Assembly: GCA_963815195.1 (NCBI GenBank)
Contig: CAWFGE010000015.1
Span: 608,001-672,000, forward strand
DNA length: 64,000 nt
Reading direction: 5' to 3'
From: an uncultured Planctomycetaceae bacterium
Lineage (GTDB): Bacteria; Planctomycetota; Planctomycetia; Planctomycetales; Planctomycetaceae
Below, one piece after another: positions 1-64,000 of the stretch (its first letter is position 1; every line of letters starts with the position of its first letter). Under the pieces are notes generated by a model. It was given only the letters and a program-made list of their open reading frames with translations, had not been told where the DNA came from and ran no database searches. The position numbers and the translations under genes are program-made.

Positions 1-1
1 C

Positions 2-85
2 GGAGCCGACGCGGGTGCCCAGTCGGCGAAGTCGGCCGGCAAAGATGAAGATGTCATCGATGCGGAATACGAAAAGTCCGAGTAA
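2..85 (+). CDS. dnaK: 3' end of chaperone DnaK (partial)
   Basis: Frame 2 reads GADAGAQSAKSAGKDEDVIDAEYEKSE*; DVIDAEY is the typical DnaK C-terminal motif, and clpB follows. Confidence 0.7.
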   Translation, partial: GADAGAQSAKSAGKDEDVIDAEYEKSE

Positions 86-114
86 TTCCGTATCGCGGAA
101 ACGGTCACCAACAG

Positions 115-141
115 AACCCGGTTTCCGAGCCGGGTTTTTTT
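115..141 (+). terminator. Rho-independent terminator
   Basis: AACCCGG-loop-CCGGGTT stem followed by a T run, just after the dnaK stop. Confidence 0.7.
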
Positions 142-155
142 CATGCAGGAACAAA

Positions 156-212
156 GAACCCAAGCCGACGCCTTGGCGTCGGTCACCGACCGCAAGCGGT
201 CGGCTTGGGTTC
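156..212. repeat. Palindromic REP-like element (GAACCCAAGCCGAC...GTCGGCTTGGGTTC)
   Basis: Nested inverted repeats; the arm CGACCGCAAGCGGTCGGCTTGGGT recurs at ~21863-21886. Confidence 0.7.
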
Positions 213-247
213 CGCAATGAGAAACAACGATTGGGGAGCTTAAGCCT

Positions 248-2862
<2,615 letters not shown>

Positions 2863-2900
2863 CCCAAACGCCGACCTTTCATTCCCGAGGAGTTCCGATC

Positions 2901-3227
2901 ATGTTCCACAAATCCAAACTGGACCCATACGAACATCAGTTTCCCCACGACCGCAAAGGCTACGTGCCGGGTCCTGCGGATCACTGGTCGGACATGGACT
3001 TCGAGCACGAAGGCATGGACCCGCACGAAAAAGGAATCTCCGCGGAAGAACAGACCCGGCGGACGCTGTACCTCAACACCGAATGGTGGCCCCAGGTTCT
3101 CGACCGCGTCGCCGAGGAACGCCGGCGTCTCGGAGAAGAACACGGCGAAACCTTCATGTCCCACTGGAAGAACATCGCCCACGAAACCCCCGAAAACCCC
3201 CACGGCTTCGGCGTGGGCGTGGAATAG
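2901..3227 (+). CDS. Hypothetical protein (108 aa, His/Glu-rich)
   Basis: GAGGAG RBS upstream, host-like codon usage, directly downstream of clpB. Confidence 0.6.
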   Translation: MFHKSKLDPYEHQFPHDRKGYVPGPADHWSDMDFEHEGMDPHEKGISAEEQTRRTLYLNTEWWPQVLDRVAEERRRLGEEHGETFMSHWKNIAHETPENPHGFGVGVE

Positions 3228-3383
3228 CGCCGCGATCAAGCAGAGCAGGGCAGCGGCACGGACAAAATCATGATTTTGTGAAGCATGATTTTCTTATTGG
3301 GCACTGGATGTGCAATAAAGCGTGTATAGATAATTCTGAGAAGAATAAGGCGGATATGCTTTAAATCCGAAAGGCGACGACCT

Positions 3384-5074
3384 CTAGTCGCTAGTCAGTG
3401 CAAGAATCTCTTGCTCGACATATTTACGGAAAGTAACAACATCAGTGAAGAAGCGGTAGCCAGCCTGATTCGCAGCTTTTTCGATCTCTGGACCTTCCTC
3501 GATGAGTAAGGCAACCGGTTGGCTCAATCCTTCCTGGAGTCCATTGGTCCAAGCAAGATCTAAGTATCCGAATACCTCACCGTTGTTTTTATCGACCAAT
3601 TCGATCGAACGTTCTCCCTCAGGTAATCCTTGAGCAACGACCCAAGCGTTTGTTTCATTTAGAATCGTTTGTTCGTCATCATCAGTGATCGCTACAGCAG
3701 GTTTTTCTGCCGGCTGATAAAGGACGGATACTTCCGACGAAGGAGGCACGGCCCCGGCGCAAAGTTTTTCTAAAAACTCGTTTGCAGCGTTGGCAAGCAG
3801 TTTTCGTCTCTCAGCCAGGAAGTCGAGATACTTTTCGAGTTTCCAAAGTTTCGGATCCATAGGTATCCAATGAGTTTCAAGCACACCCGGTTGCTTTTCG
3901 TTGTAATGAGGTAGGTATTTCCCCGGATTTTTATTAGAGACTTCGAGATTTGTTTCCTGAGTTAGGAATGTGAAATTTGCAATCGCATTCACCTCTCTCC
4001 GTTTATATCCTTGTTTATACAGGAGGGACTTTGGAAAGATATGGTGAATTTGCAAACTAGCCAAATGACCAAGTAAGTGAGCTGTCAACTCATCACCGGT
4101 GCCCCAGTCTCGTGAATGGCATACTCGCGTCATCAAATACAACAAAGGATAAAATCTGTTTCCAACGCTCGATCCGCGAAAATCTTCTTCTGTCAGACGC
4201 AAGTCGCCACGCATGACACGAAGTTCAGCAATCAAGTTTTCTAGTGCGTTTCCCGGTCCCTTTGTTGACGCATTCTCAATCAATTCCAAGTCTCGGTTTA
4301 GGGTAGACTCCACAGTTGAAGAATATCTGCCCCATAAGAGAGTATGAACGTACCAAAAAAGGAGCTTGTCTCTTTCCTTCGGATCACTAATTTTCCCCCG
4401 CTGCGTCAGGTAGCGAACCAAAATCGGAAAGGCACCACGACTTCCGAGGACGCGGTCATGATCCAATCCGAGTCGATTGGCGACAGTATTGAGTAGCTTA
4501 TCAACGCGTTTCTCAGATTCTTCAAGGCTAGTACGAAAGTCATCTGTGGTTACACCTTTAAGTGCAGTGAAGAGAGCTTCGCCCGTAAGATTGGCATTCA
4601 CGACTCGCAAGAGCCAATCGAGACGGAAATGAAACCCGGCATTTGACCATTTGGAAAGCCGGTTTTTCATCTCTGCTCTCGCATTAGGCCATTCGCGCAG
4701 ATTTTGGCTAAAGCGAGGTCACCCTTGGAGAGTTTGGTACCACCACTATTCACTCGATTGAAGATGTCCACGACCACATCGACGGTTTTGTCTTCCCCAT
4801 CGTGAGGCGTCCTGGAAAGTCGGTATTTCGCGGCTAATTCTGGAAAGCGTTTGACGGGCAATACGCTGTGAGCGGTTGTGGCATCGAGAGCAGTTTTAGA
4901 AGGCAGGTGAAAATTATTCCTTCTCGAGGGCCAAAAACCAATCTTCCTTGCAATGGATTGCTTCTTATCGAACGATAGCATCATACGTTGTTTGATCTCG
5001 GTCCTAATACCCGTTGGATTCACGCAAACCATAGACCCCAAGTCGATTTGCTCAAGAATGGTGCCAATTTTCAT
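3384..5074 (-). pseudogene. GmrSD-like (DUF262/DUF1524) restriction protein remnant
   Basis: Starts MKIGTILEQIDLGSM; retains IFNRVNSGGTKLS and the HNH-type QIHHIFPK...IANFTFL; lacks the DUF262 core (no PEFQR or DGQQR); frameshift near 4690; lower GC than the flanks. Confidence 0.7.
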
Positions 5075-5126
5075 GGTGTTCCTTTTTGTTTGAGTAAGCG
5101 GGGTAGTCGTAGCAATGTAAAGGAGT

Positions 5127-5201
5127 TTATTGTAACAGCCAGGCGAGAACGGTATCAACCTCTTGTTCCGCTTGCCTCGTAAGTTTGACCTGGTAGCTCA
5201 T
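5127..5201 (-). pseudogene. Truncated ParE/RelE-like toxin (24 codons)
   Basis: ATGA overlap with the upstream ORF stop; reads MSYQVKLTRQAEQEVDTVLAWLLQ*, which resembles a ParE N-terminus. Confidence 0.55.
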
Positions 5202-5437
5202 TCCGACTCAATGCCATATTTCTGACGCAATTCCTCCATCACTTCCTCGGCGGGGCGGTGATGGCCGGCATTCACGTCGGCGAGGCCTTTGCAAATCGCG
5301 GCGTTGATGCTATCCCTGTCGCGAAGGGACTCCCACTCGATCACGACGTCATCGAAGGAGATCTCCGCGGAGGAATTCCGGATCCGCTGGGAAGCGAATT
5401 GGTGAAAATCATCAAGCTCTTGTTGCGTCACAGTCAT
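5198..5437 (-). CDS. Putative type II antitoxin
   Basis: 79 aa and acidic, with a C-terminal AICKGLADVNAG..RPAEEVMEELR pattern seen in ParE-linked antitoxins; translationally coupled to the toxin-like remnant. Confidence 0.6.
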   Translation of the reverse strand: MTVTQQELDDFHQFASQRIRNSSAEISFDDVVIEWESLRDRDSINAAICKGLADVNAGHHRPAEEVMEELRQKYGIESE

Positions 5438-5631
5438 TTCGCGATTCTCCGAAAGGTGCCCATTTTCTTTGCAGGATTTCCATCTCCCATTATGAAAAGC
5501 AAAGGGGCAGAATGAAACTTTGCACCGCAGTTTCGGTTCTGTTGGCGGAAGTGGTCAAATTCCATTGGAATCTGTTATCATCTCACGGAAACCACCGCAT
5601 TGGATGCTCCTCTTTCAATGGGAATCAGACC

Positions 5632-6456
5632 GTGAGAGTCTTGCCAGCCATCTTTGCACAAATTGGTTTTGCGTTGACCGCCGGGATCGGCACGAGTTGG
5701 GCCGAGGAACTTGCCGTTGTCAAACCGTTGCCGCTGGCGCATGCGCACAATGACTATCTGCACGATCGGCCGCTTTTGGATGCGCTCTCGCACGGGTTTA
5801 CCAGCGTCGAGGCGGATGTTTTTCTGGTGGATGGGAAGCTCTTGGTCGGGCATACGCGGAATGAACTCAAGACCGGGCGGACTTTGGAGGCGCTGTATCT
5901 CGATCCGCTTCGCCGGCGGGTGCGCGATGGGGCAGTGCGGGTTTATCCCGGAGGCGGGCGGTTTCATCTGTTGATCGACATTAAGACCGCGGCCGAGCCG
6001 ACCTATGCGGCGATTGCGAAAGTCCTCGCGCGGTATGACGACATGATCTCGGTCGTCGAGGGCGGCAAGCTGGGACCAAAAGCCGTGGATGTCACGATTT
6101 CCGGCAATCGGCCCCAAGAAACGATGGCGGCCGAAGCGGTGCGGTACGCGGGCATCGATGGGCGGCTCGGCGATTTGGAGTCGAAAATGCCGAGCCATTT
6201 GATGCCCTTGATCAGCGACAATTGGAGCTTGCATTTTAAGTGGCGGGGCAAAGGGCCCATCAGCGAAGCCGAGCGGCACGAGTTGGAAGACATCGTGAAG
6301 CAGGCTCACGCGCGGGGCCGGCGGGTGCGGTTTTGGGCGACGGCCGATACCATCGCCATGTGGCGGGTGCTGCGAACGGCGGACGTGGACATGATTAACA
6401 CGGACGACCTCGCAGGCCTCGAAAAGTTTCTCCGCAGTGAAGCCGAGAAGGACTAA
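5632..6456 (+). CDS. PI-PLC/glycerophosphodiester phosphodiesterase-like (AIM6-like) protein
   Basis: AHAHNDY, SVEADV, LLIDIK and INTDDL motifs; signal-peptide-like N-terminus; start uncertain (ORF is open from 5512). Confidence 0.8.
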   Translation: MRVLPAIFAQIGFALTAGIGTSWAEELAVVKPLPLAHAHNDYLHDRPLLDALSHGFTSVEADVFLVDGKLLVGHTRNELKTGRTLEALYLDPLRRRVRDGAVRVYPGGGRFHLLIDIKTAAEPTYAAIAKVLARYDDMISVVEGGKLGPKAVDVTISGNRPQETMAAEAVRYAGIDGRLGDLESKMPSHLMPLISDNWSLHFKWRGKGPISEAERHELEDIVKQAHARGRRVRFWATADTIAMWRVLRTADVDMINTDDLAGLEKFLRSEAEKD

Positions 6457-6483
6457 GAATGGTCCGGTTGTTTCCAAGAACCG

Positions 6484-6534
6484 GGGCGGTGCCCCCCTGC
6501 GGGCGGTGCCCCCCTGCGGGCGGTGCCCCCCTGC
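6484..6534. repeat. 17-bp tandem repeat x3 (GGGCGGTGCCCCCCTGC)
   Basis: Three exact units read directly; the context resembles the CCGGGGC...CTGCGGCTAA arm at ~29615. Confidence 0.9.
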
Positions 6535-6566
6535 GGCTAATGAATGCCAGGTGAGGAACCTTTTCG

Positions 6567-7445
6567 ATGGTTGAACCCGCTCCGCAATCCGATCCGGGAC
6601 CGCTCGAGAACTTGGAGCAATGGGAAGAAGATCTGCTTCGGCGTTACCCCGAACCGGCGGCCAATTCCCATAAAGCCAAAGAGCAGTTCCGCGACTACCG
6701 GTCCGAGGCTCGGCCGGAGGTCAAGGAATTCTATCGGCTGCATCACAAATACCAGACGGTCGAGTTCGTTCGCGCCAAGCGGGCGGATTATCTAAAGCGC
6801 GACAAACGCAAGATGGGCCTCTGGGACGGGCTGGAGTTTTTGAACACGCTGATGGACGACAGCGATCCGGACACATCGCTCCCGCAGATCGAGCATTTGC
6901 TGCAAACGGCCGAGGCCATCCGCCGGGACGGGCATCCGCGGTGGTTTATTCTGACGGGGCTGATTCACGACTTCGGCAAGGTGCTCTGCTTGTTCGGCGA
7001 GCCGCAGTGGGCCGTGGTCGGCGATACGTTTCCAGTGGGGTGCGCCTATTCGGACAAGATCGTGTTCTCCGAGTTCCTCGACGAGAATCCCGACAGCCGG
7101 GTCCCGAAGTATCAGACGCAGTGCGGCATCTATGAGGAAGGCTGCGGGCTCGACAACGTTCTCATGTCGTGGGGGCATGACGAGTACATGTATCACATCG
7201 TCAAGGATTACCTGCCGGCGGAAGCGCTTTATATGATCCGCTATCACTCCTTCTACCCGGCTCACCGCGACGGGGCCTATGCCCATCTGATGGACGACCG
7301 CGACCGCAAATACTTCCCCGCGGTGAGGGCGTTCAATCCGTACGATCTCTACACGAAAAGTGCCGAGCGCCCGGACATCAGCGAACTGCGGCATTATTAC
7401 GAGGTCCTGTGGGCCGAGTTCCTGCCGCGGGAACTGGAGTTTTAG
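6567..7445 (+). CDS. myo-inositol oxygenase (MIOX) family protein
   Basis: [45 protein letters not shown] and RYHSFYP motifs. Confidence 0.9.
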
Positions 7446-7550
7446 TCTCGTGGCACCCACGCGGGTTCATCGAATGCCGATTTTCTGCTCGATGAGGCCC
7501 CGGCCATGTGCCGATTGCTGAAGCGGCGGGGTTCATCGCGGGCCGTTATC

Positions 7551-7579
7551 TTGACACAGAGTTCAAATCAACGAATAAT
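7551..7579 (+). promoter_or_regulatory. Possible sigma70-type promoter
   Basis: TTGACA-N17-AATAAT in intergenic DNA. Confidence 0.4.
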
Positions 7580-8118
7580 GATCTAAGTAAAGCGGGAGTT
7601 CTCTTTTCAAGAGTTTGAACGCATGTTTCGGAAAGGGTTTGTTGTTTTCGGGCTGTTGAGCTTCGGTCTCTATGGGGTGGCGGGGTGCTGGATTCACCAG
7701 GCCGACCACCGATTGGGCGAATGTTGCTGCCGGCCCCCACTCCGGCGGGTTTTGCAAATGCGCTTTTCGTGGGCGGAAACCCGGACGAACATTCGAACGC
7801 CCCTCTCAACAAAATCCATTGCGCCTGGCTCGACGATGTGGAAAAGTCGTCCCAGTTCGCGTGCGACTGCTCGGAAGCGCCCGGCTATTTTGTTTCCGCG
7901 AGCGGTGCCTCGACGAGCCTGCAATCCCGCGCGAGAAACGGCAAAGCGACGCGGCAACACGCTTCCGTGGGCCTTTACGGTTTTCTGTCCGTGTGGTTGA
8001 CGTAATCCGCCGGCGAATGTCTTCTCCGCCGGATTTCTTCCGTCAAACGGAATCGAGCCTTTGGTGCATCGGTTTCTCGCCCCACCTAAAACATCCCACA
8101 TGGAAAGGGACTCAAAGC

Positions 8119-8661
8119 ATGCTTAAAAAACTGATGATCGTTGGAATGATGTTGGCCGTCGTTTGTCTCTCGGCCGGCGAAAGCCAAGCCCGTGGACGGC
8201 GAGGGGGGTCTTCCATGCGCCGGCGAATGCAGATGGTCCAAAAATACATGCAGGCCTACCAGCAGCAGATGATGCTCCGGCAGCAGGCGATCGCGAAACA
8301 GCAGGCGGCCGAGTTGGAGCGCCGCCGGCAGGCCTCCCAGGCCCAGCATCAAAAAGAAGCCGAAGCCCGCGAGCGCCGCAAAGACGCGTATCTGAAGCTC
8401 AAGCACGAACGCCAGCAGGAAGACGGGGCCGACGGCGTCAAACCGGGCCGTGCCGAGGCCATCTTTAAGAACTACGACAAAAACAACGATGAGGTGTTGA
8501 CGCTCGAAGAGGTGGGCAAGAGCCCGCTTTCGCTGGCCTTCAAAGACGCGGACAGCGACAAAAACGGCAAGCTGACTCTCAAAGAGCTCAAAGACTTCAA
8601 CAAAGCCGAAGCCGCCCCGCCGGTCCCGGAAGCCTCGGTCAAAAAGCTGGGAGGAAAGTGA
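8119..8661 (+). CDS. Secreted EF-hand domain protein
   Basis: Signal peptide MLKKLMIVG..., Gln-rich coiled coil, EF-hand loops DKNNDEVLTLEE and DSDKNGKLTLKE. Confidence 0.75.
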   Translation: MLKKLMIVGMMLAVVCLSAGESQARGRRGGSSMRRRMQMVQKYMQAYQQQMMLRQQAIAKQQAAELERRRQASQAQHQKEAEARERRKDAYLKLKHERQQEDGADGVKPGRAEAIFKNYDKNNDEVLTLEEVGKSPLSLAFKDADSDKNGKLTLKELKDFNKAEAAPPVPEASVKKLGGK

Positions 8662-8920
8662 TTCCTCGCCGGAAAGCGAATGAGGCCGACTTCACATTTC
8701 GCCATTGCTTCAAGCCCGTTCCGCGACGACCCTGGCGGAGCGGAGCTTATCGCTTTGTCGGGTCTGCCCGATTCCCGCGCACAGGACGGGGGTTTGGGCT
8801 GGGAAATGGTGCAAAAGCAAGAGCGGTTCCGATAGGAATCGGCTTAAAAACAAGGCGTTTTTCGCCGGCTAACCGAACATAACGGACATTATCGGACGTT
8901 GCCCCACGCTCGCCCAAAGG

Positions 8921-9947
8921 TCACGAGGCGGCTCGGCCGTTTTTGGGGGCGGCTTCGGCGGGAAGAGTTTCCGTGGCCTGTTCGATCGCGGCTTCCTCGA
9001 AGACGCCGATGCGGCGGAACTTTTCGTAGCGGCGGTCCAGGAGTTCCTCTTTGGGCACGCCGGCGAGCTCTTTGAGGGCATGGAGCACGGAGCCTTTGAG
9101 CGTCGTCGCCATCGCGCGGTGGTCGCGGTGGGCGGCACCCAACGGTTCGGGAATGATTTCATCGATCACGCCGAGTTCCAAGAGATACTTCGACGTGAAC
9201 TTCAAAGCGCGGGCGGCGAGGTCGGCGTGCTTGACGTGCTTCCACAAAATCCCCGCGCAGCCTTCGGGACTGATGACCGAGTAGTAGGCGAACTGCAAGA
9301 CCGCGACGTGATCGCCGATGCCGATGCCCAGCGCCCCGCCGGACCCGCCTTCGCCGATGACGACGCAGACAATGGGCGTTTTGAGCAGGGACATCTCGCG
9401 GAGGTTGTAGGCGATCGCGAAGTCTTGGCCGCGCTCCTCGGCCCCGATGCCCGGGTACGCGCCGGGGGTGTCGATCAGGCAGACGATCGGCAGGCCGAAC
9501 TTGGCGGCCATCTGCATCTTGCCGAGCGCCTTGCGGTAGCCCTCGGGATGGGCGCAGCCGAAGTAGCACTCGTTGCGCTCTTTGAGCGTCCGGCCTTTGC
9601 TCTGGGCGACGAGCATGACCTTCTGGTCTTCGAGCTTGGCGAAGCCGGTCATAATGGCCCGGTCGTCGCCGAACGTCTTATCGCCGTGGAGTTCGACGAA
9701 CTCGTCGAACATCAGTTCGATGTAGTCGAGCGTTTGCGGGCGTTCGAGATGCCTGGCGACTTTGACGATGTCCCACGGATCGAGGTTCTCGAAAATCTCC
9801 CGCTTCATCCGCGTGATCTCGACGCGCATTTTGCGGATGGCGTCTTTGGTGTTGGCGGTGGGATGGGGTTGGGCTTCGAGTTCTTCGAGCTGGCGTTCGA
9901 GTTCATAAATGGGCCGCTCGAACGGGAGATGGTGCGCCAGCCGACAT
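8921..9947 (-). CDS. accA: Acetyl-CoA carboxylase carboxyltransferase alpha subunit (apparent frameshift close to the start)
   Basis: LPFERPIYELE, PEGYRKA, IDTPGAYPGIGAEERGQ, GEGGSGGAL, SVISPEGCA. Confidence 0.95.
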
Positions 9948-10064
9948 GCGTGGTCCGTTGTCAGTGGTCTGTTGTCAGTGGGTCCGGTGTCCTTCGCTTG
10001 TATCTTCTTGGGCTGATTGATGCAAGACGAAGAGGATTCCGGGTCTTGCCTTCCGCCGGCTGCT

Positions 10065-11547
10065 TCAGAGCACGTCGGGCAGTTCGTCCATTTCCATCAG
10101 GGGCAGGTCTTCTTCCTGTTTCTTTTCCGGCGGCTTGGGGGCCGGTTGTTTGGGCGGCGGCGAAGACGCGGCCGGTTGCTGTTGCGGCGGGGCGGGCTGG
10201 GGGCCGGGGCTTTGTTGCGGTTGGGGGGCCGGCTGCTGTGGGCGGGGTTGTTGTTGGGGTTGTTGTTGGGGCATGCCTTGGGGTTGTTGCGGAGCATAGC
10301 CCGGCGGCATCGGCCCGCCCGGATAATAACCCGGCGGCGGTTGTTGCATGGGATAACCCGGCGGCGGCTGCATGCCCGGTGGGTATCCATAGCCGGCGCC
10401 GGGATATTGAGGATAGGGGGCATAGCCCGGCGGCGGCGGTCCCTGCGGTCCGTAGCCCTGCCCCATCGCCGGCTGACCGGCGGACGGGTTCTGGTGCTGT
10501 TGAGGAGTCGGCTGCGGTTGCCGGGGCGGGGCGGGCTTTGGTTTGGGTTTTGATTTTGGGCTGGCGGGTTTGGGCGGAGCATTCAAACCCGCTTCGCTCC
10601 GCTGATGGTCGCGGCGGCTGTTGATTCGATCCGAAGCTCCCAGCGCATCCATCTCGGCACGCTTCCGTTCGTCCTGAAACTTGGCGTCCAACTCGCGGGT
10701 CTTCCTTGAAGACTTTGAGCGAACGAAACTCCGCGTAGACCTCTTCCATGGTCTTGTGCCGTTTGGCGGGTTTCTTCTCCAACAATCGGGCCACGAGCCG
10801 ATCCATCTCGGGCGTGACGTTGCGGTTGATCGAGGAGACTTCCGGAGCCCTCTCCTGCACGTGCATCCGCAACAGCTCGTTCGGCGACATGCCGCGGAAC
10901 GGAGGGCCGCCCGTGAGCATCTCAAACACCGTGATCCCCAGGCTGTACATGTCCGTCTGGAATGTCGGGGCTTTTTTCAATAACGTTTCCGGGGCAATGT
11001 AGGTCCGCGTGCCCTGCACGGCTTTGGTGCGGCTGCCGATCAGTTTTCCGAGGCCGCCCGCCGCCCGCACCGCCAGCGAAAAATCGATGAGCCGAAGTTC
11101 GCCCGCTTTGTTCGCCAGGATGTTTTCGGGCTTGATGTCTTTGTGGACCCAGCCTTTTTCGTGCATGTATCCAAGCGCGAGACACAGGCTCTCGAATACC
11201 CCGCGGAACCGGGAATGCAACCCGACCCGGTCGCTTTGGATTTGGGTTTTGATGTTCGGCGCGCGGAAGTAATCCATCACGATATAGGAGTACTTCTTCG
11301 TGAAAGACACCTTGTGCACCTTGATGATGCTCGGATGGTCGAGCGCTTTTCCGACCTTGCCTTCGTGTTTGAGCACCTGCTTGGCGTCGGGATGCGATTC
11401 CAGCGATTCGGGGATCAAGAGCTTCATGCACAACGCCTGCGAGCTGCCGCCCGCGTCGGCCACTTCCAAGACCTCGCTCGTGTTTCCGTGGGCGATTTCG
11501 CTGATAATCTTGTAGCCGTCGATAGTCTGTTGTTCGCCGTCGGACAC
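10065..11547 (-). CDS. Ser/Thr protein kinase with a Pro/Gln-rich C-terminal tail (frameshift near 10700)
   Basis: HKDIKPENIL, IDFSLA, GTRTYIAPE, DMYSLG; the tail continues in ORF 10065..10925. Confidence 0.9.
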
Positions 11548-11788
11548 AATGTTCTCCTGCCGGTCTGGGCGGTTGGACGGAATTCTTCACACTTTATTAT
11601 AGCGACCGGGCCGCGGGTTTCGCAGGGAAAATCTTCCAAGCCGTCCCTTTCCCGGCCGCTCTTCTCCCCCTCTCGCTTGTGAGGCTGTGGGGATTTTGGG
11701 ATGATCGTTCCAGCGACATTCCGTCCCACCGAACGTCCCGTTTGCAGTCGCTGGCAGCGGGAACCCTCCCACATAAGGTGTCTTCTCG

Positions 11789-13150
11789 ATGACGACCCCC
11801 CTGCCCTTTTTGTTGCTCCCTTTGTGCGCGGCGTTTGCCGACGGCTCCGCGCTCGAACTTCGCTATCGGGGTTCCCTGGAGCACGTCTCCCGCAAAGACG
11901 CCAACGCCGAGGTCAAACAGTTCGATCTCTACTGCCTGATGCAAAACCGGGACGGCGGATCGAAAATCGCGTTTCTCGTGGACGAGCGCGGAGGCGGCGG
12001 TTGGGCCTGGCCCGAACGCTTCGGCGAATTGGTCCTCAACGAAAGACACCAACCGGCCACGGCCGCTCGAATCCGATTGCTCCACGACCACGAAGGCGTG
12101 AACTATCCCCTGCCCCTCCGCCAGCCGATCTTCGAATATCCCGACAAACTCGGCGCCGACGCCACCTGGACCGCCGACAAAAAACGCTACGAAGTCCAAA
12201 GACTCACCAAGCAGAAGGACCGTTCCTGCTGGGAAGTCGATGTGTTCACGAACATCGGCAAGCGGGAAACTCTGTGGATCGAAGAAGACACCGGCCTCGT
12301 CGTCGCGGTGAAAACCAAACTCACGATGGGCCGGGGCGATCCGTTTGAACTGTTGATGGAACTCGATTCGGCGAGCGACGTCGCGGCCGAGAAACTCCCG
12401 GGGATTCAAAAAGCCCTCGCCGGGTTGCTCAAGCTGCAAGCGGATCTCAAACGCCGGGAGAACGCGACCAAACCGGAACTCAGCAAAGAGCAGCTCGCCA
12501 CGACCGCCGAGGCTTTGGAGACGCTCGCCAAGGATGCCGCCGAGACGCCGTTTCGCCAGTTGGTCAGCGTCATCAGCCGCGATCTGAAATTGCAAACCCA
12601 GCGGGACGACGATGTGGACGCCCTCGCCAAACGCATCGTCGGCAAAGACGCCCCGGAGTTTTCCTTCGAAGACTTAAACGGCAAGACGGTCGCCTCCAAG
12701 GATCTCGCCGGGCAGATTGTCGTCCTGCACTTCTGGAAATACCACGACAACCCGCTGACCGAACCCTACGGCCAGGTGGCCTATCTGGATTTTCTCTTTA
12801 ACAAGCGGCAGAAGCTTGGCGTGAGCGTCGTCGGCGTGGCCGTTGATCCCCGCACCGACCAAGCCGGCGAAGTCAGCCAGGCCAAGCGCGACTTCCGCAA
12901 GTTTCGCGACTTCATGAACCTGAGCTACCCCATCACCTTGAACTCCGGCACGCTCCTCAAAACCCTGGGCGACCCCCGCGACGCCCAAGCCCCCCTGCCC
13001 TTGTGGGTCGTCATCGACCACCACGGCAAGGTCGCGCATTACAAGTCCGGCTACTACGAAATCAACCCGGACAAAGGCCTCGAAGAACTCGACGCGGTGC
13101 TCATCCCGCTGATCCGCCAAAGAAGAGCCGAAGCCAGCAAAACAAATTAA
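11789..13150 (+). CDS. Secreted protein with a C-terminal TlpA/redoxin-like domain
   Basis: Signal peptide; GKDAPEFSFEDLNGK...GQIVVLHFW, but no CxxC motif. Confidence 0.75.
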   Translation: MTTPLPFLLLPLCAAFADGSALELRYRGSLEHVSRKDANAEVKQFDLYCLMQNRDGGSKIAFLVDERGGGGWAWPERFGELVLNERHQPATAARIRLLHDHEGVNYPLPLRQPIFEYPDKLGADATWTADKKRYEVQRLTKQKDRSCWEVDVFTNIGKRETLWIEEDTGLVVAVKTKLTMGRGDPFELLMELDSASDVAAEKLPGIQKALAGLLKLQADLKRRENATKPELSKEQLATTAEALETLAKDAAETPFRQLVSVISRDLKLQTQRDDDVDALAKRIVGKDAPEFSFEDLNGKTVASKDLAGQIVVLHFWKYHDNPLTEPYGQVAYLDFLFNKRQKLGVSVVGVAVDPRTDQAGEVSQAKRDFRKFRDFMNLSYPITLNSGTLLKTLGDPRDAQAPLPLWVVIDHHGKVAHYKSGYYEINPDKGLEELDAVLIPLIRQRRAEASKTN

Positions 13151-13159
13151 GGCTGTTTT

Positions 13160-13340
13160 GTGAGCGGCACGGCGCTAGCCGCCGGCAAAGTGAGCGGCAC
13201 GGCGCTAGCCGCCGGCAAAGTGAGCGGCACGGCGCTAGCCGCCGGCAAAGTGAGCGGCACGGCGCTAGCCGCCGGCAAAGTGAGCGGCACGGCGCTAGCC
13301 GCCGGCAAAGTGAGCGGCACGGCGCGTAGCCGCCGGCAGA
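13160..13340. repeat. 30-bp tandem repeat x6 (GTGAGCGGCACGGCGCTAGCCGCCGGCAAA), an amplified REP-like arm
   Basis: Five exact units and one variant; single copies at 25928, 40623 and 48467. Confidence 0.95.
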
Positions 13341-13415
13341 TCGAAGTTAAAAAGCCAGGGCCGAGCGCCCAGTCGCTCAATTCTCAAAGACGAATCCGCT
13401 GACCCGAACCAAAAT

Positions 13416-13449
13416 AAAACGCCCGCTCGCGGTTGCGAACGGGCGTTTT
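13416..13449. terminator. Bidirectional terminator-like hairpin
   Basis: AAAACGCCCG...CGGGCGTTTT between convergent genes. Confidence 0.7.
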
Positions 13450-13484
13450 CTCATTGCATCGGGACGTTCCGGTGAGGGACGGCC

Positions 13485-14171
13485 TTATTCCTTCGATTTG
13501 GTTTTGTCTTTGTTCTTGTTCTGTTTCTGGTTTTGGCCGGACTCGTTCATCGGGGCCGACAGGATCGAGATGTCGCTGGCCTGGCCGACGAAGATCCGGT
13601 CCCGGCCGTGCTTCTTGGCGTTCTTGTCGCCGCGGAAGCCGGCTGTCCGCGTTTCTCCGGTTTTCGAGCCTTCGGACTTCGCGTGGAGTTGTTCGGTCCG
13701 GTCGAATTGGACTTGCACGCGATCGCCGATTTCCAGATCCTCAAGAGCCGATTCGTTTTCATCGCCTTCTTTTTGGGAGGTCTTCTGGTTTTGCTTCGCC
13801 TTTTGATTGGCCCAATGGACTTTCGTCTTGGGCGTCAGGGCGACGAAGTACAGGTTCTGGCGCTGTTTGTCTTTCTTGTTGCCGGCCTGGTTTTGGTCGT
13901 TCTCGTCGGCCTGAAAACTCGGGCCTTGTGAAGGCGACCCCAGCACGGCCAGGTAGTCGGCTTCGACGACCACGGCTCTGCGGGATTGCGGATCGATCAC
14001 CATTTCGCCCATCGCGGTCACGCCCGCGATCGTGCCCGTGATCGTCTGCTGTTGCCCCTTTTGGGCTTGCTGGTTTTTGTCCTGGCTTTTGTCTTTGTCT
14101 TGCTGCTGAGCCAAGACCGGGCTGCCCATCAACATTGCCGTGCACGCCAGTCCCATGAGTAAACTTTTCAT
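13485..14171 (-). CDS. Hypothetical secreted Gln/Lys-rich protein
   Basis: Signal peptide MKSLLMGLACTAMLMGSPVLA; GGAGAG RBS. Confidence 0.7.
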   Translation of the reverse strand: MKSLLMGLACTAMLMGSPVLAQQQDKDKSQDKNQQAQKGQQQTITGTIAGVTAMGEMVIDPQSRRAVVVEADYLAVLGSPSQGPSFQADENDQNQAGNKKDKQRQNLYFVALTPKTKVHWANQKAKQNQKTSQKEGDENESALEDLEIGDRVQVQFDRTEQLHAKSEGSKTGETRTAGFRGDKNAKKHGRDRIFVGQASDISILSAPMNESGQNQKQNKNKDKTKSKE

Positions 14172-14406
14172 CCTGTCTCTCCTTTTCCAATACAAATCAC
14201 AAGAGAACCCGCCGATACGCTGGTGGCGGATTGCCTAAAGGGATTGTGCCAATTCGAGGCCGGAGGAAACAGCGGGGCAGAACTGATTCTTCACTGGGTG
14301 GATTCCCCCGCGTTGCGAAGTTTTCGGAAGAATTCCACATCTCGCCTTGACCGCCGTGGGATTTTCGCTCTGACAACGTCATCGGAAGGAACGGCCCTGC
14401 CTCGCC

Positions 14407-15546
14407 TCAGGAAATCTGCTGCATTTCTTGCTTGTGGACCGCGGGGACGATGCGATGGTTTCCGGTCAACCGCCATTCGTCGAGAGTGGGCCGGCAAGCC
14501 AAGGTCACATACACAACCGCCGCCGACACGGGGGGAAACGCATATTCGAGGGGCCAGTGGAAATCCCCATACAACCACTTGAGTCCCGCCCCCAACAGAA
14601 ACAGCGCGAGAACGGGAGCCGCGAACACCACGTCGTAGCGGGGGATGATCCAGTGAAAGGTTCTGATCCGCGCCCACAAACTCAGCGGCGGCGAATAGCC
14701 AAACAGGTATCGTATTAAACGGGCGAAAGGCAACACGAGCATGGCGAGAAACGCGAGCCCCACCGATTCTTCGTAGACATGGGCGAGCACGAACACCCAC
14801 CACCCCACGAGCACCGCCAACGCCGCGGCCCAACCGTAGGAAATACAATGCCGCTCCCGCTTGGGCGCCAGAGAATCATACGGCCAGCCGAGTTTCCAGT
14901 TTTGGCTTTGACTGCGAATGGTGTCCGAAGCTAAAGAAATTCGGTCCGTCAACACGGGCAGACCAGGTTGCTTTAGCCACAGGCTGAGGCCGTGATATGC
15001 AATCCCATAAACCGCAAGAAACAACAGCCCCAAGCCCCACGGGTTTGGCGCCAACAGCACCGCTCCGCCGAGGCCGAACCCGAGCAGCCAGGCGTGCCGG
15101 TCCACTCCCGTGCGGACAAACCCGATCGCCACGCACGCCAAATACATCGCCAAAAACACGCCGGGAACCATCCACCACGCCTCCGGCCAATGCCGGGCCC
15201 CCAAGGCCGTAAGCACGCCGACGACAATCCCATCCTGCGGCACGAGATGGATCGGCCCCACCGGCAAAGGCAGCCCCGGACGCCAGGGCGTTTGATTCAG
15301 CCAGGTCCGGTAGTCCGCCATGAAGGCCGGATGAAACGCAAACGCCCGCATCGCGGCATGACCCGCCGCGGCCAAGCCAAGCAGCGGAATCTGCAGCGGC
15401 TCCCAATTCCCATCGAGCGGAAAGCCGCCCTTCCCGCCCACCACGAGCCAATAAGCCAGTTGGGGAAGATAAGACACGGCATACGCCACCGCAAACCCGA
15501 ACGCCAGCCCGTTAAAAGGCAGCACCACGCGGAACCAGGCTCTCAT
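14407..15546 (-). CDS. Multi-pass membrane protein, probable ABC permease
   Basis: Many hydrophobic segments; start overlaps the stop of the ABC ATPase. Confidence 0.75.
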   Translation of the reverse strand: MRAWFRVVLPFNGLAFGFAVAYAVSYLPQLAYWLVVGGKGGFPLDGNWEPLQIPLLGLAAAGHAAMRAFAFHPAFMADYRTWLNQTPWRPGLPLPVGPIHLVPQDGIVVGVLTALGARHWPEAWWMVPGVFLAMYLACVAIGFVRTGVDRHAWLLGFGLGGAVLLAPNPWGLGLLFLAVYGIAYHGLSLWLKQPGLPVLTDRISLASDTIRSQSQNWKLGWPYDSLAPKRERHCISYGWAAALAVLVGWWVFVLAHVYEESVGLAFLAMLVLPFARLIRYLFGYSPPLSLWARIRTFHWIIPRYDVVFAAPVLALFLLGAGLKWLYGDFHWPLEYAFPPVSAAVVYVTLACRPTLDEWRLTGNHRIVPAVHKQEMQQIS

Positions 15547-16322
15547 CGCTCCTCCCGCGCAAAATAGGCGTCCACATTGATGAGGGTTTCGGGAAAGATC
15601 ACGCGGCCGAGCATCTCGTCCAGGTTCCCCGTGTAGCCCGTCTCCCGGCGAATCTCTTCGAGCGTGCCGTCGATGGCGATGCGGCCCTCGCGAATCACGA
15701 TCAAGCGGTCCGCGATTTCCGCGACGAGTTCGGGCACGGGCGACGTGAGCACGATCGTCACGCCCTGCTCCAGCGACAACCGCCGGAGCACCTGCTTGAG
15801 CGCCATGATCCCGGACGGATCGAGCCCGCCGGAGAACGGCTCATCCAAGAGCAGCACCTCCGCATCCGTGACCAGCGCGGACGAGAGCGCGATCTTTTTC
15901 TGCTGCCCGGCCGAGTAGGTGCGGATCGGCGAATCCGCGAGTTCGGCCAATTGAAACAGATTCAATAGCCGCTGGGCATGGTCGACCAGCCGGTTCTCGT
16001 CGATTTCATAAATCCGGCCGACGGCGAGCAAAAACTCGCGGCCGGTGCGGTTCTTGGGGAGAAAGGCGCGGTCCGGGAGAAACACGACTCGCTTGCGGAG
16101 GGCGAGTTCGTTTTCCACGCTCGACCGCCGGCGGAGGCCCTCGATCTCGACGTAGCCGTGCTGCGGTTCCAACACGCCGCCGAGCACGCTGAGCAGCGTC
16201 GTCTTCCCCATCCCGTTCGGCCCGATCACCACCGACCGGCTCCCCGCCGGGATGTCGAGCGAGATATTCTTCAAGACGGGTTTGACGCCGTAATGCTGGG
16301 TGACATCGACCACGCGAATCAT
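15543..16322 (-). CDS. ABC transporter ATP-binding protein
   Basis: GPNGMGKT, YSAGQQKK, LLLDEP. Confidence 0.92.
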   Translation of the reverse strand: MIRVVDVTQHYGVKPVLKNISLDIPAGSRSVVIGPNGMGKTTLLSVLGGVLEPQHGYVEIEGLRRRSSVENELALRKRVVFLPDRAFLPKNRTGREFLLAVGRIYEIDENRLVDHAQRLLNLFQLAELADSPIRTYSAGQQKKIALSSALVTDAEVLLLDEPFSGGLDPSGIMALKQVLRRLSLEQGVTIVLTSPVPELVAEIADRLIVIREGRIAIDGTLEEIRRETGYTGNLDEMLGRVIFPETLINVDAYFAREER

Positions 16323-16465
16323 CAGGAGACCTTGTCCCGGGGCTTCGATTGTGCGATAGATTGGGAAACGCAGTGCACAAGGAACAGGTTCACCGCAATC
16401 CGCCGGAATTGCAAGACGGAGATTGGTAAAACGCGAGAGAGCAAGAGCAGATAGGGGTAGTCCCT

Positions 16466-16583
16466 GTAGGGCAGGCTCCCGCCTGCCTTTCTTTCGGAGT
16501 AGGTTCCCGGGAACGTGTGCACGGCGAGAATTGGGCATTTCAACAATGACCAACAAAAGAAGGCAGGCGGGAGCCTGCCCTAC
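16466..16583. repeat. GTAG-type REP inverted pair (REPIN-like)
   Basis: GTAGGGCAGGCTCCCGCCTGCCTT ... AAGGCAGGCGGGAGCCTGCCCTAC, perfect inverted arms. Confidence 0.85.
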
Positions 16584-16605
16584 TCGGTTCTAAGGAGCAA
16601 TCGCC

Positions 16606-16977
16606 GTGATTAGCGATACCGACATGTGTCAACGACTCAACCTTGTGCGGACATTCGGATCGTTCGTTCTGCAAGAAGTGGGTGGGGAAGGTGACGCGAA
16701 TGTCATTTCCGTAAAGGCTGTCCCGAAAGCCACTGGCGTATACTGGATTGGAGGGACGACCGTTGCCAAATCCGGTGTGGAAATAGACTCTGTCTTTCGA
16801 GTCGATACCAATACCGGAGGCACCCTACTATCGGTCTTCTGGTGGATCAGTGGGAAATGGTATAAACATGAAGATGATGATGCGTTAGTCGCGTTAGGGC
16901 TATTAAAGGAAGAAGCATTTCCGTTCGACTGGCGATTCACCACGCCATTGGAAGAGGATATTTTTCACCCCACGTAG
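16606..16977 (+). CDS. Hypothetical protein (possible immunity-type cassette gene)
   Basis: AAGGAG RBS, 123 aa, lower GC; the stop codon abuts the 87-bp repeat. Confidence 0.6.
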   Translation: MISDTDMCQRLNLVRTFGSFVLQEVGGEGDANVISVKAVPKATGVYWIGGTTVAKSGVEIDSVFRVDTNTGGTLLSVFWWISGKWYKHEDDDALVALGLLKEEAFPFDWRFTTPLEEDIFHPT

Positions 16978-17063
16978 GCGGCGGGGTGGCACTGTTAGTT
17001 CTGTTAATTCGGGGTTGTTAACAGTCTTTCGGGTGCCACTGGCAACTTGTTGCCAGTGCTTTC
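16977..17063 (+). repeat. 87-bp composite repeat, copy 1
   Basis: Matches 17581..17667 with one mismatch; contains the palindrome GGGTGCCACTGGCAACTTGTTGCCAGTG, whose inverted partner lies at 17115-17143. Confidence 0.9.
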
Positions 17064-17172
17064 CAGCAGCATGGAATTGGAACGTTTCAAAACTCGATTG
17101 GATTATCCGATTCACACTGGCAGGCAAGCTGCCAGTGGCACCCGGCGTTTCTGACCTTCCACCTGCATTGCA

Positions 17173-17541
17173 ATGAGGTTTACTAGAATGACAGAGTTAT
17201 ACTTCGAAGAAGACGGCGTGGTTTCTTTATGGGTTGGCCAAAAGCGAGTTGCGACCGGATCAAATTTCCTTCGAGATAAATATGGGATCGAATATTATGA
17301 TCCAGATAACCAAGAGTGTGTTATAGAGGAATCGGTCACTCCCCTTTTTGACCTCCTATCGCAATTGTCGTACTCGGAGTCTTTTCGGGACGACGCATTT
17401 GAAGCTGCAAAGCATCTCGGCATCACGTCGGCACTATGGATAATGGCGCAATACGATTACGCCTATGATCCTGTTGCTGCCGGTTTGACTGCAATGCCTG
17501 ATGAACCTGTATTCATAGGTAGATTTGGCTGGCATGAATAG
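17173..17541 (+). CDS. Imm22 (DUF4284)-like immunity protein
   Basis: VVSLWVG, YGIEYYDPD..E, LL..LSYS.SF, YDYAYD and FIG pattern; acidic; start may be 17188. Confidence 0.6.
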   Translation: MRFTRMTELYFEEDGVVSLWVGQKRVATGSNFLRDKYGIEYYDPDNQECVIEESVTPLFDLLSQLSYSESFRDDAFEAAKHLGITSALWIMAQYDYAYDPVAAGLTAMPDEPVFIGRFGWHE

Positions 17542-17580
17542 CACGATCCCGCCGGCAATCGCATTTCGGAGGAAGCCGAT

Positions 17581-17667
17581 GGCGGCGGGGTGGCACTGTT
17601 AATTCTGTTAATTCGGGGTTGTTAACAGTCTTTCGGGTGCCACTGGCAACTTGTTGCCAGTGCTTTC
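17581..17667 (+). repeat. 87-bp composite repeat, copy 2
   Basis: Direct repeat of 16977..17063. Confidence 0.9.
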
Positions 17668-17688
17668 TAAGACGATCTTCCGAACGAC

Positions 17689-18105
17689 ATGAATCCCTCA
17701 ATCCGAAGAACGGACCCCAGAATGGCAGACCGTCGAAAAACCGTGAAACACTACCATGAGCCGGGGGATTGTCACGAGCTGACGTTTTCCTGTTATCGCC
17801 GAATGCCGTTGTTGACCAATGATCCTTGGCGAAAGCTGTTGGCCAGGCAGATTGACACCGCCAACGAACGCCATGCGTTCCGTTTGGTCGCTTTTGTATT
17901 CATGCCGGAGCATCTGCATCTTTTGGTTTATCCCGTGGGAGAGTCGGAGGTCAGCGATTTGCTCAAGGCCATCAAGAAACCGTTTTCGTTCCGGATCAAA
18001 GGGCTTCTCAAAGAACAAAACAGTCCGTTGCTGAACCGCCTTACGATTCGAGAACGCCCCGGCAAGATGTCTTTCCGATACTGGCAAGAAGGAGGAGTGA
18101 CGTAG
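17689..18105 (+). mobile_element. REP-associated tyrosine (Y1/HUH, RAYT-like) transposase, 3'-truncated
   Basis: HELTFSCYRR, FVFMPEHLHLL (HUH) and YWQEGG; the stop is supplied by the GTAG of a REP, and the catalytic-Tyr (YI..NP) segment is absent. Confidence 0.85.
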
Positions 18106-18234
18106 GGCCGGCTGTGCCGGCCTTTTCGACGAAGGGAATCGTACTTATGCCCAATTGGCGGCTGGGTATGCCGGCCATTTGGTGCGAGAAAAATCGTTGT
18201 GTCAAAAACAAAAGGCCGGCACAGCCGGCCCTAC
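18102..18234. repeat. GTAG-type REP inverted pair
   Basis: GTAGGGCCGGCTGTGCCGGCCTTTT ... AAAAGGCCGGCACAGCCGGCCCTAC. Confidence 0.85.
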
Positions 18235-18271
18235 TCGGCTCATGCAAAGCCATGAGCATGCCACCCCGCCG

Positions 18272-18337
18272 AGTCAAAAGTGCCGTTGCCGTCGTCATCC
18301 ACGTATTTGGCGATCCGGCGGCCGAAGGCGTCGTAGA
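18272..18337 (-). pseudogene. RHS/YD-repeat gene fragment
   Basis: Reads FYDAFGRRIAKYVDDDGNGTFD (YDxxGRR motif). Confidence 0.6.
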
Positions 18338-18372
18338 ACATGCTCATGCAAAGCCATGAGCATGCCACCCCG

Positions 18373-18635
18373 CCGTGCTGCGGTTCCAAGACGCCCCCCA
18401 GCACGCTCAACAGCGTCGTCTTCCCCATGCCGTTGGGCCCAATGACCACCGACCGGCTCCCCGCGGGGATGTCGAGCGAGATATTCTTCAACACGGGTTT
18501 CACGCCGTAATGCTGGGTGACATCGACCACGCGAATCATCGAGGAGACCTTGTGGAGGGGGGCTGCCATCGTGCGAGAGATTGCCGAACGCAGTGCACAA
18601 GGAACAGGTTCACCGCAATCCGGCGGAATTGCAAG
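18373..18635 (-). pseudogene. Second copy of the ABC ATPase 5' end plus its upstream region
   Basis: Encodes the same 56 aa as 16156-16322; truncated by a repeat. Confidence 0.9.
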
Positions 18636-18887
18636 TCATGGATTTCTCAATCCGCCCAATGTACGATACCAATCGCCCCCCTGCCCCATTGCCGGCGAGG
18701 CCCAACCTGTTATTGCCGCGGCGGGGTGACATGCTCATGGCTTTGCATGAGCATGTCTTCTGCAGGTTCGATGAGTCCGCGAGGTGACTTTGCCATTGGA
18801 TTGAGGGGCCGTGTCTTTGATGCCGAGAAATCAGGGCTTCGTCAAAACTCATGCTCATGCAAAGCCATGAGCATGCCACCCCGCCGT

Positions 18888-19913
18888 TCACCCATTCAGC
18901 CAGAGGATGAGACTTAGGAGCGCTAACAAGATAACCCAAACGAGGATCGCCCGCCAAGTGGCCTTTTTGGCCCGTTCTGCTTCCCACCAGCTTCGAGGCC
19001 GAACTCCTTGTGCAAGAAATGTGGCGACACCGGCCAGATTGATACAGATAAGATTCGCCCCGGACAAAAGAAACGCCCCGAAAGCGAGTGTGAAGTCACC
19101 TTCCCCAACCAACATTCCGCAAACGACGAGTGGAGGTACCAGCGCCACAGCCACCATGACACCGATCACGGCCCCCGACAGTCCTTGGGTGAATGCCAAC
19201 GTTCCGGCGCAGCCGGCCGCTAAAGCCAATAAGATATCGCCTAGCCCAACCTCAGTCCGTGATGCGATGGCGGGAACAGCGGCATCGACCTGGAGCGGAA
19301 CGCCAATAACGACAGCACACGCAAAGGCCACAAGAACTCCGATGATGTTCGTTAACAACGCTCGGCGAAGAAGATCAAAATCCCCCAGCGTCGTCGCAAG
19401 CGACATGGCAACATTCGGGCCCAAGAGAGGAGCGATCACCATCGCTCCAATAATTACAGCGACATCGTCTCGCAATAGCCCCACCGCCGCGACGACGGCC
19501 GAGAGGATGGTCATCCCCAAGAAGACACGGGAAACGCCGAGTCCCTCACTGACCTCGGCGTAGAGTTCCTCGCGGCTAATCCGTTGCTGTGCCGTCTTCT
19601 GTTCCTCTTCTGAGGTGGATTTCGGCTCCGTGCTTTCCTTTTCCTCCGGCGCGACCCGAGGCAGAACCGCTTCGACCGGAAGCAAAATGACATGGAAGCC
19701 TTTGGTGTGGGCGTATTGTTGCTCAAACCGATCCATGATCAGCTCGGTTTCCTCGGCAGGAACTAATAAATGCAACACAATCTGGTTGGCATCGGTGTCT
19801 CGCCAGCGGCCAAGTATCTCATGCCCTTCGAGCAATTCCTTGAGTTGATCCTCGCTGCTCAGCGGAACGAAGATTTGCATGATACGAAGGTTCATCGTTC
19901 GTTCAAGTTCCAA
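18888..19913 (-). CDS. TIGR00341/DUF389 family membrane protein
   Basis: ISREELY, VIIGAMVIAPLLGP, GVMVAVALVPP, NLICINLAG; start may be 19895. Confidence 0.9.
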   Translation of the reverse strand: MELERTMNLRIMQIFVPLSSEDQLKELLEGHEILGRWRDTDANQIVLHLLVPAEETELIMDRFEQQYAHTKGFHVILLPVEAVLPRVAPEEKESTEPKSTSEEEQKTAQQRISREELYAEVSEGLGVSRVFLGMTILSAVVAAVGLLRDDVAVIIGAMVIAPLLGPNVAMSLATTLGDFDLLRRALLTNIIGVLVAFACAVVIGVPLQVDAAVPAIASRTEVGLGDILLALAAGCAGTLAFTQGLSGAVIGVMVAVALVPPLVVCGMLVGEGDFTLAFGAFLLSGANLICINLAGVATFLAQGVRPRSWWEAERAKKATWRAILVWVILLALLSLILWLNG

Positions 19914-19974
19914 ATATCAGGGATTGGAATCGGACAGTTTGTTCAACAAACGTGTGGGGTGTTCTTTCTCCCAT

Positions 19975-20376
19975 TTAATCGAGTATCCCGTCCCAAAAGA
20001 AGAGTTGCCCGTCGACCGCTTTCACGGCTTTGACCTCCCCATCCTGAGACACGATCAAGCCAATGGCTTGCTCGCATTTGTGGCAGACGGAAAAAACCGA
20101 CTGGTGCCGCAGTCCCCACTGGTCACACAAGTACTCGGTCCCGGTCAGGGCATCCACTACAGCGGTTTCCGGCGGAAGGAGAAGGGGGAATCGCACGCCA
20201 AATCCTTGAAGTCGGAGGTGGCCATCGAGAAGAACGGCTCCATCAACGGCCGCCAGCAAGCTGATCTGACTGATGCCTCGAATCAGTTGTCGGCTCATGC
20301 GGTGCATCGAAAGTTCCGCCTGGCAGCGTGCCAATTCGGCCGTAGGATCTGATGAGGACTGCGGCGCACGCAGCAA
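19975..20376 (-). pseudogene. DisA_N/diadenylate-cyclase-like C-terminal fragment
   Basis: LAAVDGAVLL, GLRHQS and IVSQDG motifs; no convincing start, and the 5' side abuts a REP pair. Confidence 0.6.
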
Positions 20377-20388
20377 ATCATCCAGTAA

Positions 20389-20452
20389 GTAGGGTGGGCA
20401 CCGCCCACCAATGGTTTCCTGATTCCATGTTGGTGGGCGATGCCCATCCTAC
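20389..20452. repeat. GTAG-type REP inverted pair
   Basis: GTAGGGTGGGCACCGCCCACC ... GGTGGGCGATGCCCATCCTAC; related pair at ~57941-57996. Confidence 0.75.
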
Positions 20453-20479
20453 TTTCTACGGGGGACGCGAGACTGGATT

Positions 20480-21852
20480 CTAACCGAATAGCGCCGCGAT
20501 CGGGCGGCCTTCGCAGAATTTGAGGGGGCGGCCCAGGGGGTCGCGGAGCGTTTGGTCGGGGGCGATGCCCAGGGCCTCGTAGACGGTGGCGGCGTAATCG
20601 AGCGGGGAGACGGGGCGTTCTTCCGGGTAGCCGCCCTGCGAATCGCTGGCTCCGTAAACCGCCCCGCCCCGAATCCCGCCGCCGGCGAAGAGACCGGAAT
20701 AGCAGAACGGCCAATGCTCGCGCCCGGCGTTGCCTTGGGTGATATTCGGGCTTGCGGCCGAACTCGCCGACCCAGGCGACGAGGGTTTCGTCCAAGAGGC
20801 CGCGCTCGGAGAGATCGTCCAAGAGCGCGACGAGCGCGGTTTCCGCCGGCGGCAAGAGGTCGTTCTTGAGGCGATGGAAATTGTTGCTGTGCGTGTCCCA
20901 GAACGCGTGGCCGTCGTTGTGCCAGTTGACCGAAACCAACGGCACGCCGCGCTCGACAAGCCGGCGGGCGAGGAGCACGCTTTGCCCGTGGATATTCCGC
21001 CCGTAGCGGTCGCGGAGCGTGTCCGCTTCTTGGGAAAGATCAAACGCCTCGCGGGCGGCTTTCGCGGTCAATAGGCCGAAGGCTTGCTGTTGATAGCCGG
21101 TCCAGGACGCGTTCTCGGCCCGTTTCGCCAATCGGCCGCGGGCCTCGTCGAGCGAGGTCAGGAGTTCCTGCCGGCGGACGAGACGCTGCGCGGTGAGGCC
21201 GTCCTGCAGAGACGAGTTCCGGGACGTTCCAGCCGGGGGCGTTGGGGTCGCCGGTGACGAGAAACGGGTCGTACTTCTTCCCCAGCCAACCGCCGTGCTG
21301 TCCGGGAGCCCGGCCGCCGGGTGCTGCGGGGTGAAAGACTTTCCAGGGGACCATCACCGCCGCGGGCAGTTCGCCGGTACTGGGCCGAAGCTTCGCCAGC
21401 ACGGCCCCCATGTGCGGCGTATCTTTTTCGCTCGGCGGATCCTGATCGCTTTTGACGACCGGAGCCCAATGCCCCGTCACGGTCGCATGCCCGCTGGAAA
21501 GATGGGCGGCATCATCGTGCGAGAGCGAACGAATCACCGCGACCCGGTCCATCCGCCGGGCGATCTGCGGCAAATGTTCGCAAACGATGGTGCCGGGGAC
21601 GTTGGTGGCGATGGGATGGAACTCACCGCGAACTTCCGCGGGGGCATCGGGCTTGGGGTCCAGACGTATCCAGATGACTGGGACCGCCCCAGAGGAAAAT
21701 AAAGATGCAAGCCTTCGCCCTGCCCTCTTTCGGTGGCTTCGTCTTGGCGGCGAAGAGATCCGGAACGTGAGACCCAACGTGCCGAGCGTGCCGACTTCCA
21801 GCAACCGCCGGCGGTTTAGGACATGCATCGGCTGGTGATCGCGAGAATTCAT
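20480..21852 (-). CDS. DUF1501 domain protein (several frameshifts)
   Basis: FLWGGPSHLD, DPKPDAPAEVRGEF, LLARRLVERGV, WDTH, GEFGR and GREHW spread over three frames. Confidence 0.85.
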
Positions 21853-21895
21853 GGCTCGACTTCGACCGCAAGCGGTCGGCTTGGGTGGTTCTTGT

Positions 21896-23257
21896 CTAAA
21901 ACAACTCCTGGATCACGTGGCCGTGGTCGATGGCGGGGACGGGGCGGCCGGCGTGGTTGGTGAAGCTGATGTGGGGATCGACGCCCAGGACGCGGAAGAT
22001 CGTGTGGTGGATGTCGCCGGGCCGTTTGGGGTTTTCCTGCGGGGCCTGGCCCAAGCGGTCGGTCGAACCGATCAGCCGCCCGCCCTGCACTCCCCCGCCG
22101 CCCATCAGGCAGAACATCGAGTTGCCCCAGTGGTCGCGGCCGGGCGTGCCCATGCCGCTGCCGTCGTTCATTTTGGGAGTCCGGCTGAACTCGCCGCAGA
22201 GCACGACCAACACGCGGTCCAACAGCCCGCGCTGGTGCAAGTCTTCAAACAGGGCCGAGACGAGCTGATCGATCTGTGGCAGATAGCGGTCGTAGCCTTC
22301 TTTGAGGTTCCAGTGATGATCCCAGCCGCCGAAGTGGCAGGTGACGAACGTGGCCCCGGCTTCGACCATCCGGCGGGCCAACAGCGTGCTTTGGCCCCAA
22401 CTCGTCCGGCCGTAGCGGTCCCGCAAACGAGGATCTTCGCTTTGAATGTCGAAGGCCTTGCGGGCCGAGGGGCCGGTGACCATCTCGAATGCGTTTTGCT
22501 CGAAGCGGTTCATGGCGTCCATCATGCCGGTCTGGTCGGCTTCTTTGCGGAGGGTATCAAACTGCGACAAAAGCGCCCGGCGGTTTTCCAATCGCTGGAC
22601 GTCGAGGCCGCCCGGCAAGTTGATGTTCTGCACCTGGAAGCGGGGGGAGTTGGCGTCGGAGACGGTTTCGAAGGGATCGTGCTGGACGCCCAGGTAATTC
22701 CCGCCGAAGTAACCGGGGCGGAGGCCGATGCTCATCCCGTAAGGAATCGCCACGTTCGCGGGCATGCCGGGCTTTCGCGCCCCGAGGAGTTTGGTGGCGA
22801 TGGAGCCGACGAAGGGATATTTGCCGGCGTTGTTGGCCCCGCTGACTTCGCCGCGGCCGGTGAGCATCCAATGCCCGCCGGTGAAGTGGTCGCCGGTGTC
22901 GTGGTGCAGGGAGCGGACGATGGAGAATCGGTCGGCGACTTTCGCCTGCAGCGGGTACATTTCGGTGACGTCGAAGCCGGAGACGTTGGTGCGGATGGGC
23001 CGCCAGATGCCTCGGTATTCCGCCGGGGCTTCGGGCTTCATGTCGTACATGTCCATGTGGCCTGGGCCGCCGTCGAGCCAGAGCAGAATCACGGCGGTGT
23101 CTTTCTTTTCGCCGCCGGCGTTCTGGGTGGACTCTTTGGCTTGGAGAAGCTGGGGCAGGCTCAATCCGCCCATGCCCGCCATGCCGACTTGGAGAAAGCT
23201 CCGCCGCGAAACGCGGTCGCAATACCGCCCTGCCCGTCCTGCATCAATCCGCAACAT
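21896..23257 (-). CDS. DUF1501 domain protein
   Basis: SRRSFLQ leader, WLDGGPGH, LLARRMVEAG, GEFSRTP, GRDHW. Confidence 0.92.
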   Translation of the reverse strand: MLRIDAGRAGRYCDRVSRRSFLQVGMAGMGGLSLPQLLQAKESTQNAGGEKKDTAVILLWLDGGPGHMDMYDMKPEAPAEYRGIWRPIRTNVSGFDVTEMYPLQAKVADRFSIVRSLHHDTGDHFTGGHWMLTGRGEVSGANNAGKYPFVGSIATKLLGARKPGMPANVAIPYGMSIGLRPGYFGGNYLGVQHDPFETVSDANSPRFQVQNINLPGGLDVQRLENRRALLSQFDTLRKEADQTGMMDAMNRFEQNAFEMVTGPSARKAFDIQSEDPRLRDRYGRTSWGQSTLLARRMVEAGATFVTCHFGGWDHHWNLKEGYDRYLPQIDQLVSALFEDLHQRGLLDRVLVVLCGEFSRTPKMNDGSGMGTPGRDHWGNSMFCLMGGGGVQGGRLIGSTDRLGQAPQENPKRPGDIHHTIFRVLGVDPHISFTNHAGRPVPAIDHGHVIQELF

Positions 23258-23344
23258 CAGAAAGCCCTTTCACACACGAAATCACCGAACCCATCAAGGT
23301 TCACGCATTTGTATAAGTGTAGAAAGGAGGTTGCGAAGTGTAAA

Positions 23345-23454
23345 GGCGAGCGGACCAACCTGCGGTCGGTGCCCGCGTGAGCCCCATGATCGTACGAAAA
23401 AAGCGAGTGTGATGGTTGCTGAAAAAATCATGGGGCTCGCGCCCCACGCTCGCC
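23345..23454. repeat. GGCGAGCG-type REP pair
   Basis: GGCGAGCGGACCAACC...GCCCC / GGGGCTCGCGCCCCACGCTCGCC; relatives at ~8900, 35279-35320, 54812-54890 and 62858. Confidence 0.7.
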
Positions 23455-24198
23455 TTATCCGAACGCCCCCTGGTTGGGCGAGATCATTGTGTTGGCTTTG
23501 ACGCATTCGATGAGGTTGGTCTGCACGACTTGGCGGTACATGTCCGGCAGGTGGCCATCGCCGCCGCAGACGAGGCATTTGAAAAAGCCGACTTTGCCGT
23601 TGCCCGCGCAGACTTTGCACTCTTTGCCCTCGATGGGATTGCCCCGCAGGTCGCCCTCGAAGGACCAGGCGTTTTCGAGGGTGCGGGCGGTGAGCCAATA
23701 GGTGTAGCCCAACGGGTCGGCCATTTTGAAGATCTCGCCCCGGCGGTGGCCGATGACCACGGTATAATGCCAGGTCTTCCGCGAGCTGCGGACCAGGACG
23801 ATCGGGGGGCGATTGTCTTCGACGGACTTCACGACATCGTCGAGCTGGGCTTGTTTTTTGAGGGTGTTGGCGAGGCCGTATTTCGTGAGAGCTTTCTGGA
23901 CCTTGCTCGGCCAGGTGAAGCCGACTTCGTCGTCGCCCATTTTGAACAGCGTGGTTCCCGCGATTTCCTTGAGCTTGGGAACGTCCACCAGGACGCCGTA
24001 GTATTTCAAAACCATCGAGCAGCATGTCGGCCCGCAACTGATTTTGTCTGGCTGCCGGATCACGGGGAAGTTGGACAACAAAACTCCGACGGGGTTGGCG
24101 GCCGAGGCGGAGGCGAGAAACGGCGAGAGCCCGCAAGCGGCTCCACAGGCGGCGGCGCGATGCAGGAATTGGCGGCGCGAGAGGTCACGTTCGGACAT
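23455..24198 (-). CDS. Tat-exported C39-like cysteine peptidase with a CxxCxGxG zinc finger
   Basis: SRRQFL; Q....SCGPTC, WHYTVV, ADP; CKVCAGNG...CLVCGGDG. Confidence 0.75.
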   Translation of the reverse strand: MSERDLSRRQFLHRAAACGAACGLSPFLASASAANPVGVLLSNFPVIRQPDKISCGPTCCSMVLKYYGVLVDVPKLKEIAGTTLFKMGDDEVGFTWPSKVQKALTKYGLANTLKKQAQLDDVVKSVEDNRPPIVLVRSSRKTWHYTVVIGHRRGEIFKMADPLGYTYWLTARTLENAWSFEGDLRGNPIEGKECKVCAGNGKVGFFKCLVCGGDGHLPDMYRQVVQTNLIECVKANTMISPNQGAFG

Positions 24199-24447
24199 AG
24201 GCAGGTCCGGCTTTGAGGCCAAATCAAGATGTGAAGGTATCCATCCTGAAGAATGAACTGCCTGATGCAGCTCATCCTAAGCCCCAAAATCGGTTCGCTC
24301 GGGCGCACAGATTGACCCGCGACATCGCTGTTCGCCGGGCTCGCGAGGTTTTGACAGCGCGAACGCGGCAGAACCGGCAGGAGCAATGCGTTCCCTGCAT
24401 TCGATACATTTTACCAGATGCTGATGTGACTTGCCAGGATTTTCTTT

Positions 24448-24687
24448 TTACTGGGCGGTCACGAGGAAGGTCCAGATGGCGACCAGCAGCATCACAATCA
24501 CGGTATAGAAGAAGAACAGGCTCAACATTTTGCCGATCACGCCGCCCGCGTGGCGATCTTCCGAGCCGAAATAGGTCATCTCGTCTTTATCGAACAGGTC
24601 CTTGGGCGGAGCGATCTCGGGAACGACCGGTTTCTCGATTTCCTGGCCTTGCTGTTCCGGGGTTTGAAGAGTGCTGGTTTCGGTCAT
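24448..24687 (-). CDS. Small membrane protein
   Basis: GGAGAGG RBS; C-terminal transmembrane helix. Confidence 0.65.
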   Translation of the reverse strand: MTETSTLQTPEQQGQEIEKPVVPEIAPPKDLFDKDEMTYFGSEDRHAGGVIGKMLSLFFFYTVIVMLLVAIWTFLVTAQ

Positions 24688-25094
24688 AAGGGCCTCTCCC
24701 CTGCTCTGGGCTGTTACCTACGGGTTTTGAAAAATTTGCCTAACGTCCGATAATCTCGCGAGGATGTTTTCGCCTTTTTACAAAACTTGAGCGGATTTTC
24801 CCAGTTCTCGGGAAAAATGACATAGACATCCATATTTATCCGTATTTTTCCCCAAACCGGCCGGTCTGTCGAGCGAAATTCCGACCGAAATCGTCCAAAA
24901 ACGAACAATTCGCGCGAAGTGTTGGACTGCGAAGAGTTTTTCTGCTGGGGATTGTGGAGAAAATCGTTGGCATCCCAAGGATTGGAAGGCCAATACTTCG
25001 CGCCTGAGGATTTGCGCGCGGACACTTCGGTTCCCAAGCATCTTTTCGGGAAAGGTCAGCCCTTATAAAGATTAGCCCACAAAAAGTTGGGATC

Positions 25095-25865
25095 CTAAGC
25101 ATTTTCTTGGAGGAGTTCGAGCAGCTTGTTGTCCGCGGGGTACGGATGGCCCTTGTGCTGCCGAAACGCCTCGCCGAAGTCGGCCCCGACTTCCCTGCCC
25201 CGGGCTTCGCTCCAGCGGCGGTTGCTTTCGAGGTATTCATCGATGCCGTGCTGCTGCCGGAGCCAGGCCCGCTGGCTGTCGTGGCAGGCGAGCATGCTCT
25301 GTTTGAGCTCGAACGTCGCGGAAATATCGATGACGAACTCCGGCGGGATCGGCTGGCCGAAGTAATCCACGCCTTCGATCGCATCCACATAATACAGGTG
25401 CGGGATCTTGGACAGCGGCGGCGCGGGATCCCATTGGCGGGTCGAATAATGCGGGACCGAGGCATTGAAGCACGCATCCCGCACGAGCCGGCTCGTGACT
25501 TCGTGATCGCTCATATAATCCACGGGAGGAGCCGTGATCACAATGTCCGGCCGAGCTCGGCGAATGGCTTCGGCCACGCGGTGCCGGCTGTCGTTGTCGA
25601 AGCAGATCGACAAATCCCGAAACTCAAGGCACTGGTACTCCGCCCCCAACAGTTCCGCCGACTTCGCCGCTTCGCCTCGGCGGACCTTGGCGATTTCGTC
25701 GGGCGGCAATTCCGCGCTGCCCAAGTCGCCGGGCGTCATCGTCGCCATCACAATCTCGCAGCCCCGCTGCTTAAGCAAAGCCAGCGTCGCCGCGCACTGA
25801 AATTCCAGATCATCGGGATGGGCATGAATCGCCAACACCCGCACGGCAGAAGAACCATCGGACAT
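25095..25865 (-). CDS. PIG-L/LmbE family deacetylase
   Basis: [22 protein letters not shown]. Confidence 0.9.
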
Positions 25866-25927
25866 AACAAGTTCTCGAGAAGATCCAGGATGAGACTACG
25901 ATTAAAAGACCCGTAAGTGGGATTGAT

Positions 25928-26008
25928 GTGAGCGGTACGGCGCTAGCCGCCGGCCGAGTAGAGACCACGCAAACTTACACAGGCCGGGGGCTAGCGCCCA
26001 GCCGCTCA
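25928..26008. repeat. GTGAGCGG-type REP pair
   Basis: GTGAGCGGTACGGCGCTAGCCGCCGGCC ... GGCCGGGGGCTAGCGCCCAGCCGCTCA. Confidence 0.75.
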
Positions 26009-27082
26009 TTTTTCAGGTTTATCGGACAGACTCTTCGTGCCTTCGTGGTTCTCTCTTTTTTCATTGTCATTGGGAGCGAGACAATCCGCGAATCGCTTCG
26101 ACGCAAACGTGCGGCGGGGTTCGCCTAAGACGATGAACGCGGCGGTGTCTTTTGTGGATTCGACGAGTTTCAAGCCCGCTTCGGGACCGAGGACGCTCAC
26201 CGCGGAGGCGAGGCTGTCGGCTTCCATGCCGGTGGGGGCGATAATCGTCACGCTGGACCGCTGCGTCAATCCCAGGCCCGTTTTTGGATTGACGATGTGC
26301 GAATACCGCGTGCCCGCGATTTCCACGAACTGAAACGCATCGCCCGAGGTCGCGACCGCGGCGTTTTTGATTTCCAGAATCCGGCTCGGCGGGCCGTCGG
26401 TTTGTTCGAGCGGAGCGATCCCGATCCGCCAACCGGCTTTCCCCGGCGGCGGATCGCCCAGCACCAGGTCGCCCCCGGCGTCGATCATCACCCGCGAAAC
26501 GCCGTTTTCCCGCAACGCCGCGAGCGCCGCATCCCCGGCGTATCCCTTGGCGATCCCGCCCAGATCGAGCCGCATGCTTTGTTGCGCGAGCGTCACGCGG
26601 CGGCGTTTCTCATCGAGCTTGACCTTTTGATAACCGACCGCTTGGAGAGCTTCTTTGAGGCGGTCAGCATCGGGGAGTTCTTTCTGCCAACGCGCCCGCC
26701 GCCATAACCGCACCACCGGCCCCACGGTCACGTCAAACGCCCCGTGACTTCGCTTGGAAACGTCCTGGGCGTGCTTTAAGACCATAAACAAATCGCCGCT
26801 CACGGGCACCGCCTTTCCCGGCTCGGCCCGGTCGCAGAGTTGACGCAGTTCGCTTTCGGGGTTGTAATCGCTCATGCGGCGATCCACGTCCGCGATGCGG
26901 TCGAAAGCCGCCTTTGCCGCCTTGTTTGCGATGCCTTCATCCGGGGCGTATAATGTGAACTTGACCAAAATTCCCATATGCTTCTCTTCGTAGGAGAACC
27001 GTTGGAGCGGTTTCCCATCGGCGGCATTTACGGGGCGAAAGGCGGTTCCCCAAAGAACCGCGAGCATCGTCAGGTATCTCAT
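26006..27082 (-). CDS. apbE: FAD:protein FMN transferase
   Basis: [36 protein letters not shown]. Confidence 0.9.
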
Positions 27083-27126
27083 TGATGGACCTCGAAAGTC
27101 GTCTCTTATTTCACAGGAATCCAAAC

Positions 27127-28191
27127 GTGTTCAACATAAACCGCCTTTGGAGTGCTCTGCAAGTGGCCGGGGTCTTGATTGCTGGGCTGTTCGCCGGTTT
27201 CGTCCCTCAAACTCAAGGGGCGGACCAATCGGACAAGCCCGCCGCGAAGATGGAGGCCTACACCGAGACGATCCCCGACACGGAAATCAAGTTCGAGATG
27301 CTGCCGATCCCCGGTGGGGAATTTGTGATGGGCAGCCCCAAGACCGAACCGAACCGCAAGCCCGACGAAGGTCCGCAGCACAAGGTCAAGATCGAGCCGT
27401 TCTGGATGGAGAAGCACGAAGTCACCTGGAACGAGTACGACATTTGGAGCTTTAATCTGGACATTCAGCGGCGGAAGCTCAAAGGGGCGAATCCGTCGGC
27501 CTTGGATAAAATCGCCGACGCCGTCACCCGCCCGACAAAGCCCTACACCGACATGACGTTCGACATGGGCCACGACAATTATCCCGCCATCTGCATGACG
27601 CAGCTCGCGGCGAAGATGTACTGCAAATGGCTCTCGGCGAAGACCGGCCATTATTACCGGCTGCCCACGGAAGCCGAGTGGGAATACGCCTGCCGAGCCG
27701 GGACGACGACCGCGTATTCGTTCGGCGACGATCCGAAAAAGCTCAGCGAGTACGGCTGGTATTACGACATCAGCGACGACAAATACCACCCCGTCATGCA
27801 GAAGAAGCCGAATCCCTGGGGGCTTTACGACATGCACGGGAACGTCTCGGAATGGGTGCTCGATCAGTACGATGCCGACTTCTATCAGAAGTTCAAGGGC
27901 GTGAAAGTCGCGAGCTTTCCAGAGACGTATAGCGTCCCCGAGAAACTTTATCCGCGCGTGGTCCGCGGCGGATCGTGGGACAACGATCCCGAAGGCTTGC
28001 GGAGTGCCGCGCGGTATGCCTCGACGCCGGATTGGAAAATCCAAGACCCGCAGATCCCGCAGAGCATCTGGTATCACACCGACGCGTTGCACGTGGGCTT
28101 CCGCGTGGTCCGGCCGCTGAACCCGCCGACGGAAGCCGAGAAACAAAAGCTGAAACTGGAACCGATCGCGAAAGACCTCGTGAAGAAATAA
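27127..28191 (+). CDS. Formylglycine-generating enzyme (SUMF1) domain protein
   Basis: [48 protein letters not shown]; start uncertain. Confidence 0.9.
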
Positions 28192-28236
28192 CTCCGATAA
28201 ATCCTCGAACCGACCTTTAACCTCCTGGAGAAAACC

Positions 28237-29559
28237 ATGACGACGCCCAAAGAGACGCCAAAACCCAGCCGACGCGATTTTGTGAAGACCTCGGCCGCTG
28301 CCGCCGTGGGAGCCGGGCTTCTGGGAACGTTCGCAGCCCCGGCGGGCGCTTATGCCGCGGAGGATGACACGATCAAAATCGGTCTGGTCGGTTGCGGCGG
28401 CCGCGGGACTGGGGCGGCGACGCAGGCTCTCTCCACCAAGGGCAACGTGAAGCTCATCGCAATGGCCGACGCCTTCCGCGATCAGTTGGATAGCAGTCTC
28501 AACAATATCAAACGCCGGCACGCCGACCGCGTGGCTGTCGATGACGACCACAAGTTCGTGGGCTTCGACGCCTACAAACAGTTGATCGACAGCGGCGTGG
28601 ACCTGGTGATCCTCGCGACGCCTCCCGGCTTTCGGCCGATCCATGTCGAAGCCGCGGTCAAAGCCGGCAAGCACGTCTTCATGGAAAAACCCGTCGCCAC
28701 CGACGCCCCGGGCGTCCGCAAAGTCCTCGCGGCGGTCGAAGAAGCCAAGAAGAAGAACCTGAAGCTCGGCGTGGGCCTGCAACGGCATCATCAAAACACG
28801 TACAACGCCACGATCGACGAGCTCAAGGACGGCGCGATCGGGGACATCATCGCCCTCCGCGTGTACTGGAACGGCGGCGGCGTGTGGGATCCCCGCAGAA
28901 GCCGCGACCAGGTCTCGAGCGAAATGGAATACCAGATGCGCAACTGGTACTACTACACCTGGCTGTGCGGAGACCACATCTGCGAGCAGCACATTCACAA
29001 TCTGGACGTCGGCTGCTGGGTGAAAGACGCCTACCCCGTGAAGGCCTACGGCATGGGCGGGCGGGAAGTGCGCATCGATCCCAAGTACGGGCAGATCTTC
29101 GACCACTTCGCCGTGGAATACGAGTTCGCCGACGGCACGAGGATGTACAGCCAATGCCGGCACATCCCCAACTGCTGGAACAGCGTTTCCGAGCACGCCC
29201 ACGGCTCGAAGGGCTTCGCCGACATCGGCGGGGCGAGCTATAAGAACAACGACGGCAACACCTGGCGATACCGGGGGCCGAAGAACAACCCCTACCAGAC
29301 GGAGCACGACGACCTGTTTGCCGCGATCCGCCAGGACACGCCCTACAACGAAGGCGAATACGGGGCCCATAGCACGCTGACCGCGATCCTGGGCCGGGCC
29401 GCGACGTACTCGGGCAAGCCCATCACCTGGGACGAGTGCCTCCATTCCGACCTCAGCCTGATGCCCAAGGAGTTTTCCTTCGAAGCCGACCCGCCCGTGC
29501 TGCCCAACGACCAAGGCCGTTATCCGGTCCCCGTCCCCGGCGTCACCAAAGCGGTTTAG
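28237..29559 (+). CDS. Tat-exported Gfo/Idh/MocA oxidoreductase
   Basis: [31 protein letters not shown]. Confidence 0.92.
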
Positions 29560-29573
29560 TGCAAAACGCTGGA

Positions 29574-29638
29574 TCAGCCGGAACGCGTTAGCGCCCGCTT
29601 CGCTCAATCGAGAACCGGGGCGAGCGCCCTGCGGCTAA
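29574..29638. repeat. REP-like pair (TCAGCCGGAACGCGTTAGCG ... CCGGGGCGAGCGCCCTGCGGCTAA)
   Basis: A related element lies in the opposite orientation at ~51794-51880. Confidence 0.65.
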
Positions 29639-29670
29639 TTCATTAGACCCAGCCGAACAAATCCACAAGC

Positions 29671-29704
29671 AAGCAGGCTGCGAAGATTCGCGGCCTGCTT
29701 TTTC
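29671..29704 (+). terminator. Rho-independent terminator
   Basis: AAGCAGGCTGCG...CGCGGCCTGCTT followed by a T run. Confidence 0.7.
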
Positions 29705-29728
29705 TATCGCCTTTGGAATTCTTCTCGC

Positions 29729-31294
29729 ATGAAACGCGCCCCGGTGCTTTTTCTCTTGGCCCTCGTCTTCAGCGGCTTGGCGCTCGGGGTGTTGTGGGGC
29801 TGGAAGATTCCCTTGGGCGTTCCGGGCGAGTGGACGTGGGGACGGATTCCAATCCAGGGCACCGACGCGTGGGACGTGGCGCTGTGCGGATTGGGATGCG
29901 CACTGGCCGGGGCACTTTATGCCGGCCTGGTGCGCGCGGGAGCGACGCGAATCGACGAAGCGGGATTTCTCGAATCGAGTTTCTGGCTGGCGACTCTCAC
30001 GGCGGCGGCGTTCGGTTGGCTGATCATCTTGGAACTCAGCCCGCCCGCGGGGTTCGGGTTATCGAAGTCGGCCTGGGTGCTGTATTATCCCGGCCCGTCC
30101 GGATACTTCCACGAAGCCCGCTACCGGAAGGAAACGACCGGCGAGTATTTGGCGAACTACGAGAAAGATATTCAATCCCAAGACGTCAAGCGGCGGGTGC
30201 TGCACCACGGGACGCATCCGCCGGGGTTGTTTCTGTGTTATCGGGGTCTGATCCACCTCTGCGAATCCTCGCCGGGCCTGGTGAGGGTCCTGCTGCAAAC
30301 CGAGCCGCCGTCGGTGTCGGGGATGTTCGACGAGATCGCCTCCCAAAACCGCCGGACCGGCAGAATTCTGAAGGACAGCGACCGGGCCGTCATCTGGCTG
30401 ATGACGCTGATCACGCATCTTCTGGGGGCGGCGGTTGTCGCGCCTTTGTTTTTCCTGGCCCGGCATATCGCCTCGAAACCGGCCGCCTGGACCGCCGCCG
30501 CGTTCTGGCCGCTCCTGCCGGCTCTCGCCGTGTTCCTGCCCAAGTCGGACGTGCTTTACGCTTTTTTCGGCACGCTGTTCCTCGCGGTGTGGCTGTCCGG
30601 TTGGAGTCGGCGATGTTTCCTAAGGTGTTTTTTGGCGGGAGGAATTTTTGGGGGCGGGATGCTGTTCAGCCTGGCCTTGTTGCCGGTGGGTTTGCTCGCG
30701 GCCCTCATCACGATTTGGGAGGTGGTCTTCGCTTCGGACCGCGACACGAAACGGTCGCGTGCCAAATCCGCGGGACGGTTGGTTTTAGCGGCCGGGTTGG
30801 GATTTCTCGTGCCGACATTGGCGATGGGACTCGTTTGGGGCCTGAATCTGCCGGCGGTGTGGTGGCTGAACTATCAGAATCACGCCGAGTTCTATCAGCA
30901 CTTCCCGCGGAGCTATGGGACGTGGCTCGCGGTCAATCCGCTGGAAACATTTTTCGCCTTGGGAGCCCCCGCGGCGGTGCTGTTTCTCGCGGCGTGGGTC
31001 CGGCTGTGGAAAGACCGAAACAGCCTGCCCCGCGAAACCTGGGGCGCCTACGCGGGGTTCGCGGCGGTGATGGGACTCTTGTGGATCACGGGAAAAAACC
31101 GCGGGGAAGCCGCCCGGCTGTGGCTCGTGGTCTTTCCGTATTTCCTCTGGCTCTCCGCCCGGATATGGGAACCCGATCCATCGCCCCCGCCCCATAATCG
31201 CCCGGCCGCATCCCCCCTGCCCTTCCTGGCGCTGCAATTGATCGTGTGCTGGTTCACCGTCGTCCGCGTGAACGGGTTTCCGTTACCGTTATGA
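29729..31294 (+). CDS. Polytopic membrane protein, GT-C glycosyltransferase-like
   Basis: More than 10 hydrophobic segments, THPPG loop motif, GEAARLW. Confidence 0.6.
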   Translation: MKRAPVLFLLALVFSGLALGVLWGWKIPLGVPGEWTWGRIPIQGTDAWDVALCGLGCALAGALYAGLVRAGATRIDEAGFLESSFWLATLTAAAFGWLIILELSPPAGFGLSKSAWVLYYPGPSGYFHEARYRKETTGEYLANYEKDIQSQDVKRRVLHHGTHPPGLFLCYRGLIHLCESSPGLVRVLLQTEPPSVSGMFDEIASQNRRTGRILKDSDRAVIWLMTLITHLLGAAVVAPLFFLARHIASKPAAWTAAAFWPLLPALAVFLPKSDVLYAFFGTLFLAVWLSGWSRRCFLRCFLAGGIFGGGMLFSLALLPVGLLAALITIWEVVFASDRDTKRSRAKSAGRLVLAAGLGFLVPTLAMGLVWGLNLPAVWWLNYQNHAEFYQHFPRSYGTWLAVNPLETFFALGAPAAVLFLAAWVRLWKDRNSLPRETWGAYAGFAAVMGLLWITGKNRGEAARLWLVVFPYFLWLSARIWEPDPSPPPHNRPAASPLPFLALQLIVCWFTVVRVNGFPLPL

Positions 31295-31370
31295 GTTTCG
31301 CTCGGGCAAAGCGAAACCTTCCCTCGAGTTCCGCTCGCCGCCGGGCGGGTGGTTTGTCGATACTTGAAAT

Positions 31371-32207
31371 ATGGGGATCTTCTTTCGTCACGCGCCCGCG
31401 TTCTGTTTGTGCCGAGCCTTGGGGCTGGTCTGTTTGTGGGGGCTTTTCGGCTGTTGGGCGAAGCCGCTCGAATATGTTGAAGTCAAACGCATCGACGAGG
31501 CGGTGACCGAGACGGAACTCGATGCGTTTTTGGAAGTCGTCCGTCTGCTGCCCGAGGAAAAACTGCCGGAATTGCAGCCGATCTACCGCCCGCCCGCCCG
31601 CTGGAGCGCGGGGCGAACGCTGCCGGTGAGTGAACTCGTCAACGAAGAGACGGCTCAGATCGAACGCCCTTGGGACACGAAGCATTTGGCCCAGGAGGTG
31701 GAAACCAACCGCCGGCTGCAACGGGTGCTCCGCCGCGTGGAGATGACGCCGGAGCAGTTCATGGGGCTGATGCTCGCGGTGGGGACGGCGATGAATCGCA
31801 GCCGGCTGCCCGAAGACTACGACTTCGACAGCCTGATTCAGCACGGCCAGCAGGTGATCACCCGCCTCAAGCGGAACCGCACGCCGTTTGTCGATTACAG
31901 CCCCGATCGGCAGTTTTCCGTCATGCGCGAGGCGATCTGGCTGAACCGCGTCGACCGGGCCAAGCGGCTCCGCGACGTCCCGCGGGAAAACGTGGAACTC
32001 GTGCGGAAACATTGGGACGAACTGGCGGCCATCTTTCCGGAAGAGTTCGCGATCGACCCGTTGGGCCCGATCGCAGACCACATGCGGGAGCAAGGCACGC
32101 CGTTCGAGGAACTTCAGGACACCGGCAGCGATGCCGCGATTCAATGGAACCCCGACGAAGCCCTCATCGGCAACGATCCCTACCCGGCCGTCTCCCCCGC
32201 GAATTGA
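31371..32207 (+). CDS. Hypothetical (lipo)protein
   Basis: LWGLFGC lipobox-like motif; host codon usage. Confidence 0.65.
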   Translation: MGIFFRHAPAFCLCRALGLVCLWGLFGCWAKPLEYVEVKRIDEAVTETELDAFLEVVRLLPEEKLPELQPIYRPPARWSAGRTLPVSELVNEETAQIERPWDTKHLAQEVETNRRLQRVLRRVEMTPEQFMGLMLAVGTAMNRSRLPEDYDFDSLIQHGQQVITRLKRNRTPFVDYSPDRQFSVMREAIWLNRVDRAKRLRDVPRENVELVRKHWDELAAIFPEEFAIDPLGPIADHMREQGTPFEELQDTGSDAAIQWNPDEALIGNDPYPAVSPAN

Positions 32208-32232
32208 TCGCATCTCTCGCGAGATAATTCAT

Positions 32233-32291
32233 TAGCCCGAACCGCAAGCGAGGGAAATCGCTTGAAATCCCTCGCTTGCGTTTCGGGCTGA
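32233..32291. repeat. Long palindrome (TAGCCCGAACCGCAAGCGAGGGA...TCCCTCGCTTGCGTTTCGGGCTG)
   Basis: About 23-bp inverted arms in intergenic DNA. Confidence 0.7.
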
Positions 32292-32426
32292 TTGAAGCCA
32301 CCGCTACGGAAAAAGGCATCCGATTCTTCGAGCCTCGGGGTGGAATGAATGGGGAAGTTTTGGCAACATAGGCGGATTCAGGTTTGCCAATGCTTCCAAG
32401 TTCCCGACACCTAAGAGGATCGACTC

Positions 32427-33155
32427 ATGGGCCAGAATGTGCATGTCCACTACTCGGCGGAACAATACGACGCCTACACCGCCGACTCCGTCAAGACCTA
32501 CGACAACCGCATTATCAAGCGGCTGAAGATCGAGCTGAGATTCCTGCCCGCCGGCCCCAAGCAGTTTGTGGACGTGGGCACGGGGACAGCTCAACTGCTG
32601 CTCCAGATCGCTGGCGATCCGGATTTCCAGGATTTCCATCTCATCGGCACCGATTATTTTGAGGACATGGTGGTCAAGGCCCGGGAAACGGTGTCCGGCC
32701 AAGGACTTGCGGAAAGAATCCAACTCGACCACAACGATGTGCACAACCTGCCCTACCCCGACGAGTTCGCGCACATGGTCATCAGCCGCTCGACGATTCA
32801 TCATTGGGCGGAACCGGTCAAAGCCCTCAGCGAGATTCACCGGATTCTGAAGCCCGGCGGCGTCGCGGTGATTCACGAGCCCCGCCGAAACCCGCATCCC
32901 AAGGCCCTGGAAGACTTTAACCGCCGCCGCGCGGAACTGGGCGTGCCCCCGGCGGACCTGGACGAAAAATACACGCCGGCCGAGGTCTGGGATTTTATCC
33001 AAAAAGCCGGCATCGCCCGGAACAGCAACCTGTTCGCTCCCAAACGAGGCCCCGGTTCGCTGGGGTTTGAGGTTCGCATCTGCAAATGCCCGGTGTTCTT
33101 CACCTATCTCGTCGGATTTCTGGGCCGGGCGAAAATGTTGTTGAGCAGTTGGTAA
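32427..33155 (+). CDS. Class I SAM-dependent methyltransferase
   Basis: VDVGTGTA, LPYPDE, IHHW, RILKPGG. Confidence 0.9.
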   Translation: MGQNVHVHYSAEQYDAYTADSVKTYDNRIIKRLKIELRFLPAGPKQFVDVGTGTAQLLLQIAGDPDFQDFHLIGTDYFEDMVVKARETVSGQGLAERIQLDHNDVHNLPYPDEFAHMVISRSTIHHWAEPVKALSEIHRILKPGGVAVIHEPRRNPHPKALEDFNRRRAELGVPPADLDEKYTPAEVWDFIQKAGIARNSNLFAPKRGPGSLGFEVRICKCPVFFTYLVGFLGRAKMLLSSW

Positions 33156-33283
33156 ACCGGCCGCAAAAGCCCAAAATCTGCAAATTCCCCAAGAAAATCC
33201 CAGTTTCGTGCGCGACATAAGTTGGATTCTTGAACTGCATTCCGTCCGATCACGATTTTTTTTCAAAAAAGTCGGATAACCGT

Positions 33284-33312
33284 TAAAGGTTCCCCAAACT
33301 GACGGCCGATGA
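33284..33312 (+). promoter_or_regulatory. sigma28/FliA-like promoter motif
   Basis: TAAAG-N16-GCCGATGA upstream of the Cys/Pro-rich gene. Confidence 0.45.
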
Positions 33313-33370
33313 GAGTTCCTGGTACGTCATCCCGACGGAATGGACCAGTTTCCCCTACCAGGATGAAATC

Positions 33371-34376
33371 ATGAAGCCGACTTGCTGCCTCTGCCTGCTG
33401 CTGTGGATTGCCACCGGGTGTACGTACAACCCCGTTCGCTTTGATCCGGTGACCGGATTCAACACCGGAGGCGGCGTGGGCGTTTTGTGCGGGGGACCTT
33501 TGGATCCGTGGATGCTGCATTGCTGCCCCGACTCGGACTGCTGCCTGTGCTCGTGCCTGAAGTCCTGCTTCTGCTCGCAGGAACCGTCTTGCCTGCCGGC
33601 TCCCGTGTGTGCTCCGATGTGCTCCCCCTCCCCGGTGTGTGCTCCGATGTGTTCTCCGGCTCCGGTGTGTGCTCCGTTTTGCCCCCCTGCCCCGGTGTGT
33701 GCTCCGGTTTGTCCGCCAGCCAACATGTATCCGTCTCCAGGGATGCCCTTGGGACCGACCGGCGTGGGGATGCCTTACCCTGGCCTGCCCGGCCTGCCTC
33801 CGACCGGCGGCATGATGCAGCCGGGGATTCCGATGTCCCAACAGTACGGCGTTCCGTCGTATCCGGGATCGGGTCCGGTTCCCACGTACGCGGAACCCCC
33901 CTGCCCCACTTGTGGTCCGCAGGCGTCGGCGATGGCTCCCGGTTATCCGCAAACCGTGCAAACGCCCCTGCCCGGCGTGACGAATTATCCGCAGTTGTTT
34001 CAGAATCCTCCGCCGGCCCCGCCCGCCGATGGCTTTATGATGCCCACGCCAATTCCCGAAGCCGAGCCTGCCTCCGTCCACCGGGCAACTTCCGCCGCAT
34101 TATCAAATGATGGAAACCCCGGCCGCTCCGCCCGCCGCCCCCCCAGCGGCGCCGCAGCCGACGCCCGCCAGGCCCATGCCCACGCTGGCTCCGAATCCGC
34201 AGGCCGCCCCGCAACCGAACCCCATGAGCGGCCAAGCCCCGGTCCAACAACCCACGCCCGCGACGACGCCGATGCCGATGGGAACCGATGCGGCCCACAA
34301 TTTCGCCCCGCCCGAAGTTCACCCCCGCTTGAAGTACGATGCCCGCCGGCAGCAATGGGTGCCCGTCCGCCTGTGA
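33371..34376 (+). CDS. Cys/Pro-rich putative lipoprotein (frameshift near 34080)
   Basis: LLLWIATGC leader, Cys cluster and four PVCAPxCxP repeats; the Pro-rich tail continues in ORF 34107..34376. Confidence 0.7.
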
Positions 34377-34501
34377 TGCCGAGCGGCGGCCTTTGTTGCT
34401 TTTCCCCAAGAAGTGCGATGTAATGCAAACTCGGCGGGATGGCGAGGTTTTACGCTCGGCATCCCATTTCGGGTTTGATGTTTCACGCGAGAGGGGACAG
34501 C

Positions 34502-35194
34502 ATGCGGCGCATGATTCTTTTCGGCACGATCTTGGGCTTTTGGGCGAGCGTTTCGCTGTGCGCGGCCGATCCGCCTTCCCCGTTCGCCAAGTGGGACAAG
34601 GCGATTTCCGCGTTCGAGGCCCAGGACCAAAAATCCCCGCCTCCCAAGGGGGCCGTGCTGTTCGTGGGCAGCTCGAGCATTCGGTTATGGAAGCTGGAAA
34701 AGAGTTTCCCCCATCTCCCGGCGATCAACCGGGGCTTCGGCGGTTCGGAAATCGCGGACTCGGTGCATTTCGCCGACCGCATCGTCCTCAAGTATGAGCC
34801 GAAGACGATCGTGTTCTACGCCGGCGACAACGACATCGCCCACGGCAAATCGCCCGAGCAGGTGGCAAAGGATTTTCAGGCATTCGTGAAGACCGTGCAC
34901 GAAAAACTGCCGAAGACAAAAATCCTGTTTATTGCCATCAAGCCCAGCCTCGCCCGCTGGAAGTTGGCCGAGACGATCCAAAAAGCCAATAACCTCATTC
35001 GCGCCCAATGCGAAAAGAACGAGCAGTTGGCCTTCATCGACGTGTGGAAGCCGATGCTCGGCGACGACGGCCGCCCGCGAGCCGAGTTGTTCCTCAAAGA
35101 CGGCCTGCACATGAACGAAAAAGGCTACCAGATCTGGGCGTCCCTGATCGAGCCGCGATTGCCCAAACAGGGCAAAGGCGAGCGGCCAGCGTAA
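34502..35194 (+). CDS. SGNH/GDSL hydrolase
   Basis: FVGSSS, NRGFGGS, YAGDND, DGLH. Confidence 0.92.
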   Translation: MRRMILFGTILGFWASVSLCAADPPSPFAKWDKAISAFEAQDQKSPPPKGAVLFVGSSSIRLWKLEKSFPHLPAINRGFGGSEIADSVHFADRIVLKYEPKTIVFYAGDNDIAHGKSPEQVAKDFQAFVKTVHEKLPKTKILFIAIKPSLARWKLAETIQKANNLIRAQCEKNEQLAFIDVWKPMLGDDGRPRAELFLKDGLHMNEKGYQIWASLIEPRLPKQGKGERPA

Positions 35195-35338
35195 GCTGGC
35201 TGATCGGGTTCGATTGCTTCCGTTGATTCGCAATTCTCTTCTCAAAAGATGAAAGCTTTCAGCAATCGAAGAGATCATTGGGGCTTACGCGGGCACCGAC
35301 CGAAGGTTGGTCCGCTCGCCGGTGCGAATGGATAGACA

Positions 35339-36372
35339 ATGCTCCAACGTTTTTTGCTGCTGTGGCTCACGCTGTTGTGTCTGGTGGCGGTGGCGTGGCC
35401 GGACATGCTCCACCACATGGGGTGCGAGCCGACCTTCGATCCGTTCGCGCTCACGAAGCCCTATCTCGGGCAGATGATTACCGCGACGATGTTCGCGATC
35501 GGCTGCCTCTTGCCCCGGGATGAAATCCGGCAAGTGCTCGCGCGGTGGCCCAGTGTCCTCGGCGGGACGGCGGTGCAATACGGGACGATGCCTTTGATCG
35601 CGTGGGGCTTCGGAACCCTGGCGGGACTCTCCGAGGAGTGGATGCTCGGCGTGATTCTCGTGGGCAGTGTGCCGGGGGCGATGGCGTCGAACGTGCTCAC
35701 GCTCGCGGCGCGGGGCAACGTGAGCTACTCCGTCAGCCTGACCACGACCGCCACCCTGCTCTCCCCGGTTGCCGTGCCTTTGATTTTGTTCCTCGCGTTA
35801 AACCAGACGGACATCGACGCGGCCGACCTGCGCAGCGGGCGTTTTGGGACTTGTTGCTCCAGGTGTTTTTGCCCGTGGTCGCCGGGCATTTTTTGGCGAG
35901 GAACGTGTCCCGCATCGAAGACTGGAGCCGGCGGTTCGCCCCGAGGGTTGCGAACGTGGTGATCCTGTGGATCATCGCCGTGGTCGTGAATGCCAACCAC
36001 GACGATTTGACCGAACCGCTCGATCACAGCCGGCTCGTGCTCGTGACGGTGCTGTTGGGAATCAATCTCGTGGGCTATGCGGCCGGTTACGCGGGCGGGC
36101 GGATCATGGGGTTGCCGAGCGGAAAACGCCGGGCCCTGACTTTGGAGATCGGCATGCAAAACGCGGGACTGGGGGCGACGCTGGCCTCGCGGCTGTTCTC
36201 GTCGTTGCCCGCCGTGGCGCTGCCGACGGCGTTATACACCTTCGGCTGCATGCTCACGGGCACGATCCTCGCCCAATACTGGTCCCGCCGGGACTTGGGA
36301 GAGGCTTCGATAGAGAACTCGGACGATCCAAGCCAAAGTTCAAATCTCGACGCACATCCCGAAGTCCCCTGA
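35339..36372 (+). CDS. Bile acid:sodium symporter family protein (frameshift near 35830)
   Basis: PGAMASNV, GNVSYSVSLT, EIGMQNAGLG. Confidence 0.9.
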
Positions 36373-36387
36373 CCTGTTTGGGGTCGG

Positions 36388-38039
36388 TCAGCGTTGTTTC
36401 GGTCCCACATCGAGAACTTCCAGTTCCGCGAATTTGCCGGTGCTCATGTTGGCTCCGCCGACCATGAGGAGGCGATGTTTGTCCAAGGGCAGCATGCGGT
36501 GGAAGAAGCGAGCGGTCGGGGTTTCTTGGACGATTTCCCAGTGGTCGCCGGCTTTATTGAGCTTTTGCAACGTGCCTTTGATGGTGCTCACATAGAGGTC
36601 TCCGCCCGCAGCGAAAGCGGCGCTGCCGAAGCCCGTGATCGGATCTTCGCCTTGGAGCTCGCCGGCTTGGGACCAGGTTTGAGTTTTGGGGTCGAACACA
36701 TCCACGCGCTTCGTGGGGCCGGCTTCTTCCTGCATCCCGCCGATGGCGTAGATCTTGCCCTCGTAAGCGGCCACCGAAAGCTGCGCGGCGCTTAAACGGC
36801 GGATCGGGCAGCGGCTTCCATGCGGGCTTCTCTTCGGAAAGGTCCAACTTCCAAGCGGTTTTGTGCCATTGGCTCTCGGCTTCGCCTTTGAGCTCCCAAC
36901 CGCCGACGACATAAATCGAATCGCCGAGCACCGCCGCATCGAACGAAGACCGCGGTTCGGGCAAGTCAGGCATCTCCTGCCATTGGTTGGTCTTCGGATC
37001 AAACTTTGCCACCGACGCCTGGGACCACAGATCGTGCTTTTCGCCCTCGGCGTTTTTCGCGATGAACCCGCCGATGCGATACACGGTCCCGTCGTGCGCC
37101 ACCAAAGCCAGACCCTGCAAATGCGGTCCTTTCGCCAGCGTTTCCCATTTCGATGGGCTGTCGAGCTTCAGCCGCCGGAGCACGTTGCCCTGCTCTTTGA
37201 TGGAATAAGAATGGGCGCCTCCCGTGTGTCCGCCGTAGGTATAAAGCTGCCCCTCGGCAATGGCGGCCCCGAAGCTCGTGACCATTTCGGGAAGGTCGGG
37301 GTACGGACGTTTCGTTTTGGGAACATTCACAGTTGAACCTGTTTCACCCACGGGGAGCGCCAGCGTGACGTAGTTTCGGATCTCGGCGTACTCTTTGCCA
37401 GCCTGTTTCCCGGATTTTTTTTCGACAAGCTTGACGCGAATACAATGCAGACCGGCTTCGCCAGGTTGGAATGTGAACGTCCCCGTTTTATTGGTTTCGC
37501 CTTCGATATCATCTTTGCCGGGACGGGCAACGGTGTATTCGGCGCCTTGAGCGGGCTTGCCTTGCCAGAGAACCCGGACGGCGATCCGGTCGCGTTGGCG
37601 TTCCGGGACGAGGTCCAACTCCAAAGGTTTTTCAGGTTTGATCTTCCAAGCGGGGCGGGAAACCTCCGGCCCCGTCTTGGCGAAGTAGCGCAGCAAAAAC
37701 GTCTTCCCGCCGCGGTCGAGCACCCCGAAATCGTGGGTCGCGACGAAGACCGAATTCCGGTGCGCGGGTTTTCCATTTTGGCAATTAAGTCATCCTTCGT
37801 TCGCGTCAACGCCAAGGGCTCGGCTTTGCCATCGCGCAGCACGCGGGAGACCTTGGCCTTCTCCGCGTACTTCAGCAACTCGGGATCGTCGGGCTCGGCC
37901 GACTCGCTGAAGTAAACGTGCAGCTGACCGTCGTCTCCGGCGGCCAGCCAAATGAAATGGGCCTGCGCCAGCGCGGCATAAAAAGGACCGCGCCCAATAC
38001 CAGTCCGCAGGACACACAGCGGGAAATTCGTGTCATCAT
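36388..38039 (-). CDS. Secreted DUF4198-like plus Kelch-repeat protein (several frameshifts)
   Basis: AQAHFIWL...YFSE N-terminus, LLRYFAK, VRVLWQGKP; Kelch blades YTYGGH, YRIGG, YVVGGW, YAIGG. Confidence 0.75.
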
Positions 38040-38129
38040 ACGCTTTCCTAAAAAATCGGGGAGAGAACATTCGCGGAAATTCGCCAGATTCCAAACCGCC
38101 GGCGGAACGAGCCAAGCGATCGTTCGCGA

Positions 38130-38408
38130 TCAACGTCCGGGCGTGCCGGGGATGTCTTTTTTGCGCTCCGGAATCACGGTGTCTTTCATAAACTTGTCCC
38201 AGCCGGTGCGGGTTTTGAGTTCCTTGTTGCCTTGTTTGAGCCTCTCGAAGCTGCCCGCGTCGTACTTCACGGCGACGGGCAACTCTTTCCATTTCTCGAC
38301 GGTCAATGGGCCTTTGTTCGCGGCATTGGGATCCGGTTTCGTCTCGGAGGTCCCGCAGCCTACGCCGGCCAGCACCAACGCCAGCCAGAGGATTCGGACC
38401 GCTTTCAT
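38130..38408 (-). CDS. Small lipoprotein
   Basis: MKAVRILWLALVLAGVGC lipobox; follows the DUF1559 gene. Confidence 0.7.
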   Translation of the reverse strand: MKAVRILWLALVLAGVGCGTSETKPDPNAANKGPLTVEKWKELPVAVKYDAGSFERLKQGNKELKTRTGWDKFMKDTVIPERKKDIPGTPGR

Positions 38409-38428
38409 TGTATGCGCCGCCTTTCTGT

Positions 38429-39376
38429 TTAATCGAGGCTGACGACTTCGCGGCCCGCCCGCGTTGCGAGCGCATTGTAAATCGCCGGCGAAGTGTTTTC
38501 GGAGACAAACCGCACGGCACCGTCGCCAAACGCGAAATTGACGCCTCCCACATGCCGGCTGCGAAAGGCCCCGTAAACCGGCGACGCATTGTCGTGCCGA
38601 CTGAGGCCGTGGTAGGTCGAGCCCCACGCATACAGGTAGCCGTAAGCCCAGATGCAGGCGATGTCCGTGGTGGGGGTGCCGTTCGGGGCAAAGTCGGTTT
38701 CCCCCATCAGGAAGGTGTTGGACAATCCATCCGTCACGTCGCGGATTTTCGCGGGCTGGCGGTTGTTGGGTCCCGGTCCGCTCGAGGGGACGACGGTTTT
38801 GATCGGAATCACCGCCCCATTGTTGGCCGGTTCCGGAATGCCATAGTAAATCGCGTAATGAAACAGCGTGATGTCATCAGTCCCGGAACTCCACAAATAA
38901 CTGGCAGGCGCGCGGTTCTCCGGGAGTTGTCCGGGGGGCAGCACCATCGTCGGACATAAGAGCGTGGGGATCAACTGCTGCTGCAAGAGGGCGTTGGACC
39001 AGCCATCGCCGTCGTTGTCCACGGTGCTGTTGCGGGGCTGATTCGGATCCCAGCGCTGGGCGATGTTGTCCTGTTCCAGGAACGGCAAGATCTGAATCTG
39101 CCCCGTCATCCAGGTGTCGCCGTCGTCACCTTCCTTGCGGTCGCGGGTCGCATAAGGCAGTTCTTTAAACGTCTCTTCGAAGTTGTGCGTGGCGAGAGCA
39201 ATCTGCTTGAGATTGTTTTTGCAAGATGTTCGCCGGGCTGCCTCGCGCGCCTGCTGCACCGCGGGCAGCAACAGGGCGATGAGGATGGCGATAATCGCAA
39301 TCACCACCAGCAATTCAATCAGGGTAAACCCGCGGCGGCACGATGGGCGGGGCGATGGGGGGATGGACCGGCGCAT
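38429..39376 (-). CDS. DUF1559 prepilin-type protein
   Basis: [34 protein letters not shown]...[25 protein letters not shown]. Confidence 0.95.
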
Positions 39377-39487
39377 GTCGGCTCCGACAGAAGACCACTT
39401 TGGACAAGCGTCTTCTCACGCCGAGAAGACCGCTCAAACCAAAGCATGGCTGGCTGCCGGAGAGGTGGCTGGCTGAAGCTTCAGTTG

Positions 39488-39539
39488 TGAGACTGAGTCT
39501 CAATCTCAGTATTCTGCCCTGGCATGATCGCGGTGTCAA
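39488..39539 (-). promoter_or_regulatory. sigma70-like promoter with a 7-1-7 Fur-like operator
   Basis: Minus-strand TTGACA-N17-CAGAAT, followed by the perfect palindrome TGAGACT-N-AGTCTCA (39488-39502). Confidence 0.65.
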
Positions 39540-39627
39540 CCCGCCGAAGGCTTTTTCCGGATTTTTTTCAGGACCTGTCCCATCCCACGCAAATCACGAC
39601 AAACGGACCCAGCCGCCGCGATGCGTT

Positions 39628-40605
39628 TTATGGGCTGGGCGAATCGTCCGGCCCCAAGAGATCCGGGGTGCACATCAATTCCTCGTGGGCGCGGAGTTCC
39701 AGCACTTTGCGCTTGAGGGCCCGCCTGAGTTCCATGCAGCGTTTGACGGCGTCTTCGTAATCGTCGTAAGCCCGGCTGATGGAACCGGGGGTCACGGCTT
39801 CCTGGGCGATGGAGCGGCTGAGGGCCGAGAGCACCTTGTCCAAATCGTGCTTCAAAAACTCCACGAGTTCCCCCGAAGCGGTTTCGATGCTCTGGGTGAG
39901 CTGATAAATCGTGGCCCGGTCCTGCAGGCGTTCTTCATCGGTCAGCGCGCGGTCGGTCTGCAAACGGGCGGCTCCCTGGATCATCGATTCGTCCACCAAC
40001 CGGCCGAAGGGATTGGCCGCTTGTTTCGATTCGTCCTGCTCGGCCCGGGCCCGCTCCAGGCCGCGCTGGGCGGCGCGAAAATCGGGATTGATTTTCAGGG
40101 CTTGTTCGTAATGCTCGACGGCCTGCTTGAGCTGCCCCTGTTCTAAAAGCACATTCCCCAGGTTCTGGTGGGCCTCGGCCATTTGGGGGTCGATGCGAAG
40201 CGCTTCGCGGTACGCCCAGGCGGACATCGCCAGATCGCCCAGATGCCGCTGCGCGATGCCCATGTTGTAGTAGCCGTGGCTGCTGTTTTTGTCCTTCTGG
40301 ATCGCCTTGCGGAGGATGCTCGCGGCCTCGGCGTGCTTGCCCAGCTTATTGTACATCGCTCCCAGGTTGACCATCGCGTTGGCGTTCTGCGGGGCGATCC
40401 GCAGGATGTGCTCCAACTGCTCCGCCGCGAGCCCGTGTTCCTTGGCGAGTATGTAAGCCGACGTCAACGACTCGTGCAGCTTGACGTTGAACTCGTCCAA
40501 GGCAATCGCCTGTTTAAAGAGGGCGATTGCCTCGTCAAACCGGCGGGATTTGAGGCAGCGTTTGGCCTGGTCGATCAACGGCGGAACTTCCGGGACGGAA
40601 CTCAT
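39628..40605 (-). CDS. Tetratricopeptide repeat protein
   Basis: NAMVNLG, YYNMG, AHQNLGN...ALKINPD TPR patterns. Confidence 0.9.
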   Translation of the reverse strand: MSSVPEVPPLIDQAKRCLKSRRFDEAIALFKQAIALDEFNVKLHESLTSAYILAKEHGLAAEQLEHILRIAPQNANAMVNLGAMYNKLGKHAEAASILRKAIQKDKNSSHGYYNMGIAQRHLGDLAMSAWAYREALRIDPQMAEAHQNLGNVLLEQGQLKQAVEHYEQALKINPDFRAAQRGLERARAEQDESKQAANPFGRLVDESMIQGAARLQTDRALTDEERLQDRATIYQLTQSIETASGELVEFLKHDLDKVLSALSRSIAQEAVTPGSISRAYDDYEDAVKRCMELRRALKRKVLELRAHEELMCTPDLLGPDDSPSP

Positions 40606-40622
40606 GCGAGGACACTCCCAAG

Positions 40623-40688
40623 GTGAGCGGCACGGCGCGAGCCGCCGGTTTTGTGTGCGGAACCGGCGGCTCGCGCCGTGCCGCTCAT
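40623..40688. repeat. GTGAGCGG-type REP perfect hairpin
   Basis: TGAGCGGCACGGCGCGAGCCGCCGGTT ... AACCGGCGGCTCGCGCCGTGCCGCTCA. Confidence 0.9.
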
Positions 40689-40717
40689 AAAGATGAAGAA
40701 TGGGGCGGTCTCTCAGT

Positions 40718-40951
40718 CTATCGTAAAGAGATCAGCTTGCTCTTGTCGCCGGGGTGGAAGTCGATCTTTTGTTCGCGGGCCAGCCAGCCGACGCCCTGCA
40801 TGACTAGGTCGCGCGGGGCGTTGATTTCGCGGGCCAGTTTGCTGAGCGTGACGGGGCCTTTCTGGTCGAGATATTCCCAAACCAGCCCGGCCACGGTGCC
40901 AATGCTTTCCACTTGATGGGGCAGGATTTCTGCCGCGGTCGTCGTTGCCAT
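40718..40951 (-). CDS. Small winged-helix protein (DUF2582-like)
   Basis: IGTVAGLVWEYL...GVGWLAREQKI; AGGAG RBS. Confidence 0.85.
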   Translation of the reverse strand: MATTTAAEILPHQVESIGTVAGLVWEYLDQKGPVTLSKLAREINAPRDLVMQGVGWLAREQKIDFHPGDKSKLISLR

Positions 40952-40977
40952 GGATTTGATGTCTCCTAAATCAAAAC

Positions 40978-41988
40978 TCACCGCATTATAGAGCCAACGG
41001 ATTCTCCAACGCAAAGCCGTAGGGCGGCGGATGTTTTGACGTTGATTCGTTGGAGCGTCCCGCCCGCGCCTCCGATCAGAAGCTGTGTGCCATCCGGATT
41101 GGCCAAAAGACAATAAGGCGTTCGGATCGTCGACTCGATCGTCGAGCGGACGGTCAACGTGTCCGGTTCGATGATCCGCACCTGTCCCGCGTCGTCCGCG
41201 ACAAACAGGAATCGGCCGTCCGGCGACCACGCGGCCGCGAGCGGAACCGCGGACTCCAGGCGAAGAAAACGCACCATGCGGCCGATGGTGGGCTGCCACA
41301 ACCGAATCGTGCGGTCCGTGCCGACGGAGGCGATCATCGGCAGGGCTTTGTCATCGCCCGCCGGGCGGACCGCGAGATCGCGAACGGGTTTCGTGTGATT
41401 GTTTAAGGACCTGATGAGGTTTCCGGATTGGGCGTCCCAGACGCGGAGGGTGTGGTCGTGGCCCGCGGAGACGAGCGTTTGCTGATCGGGCAAGAGCCCC
41501 AAGGCCCGCACCGGCTGCGAATGGCCCGTGAACCGCCGCTCGATCTTTCCCGAACTCGCGGAGACTTTGAGCGCGTCTCCATCATGCCCCGCGGTAAAAA
41601 TCGTTTGCGAATCCGCGCTCCACGCGACGGCATAGACGAGATCGCTGTGGAGGGAAAGTGTTTTCAGCTTTTCAAACGCCGGCCAGGTCCACAGTTCCAG
41701 AATGCCGTCTTCACCGGGCGTGCCGCCCGCCGCCGCGAGCGTTTTGCCGTCGGGGGAAAACGCCAGGCCATGGATCTGCTCCAGCTTCGTGGGCAGGGAT
41801 TTTGTTTCCTTGAGCGCGGGCCAGGCGTATTGTTTGAGGCCCGCCTGCGAACCCGCGAGAACGGAGGTGCCTTGGGGCTCAAACGCGATCGCGGTGATCG
41901 GCGGCTCCGCAGCCCTGACCACTTGACAGAGGCAAACGATCCAACTCCAGACGAACGGCCAAGACATGTTGCGAAGAAGTTTTCCCAT
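40978..41988 (-). CDS. WD40 repeat protein
   Basis: LAFSPDG, GHSQPV, DHTLRVWD, DRTIRLW. Confidence 0.9.
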   Translation of the reverse strand: MGKLLRNMSWPFVWSWIVCLCQVVRAAEPPITAIAFEPQGTSVLAGSQAGLKQYAWPALKETKSLPTKLEQIHGLAFSPDGKTLAAAGGTPGEDGILELWTWPAFEKLKTLSLHSDLVYAVAWSADSQTIFTAGHDGDALKVSASSGKIERRFTGHSQPVRALGLLPDQQTLVSAGHDHTLRVWDAQSGNLIRSLNNHTKPVRDLAVRPAGDDKALPMIASVGTDRTIRLWQPTIGRMVRFLRLESAVPLAAAWSPDGRFLFVADDAGQVRIIEPDTLTVRSTIESTIRTPYCLLANPDGTQLLIGGAGGTLQRINVKTSAALRLCVGESVGSIMR

Positions 41989-43343
41989 CAGGTGAGGAGT
42001 TCCGTAATCAATTCGCCGTCGCGGTTGATGCGAATCGGCCGGCCGTCGGGCGTGTGAAATTCGCGTTCGGGATCGATGCCCAGCAAATGATAGATCGTAT
42101 GGGCGAGGTCGGCGGGCGTCACCGGCCGGTTTTTGGGGCTTTCGCCGGTTTTGTCACTGGCCCCGATGACTTGCCCGCCCCGCACGCCGCCGCCCGCCAA
42201 CAGCACGCTGAATACCCGCGGCCAGTGGTCGCGGCCCGCGGACGTGTTGAGCTTGGGCGTCCGGCCGAATTCGCCCATCACCAACACCAGCGTACTCTGG
42301 AGCAGTTCTCTCGCTTTGAGGTCCTCCAAGAGCGCGGCGAGCGCGGTATCGAGAGAAGGAATCAAACCCACCGGAACCTTCGCGCCGGTGAAGCCGTCTT
42401 TCAAGCGGGTCACGAGATCCTGGTGCGTGTCCCAGCCGCGGTTGTTGACGGTGACGAACGGCACGCCGCGTTCGATCAGCCGGCGGGCCAACAGGCAGCT
42501 TTGGCCGATGGTTTTCCGCCCGTAGCGATCGCGGACGGCCGGCGGCTCTTCCTTCAAATCGAACGCCCGCTTCGCGTCCGGGGAATTGACGAGCCGAAAC
42601 GCCTGCTCAAACTCGGACGATTCGGGCGGCGATTTCGTTTCGTTGAGGCTGCGGTTCCAACGGTCGAGTTCCGAGACGAACTCTTGCCGGCGGCGGATTC
42701 GCGCGGCGGAAAGACCCGGAGCGAACTCCAGATCGCGGACTTCAAAATCCGCCCGTGCGGGATCGCCGCCGATGGAAAACGGAGCCGCGGTTGCGGGAAG
42801 AAATCCCTGCCCGCTCAGCCGGCCGCCGCCCACGCGAAAATCGGGCATGGCAATGAAGTGTGGCAGCACGGGCTTTTGCGTTTGCAGATGGCTGAGCACC
42901 GCGCCGTAGGTCGGGTATTCGATCACCGGCGTGGGGCGATAGCCGGTAAGCATGTACTGGGTGCCGAAGTTGTGTTCGCCGAGCGGGGACGTGACCGACC
43001 GCACAATCGCCAGGTCGTTCATGCGGGCGGCGGTTTGGGGCAGAAGCTCGCATACCGCGACGCCGGGCACGGCGGAAGAAATCGTCCCGAACGGGCCGCG
43101 GACTTCGCGGGGGGCGTCGGGTTTGGGATCGAACGTCTCCAGATGGCTTGGCCCGCCGTCGAGCCAAATCAAAATGCAAGACCGCAGCGTTCGGGCGGGC
43201 GAATTCCCCTCGGCCCCTTTGAGAGACTGATGGCGAAACCAACCCGGGAGCGACAATCCCAAGGTTGTCAGACTCCCGACGGTCAACACATCCCGCCGGG
43301 TGGCCAGGCGGCCGCGTTCAAAAGAATTCAGAGGGTTTAACAT
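41988..43343 (-). CDS. DUF1501 domain protein
   Basis: WLDGGPSHLETFDPKP, LLARRLIERGV, GEFGRTP, GRDHW. Confidence 0.92.
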   Translation of the reverse strand: MLNPLNSFERGRLATRRDVLTVGSLTTLGLSLPGWFRHQSLKGAEGNSPARTLRSCILIWLDGGPSHLETFDPKPDAPREVRGPFGTISSAVPGVAVCELLPQTAARMNDLAIVRSVTSPLGEHNFGTQYMLTGYRPTPVIEYPTYGAVLSHLQTQKPVLPHFIAMPDFRVGGGRLSGQGFLPATAAPFSIGGDPARADFEVRDLEFAPGLSAARIRRRQEFVSELDRWNRSLNETKSPPESSEFEQAFRLVNSPDAKRAFDLKEEPPAVRDRYGRKTIGQSCLLARRLIERGVPFVTVNNRGWDTHQDLVTRLKDGFTGAKVPVGLIPSLDTALAALLEDLKARELLQSTLVLVMGEFGRTPKLNTSAGRDHWPRVFSVLLAGGGVRGGQVIGASDKTGESPKNRPVTPADLAHTIYHLLGIDPEREFHTPDGRPIRINRDGELITELLT

Positions 43344-43387
43344 GTCTCACCTCGGTCGTGGGAGATGATCCCTTGAGAAAGTCCCGG

Positions 43388-45532
43388 TCAATGATTCGTC
43401 GTGAATTCTTTCGAGGTCAACAGGCCCCACAGGAAATCTTCCATCACCGCCTCGCGCGATTCGTGTTCGGGAACCGCGGCGAACTGTTTGAGCCAAAACC
43501 TTTTTTCCTTCGGAGCCGGCACGCGGGCGAAAGCGCGGAGATAGAACTCGTTCAAGATGTCTTCATCGCCGGCGCCGGACTTTATGAGCAAATGCAAGCG
43601 GCCGTTTTGGGCGGCGAGTTTCTTGTTGAGGATGCCGCCGTTTAAGACGTGCAGCTTGGCGGCGAGGCTGGCGGTGTCGCCGGCGTTTGTCGAGGTTTCG
43701 CAATCTCCGCCGCGCTCGCAGCGGCCGAGCACGTCGAGGGCGCGGGATTCGATGTGCGGCGACACCAACGCGATGGCCCGCGTGCCGGGGGCGGTCTCGG
43801 GATAAGTTTCGGGACGGCCGGTCACGTCGGACCAGGCATCGACCAGAACCTCGGCCGCAAGCTTTCGCGGGGCTTGATGCGAATAGAACCGCTCATCCTG
43901 TCGATTGATTCCTGAAGGCTGAGAGCTGCGCTGGTAAGTTCGGCTGAGAGCGATCCGCCGCAGCGTGTGCCGGAGGTCGAACCCGTGGTCTGCAAAATCC
44001 GCGGCGAGGCGGTCGAGCAACTCGGGATGCGTGCTGGGGTTGGTCTGGCTGAGATCATCCGTCGGATCGACCAGGCCCCGGCCGAACATGGCCTGCCACA
44101 ACCGATTGACCAGCGCCCGGCTGAAATACGGATTGCCGGCGTCCGTCAACCACTTGGCCACGGGTTCGCGCAAATCTTCCTCGGCGGCCAGATCGCGGAC
44201 GCCGGGGATTCGCGGGACCGCCGGGTCGCCGGTTTTGGGATGAATCACATTCCCGAAGGCTTTCTGGCGAATCACCCGCCCGCGGTCCACCCGCGCGAAC
44301 ACCGCCGCGAAGCCGTGGTAGTCGTCCTGGGTCCAACGGTCCAAAGGGTGGTTGTGACAATTCGCGCAGCGGAGCCTCACGCCCAAAAACGCCTGGCTGA
44401 CGTACTCCGCCTGTCCCCGCGCATCGCCCGCCACGAGATAAAAATTCGCCGGCCCATATTCCAGCGGATCGCCATTCGCGGTGAGAAGCTCGCGGGCCAT
44501 TTCGTTCAACGGCCTTCGCGCCGCAATCTGGTCCCGCAGCCAGGCATGAAACACCTTGGCGTGTTCGAGTCCGCCCTTCGGCCCGCCCACCCGCAACAGC
44601 TCCGCCAGCCGAAACGTCCAATACTCGTTAAACGCCTCGGAATTGAGCAATTCCTCCACCAGTGCGCCACGCAGCCTTTCCGATTGTTCGGGCGATTGCC
44701 GCTCGGCTTTGAGGAACCGCGTCACCGTCTTCGGATCGGGAAGCCGGCCCGTGAGATCCAAGGTCACCCGCCGGATAAACGTGGCGGTATCCGCCGGCGG
44801 CGAGACCGGCAGGCGAAGATCGCCGAGCCGCTCGAGCACCGCTTCATCGATAAAGTTCTCGCGCGGCTCCCCGGGGAATTCCACCGGTTCATCGCCATAC
44901 GGGACGAGAACCTCAACGGGGACCACGCGGCTCAAGAAGCGGGCGATGATGATGTGCTGTCCCGGGCGCTGAATCGTGGCGGCATGGGTCACGGGATCGA
45001 TGGCGACCGCCGAGGGATCGGCGGGTTTCCACACAGTCCAGCGGGTGACATCCAGGAGGTTCTCGTTATCAAAGGCCGCTTGAGCGCGGAGCGGAATCGA
45101 TTCGCCGGCTTCGACGACCTGCGTTTCGGGGGTGACGACAAGCTCCCGCAGCTTGCGAGGATCGCCGCGCAGCGCACCGGCGGCGATCCAGTTTCGCAAC
45201 CGCTCGGCTCCCTCGGAATCGGCCGGCAGCGGGATGCCGCCTTCGTGGCCGGTTTCGCCCGTCGGTTTGCGGAGGATCAAACTTTGTTCGGGATGGGCGA
45301 GATTCACCCGCCGGCCTTCGAACTCGTGGACGATCGCTGCATAATCCGCCGACGGATCGCTGCCCCACAGCGACAAATGGAATCCCCCGCGCCCGGCCGC
45401 GGCTCCGTGGCAGGAACCGGCATTGCAGCCGGCTTTCGTCAACGCCGGCAGCACTTCCGTGTCAAAATGGGGCGCACCGGCCGGCGGAGAAGCCAAGGCC
45501 GAAATGGCAATCAGCGAGAAAGAAATCGACAT
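43388..45532 (-). CDS. DUF1549/DUF1553 domain protein
   Basis: GCNAGSCHG, NFIDE, FIRRVTLDLTGRLP, CANCHNHP, VNRLW..MFGRGLVDP, HPELLD. Confidence 0.92.
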   Translation of the reverse strand: MSISFSLIAISALASPPAGAPHFDTEVLPALTKAGCNAGSCHGAAAGRGGFHLSLWGSDPSADYAAIVHEFEGRRVNLAHPEQSLILRKPTGETGHEGGIPLPADSEGAERLRNWIAAGALRGDPRKLRELVVTPETQVVEAGESIPLRAQAAFDNENLLDVTRWTVWKPADPSAVAIDPVTHAATIQRPGQHIIIARFLSRVVPVEVLVPYGDEPVEFPGEPRENFIDEAVLERLGDLRLPVSPPADTATFIRRVTLDLTGRLPDPKTVTRFLKAERQSPEQSERLRGALVEELLNSEAFNEYWTFRLAELLRVGGPKGGLEHAKVFHAWLRDQIAARRPLNEMARELLTANGDPLEYGPANFYLVAGDARGQAEYVSQAFLGVRLRCANCHNHPLDRWTQDDYHGFAAVFARVDRGRVIRQKAFGNVIHPKTGDPAVPRIPGVRDLAAEEDLREPVAKWLTDAGNPYFSRALVNRLWQAMFGRGLVDPTDDLSQTNPSTHPELLDRLAADFADHGFDLRHTLRRIALSRTYQRSSQPSGINRQDERFYSHQAPRKLAAEVLVDAWSDVTGRPETYPETAPGTRAIALVSPHIESRALDVLGRCERGGDCETSTNAGDTASLAAKLHVLNGGILNKKLAAQNGRLHLLIKSGAGDEDILNEFYLRAFARVPAPKEKRFWLKQFAAVPEHESREAVMEDFLWGLLTSKEFTTNH

Positions 45533-45565
45533 CGTCTGGCTCGCAAACAGATTGGACGGAAGGCA

Positions 45566-46495
45566 TCAATCGCGGGACTGGCCGGGTCTCTGTTTCGGGG
45601 CATCGGCGGCGGGACGGGGCGTATCTTTGGGTCCATACGTTTTGCCCCATTCGCGGAGAGACTCTCGGGCTTTCGCCGTTCCGTAGTTGGACAGTTTATT
45701 CGCCGCTTCAATCCGCGAGATGATCGATCCCAATTGGGCCTGTGCGGCGGGTTTGTCTTTGATGTAGTCCTCGATTTGCCCGGCGATCTTTTTCACCTCT
45801 TCGTTGCTGGCATCCTTTTGAATGAACTGCCGCAAGAGGCCCGTGAGTTTTTCATCGTTGGCGTTTTGGCGAGGTGCCCGCTGCCGATTCCGCATGGCTT
45901 GGGGCTGGAGGTCGGCGAGTTTGGGGAGTTCGCCGCCCGCCGCCGCGACGACGGCTTTCATGATCTTGGGAAAATCCGCTTCCAGGCTCGGCTGCACGAG
46001 GGCGAAGTTCGCCGTCACGCGGCTTTTATCGGCGACGAGGATCGTCATCGTCACATTGCGGTTGAGGCCGTAGGCTCCGGGGCCTTCAATGCCGTCGGGA
46101 CTGTAAACCACGGGCATCCGCTTGGTCTGGGGGAAATACTTTTCGACCACGGAAAGCCAGTTTTCGGTTTCGGTGGGATCTGCAGAGAGCCAGATGATGC
46201 CCCCGGTGAGTTTGTCGTCTTTGCGTTTGGAGACATAGGTCATCAGAACGCGGGCCAGACCGAAAGCCGGCCGCGTCCGCTTGTGCAGAAACACCAACAG
46301 CCGGGGCCCTTCGCCCGCCGCCTTGTTGAGGTCCCATATCTTCCCGGCATCCTCGCCGTAGACGCCTTTGACGGAAAGTGGGGCCAACGCTTCGCCCGCT
46401 TGCGGGCCGGAGAAGATTTTTTGTTCGGCTTCTTCCGCCCGAATGGATGAAACCAAAATCCCCGTGAGCAACACGGAAAGGGTCAGTCTCCGCAT
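45566..46495 (-). CDS. Hypothetical secreted protein
   Basis: Signal peptide, FSGPQAGE motif; heads the DUF1549 operon. Confidence 0.75.
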   Translation of the reverse strand: MRRLTLSVLLTGILVSSIRAEEAEQKIFSGPQAGEALAPLSVKGVYGEDAGKIWDLNKAAGEGPRLLVFLHKRTRPAFGLARVLMTYVSKRKDDKLTGGIIWLSADPTETENWLSVVEKYFPQTKRMPVVYSPDGIEGPGAYGLNRNVTMTILVADKSRVTANFALVQPSLEADFPKIMKAVVAAAGGELPKLADLQPQAMRNRQRAPRQNANDEKLTGLLRQFIQKDASNEEVKKIAGQIEDYIKDKPAAQAQLGSIISRIEAANKLSNYGTAKARESLREWGKTYGPKDTPRPAADAPKQRPGQSRD

Positions 46496-46565
46496 GATGG
46501 CACCCCATGAAAAAATTGACGCCGAACTCGGTAAGACGTGAAGATTCAATATAGCACGATCGCAC

Positions 46566-47268
46566 TTATTTCGCGAGATCACGGCCGGCGGCTTGCTGCA
46601 TGCCTTCCTTGAGGAACTCGTTGACGATCTGCGGATGGGTCAAGGGCAAGAGATGCCCGCCGCCGGGCACGACGACCTCCGCGAGGCTCCGGCGGGAATG
46701 AAACACCGGATCGCGGTCGCCGTGGATTTGGAAGACCGGAAACGGCCACGGTTCGCGGGGCGGGGTCCAACGCAAGGCCGCCACGCCCGCCCAGCGGTGA
46801 AACGCCCCGGCCTCCTCGGCAATCACCCGGAGCGGGCTGAGCACGTTGGGCCGAAAAATCCGTCCGGAAACAGCCAAGGCCCCCCGCGCGAAAAGTTGCG
46901 AGACCTCCACGCAGATGCCGGGAATCGTCCGGGCGAACGGCGTCAGGCAGCGATACCGCCAGGGCAGTTCCCGCCGCGAGCGAATCGAACTGATGAGAAA
47001 GCAGCCCTTCGCGGGCAGATGCCGGGCGACTTCGAGCGCGACCATCCCGCCGAACGACGCCCCGCCGACGAAGCAGGGCTCGGTCACCTGAAGCGACTCC
47101 GCCATCCGTTTCCCATACGCCGACAGAGTTTCCCGCGGTCTCGGGCGGGAGCCACTCGGGCACGATGAGATTCGGGAACTGCATCGCCTGCAAACTAAAC
47201 AACCGCGCATCCGCCCCCATGCCGGAAAACAAAATCAAAGGAGCCGAGATGGAATCGCGAGGGGACAT
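46566..47268 (-). CDS. Alpha/beta hydrolase (frameshift near 47140)
   Basis: FSGMGADARLF, GASFGG, IHGDRD, GGHL. Confidence 0.85.
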
Positions 47269-47431
47269 GATGGAGTGGGAAGGTAAGTTCTCTTATGGTA
47301 AAGTCTGGGGGGGGAACGCAGCGGCGGCATCTTGCCGCCGTTTGGTCCATCTCGGCGGTTCGAAGCCGCCGCTACCGTCAAACGTTAATCTCTCAATCCT
47401 TCCTGAATCGATCAATCCTGGTGAGAGTCTT

Positions 47432-48454
47432 ATGACAGATCGCAGCCTTTATGCTGGTCTTTTTTCCCTCATCTTTGTTGGCTCCTCAACATTATCCGCG
47501 GCCGATTATACCGTGACGGAAACCGACGAGAAAATCCATCTCGATCTTCCGAAACTGGAAGCGACCATCAACAAGACCGGCTATGTATCGGGCGTGGCCA
47601 AACAGTCGTTTTTGGACAAGAAGACAGGAGTCCGCGATCCCGGCTTCGGGTTGGACATCGTCGATTGGATCATGGAGCCCGGCAGCGACGAGGCCTACCG
47701 CGACCAGCTCGATCCCGAACTCGTCTATCAATTCAACAACAGCTATCACGGCAGCCGGGCGAAACGGTCCATCGAAGGCCCGCAAATCTGCACGAAGGCC
47801 AAGCGGATTCAAAGCCAAGTCATCCAGGGCAAGGACTTCGTCGCGGTGAAGCTCTGGTTCCACTACCTGACGGCCGCTCCCGGAAAGAAGGCCGGTTCGC
47901 TGTGGACGCAGTGGCTCGTGTTTCCCGACGACACGCGGTATTTCTTTTCGATGGACCGCATCGATGCCGTCAACAGCAGCGAAGCCATGTTCCTCCGCAC
48001 GGACCTGCCGGGCCATATCAAGCACGCAAAAGGCGACTCCTTTACGCAGATCTATTTGAGCTATCTCGGCAAGATTCCTTCCAACAAGTTTCTGGAAAAC
48101 TTCGCCCCCGACGAAAAGTTCCATTACGTGCGAAACGACAAATCCATTCCGGAGCGGATGATCCGGGCGTACGAGCTCCGCGATCCGAAAACAAAAAAAA
48201 CCGGCCCCTGGCTCGCGGGCATGACACTCGATCCCGGAATTGTTTCCGAAGCCTGGTGCCATCAGCGCGGCTATGTGTGCATGATCCAGGAATTCGGCGG
48301 CCGCCCGATCAAAGCCGGCGAATCGTTTCAGGCGGCTTACATCATCGGCTATTTCGACAGCATCGACGAGATGCAGAAAGTCTATGACCGCTATAAAGGC
48401 GCGGTCGGACTCGAGGTGACAAAAGACGGCTGGAAATTGGTGAAAAAGCCCTGA
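47432..48454 (+). CDS. Hypothetical secreted protein
   Basis: Signal peptide; long ORF with host codon usage. Confidence 0.75.
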   Translation: MTDRSLYAGLFSLIFVGSSTLSAADYTVTETDEKIHLDLPKLEATINKTGYVSGVAKQSFLDKKTGVRDPGFGLDIVDWIMEPGSDEAYRDQLDPELVYQFNNSYHGSRAKRSIEGPQICTKAKRIQSQVIQGKDFVAVKLWFHYLTAAPGKKAGSLWTQWLVFPDDTRYFFSMDRIDAVNSSEAMFLRTDLPGHIKHAKGDSFTQIYLSYLGKIPSNKFLENFAPDEKFHYVRNDKSIPERMIRAYELRDPKTKKTGPWLAGMTLDPGIVSEAWCHQRGYVCMIQEFGGRPIKAGESFQAAYIIGYFDSIDEMQKVYDRYKGAVGLEVTKDGWKLVKKP

Positions 48455-48466
48455 AAGAGCGGATTC

Positions 48467-48536
48467 GTGAGCGGTTGGCGCTAGCCGCCGGCCTTCGTTT
48501 GGGTGGCATGCTCATGGCTTTTGCATGAGCATGTCC
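48467..48536. repeat. Adjacent arms of two REP families
   Basis: GTGAGCGGTTGGCGCTAGCCGCCGG followed by GGGTGGCATGCTCATGGCTTTTGCATGAGCATG. Confidence 0.8.
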
Positions 48537-48883
48537 TGGGATTCGAGAGAATCCCCGCTCCCTTACCCACTTGGAGGCTGACCGCGTCCGCTGTAGGAGT
48601 TTTTCCCAAATCCCTGCAGGAACAAGAGAAGTCTCCGCCGCGGGAGAGGAATCCGGAGGCTTGAGCTGGGTCGGAGAATGCGAACCAAAGCGCCATCCGA
48701 CAGATCCCAAAATCTGCCCCGCCGATTCGCCAGGCTTCCCAGGCTTCGCAACCGGATGCGGGATTTACCGGTTGTGCTGGTTGCGCTTCCGCAACCGTTC
48801 TCCCAGTTTTCCCAAGCGGAACGTTCCGGAAAATCGGACGAATAATTGACGTAACTATTCTAAGATTTCCCGGCCCGTGATGC

Positions 48884-48911
48884 TCAAGGGGTCTTCAAAG
48901 TCCCGCCGATA
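48884..48911 (+). promoter_or_regulatory. sigma28/FliA-like promoter motif
   Basis: TCAAG-N16-GCCGATA, ~340 nt upstream of the Cys-rich gene. Confidence 0.45.
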
Positions 48912-49253
48912 CCTTCCATCAGCCCTGCATAATCCGTTTGAGCGGGGCAACACTTTCAAGTCACCAACCGGCGGTTATTGGACGAGCGAATGGAACGCGG
49001 ACGGACCGCAAATCGCGACTCCCGCCGGATGTGGAAGTCTCGGCCAACGAGGCGAAAACGTTTTCGCCGTCCGGCTGACACCGAATCGTGGGTTCATTAG
49101 CGAACCGAAGCGGTGCGTATTGCGGGCGGTCGGAGTGGAGCAAACCGCGGTATCCATGAAGATGCCGTCTTGCGAAACCACCGTAGCCCACGGTCGCGGA
49201 TTGGCCATTGACGGCCCTCGAAAAAAGGTCCCAAGGGAAGGAGACTTTAACCC

Positions 49254-51350
49254 ATGAAATGGATGAGAACCATGAGCCTGACTGCCGCTCTCTCGCTGGG
49301 ATTTGCCAGCGCGGTCTCGGCGGCGGGCTTGCTTGGCTCGATTTGCAATCAAAATACAGGTTGCGCGTCGCAGCCTTGCGGATCGGTGATTTCCAAGCCT
49401 TGCTGTGTCAACACCTACACCTATCAACGCCAGGCCGCGTGCAACGCGGGCTGCGGCACCAGTTGTGCCACCCAAACGAAAAGAAGCTGCAACATTTTCA
49501 ACTGCCTGTTTGGAAAGAAACGCAGGACCTCCTGCGGCGCGGCCGGTTGTGCAACGAACTCCGCGTGCGCTCCCGTGCAAAAGCCGCTGTGCAGCACGAA
49601 CGCCTGCGCGACGCAGCCCAAGAAATCGTGCGGCTTGTTCTCCTGCCTGATGGGCAAACACAAGCCCAACTGCGGAAGCACCGGCTGTGCGACCCAGTCC
49701 ACGAAGTCTTGGAACCTGTTTAACTGCTTCAAGCACAACAAACCCGCCTGCGGAAGCACCGGCTGCGCTCCCACGAGCGTGTGTGCTCCAATCAGCCGAC
49801 CGGCCTGCACGACCCCGGCCTGTGCCACCCAACCGAAATCGGGCGGTCTGTTTGACTGCTTCAAGCACAAATCCTCCGCTTGCGGAAGCACCTCCTGCGG
49901 TCCCGCCGGCTGTGCGACGCAACCGAAATCGGGCGGTCTGTTCGACTGCTTCAAGCACAAGTCTTCGGCTTGTGGAAGCACCGGCTGCGGCCCGACCGGC
50001 TGTGCCACCCAACCGAAATCGGGCGGACTGTTCGACTGCTTCAAGCACAAATCTTCCGCTTGCGGAAGCACCTCCTGCGGTCCCGCGGGCTGTGCGACGC
50101 AACCGAGATCGGGCGGTCTGTTCGACTGCTTCAAGCACAAATCTTCCGCTTGCGGAAGCACCTCCTGCGGTCCCGCGGGCTGTGCCACCCAACCGAAATC
50201 GGGCGGACTGTTCGACTGCTTCAAGCACAAGTCCTCCGCTTGCGGCAGCACCTCCTGCGGTCCCGCGGGCTGTGCGACGCAACCGAAATCGGGCGGACTG
50301 TTCGACTGCTTCAAGCACAAATCCTCCGCTTGCGGCAGCACGTCCTGCGGCCCGACCGGCTGTGCGACCCAGCCCAAATCGACTTGCAATCTGTTCGACT
50401 GCTTCAAGCACAAGTCGTCCGCTTGCGGCAGCACGTCCTGTGCTCCGATGGCGCAACCGGGCTGCACGACCTCGGCCTGTGCCACCCAACCGAAGTCTCA
50501 CGGCTTGTTCGATTGCTTCAAAGGCAAAGGCTCCCTGTGCGGAACCAAATCCTGCGGAAGCAACGCCGGCTGCGTAAACGGCGGCTGCGCCTCGGGCCAA
50601 TCCCGCGTGTGCGACGCCAATCCCTGCGACATCGCCCAACTGATCTACACCTCTCAAACCGCCTGCTATGCCTGGCAACGGCGGAGCGCGGTGGACGATC
50701 TGGGCGACTATGACGCGATCTGCAATCCCGAAGTGATGGTCGCGTTGATCTATGCCTTGAACGACTCTTCGGAAAAAGTTCGCTCGGAAGCCGCCGATGA
50801 AATCGGCGACCTGCTCGAGGACGGCAGAGCTTGCTGCAGCCCGCAAGTGGTCTCGGCGCTGACCTGTGCCCTCGGCGATTGCGACTGGTGCGTTCGCCGG
50901 CAAGCCAAAGAAGCCCTGGAAGAATGCGGATACGAAGTCGAAGGCGCCGGCTGCTCGCTGTGCTCGCTGTTCGGCGGAAACAAATGCGGCACGAGCTGCG
51001 GCGCGAGCGGTTGCGGCACGAGCGGTTGCGGCACGAGCGGCTGCGGCGCCCAATGCGGCACCGGCTGCACCAACGGCCAGCCGCCGATTCAGTATCAACC
51101 GGCTCCGACTCAACCGGCTCCGGCCCAGCCCCAAGCCCAACCGATGCCGAACGCTCAGCCCATGCCCAAGGCGAACCCGATGCCCAAGGTTCAACCGAAA
51201 CCGACGCCGGCTGTCAAGCCCGAAGCCAAAACCACGAGCATCCGGCCGCTGCCGCCGGCTCCGAGCAAAGACATCAGCACCGAATACTATCCTTCCCGCG
51301 TTGGCTCACGCCAAAACCGCTTGGAAGATTTGTTTAGTACTCCCAACTAA
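49254..51350 (+). CDS. Secreted Cys-rich tandem-repeat protein with a HEAT-like domain and Pro/Gln tail
   Basis: AAGGAG RBS, signal peptide, 30-aa repeats, ALNDSSEKVRSEAADEIG and ALGDCDWCVRRQAKEAL HEAT-like motifs. Confidence 0.85.
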   Translation: MKWMRTMSLTAALSLGFASAVSAAGLLGSICNQNTGCASQPCGSVISKPCCVNTYTYQRQAACNAGCGTSCATQTKRSCNIFNCLFGKKRRTSCGAAGCATNSACAPVQKPLCSTNACATQPKKSCGLFSCLMGKHKPNCGSTGCATQSTKSWNLFNCFKHNKPACGSTGCAPTSVCAPISRPACTTPACATQPKSGGLFDCFKHKSSACGSTSCGPAGCATQPKSGGLFDCFKHKSSACGSTGCGPTGCATQPKSGGLFDCFKHKSSACGSTSCGPAGCATQPRSGGLFDCFKHKSSACGSTSCGPAGCATQPKSGGLFDCFKHKSSACGSTSCGPAGCATQPKSGGLFDCFKHKSSACGSTSCGPTGCATQPKSTCNLFDCFKHKSSACGSTSCAPMAQPGCTTSACATQPKSHGLFDCFKGKGSLCGTKSCGSNAGCVNGGCASGQSRVCDANPCDIAQLIYTSQTACYAWQRRSAVDDLGDYDAICNPEVMVALIYALNDSSEKVRSEAADEIGDLLEDGRACCSPQVVSALTCALGDCDWCVRRQAKEALEECGYEVEGAGCSLCSLFGGNKCGTSCGASGCGTSGCGTSGCGAQCGTGCTNGQPPIQYQPAPTQPAPAQPQAQPMPNAQPMPKANPMPKVQPKPTPAVKPEAKTTSIRPLPPAPSKDISTEYYPSRVGSRQNRLEDLFSTPN
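49821..50360 (+). repeat. 90-bp coding tandem repeat x6 (plus degenerate flanking units)
   Basis: Units encode CATQPKSGGLFDCFKHKSSACGSTSCGPAG, with mostly synonymous variation. Confidence 0.95.
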
Positions 51351-51419
51351 CGCTCCACGGTTCTTGCCGGCCCTCGGCCCACCTGCCGAGGCGTCTGGGC
51401 AAGTTTTCCAACCCTCGAA

Positions 51420-51453
51420 GGCTCCCGGATTTCCGAATCCGGGAGCCGATTTT
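51420..51453 (+). terminator. Terminator-like hairpin
   Basis: GGCTCCCGGATT...AATCCGGGAGCC followed by GATTTT. Confidence 0.55.
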
Positions 51454-51584
51454 CGTTGTGGGAGGAGGGAGAATGTGCAAAAATCGCGAAACCAAGCCCC
51501 TCCGCATGGTTTTCATCCCGGGCCAGACCTGCTAAAACTTGCGGTTCGAAATCTTGAAGCGGTCCATCCTTCCGAGGTCGTCCC

Positions 51585-51770
51585 ATGGCTGTCCCTAAGC
51601 GTCGTCAATCCAAATCCCGGAGCCGAAAACGCCGGTCCCATAACCGCGTGGAAGCCCCGCAAGTCAGCGGCTGCCCGCAGTGCGGCACGAAACGCCCCAC
51701 CCACGTCGTCTGCCCGAACTGCGGCTTTTACATGGGCCGCATCCTCGCCCCGCCGATCGAAGAAGATTAG
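51585..51770 (+). CDS. rpmF: 50S ribosomal protein L32
   Basis: MAVPKRRQSKSRSRKRRSH, CPQCG...HVVCPNCGFY. Confidence 0.97.
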   Translation: MAVPKRRQSKSRSRKRRSHNRVEAPQVSGCPQCGTKRPTHVVCPNCGFYMGRILAPPIEED

Positions 51771-51860
51771 GGATCACTCCATCGTCGCCTGGATGAGCCG
51801 CAGGGCGCTAGCCCCGGTTGATTGGAATAACCGGACCCGGTTCGCTCGATTCACGCCACG

Positions 51861-54159
51861 CTAACGCGTTCCGGCCGCTGAATCCGGTTGGACCAAACCG
51901 GCTTGCAAAATCGCCTCCACCGTCCGGCGGGCGACCGGGCCGGCATTTTTGCCGCCAGAGCCGGCGTGCTCCAACACGATCGCAAACGCGTATTTCGGGC
52001 GGTCCGCGGGAACATAGCCCGCGAACCACGCATGATCGGGCTTCCCGCCGCCGACTTCCGCCGTTCCGGTTTTCCCCGCGATTTTAACCTCCGGCATCCG
52101 CACGGTTTTATATCCCGTGCCTTTGGGATGGGCGACGACCATCTCCAAGCCTTCCCGCACCCGCGCGAGCGTGCCTTCCGTCAAACCCGGAATCGGCCGC
52201 GGCTCGGGAATTGCAATCCGCGGGGTTTCTTCTCCCGCTGTCAGCCGCGCCGGGCCGAAACGTTCCACCAGATGCGGCGTGACGAGAAACCCGTCGTTCG
52301 CAACCGCCGCCATCACGCGGGCCATCTGCAAAGGCGTCACCGTCAGCCGGGATTGCCCAATCGCCAGGCCCAACGTATCCCCCGGATACCAGGTCGATGC
52401 GGACTTTTGAGATTCAAAAGCCGCCTGCACAATCGCGGCTTCCGTTGGCCCAGGACTTGGCGGCTGCGGCAGATGGCCCGTGGCTTCGCCGGGCAGATCG
52501 ATCCCCGTCTCCCGCCCGATGCCGAACCGCTCGGCCCATTCCACCAGCGGCCGCGGTCCGACTTTTCTCGCCCCTTGGAAGAAATACACATTGCACGACT
52601 CGCAGATCGCCCGGCTGAGATCGAGATCGCCGTGCCCCACGCCGTAATGGCTGTAAACATAACAGCGGTGCCGATCCGGGCGATCGAGAAAGCCCTGGCA
52701 GTGGCGGGTTGCGTCGGGATCGAACGTTCCGCTTTCCAGAAGCGCCACCGCGGTCACGGTCTTGAACACCGAACCCGGCGCGACCGCCATGCTCGTCGCC
52801 CGGTGAAACAACGGCCGGCGGGGATCGGATCGAATCGCGGCCCACTGCTCCGGCGTCGGATGCTGGAGTGCCTTGAGCGAAAACCGAGGCGACGACACCG
52901 CCGCGACGACCGCTCCCGTGCGGACATCCAAGACAATCAAACTCGCCCCGGCACTTGCCGGTCTGGGAGTGCTCGGGGTTTCGGGTTCCGGAACCGGTTC
53001 CGTCTCGGAGATTGGGATCCGGATTGGACGCCAGGTGCCGGTCGAGCATCTGCTCGAGCCGTTCTTGCAGGTTGGCGTGGAGCGTCAGCACCAGGTCGCC
53101 GCCGGCCCGCGGAGACCGCACCAGTTCCGTGCGGATGATCTCGCCCCGCCGATTCCTGACGACCCGGCGTCGGCCGCGGAGTCCGTGCAAGTGGTGGTCG
53201 TACATCCGCTCCAAGCCCATCCGCCCCCCGCGGTCGCCGACTTCGTATGCCGCCGGATCACGCCCCGAGAATCGAGCCTTTCGCTCCTGGGCTTCCTCGG
53301 TGGTCAAAGGCTTTCGCACGCCGATGAGATGCGCCGCCAATTGGTCCTCCGGATAATCCCTCCAGGAGAGGATGTCGATTTCAAGCCCCGGATAGAGTTC
53401 GGGATGCGATTCGATCTCCGCGACGGCGGACAGGGAAATCCCCGTGAGCAGCGGATGACAATCCTGCTCTTCCCTGATGACGAGCGGATCGCGAACCTGC
53501 CGGGCCGGCGGCGTGGTGATCGACTGCGAAAACAAATCCCACAACCGCCGCCACGCGGGTTGGCCCGTCCCCTCCTGCGAAATTGCGGAAGGCATCTCCC
53601 GTTGTCGGCGGCGTTTTTCCACCAAGGCGACGATGCCTTCCACCCGGCTTTGGATTTCCGTCCGTTCCTCTGCAAGCTCTCTGAGGGAACGCCCTGTGAG
53701 CTGGGCGAGGCGACTCCACATCGCTTCGCGATCTTTCAGAATCTGCCGCTTGACCTCGGCGATCCGCTCGGGGTTTCGCCATTCGTTCCGCGAAAGCCGC
53801 GCGAGAGCCTGGGCTTTGAGCCACGCGGAATCGGCCGGTTCTTCCAGCCAGCGGTAATGCACCTTGACCGTGAACTGCTGCCGATCTGTCGCGAGCACCC
53901 GCCCATCCGCGGACAACAGCCGCCCATCCCGGCTGGGCACGGATTCGTAACTCGCATAGGTTTGCTCGAACGGTTTCGCGAACCGCTCCGCCGTCGAGGT
54001 CTGCAAATAAGCGACGCGTCCGCCGATGATGACCAAAGGCAAAAGCATCAAGCCCGCAAGCCAGGTCAACCGCAGCGCCGGCCGCGCATCGGTTTCCCAA
54101 CGCCCGTCCCGCGTTTTGGGAGCCGACTCCGCGAACACATTCGTCAAACGATTCAACAT
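51861..54159 (-). CDS. mrdA: Penicillin-binding protein 2-like transpeptidase (frameshift near 52945)
   Basis: PGSVFK (SxxK), SCN (SxN), GKTGTA; N-terminal TM and dimerisation domain; follows mreD. Confidence 0.85.
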
Positions 54160-54271
54160 GCCAACGTTTCACGGCGAGGGTGTGATGACCGGAAGAGCCG
54201 CGCACGAAGTAAGCGGTCGGACGACATCTCGATTCAATCCCGCTGACTTCGTGCGCGGCTCTCTTGACTTT

Positions 54272-54787
54272 TTAATACGATGAAACTGCCCGGCGGGATT
54301 GTCCTAACACGACTTTGCGGGCCAGGGTTTGCAATGCGCGAAACCCACCGACGACCAACGCCGTCATCGCCGCGGTGGAAGTGATCAGCAGTACGAGCCG
54401 GGCGTGATCGAATTGCCGGCCGGTGATCAACAGCCGCACGGTGTTGGAAACGGCGAGCGCGGCCAGGACGGTCGCAAATGTCAACAATGTCAGCCGCACG
54501 ACTCCCGGTGAAGCCGGCCGCCTGAGCCGATGCAGCAGAAAAAAAGCCGCCGCCGTGAAACACGCCATCTCCACGCCCAAGGGACCGGCGAAGAGGCAAT
54601 CGCTCACCGATCCCGCCACCGCCGCCCACACGAGGGCGGTCCAGTTCTCGAAGTACACCACGGCCGTGACCACCACGAGAAATAAAAAGTGCGGCCCGAT
54701 TCCCACACCCGCAAGCGACGGCGAACCCGCCCCCACAGCGAGCACCGCCGCCAGGTAAGTGAAAAGCACAAATCCCAATTGGTGCAT
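54272..54787 (-). CDS. mreD: Rod shape-determining protein MreD-like
   Basis: Small polytopic membrane protein with a GSVSDCL...PLG pattern, between mreC and pbp2. Confidence 0.7.
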   Translation of the reverse strand: MHQLGFVLFTYLAAVLAVGAGSPSLAGVGIGPHFLFLVVVTAVVYFENWTALVWAAVAGSVSDCLFAGPLGVEMACFTAAAFFLLHRLRRPASPGVVRLTLLTFATVLAALAVSNTVRLLITGRQFDHARLVLLITSTAAMTALVVGGFRALQTLARKVVLGQSRRAVSSY

Positions 54788-54897
54788 GGTTTTGTCTTTC
54801 AAACGAAAAATGGCGAGCGTGGGGCGTCCGCCCCATGATGTTTGCGGTCTTTGAAAATCTCCCAATCATGGGGCGGGCGCCCACGTTCGCCGGGGCT

Positions 54898-55873
54898 CTA
54901 ATTCGTCAAAGTGCGCGAGAGGCCCAGTTGGGTCCGCAGCACGGTGACGGTGGGGGCCTCCAAGCTTTTGACGGCCGGTTCCACGCGGATGTCCCATTCC
55001 TGATCGCCGGGATTCAACTCCGCCCGCACCACCCGGCCGTAGTACATCGGATAAACCTGCGTGCCCGTCTGATCGCCGGTGTAAACCTCGTCGCCCACTT
55101 CCACCGGCTCGGTCGCGGGAACGTACCGCAATCGGCAGAGTTTTTCGCCTCGGCCTTCCAACACGCCCTCGGCTCCGAATACAAACCCGTCGTCTGTCCG
55201 CCGAACAAGCTGGGCCAACCCGCGATAGTTTTCATCCGTGATTTTTTGAATCGTGCTCACCGATCGCCCGACCTCGGCCAACCGCCCGACCACGCACCGC
55301 CCGGAATACACCGGGTGTCCTTGAGCCAACTTCGCCTCTTGCCCCTGATCGATCAAAGGCATTCGGCTTTCCAGAACCAGATCGCGATCGGCCAAACCGT
55401 CGGCCGCGCCGCGGTTCACGATCCGCTCGCCTTGCCAGAGAGGACCGGTTCCGCGGTTCAAGACCGCCGCTTCCAGAAGCTCCACTTCGACAAGCGGCCG
55501 GCCGGGTCGCACGGGATAAGGGCTCGGCCCCGTCTCCGCCAGTTGTTCGAGCTTTCGATGGAGGCCCGGCATTGTCGATTTCCAATTGGCGACAGTGCGC
55601 TTGCGAGGTCGCCAACTCCGCCGCGAGCCGCCGGGCTTCGCCGGCCCTGTCATCCTTCTGAATCGAAGGCCACTCCAAGGACCACCCGGCCGTCAACTCC
55701 CGAACGCGAGATTGGGTTTGATGCAGACCTTCCAAGCCCGGCCCGAGCGCATCGAGAAGATGTGTCCGCAGCGCCTGGACCTGGGCGGACGGAACAAACG
55801 CCAGGCCGATCGCCACGCCGCCCAACAGCAGCGCCACGCGGAAATGGGAACTCGGCAAGGAAGACTTCATCAT
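54898..55873 (-). CDS. mreC: Rod shape-determining protein MreC (frameshift near 55570)
   Basis: TM and coiled coil, VVGRLAEVG, VEVGDEVYT, IRVEPAV; follows mreB. Confidence 0.8.
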
Positions 55874-55890
55874 CGGGTTATGGGGAGGTT

Positions 55891-56940
55891 TCAAAGATCA
55901 TGATCGCCCGCGTCCAGGCTGTCGCGCCACTGCGAGAGGTGTTCCAGACAGATCGCGGTGCCTCGGGCGACGGTGGTCAGCGGATCGTCCGCGACGCGCA
56001 CCGGAATGCCAAGTTGCTCTTCCATCAAGAGGTCGAGATTCCGCAACAGCGCCCCGCCGCCGGTGAGCACCAGGCCGTTGTCCGCGAGGTCGGCGACGAG
56101 TTCGGGCTGGCAGTTTTCGATCGTGCTTTTGACGCAGTTGAGGATCGCTTCCAAGGGGCCATGCAGCGATTCGCGGATTTCTTCGCTGGTGATGATCGCC
56201 TTCCGCGGGATGCCGCTGATCGTGTCCAACCCGCTGACCTCGGCCGTCAGTTCTTGTTCCAACGGGTAAGCGCTTCCGATCTGGATTTTCAGATGCTCCG
56301 CCGTCTGCTCGCCGATGCGGAGCGAGAAATGCTGCTTCAGATATTCGACGATCGCTTCGTCCAACTCATCGCCCGCGACGCGGATCGAGCGGCTGACGGC
56401 GATGTCGGCGAGGCTCAAAATCGCCACCTCCGTCGTGCCGCCGCCGATGTCGCAGACCATGCTCGCCATCGGCTCGGAAATGGGCAAGCCCGCCCCGATG
56501 CTCGCGGCTTTCGATTCGTTGATCAGCCAGACCCGCCCGGCTCCCGCGCGCTCGGCACTGTTGAAGACGGCCCGTTTTTCCACCGGCGTAATCCCGCCCG
56601 GAACCGCGATGATCACCCGCGGCCTCAAACCCCGGCTGTTCCGGCGGGCCTTCTTGATGAAATACCTGAGCATCGCCTCGCACAGTTCAAAATCGGTGAT
56701 CACGCCGTCTTTGAGCGGCCGGACCGCGGTGATGGAATCGGGCGTCCGGCCCAGCATCTGCTTAGCCAGCTTGCCGACGGCAGTGCCCTTTCCGAGCACC
56801 CGCCTTGTGCCCTTTTGGAGGGCGACTACGGATGGTTCATCCAACCGCACGCCTTCGCCGTAACTGGCGACGAGGGTGTTCGCGGTCCCCAGATCGATCG
56901 CCAGATCGGGGCAAATCCATTGTCTGAGCCGCTTGAGCAT
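55891..56940 (-). CDS. mreB: Rod shape-determining protein MreB
   Basis: IDLGTANT, RPLKDGVI, DIGGGTTE, LTGGGALL. Confidence 0.97.
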   Translation of the reverse strand: MLKRLRQWICPDLAIDLGTANTLVASYGEGVRLDEPSVVALQKGTRRVLGKGTAVGKLAKQMLGRTPDSITAVRPLKDGVITDFELCEAMLRYFIKKARRNSRGLRPRVIIAVPGGITPVEKRAVFNSAERAGAGRVWLINESKAASIGAGLPISEPMASMVCDIGGGTTEVAILSLADIAVSRSIRVAGDELDEAIVEYLKQHFSLRIGEQTAEHLKIQIGSAYPLEQELTAEVSGLDTISGIPRKAIITSEEIRESLHGPLEAILNCVKSTIENCQPELVADLADNGLVLTGGGALLRNLDLLMEEQLGIPVRVADDPLTTVARGTAICLEHLSQWRDSLDAGDHDL

Positions 56941-57117
56941 CCGTGCTCTGCCAAAGAGGAAACACAATCCGAGCGCAGTTCATCCCCGCACCCGGCGAAG
57001 ACCGCGTGTTGTACTTGGGATGTGCATTTTCCGCAAGATGATCTTGAAGGAAGGGGCAAAGGCCACAGAGGCCCCACAGGAGCAAAGGGGAAAGAGTGGC
57101 CGCGCATTCCGGCTTTT

Positions 57118-57147
57118 CTTAATCTTAATCTTAATCTTAATCTTAAT
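57118..57147. repeat. (CTTAAT)5 hexanucleotide repeat
   Basis: Five exact units upstream of mreB. Confidence 0.9.
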
Positions 57148-57381
57148 CCCTTCCCCGCGTGCCCAAGCTCCGCTAGCTCCGCTTGGGAACGGAAAAACCG
57201 CGGACGCCTTGAGTGTCAGGCCGGGGCCACCTGTCTCGCAAGAAAAAGCGTGACAACAAAGCAGCCGAGGGCTACAATTCGGCTTAGACCAATTGATTGA
57301 CCGAGTGTTAGGCTGCAAACTTGCAGTCTACAGGTAACACGCTGACCATTCTTAAACGAAGTTCGGGCCTGTACGAATGGC

Positions 57382-57906
57382 TTGGCAACAATGCGAATCA
57401 CGACGTTTGATCTTGACGAACACCAGCCGTGTGCCATTGACGTGGCGCTTCGGCGTCTGGCGGCATCTGCCGAGCCATTGAAAGCTGCTTCTTGGCAGAA
57501 GCTCTTGGATTTGGTCGCCTACCTTCAGTCGGGTGCCTCTGAAAGTGAACTTCGGGGCCAGATAGTGCGCCACGAATTGTTGTTGTTTAAACCGGAGCCT
57601 CCCGACCCAATCCGGGATATGCAAATGAAGAGGTTCATGAAGGAGTGGCGTGCGCTGAATCCGGATTCGGCCATGTGGGGTGATCGTCGTTTCAGGCGTG
57701 AGATGATGCGGCGATTCCCAACCAAACCCGAAGTTCGCGTTTCCGTGCGGATCGATTGGCGAGACCATGCGCCGCTTCAAGACGGCCTTCCAGAAATGCA
57801 CTACAGGTTTCAAATCACGCGTCGTGGAAAGACCCTCACCGAAGATGCCCGCGTGAAAGATGTCGTTGAGGCAGCGCGTATCGTCTGCGAGGCATTTGGT
57901 TTGTAG
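57382..57906 (+). CDS. Hypothetical protein
   Basis: 174-aa ORF filling the intergenic gap; start uncertain (57391 possible). Confidence 0.55.
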   Translation: MATMRITTFDLDEHQPCAIDVALRRLAASAEPLKAASWQKLLDLVAYLQSGASESELRGQIVRHELLLFKPEPPDPIRDMQMKRFMKEWRALNPDSAMWGDRRFRREMMRRFPTKPEVRVSVRIDWRDHAPLQDGLPEMHYRFQITRRGKTLTEDARVKDVVEAARIVCEAFGL

Positions 57907-58175
57907 AAAGCTGCGAAGCTTGGCCCGAACCAGCAAGTCGAGTGGGCACTCCCCACCAATGATTCCACGACCCATTTTGCTGGGCGATGCCCACACGACT
58001 TCACTGATCTGGATGGATGGACGGTTGTTGTGATGGATTCCAAAAATGGCGCAGACACACGCGTGTAACGACGACCCGGCATTGTCGCTTGAACTCTGTT
58101 TGATGTCATCGCATGATGGCTGTCGTCTTTTGTGTTGCTCTCTTCCGCGATTCGGTTCTCTGGGATTCTCACCTT

Positions 58176-60065
58176 ATGACTTCGATCAAACCTGTGACTT
58201 GTGCGCTGTGGGCGTGTGTGTTGGCGATGGTTCCTTCGGGAATGGTCCGCGGTCAGGGCGTGGATCACATCAAAGCGCACTACACCAAGTACGAATACCG
58301 GATTCCCATGCGGGACGGGAAACGGCTCTTCACGGCGGTGTATGTGCCCAAGGACGATTCGCAAAAGTATCCCATGATGCTGCACCGCACGCCCTACAGC
58401 GTTCGGCCGTACGGGGCGGATCATTATCCTTCCAGCCTCGGCCCGTCCGACTTGTTCGCGAAAGAAGGTTACATCTTCGTGTACCAGGACGTGCGCGGCC
58501 GCTGGATGTCGGAGGGCGAGTTTGTGCAAATGCGGCCGCACGTGACGCAGAAGCCCTCCAAAACCGATATCGATGAAAGCACCGACACTTGGGACACCGT
58601 GGATTGGCTCGTCCAACACGTCGCCGGCCACAACGGGCGGGCGGGCATCTCCGGGATTTCCTATCCGGGGTTTTACACGGCAGCGGGGATTATCGACTCG
58701 CACCCGGCGATCAAAGCCGCGTCCCCGCAAGCTCCGGTCAACGATTGGTTCGCCGGCGACGACTGGCATCATAACGGGGCCTTCTTCATGGCCCACATGT
58801 TCAACTGGATGTCCCGCAGCGGCCGGCATCGCCCCGAACCCACCAAAGACTACCGCCGAAACACCTTCGACTACGGCACGCCCGACGGCTTCGAATTCTA
58901 CCGCCGGATCGAAACGCTCTCCGAAATCGACGAGAAATACCTCAAAGGCGATGTGCCGTTCTGGCAGGCGACCATGAAGCACGGCAGCTACGATGACTTC
59001 TGGAAGTCGCGAAATATCCGGCCGCATCTCAACAACGTCAAACCCGCCGTGATGACCGTGGGCGGCTGGTTTGATGCGGAGAATCTGTTCGGGGCCCTGG
59101 AAACCTACAAGTCCATCGAGGCCCGCAATCCCGAGACGATCAACACACTGGTCATGGGACCCTGGCGGCACGGCGGCTGGTCGCGGAGCGACGGGGCTTC
59201 CTTCGGCGACATTCCCTTCAACTCCAAAACCGCTGAATTTTACCGCGAGAAGATCGAGTTTCCCTTCTTTCAAAAACACCTGAAGGATAAAGGCGACGCG
59301 AAGCACCCCGAGGCCTGGGTGTTCGAGACCGGCACGAACCAATGGCGAAAGTACGAAAACTGGCCGCCTGCGAACGCTCAACCCAAGTCGATGTTCTTTC
59401 GCGCCGGCGAGCGGCTTTCATTCAACCCGCCGACTGACGATGGCTCGGACGCTCATGATGAATACGTCAGCAACCCGAATAAACCGGTGCCTTATATGAA
59501 TGAAATCGTGGAAGGCATGAAGGCCGAGTACATGATCGCCGACCAACGCTTCGCCAGCCGCCGGCCCGATGTGCTGGTGTATCAGACGGGCGAACTTGAG
59601 GAAGATGTCACGATCACGGGCCCGGTCGAGGTCGATCTGATCGTCTCCACGTCGGGCACGGACAGCGATTGGGTCGTCAAGCTGATCGATGTTTATCCCG
59701 ACGATTACCCCGATCCCCAGCCCAATCCGAAAGAAGTCCGCATGGGCGGCTACCAGCAGCTCGTGCGGGGCGATGTGATGCGCGGGAAGTTTCGCAAGAG
59801 CTTTGAAAAGCCCGAACCCTTCGAGCCGAGCCAGCCCACGCGGGTCAAATTCACGATGCCCGATACTTACCACTGTTTCCGCTCGGGGCATCGCATCATG
59901 GTGCAGGTGCAAAGCACGTGGTTCCCGCTGGTGGACCGCAACCCGCAAACGTTCTGCGACATCTTCCAGGCGAAAGCCTCCGATTACCAATCGGCGACGC
60001 AGCGGGTGTTCCGCTCGCCCGATGCCGCGTCCCGGTTGAACATCCGGGTGCTCCCCCGAAAATGA
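58176..60065 (+). CDS. CocE/NonD family hydrolase
   Basis: IPMRDG, RTPY, QDVRGR..SEG, GISYPG, GGWFDAE, GPWRHG. Confidence 0.93.
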   Translation: MTSIKPVTCALWACVLAMVPSGMVRGQGVDHIKAHYTKYEYRIPMRDGKRLFTAVYVPKDDSQKYPMMLHRTPYSVRPYGADHYPSSLGPSDLFAKEGYIFVYQDVRGRWMSEGEFVQMRPHVTQKPSKTDIDESTDTWDTVDWLVQHVAGHNGRAGISGISYPGFYTAAGIIDSHPAIKAASPQAPVNDWFAGDDWHHNGAFFMAHMFNWMSRSGRHRPEPTKDYRRNTFDYGTPDGFEFYRRIETLSEIDEKYLKGDVPFWQATMKHGSYDDFWKSRNIRPHLNNVKPAVMTVGGWFDAENLFGALETYKSIEARNPETINTLVMGPWRHGGWSRSDGASFGDIPFNSKTAEFYREKIEFPFFQKHLKDKGDAKHPEAWVFETGTNQWRKYENWPPANAQPKSMFFRAGERLSFNPPTDDGSDAHDEYVSNPNKPVPYMNEIVEGMKAEYMIADQRFASRRPDVLVYQTGELEEDVTITGPVEVDLIVSTSGTDSDWVVKLIDVYPDDYPDPQPNPKEVRMGGYQQLVRGDVMRGKFRKSFEKPEPFEPSQPTRVKFTMPDTYHCFRSGHRIMVQVQSTWFPLVDRNPQTFCDIFQAKASDYQSATQRVFRSPDAASRLNIRVLPRK

Positions 60066-60077
60066 AGCGGCGTCTCG

Positions 60078-60563
60078 TCAGGTTTTCGCCGCGTAGAGTT
60101 CCGCGTATTCGAGCACGCGCTGGTCGATCATCGCCCGCAGGGAATCCACATCGGCTTCCGCCAGGAATTGGAACTGGGAATTGCTGACGGCTTCCTTGTT
60201 GTGAATCGTGCCCTTGGCGACGAGCTCGACGATGTGGGTCGAGCTGAAGGGGCGGATCAAGAGTTCAAACCGGCTGAAAAGATTTCCCGTGGCCCGGTGG
60301 CGGCCCAGGTTCACGTCGTCGCGGGAGACTTTCGCTCCCCAGCCGTCTTCGCTGATCACCGTTTGATACTGAAAACCGGGGAAATGGTCGGCCAGTTTTC
60401 TCAAGCAGCTTTCGATGTGCTCCGACAACTCCAGGCGGTACTGCGAGTGCAGGTTTTTGAGATCCTCTTCGCTGAGGGCGCGTTCCGCCTGCTCGCGAAC
60501 CTTGAAATCGCGGGTTTTCTCCCCGCGGATGATGGCTTTTTGCAAACGCTGGTCAAAGTCCAT
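60078..60563 (-). CDS. Hypothetical protein
   Basis: 161-aa ORF with host codon usage. Confidence 0.75.
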   Translation of the reverse strand: MDFDQRLQKAIIRGEKTRDFKVREQAERALSEEDLKNLHSQYRLELSEHIESCLRKLADHFPGFQYQTVISEDGWGAKVSRDDVNLGRHRATGNLFSRFELLIRPFSSTHIVELVAKGTIHNKEAVSNSQFQFLAEADVDSLRAMIDQRVLEYAELYAAKT

Positions 60564-60669
60564 AGCCGAGGCCTAAACCGAATGTTGGCGAGAAATTGTT
60601 AAAACACCGCTCCCATTTGGCATTTTATGCCTGCGGAGATTGCCGTGCAACGCAGGGTTCGCCGGGGGC

Positions 60670-61212
60670 TCAGCGGAAACCGCGGCGGCGCTGGGAGCTG
60701 TAGCGTTCGAGAGCCTCTTCGATCACGGGCAAGGCGTGCTCCGCCGGCTGGAACTCGTCCACTTCCACCGTCTTGCCTTCGAGCTGCTTGTAATCCTGGA
60801 AAAACCGCCGGAGCGTGGCCAGCCGATGCTGCGGCAGGTCCCGCGTATCGTGGAGGGTGTTGTACTCCGGATCGTGGACGGCGACGGCGAGAATTTTGTG
60901 GTCCTTCTTGCCGCTGTCGATCATCGTCATCAGCCCGATTGCCCGCGCTTCCACCAAAGTCAGCGGGGCGACGGCTTCCTGGCAGAGCACGACGACATCG
61001 AGCGGATCGCCGTCCTCGGCGAGCGTCTGCGGAATAAACCCGTAACTCGCCGGGTAATACACGGCCGAATACAAAATCCGGTCGAGCCGCAGGAGGCCGG
61101 TCTCCTTGTCCAATTCGTACTTCACGTTGGAGCCGCTGGGAATCTCGATCACACTGGTGAAAACCCGCGGAGCGTCCTCCCCGGGAGTCACATCGTGCCA
61201 GGCGTGGGTCAT
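60670..61212 (-). CDS. ppa: Inorganic pyrophosphatase (family I)
   Basis: [32 protein letters not shown]. Confidence 0.95.
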
Positions 61213-61451
61213 GGGTTTTAGTCGCGGATTGAAACGGAGAAAAGAAAAGCCGGCGTTTTTTGGCGAAGTCAAAAGCAAAACGGCGGCGCGGAGCGTCTGG
61301 ACTGAAACGTAGTCCGCCCGGCCGAATTCCACAACCCCACAGGCGGCACGCCAAAAACTTCCAAATTCCCGTCCATTTGCGATTCCGACTCGGTCCGTTT
61401 ATGGTGGAGAGGTTGATTGGATCGTTCACAACTTCTCTGAGGGCTGCTTAG

Positions 61452-62846
61452 ATGGCCGGTCGCGTTCTTTTGCTGTGTGCGTTGGTGCTGGGTTCGGCTT
61501 GGTCTTCACCGGCGTGGGCGGCGAAGCGGCCGAACGTGCTGTTCTTGTTCGCGGATGACCAGCGGCCCGACACGATCGCCGCCTTGGGAAACCCCGTCAT
61601 CAAAACGCCCAACTTGGACCAACTTGCGAAGCGGGGGTTCGTGTTCAAGAACGCCTACTGCATGGGATCCACGGTGGGGGCGGTGTGCAATCCGTCCCGG
61701 CACATGATGCACAGCGGCATGGGACTGTTTCATTACGATCCCAAGAAGAAGGAAAACACCTGGGGCGATGTATTCCGCAAAGCCGGTTATACGACCTATC
61801 ACGAATCCAAGCGAGGCAACACCGCCCGCGAGTATCACAAAGCCTTCGAATACAGCAGCTATCTGGACGACATGAAAGAACGCCGATCCGGGCATCACGG
61901 GCGGACCGCGGCGAACCATGCGGTCGAGTTTCTGAACAAGACCTGGGACCGCGAGAAGCCGTTGTTCATGTACATTGGCTTTGCCGGCCCGCACGATCCC
62001 CGTGTCGCCGCCGACGAATGGATGAAGCTCTACGAGCGCGACAAAATCCCGCTGCCGGCGAACTATAGGCCCTTTCATCCGATCGACAACGGCTGGATGA
62101 CGGGCCGGGACGAGAAACTCGCCCCCTGGCCGCGGACTGAAGCCGTCGTCCGCAAGCATCTCCACGATTACTACGCGTGCATCTCTTCGATCGATCACAA
62201 CATCGGCCGCATCATCGAGACGTTCCAAGACCTGGGCGAACTCGACAATACCTATGTGATCTTCAGTGCCGACCACGGCCTGGCGGTGGGGAGTCACGGG
62301 TTGTTCGGCAAACAGAACCTCTACGAGCACTCCATGCGGTCGCCGATGATCTTCGCGGGGCCGGGCCTCAAAGCGGGGCGGTCGGAGGCGCTGATGTACC
62401 TGTTCGACATCTTCCCCACGGCGTGTGATCTCGCGGGATTGAAAGTTCCCGAAGGCCTGGATGGAAAAAGCGTCGCCCCGGTGATTCGCGGCGAAAAGTC
62501 CGCGCATCGCGAAACGATCTTTCTCGCTTTTGAAAAAGGCCAGCGGGCGGTGCGAAAGGGCGATTGGAAGTTGTACCGCTTTCCGCTGGTGAATTATTCG
62601 ATGCTCTTCAATCTGGCCGACGATCCGAACGAACTCCACAATCTCGCCGGCGATCCCCAATACGCGGGTCGGGTGGCCGAGATGATGGAGATCCTGGCCC
62701 GCGAGCAGAAATATTGGGACGATCCCCACCCGCACACGGTGAAAAATCCAAGCCCCGCCAAGATCGAGGATGCGTCGTTTTTCTCAAAAGCGGAGAACCA
62801 GGTGCAAAAGGGCAAACGCGGGGCAAGGGGCAATAAATCCCAATGA
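61452..62846 (+). CDS. Sulfatase
   Basis: PNVLFLFADD, TPNLD, CNPSR, PHDP, SADHG. Confidence 0.93.
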   Translation: MAGRVLLLCALVLGSAWSSPAWAAKRPNVLFLFADDQRPDTIAALGNPVIKTPNLDQLAKRGFVFKNAYCMGSTVGAVCNPSRHMMHSGMGLFHYDPKKKENTWGDVFRKAGYTTYHESKRGNTAREYHKAFEYSSYLDDMKERRSGHHGRTAANHAVEFLNKTWDREKPLFMYIGFAGPHDPRVAADEWMKLYERDKIPLPANYRPFHPIDNGWMTGRDEKLAPWPRTEAVVRKHLHDYYACISSIDHNIGRIIETFQDLGELDNTYVIFSADHGLAVGSHGLFGKQNLYEHSMRSPMIFAGPGLKAGRSEALMYLFDIFPTACDLAGLKVPEGLDGKSVAPVIRGEKSAHRETIFLAFEKGQRAVRKGDWKLYRFPLVNYSMLFNLADDPNELHNLAGDPQYAGRVAEMMEILAREQKYWDDPHPHTVKNPSPAKIEDASFFSKAENQVQKGKRGARGNKSQ

Positions 62847-63073
62847 CCCGTGAAGACGGCGAGCGTGGGGCGTCGGCCCCATGTTTTCGCAGACCGTGTC
62901 GGCTAATTTTTTCAACCCAAAGTTTTTGCTCTGACAGAGCGCTCGCGCCGACCGCTCGGATTCTCATATACGATCAGCGCAAAAAAACACACCCGGTCAC
63001 AAGGGATTGTAACCAGGCGGTTGGCTCTTAGAGAATCCGAAATCCGCATCTCGAAAACCCGAAGCGGACTTCT

Positions 63074-64000
63074 TCACCGCGAAGCCTGGCGGCTGAGGAC
63101 TTCCAGGCCTTTGAGGATGTCTTGATCCTGGGCCAGTTCCTGGTCGGTGCTTCCGCCGTAATAGGCGACGTGTTCGCCCGCGGGCCGTTCGACCACGACG
63201 TGCGGCCGCACGCCGACTTTGCCGTAGGTGTTGCCGTTCGGCGAATAGAATTTCGCGGTCGTCAGCCGCAAGCCGGTGGAGCCTTGCACGGGGAAGATGC
63301 TTTGCACCGACCATTTGCCGTAGGTCTGCCGGCCGACGATTGTGCCGCGGTGATGATCGAGAATGGCCCCGGCCACGATTTCGCTGGCACTGGCGCTGTC
63401 GCCGTCCACCAACAACACGAGCGGGATCGGAGTCGTGCCTTGCGGGCGGGCGGAGTAGCTCCAGTTCTGATCGGCGACCCGGCCTTTGGTGGAAACCAGA
63501 ACGCCGCCCGACAAAAACCGGTCCAGGACTTCGACCGCCGCGGTCAGAAGCCCGCCGGGATTGCCGCGCAGGTCCCAGATCAGGGATTTCATGCCTTGGC
63601 GTTTGAGGCTCGCGAGGGCGGCGTCCATCTCGGCCGCGGTGGTCTTTTGAAAGCCGGTCATTTGGATGTAGCCCACGCCGGTGCTTTCGTCGATGATCTT
63701 CGCCACGGGAATGCTTTTGACCTGCACGGCCCGGCGGGCGAAGCGTCCGGTGCGGGTTGGGTAACTTCCGAGGCTTTGAATCTCGATTTCCACCTGGCTT
63801 CCGGACGGCCCCCGCAATAAGCGGGCGGCTTCGTCGGTCGTCATATTCCGGCAGTCCTGCCCCTCGATGGCGACGATGTAATCGCCCCGCCGCAGCCCGC
63901 CTTCTTGCGCGGGGCTTTCGGGAAGCACATTCATCAACCGCATTCCGCGGCCGGCTTCGCCCTTCATTTCGATGCCCAGGCCCACGAACTCGCCTTCGAT
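63074..64000 (-). CDS. S41 family carboxyl-terminal protease with PDZ domain (5' end outside the window)
   Basis: VGLGIE PDZ motif, DLRGNPGG, SASASEI, TYGK. Confidence 0.92.
   Translation of the reverse strand: MEGEFVGLGIEMKGEAGRGMRLMNVLPESPAQEGGLRRGDYIVAIEGQDCRNMTTDEAARLLRGPSGSQVEIEIQSLGSYPTRTGRFARRAVQVKSIPVAKIIDESTGVGYIQMTGFQKTTAAEMDAALASLKRQGMKSLIWDLRGNPGGLLTAAVEVLDRFLSGGVLVSTKGRVADQNWSYSARPQGTTPIPLVLLVDGDSASASEIVAGAILDHHRGTIVGRQTYGKWSVQSIFPVQGSTGLRLTTAKFYSPNGNTYGKVGVRPHVVVERPAGEHVAYYGGSTDQELAQDQDILKGLEVLSRQASR

Follow-up and report, generated by a model that had tools for sequence, protein, structure and literature searches.

A soil planctomycete carries, between two ordinary genes, a 3.9-kb interval crowded with small hairpin repeats (REPs) that belong to five families and holding, besides these, a dead copy of a REP transposase (RAYT) gene and two small immunity-type genes. 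Our best reading, to which we give a probability of about one half, is that the interval is a strain-specific islet occupying a variable site whose neighbours are an ABC-ATPase gene and a DUF1501 gene. The site would be a hot spot of recombination with REP ends as its join points, and an orphan copy of the start of the ABC gene would mark where diverged alleles or islets were joined in series. The evidence points to repeat-assisted recombination of a known type and not to a new gene-capture machine. A preliminary description of this DNA had proposed integron-like, RAYT-driven capture; the REP ends at junctions that it described, and the variability of the site and low G+C for which it asked to look, were all recovered, but capture of that kind is not demonstrated here and we consider it improbable.

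Genes, scraps and repeats of the islet

Coordinates refer to the window, the whole stretch of 64,000 nucleotides that was analysed. On one side lies a complete ABC-transporter ATPase gene (15543..16322, minus strand; 259 aa from the ATG at 16322; PF00005, E 7.9e-27), whose ortholog in the relative G002 has 79% amino acid identity (tblastx). ORF1 (16606..16977, plus strand; 123 aa, G+C 0.497) encodes a conserved small protein with zero Pfam or NCBIfam matches. Its relatives fall into 14 other clusters of equal length at 50-79% identity; it is present in four of 300 other genomes of the class, and in one of four loci of relatives a PT-HINT ORF is nearby. ORF1 is likely an immunity-type accessory gene. 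The second small gene (17173..17541, plus strand; 122 aa, G+C 0.453) is an immunity-type ORF of the Imm22 family (DUF4284; PF14112, E 1.2e-8, 36.2 bits against a cut-off of 27), and the other of the genome's two Imm22 genes also adjoins B-family REPs. The islet ORFs are low in G+C (0.45-0.52 vs 0.60 for the genome). Further on lie a TIGR00341/DUF389 membrane-protein gene (18888..19913, minus strand; PF04087, E 3e-37; TIGR00341, 194 bits, above cut-off) and a 133-aa ORF (19975..20376, minus strand) with no Pfam or NCBIfam match and a counterpart at 76% amino acid identity (tblastx) adjoining DUF389 in the relative G003. The inventory of pieces in the preliminary description was correct in its positions, except that its "RHS fragment" is an unverifiable scrap of 66 nt or 22 codons (18273..18338, minus strand; reading FYDAFGRRIAKYVDDDGNGTFD). 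The scrap is unique in the genome and YD-repeat-like by eye only, with 0 Pfam families at E<=0.001, and tblastn found nothing related to it in the RHS genes of this genome.

Four of the repeat families, D, B, G1 and G2, are dispersed through the genome as REPs or REPINs, amounting to 227 copies in 81 clusters (D 42, B 81, G1 52, G2 52). All four fold into hairpins that leave the 5' head unpaired (z -3.2 to -4.7). The common head of D and the 87-nt repeat was recognized correctly as GCGGCGGGGTG(G/A)CA (family D7); position -1 is C in 39 of the 42 D copies and the sequence further out is random. Closest to the ABC gene is a G1 GTAG-REP doublet (a REPIN, 16466..16583; inverted repeat I4), with arms at 16466-16494 and 16555-16583 (29 nt, 93% complementary), a DNA fold of -41.5 kcal/mol (z -8.8) and a spacer that retains a RAYT gene start with its first 12 codons (MPNSRRAHVPGN). 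The 87-nt repeat does occur twice, at 16977-17063 and 17581-17667 (99% identical), and is the long form of a B-type REP. Its first copy, a spacer and an inverted B arm at 17125-17144 make up a complete REP doublet (16977..17150; families D3 and I8). The second copy, on the plus strand, lies directly upstream of the RAYT remnant, and the same order of REP and RAYT start recurs on contig C13. Beyond the remnant, a G2 GTAG-REP doublet (18102..18234; I5; arms 18102-18126 and 18210-18234, 25 nt, 100%) has 99% identical copies on C13 and at 248k and 548k of C15. Its spacer retains the ribosome-binding region and MPNWR, and the doublet derives by internal deletion from the G2-flanked RAYT unit at C12:908693-909337. 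It is followed by a D REP (18235..18272, minus strand), an 89% copy of family D2 with 3 mismatches and its palindrome end shortened against the G2 doublet. The inverted D (18719-18756), spacer and D (18850-18886) formerly listed as separate pieces are all present and form one repeated REPIN unit of ~170 nt (18719..18886; I1), of which contigs C6 and C23 hold 4 more copies at 93-97%. The islet's far edge is a GTAG doublet of a fifth family, G3 (20391..20452; fold -23 kcal/mol, z -6.7), copies of which are present in all three relatives compared, G001-G003.

The RAYT pseudogene (17689..18105, plus strand) covers only positions 10-85 of 121 of PF01797 (E 4e-7) and positions 3-89 of 146 of REP_Tyr_transpos (NF047646; 60.8 bits, cut-off 80); its best PDB match is 4er8, TnpA_REP (E 0.0033). 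The HUH motif (PEHLHLL) is kept, and alignment with the C11 and C13 paralogues places the end of the reading frame, YWQEGG/VT and a stop, ahead of the tyrosine motif. With its stop preceding the catalytic tyrosine, the local copy is dead; lacking that region, it cannot be the enzyme acting at the locus. Intact paralogues, as sought, were found full-length on other contigs (C11:44433-45062, 99.5 bits; C12:908727-909341, 163.8 bits) and carry both HUH and Y motifs; the C12 gene is bracketed by G2 REPs. Contig C13 has a broken twin complementary to the local remnant.

An orphan ABC start with silent differences only

The ABC fragment of the preliminary description is present and larger than claimed, since 16155-16424 corresponds to 18372-18644 with 90% identity overall. 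Copy A (16155..16424, minus strand) comprises codons 1-56 of the live ABC gene and ~100 nt upstream; copy B, the orphan (18372..18644, minus strand), comprises the same codons and the upstream region, with 18372-18540 matching PF00005 positions 1-43 (E 2.6e-10). There is no third copy of the ABC start in the genome. The orphan stops at the conserved outer (head) edge of a D REP (18339..18376, minus strand), the two sharing the 4 nt CGGC.

Within the coding part, 12 nt differ in 11 of the 56 codons, all synonymously, and the 56 amino acids are identical. Given 42.7 synonymous sites among 168, the probability that 12 of 12 differences are silent is 7e-8 if all were neutral and 3e-4 if half were. 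As judged from this comparison, the orphan ABC start was evidently under selection until recently, and the silent-only divergence points to recombination between diverged alleles, with no evidence that a fragment was captured by cut and paste. G001-G003 contain no complete gene with the B allele, and pattern scans of metagenomes found none.

REP edges genome-wide, in relatives and in soil

Enrichment of gene truncations at REP ends had been proposed for testing; across the genome, REP ends meet truncation and duplication junctions much more often than chance allows. Of 61 low-copy local direct duplications, 8 have a boundary no more than 5 nt from a REP end, where a uniform null predicts 0.14. 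Local shuffles of the REPs (15 pairs with a REP nearby) gave a mean of 1.13 and a maximum of 5, with 0 of 2000 shuffles reaching 8. The families also co-cluster: 74 of 144 loci have another family within 2.5 kb (random mean 8.4, maximum 20 in 300 simulations). At other loci we find the same architecture of a complete gene end, cargo, a D REP edge and an orphan copy of that gene end. Duplicates at D edges include a ribA-like tail on C4 (202 nt, 98%) and a DUF1501 tail on C6 (229 nt, 99%), while a duplicate on C23 (455 nt, 100% identical) holds a gene tail and has a D doublet inside its end; because these duplicates are 98-100% identical, within-clone events fit them as well as exchange between strains. 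At C15:547348, a 5'-truncated RHS gene begins at a D head. Other REP clusters carry varied cargo: 7 of 20 contain IS transposases, decayed genes occur too, and the suggested bias toward toxin material finds support in immunity- or toxin-type pieces in 5 of 20.

Comparison of the interval across relatives agreed with the earlier expectation of variable content. In G002 the ABC gene is followed by ~80 bp and then DUF1501; in G001 a membrane gene is 5'-truncated exactly at a GTAG doublet that adjoins DUF1501; the DUF389 gene has other contexts in G001 and G003. As these relatives are 85-94% complete and gene order is poorly conserved across the genus, "variable site" is based on few, imperfect genomes. 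The soil run X1 holds one 208-nt contig (depth 2.49) from which block 16503-20383 is absent, a skip of 3883: it joins 16372-16502 (131 nt, 0 differences) to 20384-20414 (20386-20415 on another reading), then 20453 onward. This short form retains the upstream region of copy A, which places the orphan inside the variable block. The short form may be ancestral or a deletion, and either half may be the resident or the incomer. X1 also contains contigs ~10% diverged at 15337-15729.

We therefore favour, at the even odds given above, a history in which a decayed RAYT unit and REPs and REPINs from five families accumulated at a variable site, the REPINs presumably spread by the intact C11 and C12 RAYTs acting in trans. 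DNA from a ~10%-diverged relative would have been added in series through a single homologous crossover, within the ABC gene or beyond it, together with a single join where a D-type REP has its outer edge, leaving the orphan ABC start as the likely mark of the joint. REPs may have served as break or join points in several ways: RecA may have acted on dispersed copies that are identical, a REPIN may already have landed in the ABC gene of the recipient, or an end provoked by a hairpin or made by a RAYT may have been joined at 2-4 nt of microhomology. The small low-G+C immunity-type genes would be passengers in such exchanges.

Competing explanations and known systems

The repeats might instead be bystanders, with ordinary recombination and decay having made the islet and REPINs having gathered later in dispensable DNA, taking no part in making joints. 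REPs normally lie between genes. Nested and mixed repeat clusters are known, as in the Neisseria mosaic regions described in PMC3733652; IS fragments and decayed genes occur in the clusters here, and the RAYT copies are broken complementarily. We nevertheless regard this as unlikely, as it leaves unexplained both the homology that ends 0-5 nt from the REP's own edge at eight duplications, where local shuffling gives a mean of 1.13, and the unrelated sequence, rather than a continuation of the gene, beyond the REP.

Under RAYT-driven capture, an HUH transposase would act in trans, cutting single-stranded DNA at REP edges and joining REP-bounded blocks, at times running into a neighbouring gene, so that a cassette array grows. 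The sharp D edge, the CG or CGGC overlaps at joints, the eight duplication boundaries and the intact RAYTs on C11 and C12 are all compatible with it, as is the block absent from X1, which is bounded by GTAG REPs and whose joint lies beside GTAG motifs. PMC6006769 reports cleavage and rejoining of REPs by TnpA_REP, but also that REPtrons do not move as units. The locus itself offers a RAYT lacking its tyrosine region. Zero pieces of the proposed array are found between these repeats at another place in the genome, and blastn gives one match in the genome for each of ORF1, the Imm22 gene, the YD scrap and 18645-18718. Nor is an integron-like label supported, the pieces being bounded by five unrelated-looking REP families, not one attC-like site, with no integrase family among the Pfam-scanned ORFs. 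The cargo of other clusters is mixed, IS transposases included, and the silent-only ABC divergence requires two functional alleles, for which capture alone is insufficient. We hold this explanation to be improbable.

An assembly artefact, in which two co-occurring strains were chimerically joined at a REP, seems very unlikely. The genome comprises 25 contigs, at 94.6% completeness and 2.8% contamination, X1 has identical and ~10%-diverged pieces as well as the shorter form of the locus, and none of the X1 or X2 contigs spans the joint between D and the orphan, so that this joint is supported by the assembly alone. Yet the locus lies on a contig of 795 kb, X1 contigs match 16372-16502, 16572-16722 and 16703-16916 without difference, the same architecture stands at other loci, and a false join would still require that the ABC gene of the other strain contain a D REP. 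In-place duplication of the ABC start (long target or tandem) with one copy decaying is already disfavoured and highly improbable: direct repeats, copies A and B, do flank a 1.9-kb insert and near-identical duplicates exist on C4, C6 and C23, but the orphan should drift neutrally, whereas protein-changing differences are 0 of 12, and the sequence from 18645 onward is unrelated to that from 16425 onward.

Integrons combine an integrase, a single family of attC-like sites and a common promoter. The islet resembles them in its small, low-G+C, mostly same-strand ORFs between structured repeats that fold as single strands; unlike them, it has no integrase, single attC-like family or common promoter, has pieces on both strands, and no cassette of it was seen at a second place in the genome. 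IS91 and ISCR elements are rolling-circle elements with HUH Y2 enzymes and ori and ter ends that capture by one-ended read-through. The enzyme family and the host flanking DNA attached to an element end are similar here, but the islet contains no such element and rolling-circle copies are not in evidence. Displaced gene ends, present in Rhs/CDI arrays and at gene-end islands, are traces of additive or homology-facilitated illegitimate recombination. Like these, the islet holds the end of a flanking gene twice, and the silent-only differences of the second copy mark a two-allele joint; the non-homologous joint has a microhomology of 2-4 nt. Unlike these, the copy is a 5' end with its promoter region, not a 3' end, and the non-homologous joint is an exact REP edge, repeated at several loci.

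REP/REPIN-RAYT systems and REPtrons are described by Bertels & Rainey 2011 (PMC3116915), Di Nocera et al. 2013 (PMC3733652) and Quentin et al. 2018 (PMC6006769). The planctomycete repeats share with them short hairpins, mostly in inverted doublets, with an unpaired 5' head (GTAG in G1, G2 and G3), tens of copies and several families per genome, a full-length RAYT (C12) inside its own G2 REPs, and intact paralogues with HUH and Y motifs. They depart from them in the D and B head, GGGTG(G/C)CA and not GTAG, in a locus RAYT reduced to a truncated remnant, with a twin on C13 that is broken in the complementary way, in G1 and G2 doublet spacers that retain the RAYT start codon region, and in REP edges that meet gene-end duplicates.

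The closest published analogue is the Neisseria NIME / minimal-mobile-element model; minimal mobile elements reportedly go back to Saunders and Snyder in 2002. Bentley et al. 2007 (PMC1797815) define NIMEs, neisserial intergenic mosaic elements, as dRS3 plus RS arrays, and hypothesize that a crossover at small repeats and a RecA crossover in an adjacent gene import foreign DNA, so that the array grows. The islet belongs to another phylum with unrelated repeats, its spacers are whole genes and gene scraps and not 50-150-bp RS units, and its candidate enzyme would be an HUH RAYT, not a Piv/transposase-type recombinase. Like NIMEs, it has arrays of small inverted repeats between conserved genes, separating unrelated pieces, and the same site has alternative content in different strains.

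Layout of the islet and its repeat families

The window (C15:608001-672000) belongs to a genome of 8.87 Mb (25 contigs, G+C near 0.60), and the gene content of the window, which includes DUF1501 and PSD1/PSCyt, points to a planctomycete; coordinates without a contig label are window positions. On the left of the islet stands a complete ABC ATPase gene on the minus strand (16322 to 15543; PF00005, E = 7.9e-27). To the right of this gene are found a doublet, or inverted pair, of GTAG repeats of the G1 family (16466-16583), ORF1 (16606-16977, no family), the first copy of an 87-nt repeat (16977-17063), whose inverted partner arm at 17125-17144 completes a B-type REP doublet, an Imm22 ORF (17173-17541; PF14112, E = 1.2e-8, above cut-off), the second copy of the 87-nt repeat (17581-17667, 99% identity), a RAYT-like ORF (17689-18105) and a G2 GTAG doublet (18102-18234). 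There follow two D REPs enclosing a 66-nt scrap (18235-18376), the second ABC start (18372-18644), a doublet of D (18719-18886), a TIGR00341/DUF389 gene (18888-19913, 194 bits), a 133-aa ORF (19975-20376) and a doublet of a fifth REP family, G3 (20391-20452), then the DUF1501 gene. The ORF list holds no other long ORF in the interval. The sequence of 15600-19500, the ORF listing and the repeat search all match the order of pieces given in the preliminary description. The sole piece without confirmation is the scrap it called an RHS fragment (18273-18338): the 22 codons, read as 27 aa, matched no Pfam family at E<=0.001, and tblastn against the genome returned only the fragment itself at E<0.7, with no relative among the RHS genes.

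Every repeat folds into a DNA hairpin whose 5' head stays unpaired (folding z from -3.2 to -8.8); this head reads GTAG in G1 and G2, whereas B has CGGGTGC and D has ACGGCGGGGTGG. With 3-4 mismatches allowed, the genome contains 42 copies of D, 81 of B, 52 of G1 and 52 of G2, a total of 227 copies in 81 clusters. The cluster in the window holds 10 of them and ranks second in size. As short tagged hairpins present in many dispersed copies and in inverted doublets (I1, I4, I5 and I8), the window repeats are members of ordinary REP/REPIN families. The unit of inverted D, spacer and D has four further copies. The edge of D is sharp, with C at position -1 in 39 of the 42 copies and random sequence beyond. 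The families also cluster together: another family lies within 2.5 kb at 74 of 144 loci, whereas 300 random simulations gave 8.4 such loci on average and never more than 20. Rfam returned for the palindromes only three sub-threshold miRNA-precursor matches (25-29 bits vs gathering scores of 150-268), which we regard as chance.

The spacer of the G2 doublet (18127-18209) contains the ribosome-binding region and first codons (MPNWR) of the RAYT gene on contig C12, and that of the G1 doublet (16495-16554) retains MPNSRRAHVPGN. Since the G1 and G2 spacers keep this region together with the first 5-12 codons, the doublets are internal-deletion miniatures of a RAYT unit.

RAYT copies and cargo genes

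The window RAYT ORF carries the HUH motif in a Y1-transposase fold (PF01797, E = 4e-7); in the alignment with E. coli TnpA_REP (4er8), its PEHLHLL stands opposite PEHMHCI. It lacks the catalytic tyrosine motif (YIHxNPV in the paralogues), ending with ...YWQEGG|VT* at the start of the G2 doublet; the C13 and C11 paralogues extend to YIHANPV and YIHENPV, respectively. Against NCBIfam NF047646 (REP_Tyr_transpos) the ORF scores 60.8 bits for a cut-off of 80, covering positions 3-89 of 146. It is flanked by a long B REP 22 nt upstream and by the G2 doublet at its 3' break, both from dispersed families. Judged from its sequence the window RAYT is dead, so any RAYT action on the locus would have to come in trans.

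The Y1 transposase family has nine matches in the genome. Two are full-length RAYTs by NF047646, at C11:44433-45062 (99.5 bits) and C12:908727-909341 (163.8 bits). The latter is bracketed by G2 REPs on the plus (908693-908713) and minus (909317-909337) strands and corresponds to a classical REPtron in the sense of Quentin et al., 2018 (PMC6006769). Another copy, at C13:63157-63690, has D REPs on both sides and looks 5'-truncated. A 99%-identical copy at C13:936589-937197 (locus L022, 3090-3698) keeps the tyrosine motif YIHANPV and is missing the N-terminus, which makes it the complement of the window remnant. Finally, C13:939123-939500 (L022, 5624-6000) holds a 120-nt RAYT start, the first ~40 codons, between two inverted 87-nt REPs.

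ORF1 is a member of a conserved family of 121-126 aa, with 14 other clusters at 50-79% identity. Among 300 further genomes from the class, only 4 were found to carry it, and in one of these it lies near a pretoxin-HINT ORF. In the genome contigs searched, its only match was a 33%-identical stretch from an Actinomycetota MAG, which is uninformative. The Imm22 (DUF4284) assignment rests on 36.2 bits against a gathering score of 27 for PF14112, over positions 30-118 of 121. Upstream of this gene are ORF1 and REPs only, and no toxin domain that could mark a cognate toxin was found in the Pfam-scanned ORFs of the interval. We also scanned 248 ORFs from 20 other REP clusters, chosen greedily longest-first rather than by gene prediction. 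Immunity- or toxin-type matches appeared in 5 of the 20 clusters (SUKH-1 twice, Imm22, an AHH scrap, an EndoU scrap and a truncated RHS), three of the matches falling below Pfam cut-offs, and IS transposases in 7. The proposed bias toward polymorphic-toxin material thus exists as a lean, but a modest one.

Duplicated gene ends at REP edges

The start of the live ABC gene with its upstream region (16155-16424) and the orphan ABC start (18372-18644) are the sole two copies of this sequence in the genome. Their 56 common codons differ in 11 codons at 12 nucleotides, and all 12 differences are synonymous, leaving the peptides identical. Given that 42.7 of the 168 sites are synonymous, such a pattern has a probability of 7e-8 under full neutrality and of 3e-4 when only half of the changes are neutral. 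An orphan created in place would have drifted; this one belonged to a working gene over nearly the whole period since its split from the live copy. A second copy of a flanking gene end with silent-only divergence is also what a recombination scar leaves. The inner end of the orphan coincides with the outer edge of a D REP, with CGGC in common. A plain insertion of D into a dead ABC copy is excluded, because the sequence on the far side of the REP is unrelated to ABC. An intact gene carrying the donor allele was not found in the three relatives' genomes (G001-G003), and exact-pattern scans of metagenome contigs for the donor allele, with a 27-nt block of both upstream regions and with a degenerate ABC-start pattern, gave no matches.

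The upstream 100 nt of the two starts are 81% alike. Within them, a block of 49 nt (16352-16400 and 18572-18620) has one difference amid diverged surroundings; selection may be preserving it as a promoter or leader. On the minus strand, the reading frame of the orphan start stays open across the D REP and the YD-like scrap, giving a predicted 109-aa ORF (18240-18569) that sits behind this conserved block.

Further scars were sought by self-comparison, in REP clusters first and then in the whole genome. On C4, 202 nt comprising a ribA-like gene tail and a G2 REP are duplicated at 98% identity (69108-69309 and 73008-73209), the second copy lying 3.9 kb off, directly after a D doublet. On C6, a DUF1501 gene has its final 229 nt repeated at 99% (145393-145621 and 146963-147191), here 1.6 kb off and directly before a D doublet; the whole cluster is missing at the syntenic site of G001 (~420 bp vs 4.8 kb). 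On C23, 455 nt from the tail of a 613-aa ORF are repeated at 100% (42687-43141 and 43948-44402), ending at a D doublet. Each of the three duplicates has one boundary at a D doublet edge, with 0.8-3.7 kb of cargo between the copies.

Two loci elsewhere on the contig of the window (C15) differ in form. At C15:388053-389433 a 64-nt direct repeat (97%) surrounds a block of B-doublet, 303-aa ORF and B-doublet, resembling a long target duplication around a composite element. At C15:547184-547516 an RHS gene fragment (1078-aa frame) is 5'-truncated, its YD repeats starting at the head of a D doublet (547348) whose far side is unrelated to the fragment. The joints show overlaps of CG, CG and CGGC. A candidate pair on C21 (249958-250567 and 253619-254227) proved to be a second, broken IS transposase copy cut at a D REP and was left out of the count of gene-end duplicates.

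For a genome-wide count we took local direct duplications of 55-900 nt, 0.3-7 kb apart, with at most three copies and at most 35% REP content; the last limit removed 5 of 66 pairs and 61 were kept. A boundary lies within 5 nt of a REP end in 8 of the 61, against 0.14 expected. When REPs were shuffled locally around the 15 pairs with a REP nearby, the mean was 1.13 and the maximum 5, and 8 was reached in 0 of 2000 shuffles. With the repeats mapped across the genome, the enrichment of junctions at their ends that the preliminary description predicted is thus borne out.

Relatives, soil metagenomes and the origin of the islet

In G002, a member of the same genus, the ABC gene is followed by ~80 bp and then the DUF1501 gene; DUF389 and the islet are absent there. 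In G001, the closest relative, the membrane-protein gene next to ABC has been halved, its 5' truncation falling exactly on a GTAG doublet from a further family (C38:52988-53414; locus L038, 5528-5954), which abuts DUF1501, and the ABC gene is absent at that place. The DUF389 gene of G001 (93-94% identity) sits on a separate contig, where its neighbour is a different RAYT-like gene; in G003, DUF389 and the 133-aa ORF are linked at another place. ORF1, Imm22 and the 66-nt scrap have no DNA match in G001-G003. As had been anticipated, the content of the interval varies across the three relatives, although gene order is poorly kept in the genus and such comparisons are suggestive only. We likewise set synteny aside as a test for a fixed ancestral site: the DUF389 locus of G001 is itself a mosaic of regions of the studied genome, which weakens synteny arguments.

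The soil metagenome runs X1-X3 are represented by low-depth Logan contigs, in which uncovered parts are uninformative. Some low-depth contigs from X1 are identical to stretches of the locus, and others, ~10% diverged, cover 15337-15729 only. In one 208-nt contig of X1, 16372-16502 (matched with 0 differences) is followed by 20384-20414 and this by sequence starting at 20453, with 3883 nt missing; presence/absence polymorphism of the islet in this soil sample is likely. None of the low-depth X1-X3 contigs bridges the joint between the D REP (18339-18376) and the orphan ABC start or spans the stretch, and this joint rests on the assembly. Apparent joints at 17064/18240 (opposite strands), 18124/18214 and 18124/20389 lie in REP arms with 21-35 nt a side and were taken as other repeat copies.

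As it stands, the locus is most likely a repeat-rich recombination hot spot of an ordinary type, located at the ABC-DUF1501 site. REPINs, presumably spread in trans by intact RAYTs, would gather at this site, and REP ends would serve as break and join points. The orphan ABC start would then flank a second allele or islet that became attached in series to the first one, by one crossover in or beyond ABC and one joint at the D REP edge. The joint may have formed after a D REPIN landed in a recipient ABC gene and provided portable homology, by end-joining in which 2-4 nt of microhomology link REP-terminated DNA, or by RAYT nicking. The closest analogue we know is the dRS3/NIME arrays of Neisseria, for which Bentley et al., 2007 (PMC1797815) proposed the same two-crossover scheme, together with "minimal mobile elements" that hold alternative content in syntenic positions; for the Neisseria arrays, the joining of accessory DNA at repeats is proposed, not proven. 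If the hot-spot reading is true, the locus offers a clean, countable example from Planctomycetota of hairpin repeats acting as joins for accessory DNA beside core genes. The genome contains parallel cases of D-edge gene-end duplicates, of doublets with a RAYT start codon and of complementary broken RAYTs; with the likely polymorphism in the soil sample, these make it open to direct test whether REPs or RAYTs make the joints.

The integron-like, RAYT-driven gene capture proposed earlier for 16156..18885 keeps two supports, the junction enrichment and the variable content, but lacks an enzyme, cassette mobility and a single site type. An integron would have an IntI-type tyrosine recombinase with attI and promoter beside the array, but no recombinase family was found in the Pfam-scanned ORFs of 14407-20376. 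Moreover, a single family of attC sites bounds the cassettes of an integron, whereas the pieces of the islet are bounded by five repeat families.

REPIN-RAYT systems are usually viewed as domesticated and immobile. That they actively build islets, cutting at the outer edge of D and ligating at CG(GC) in neighbouring genes, seems to us improbable; such a cycle would add REP-terminated blocks serially, each carrying a spare working gene end. If true, it would amount to HUH-driven gene capture free of a recombinase gene and biased to small immunity genes.

The DUF1501 gene beside the islet (20295-21871) looks frameshifted, being divided into at least three overlapping minus-strand ORFs (20295-21131, 21040-21852 and 21623-21871). 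Two further families of short repeats flank the region, tandem ~30-nt units at 13150-13330, whose translation gives ERHGASRRQS repeats, and a 48-nt element at 23342-23390, and both have many copies in G001-G003.
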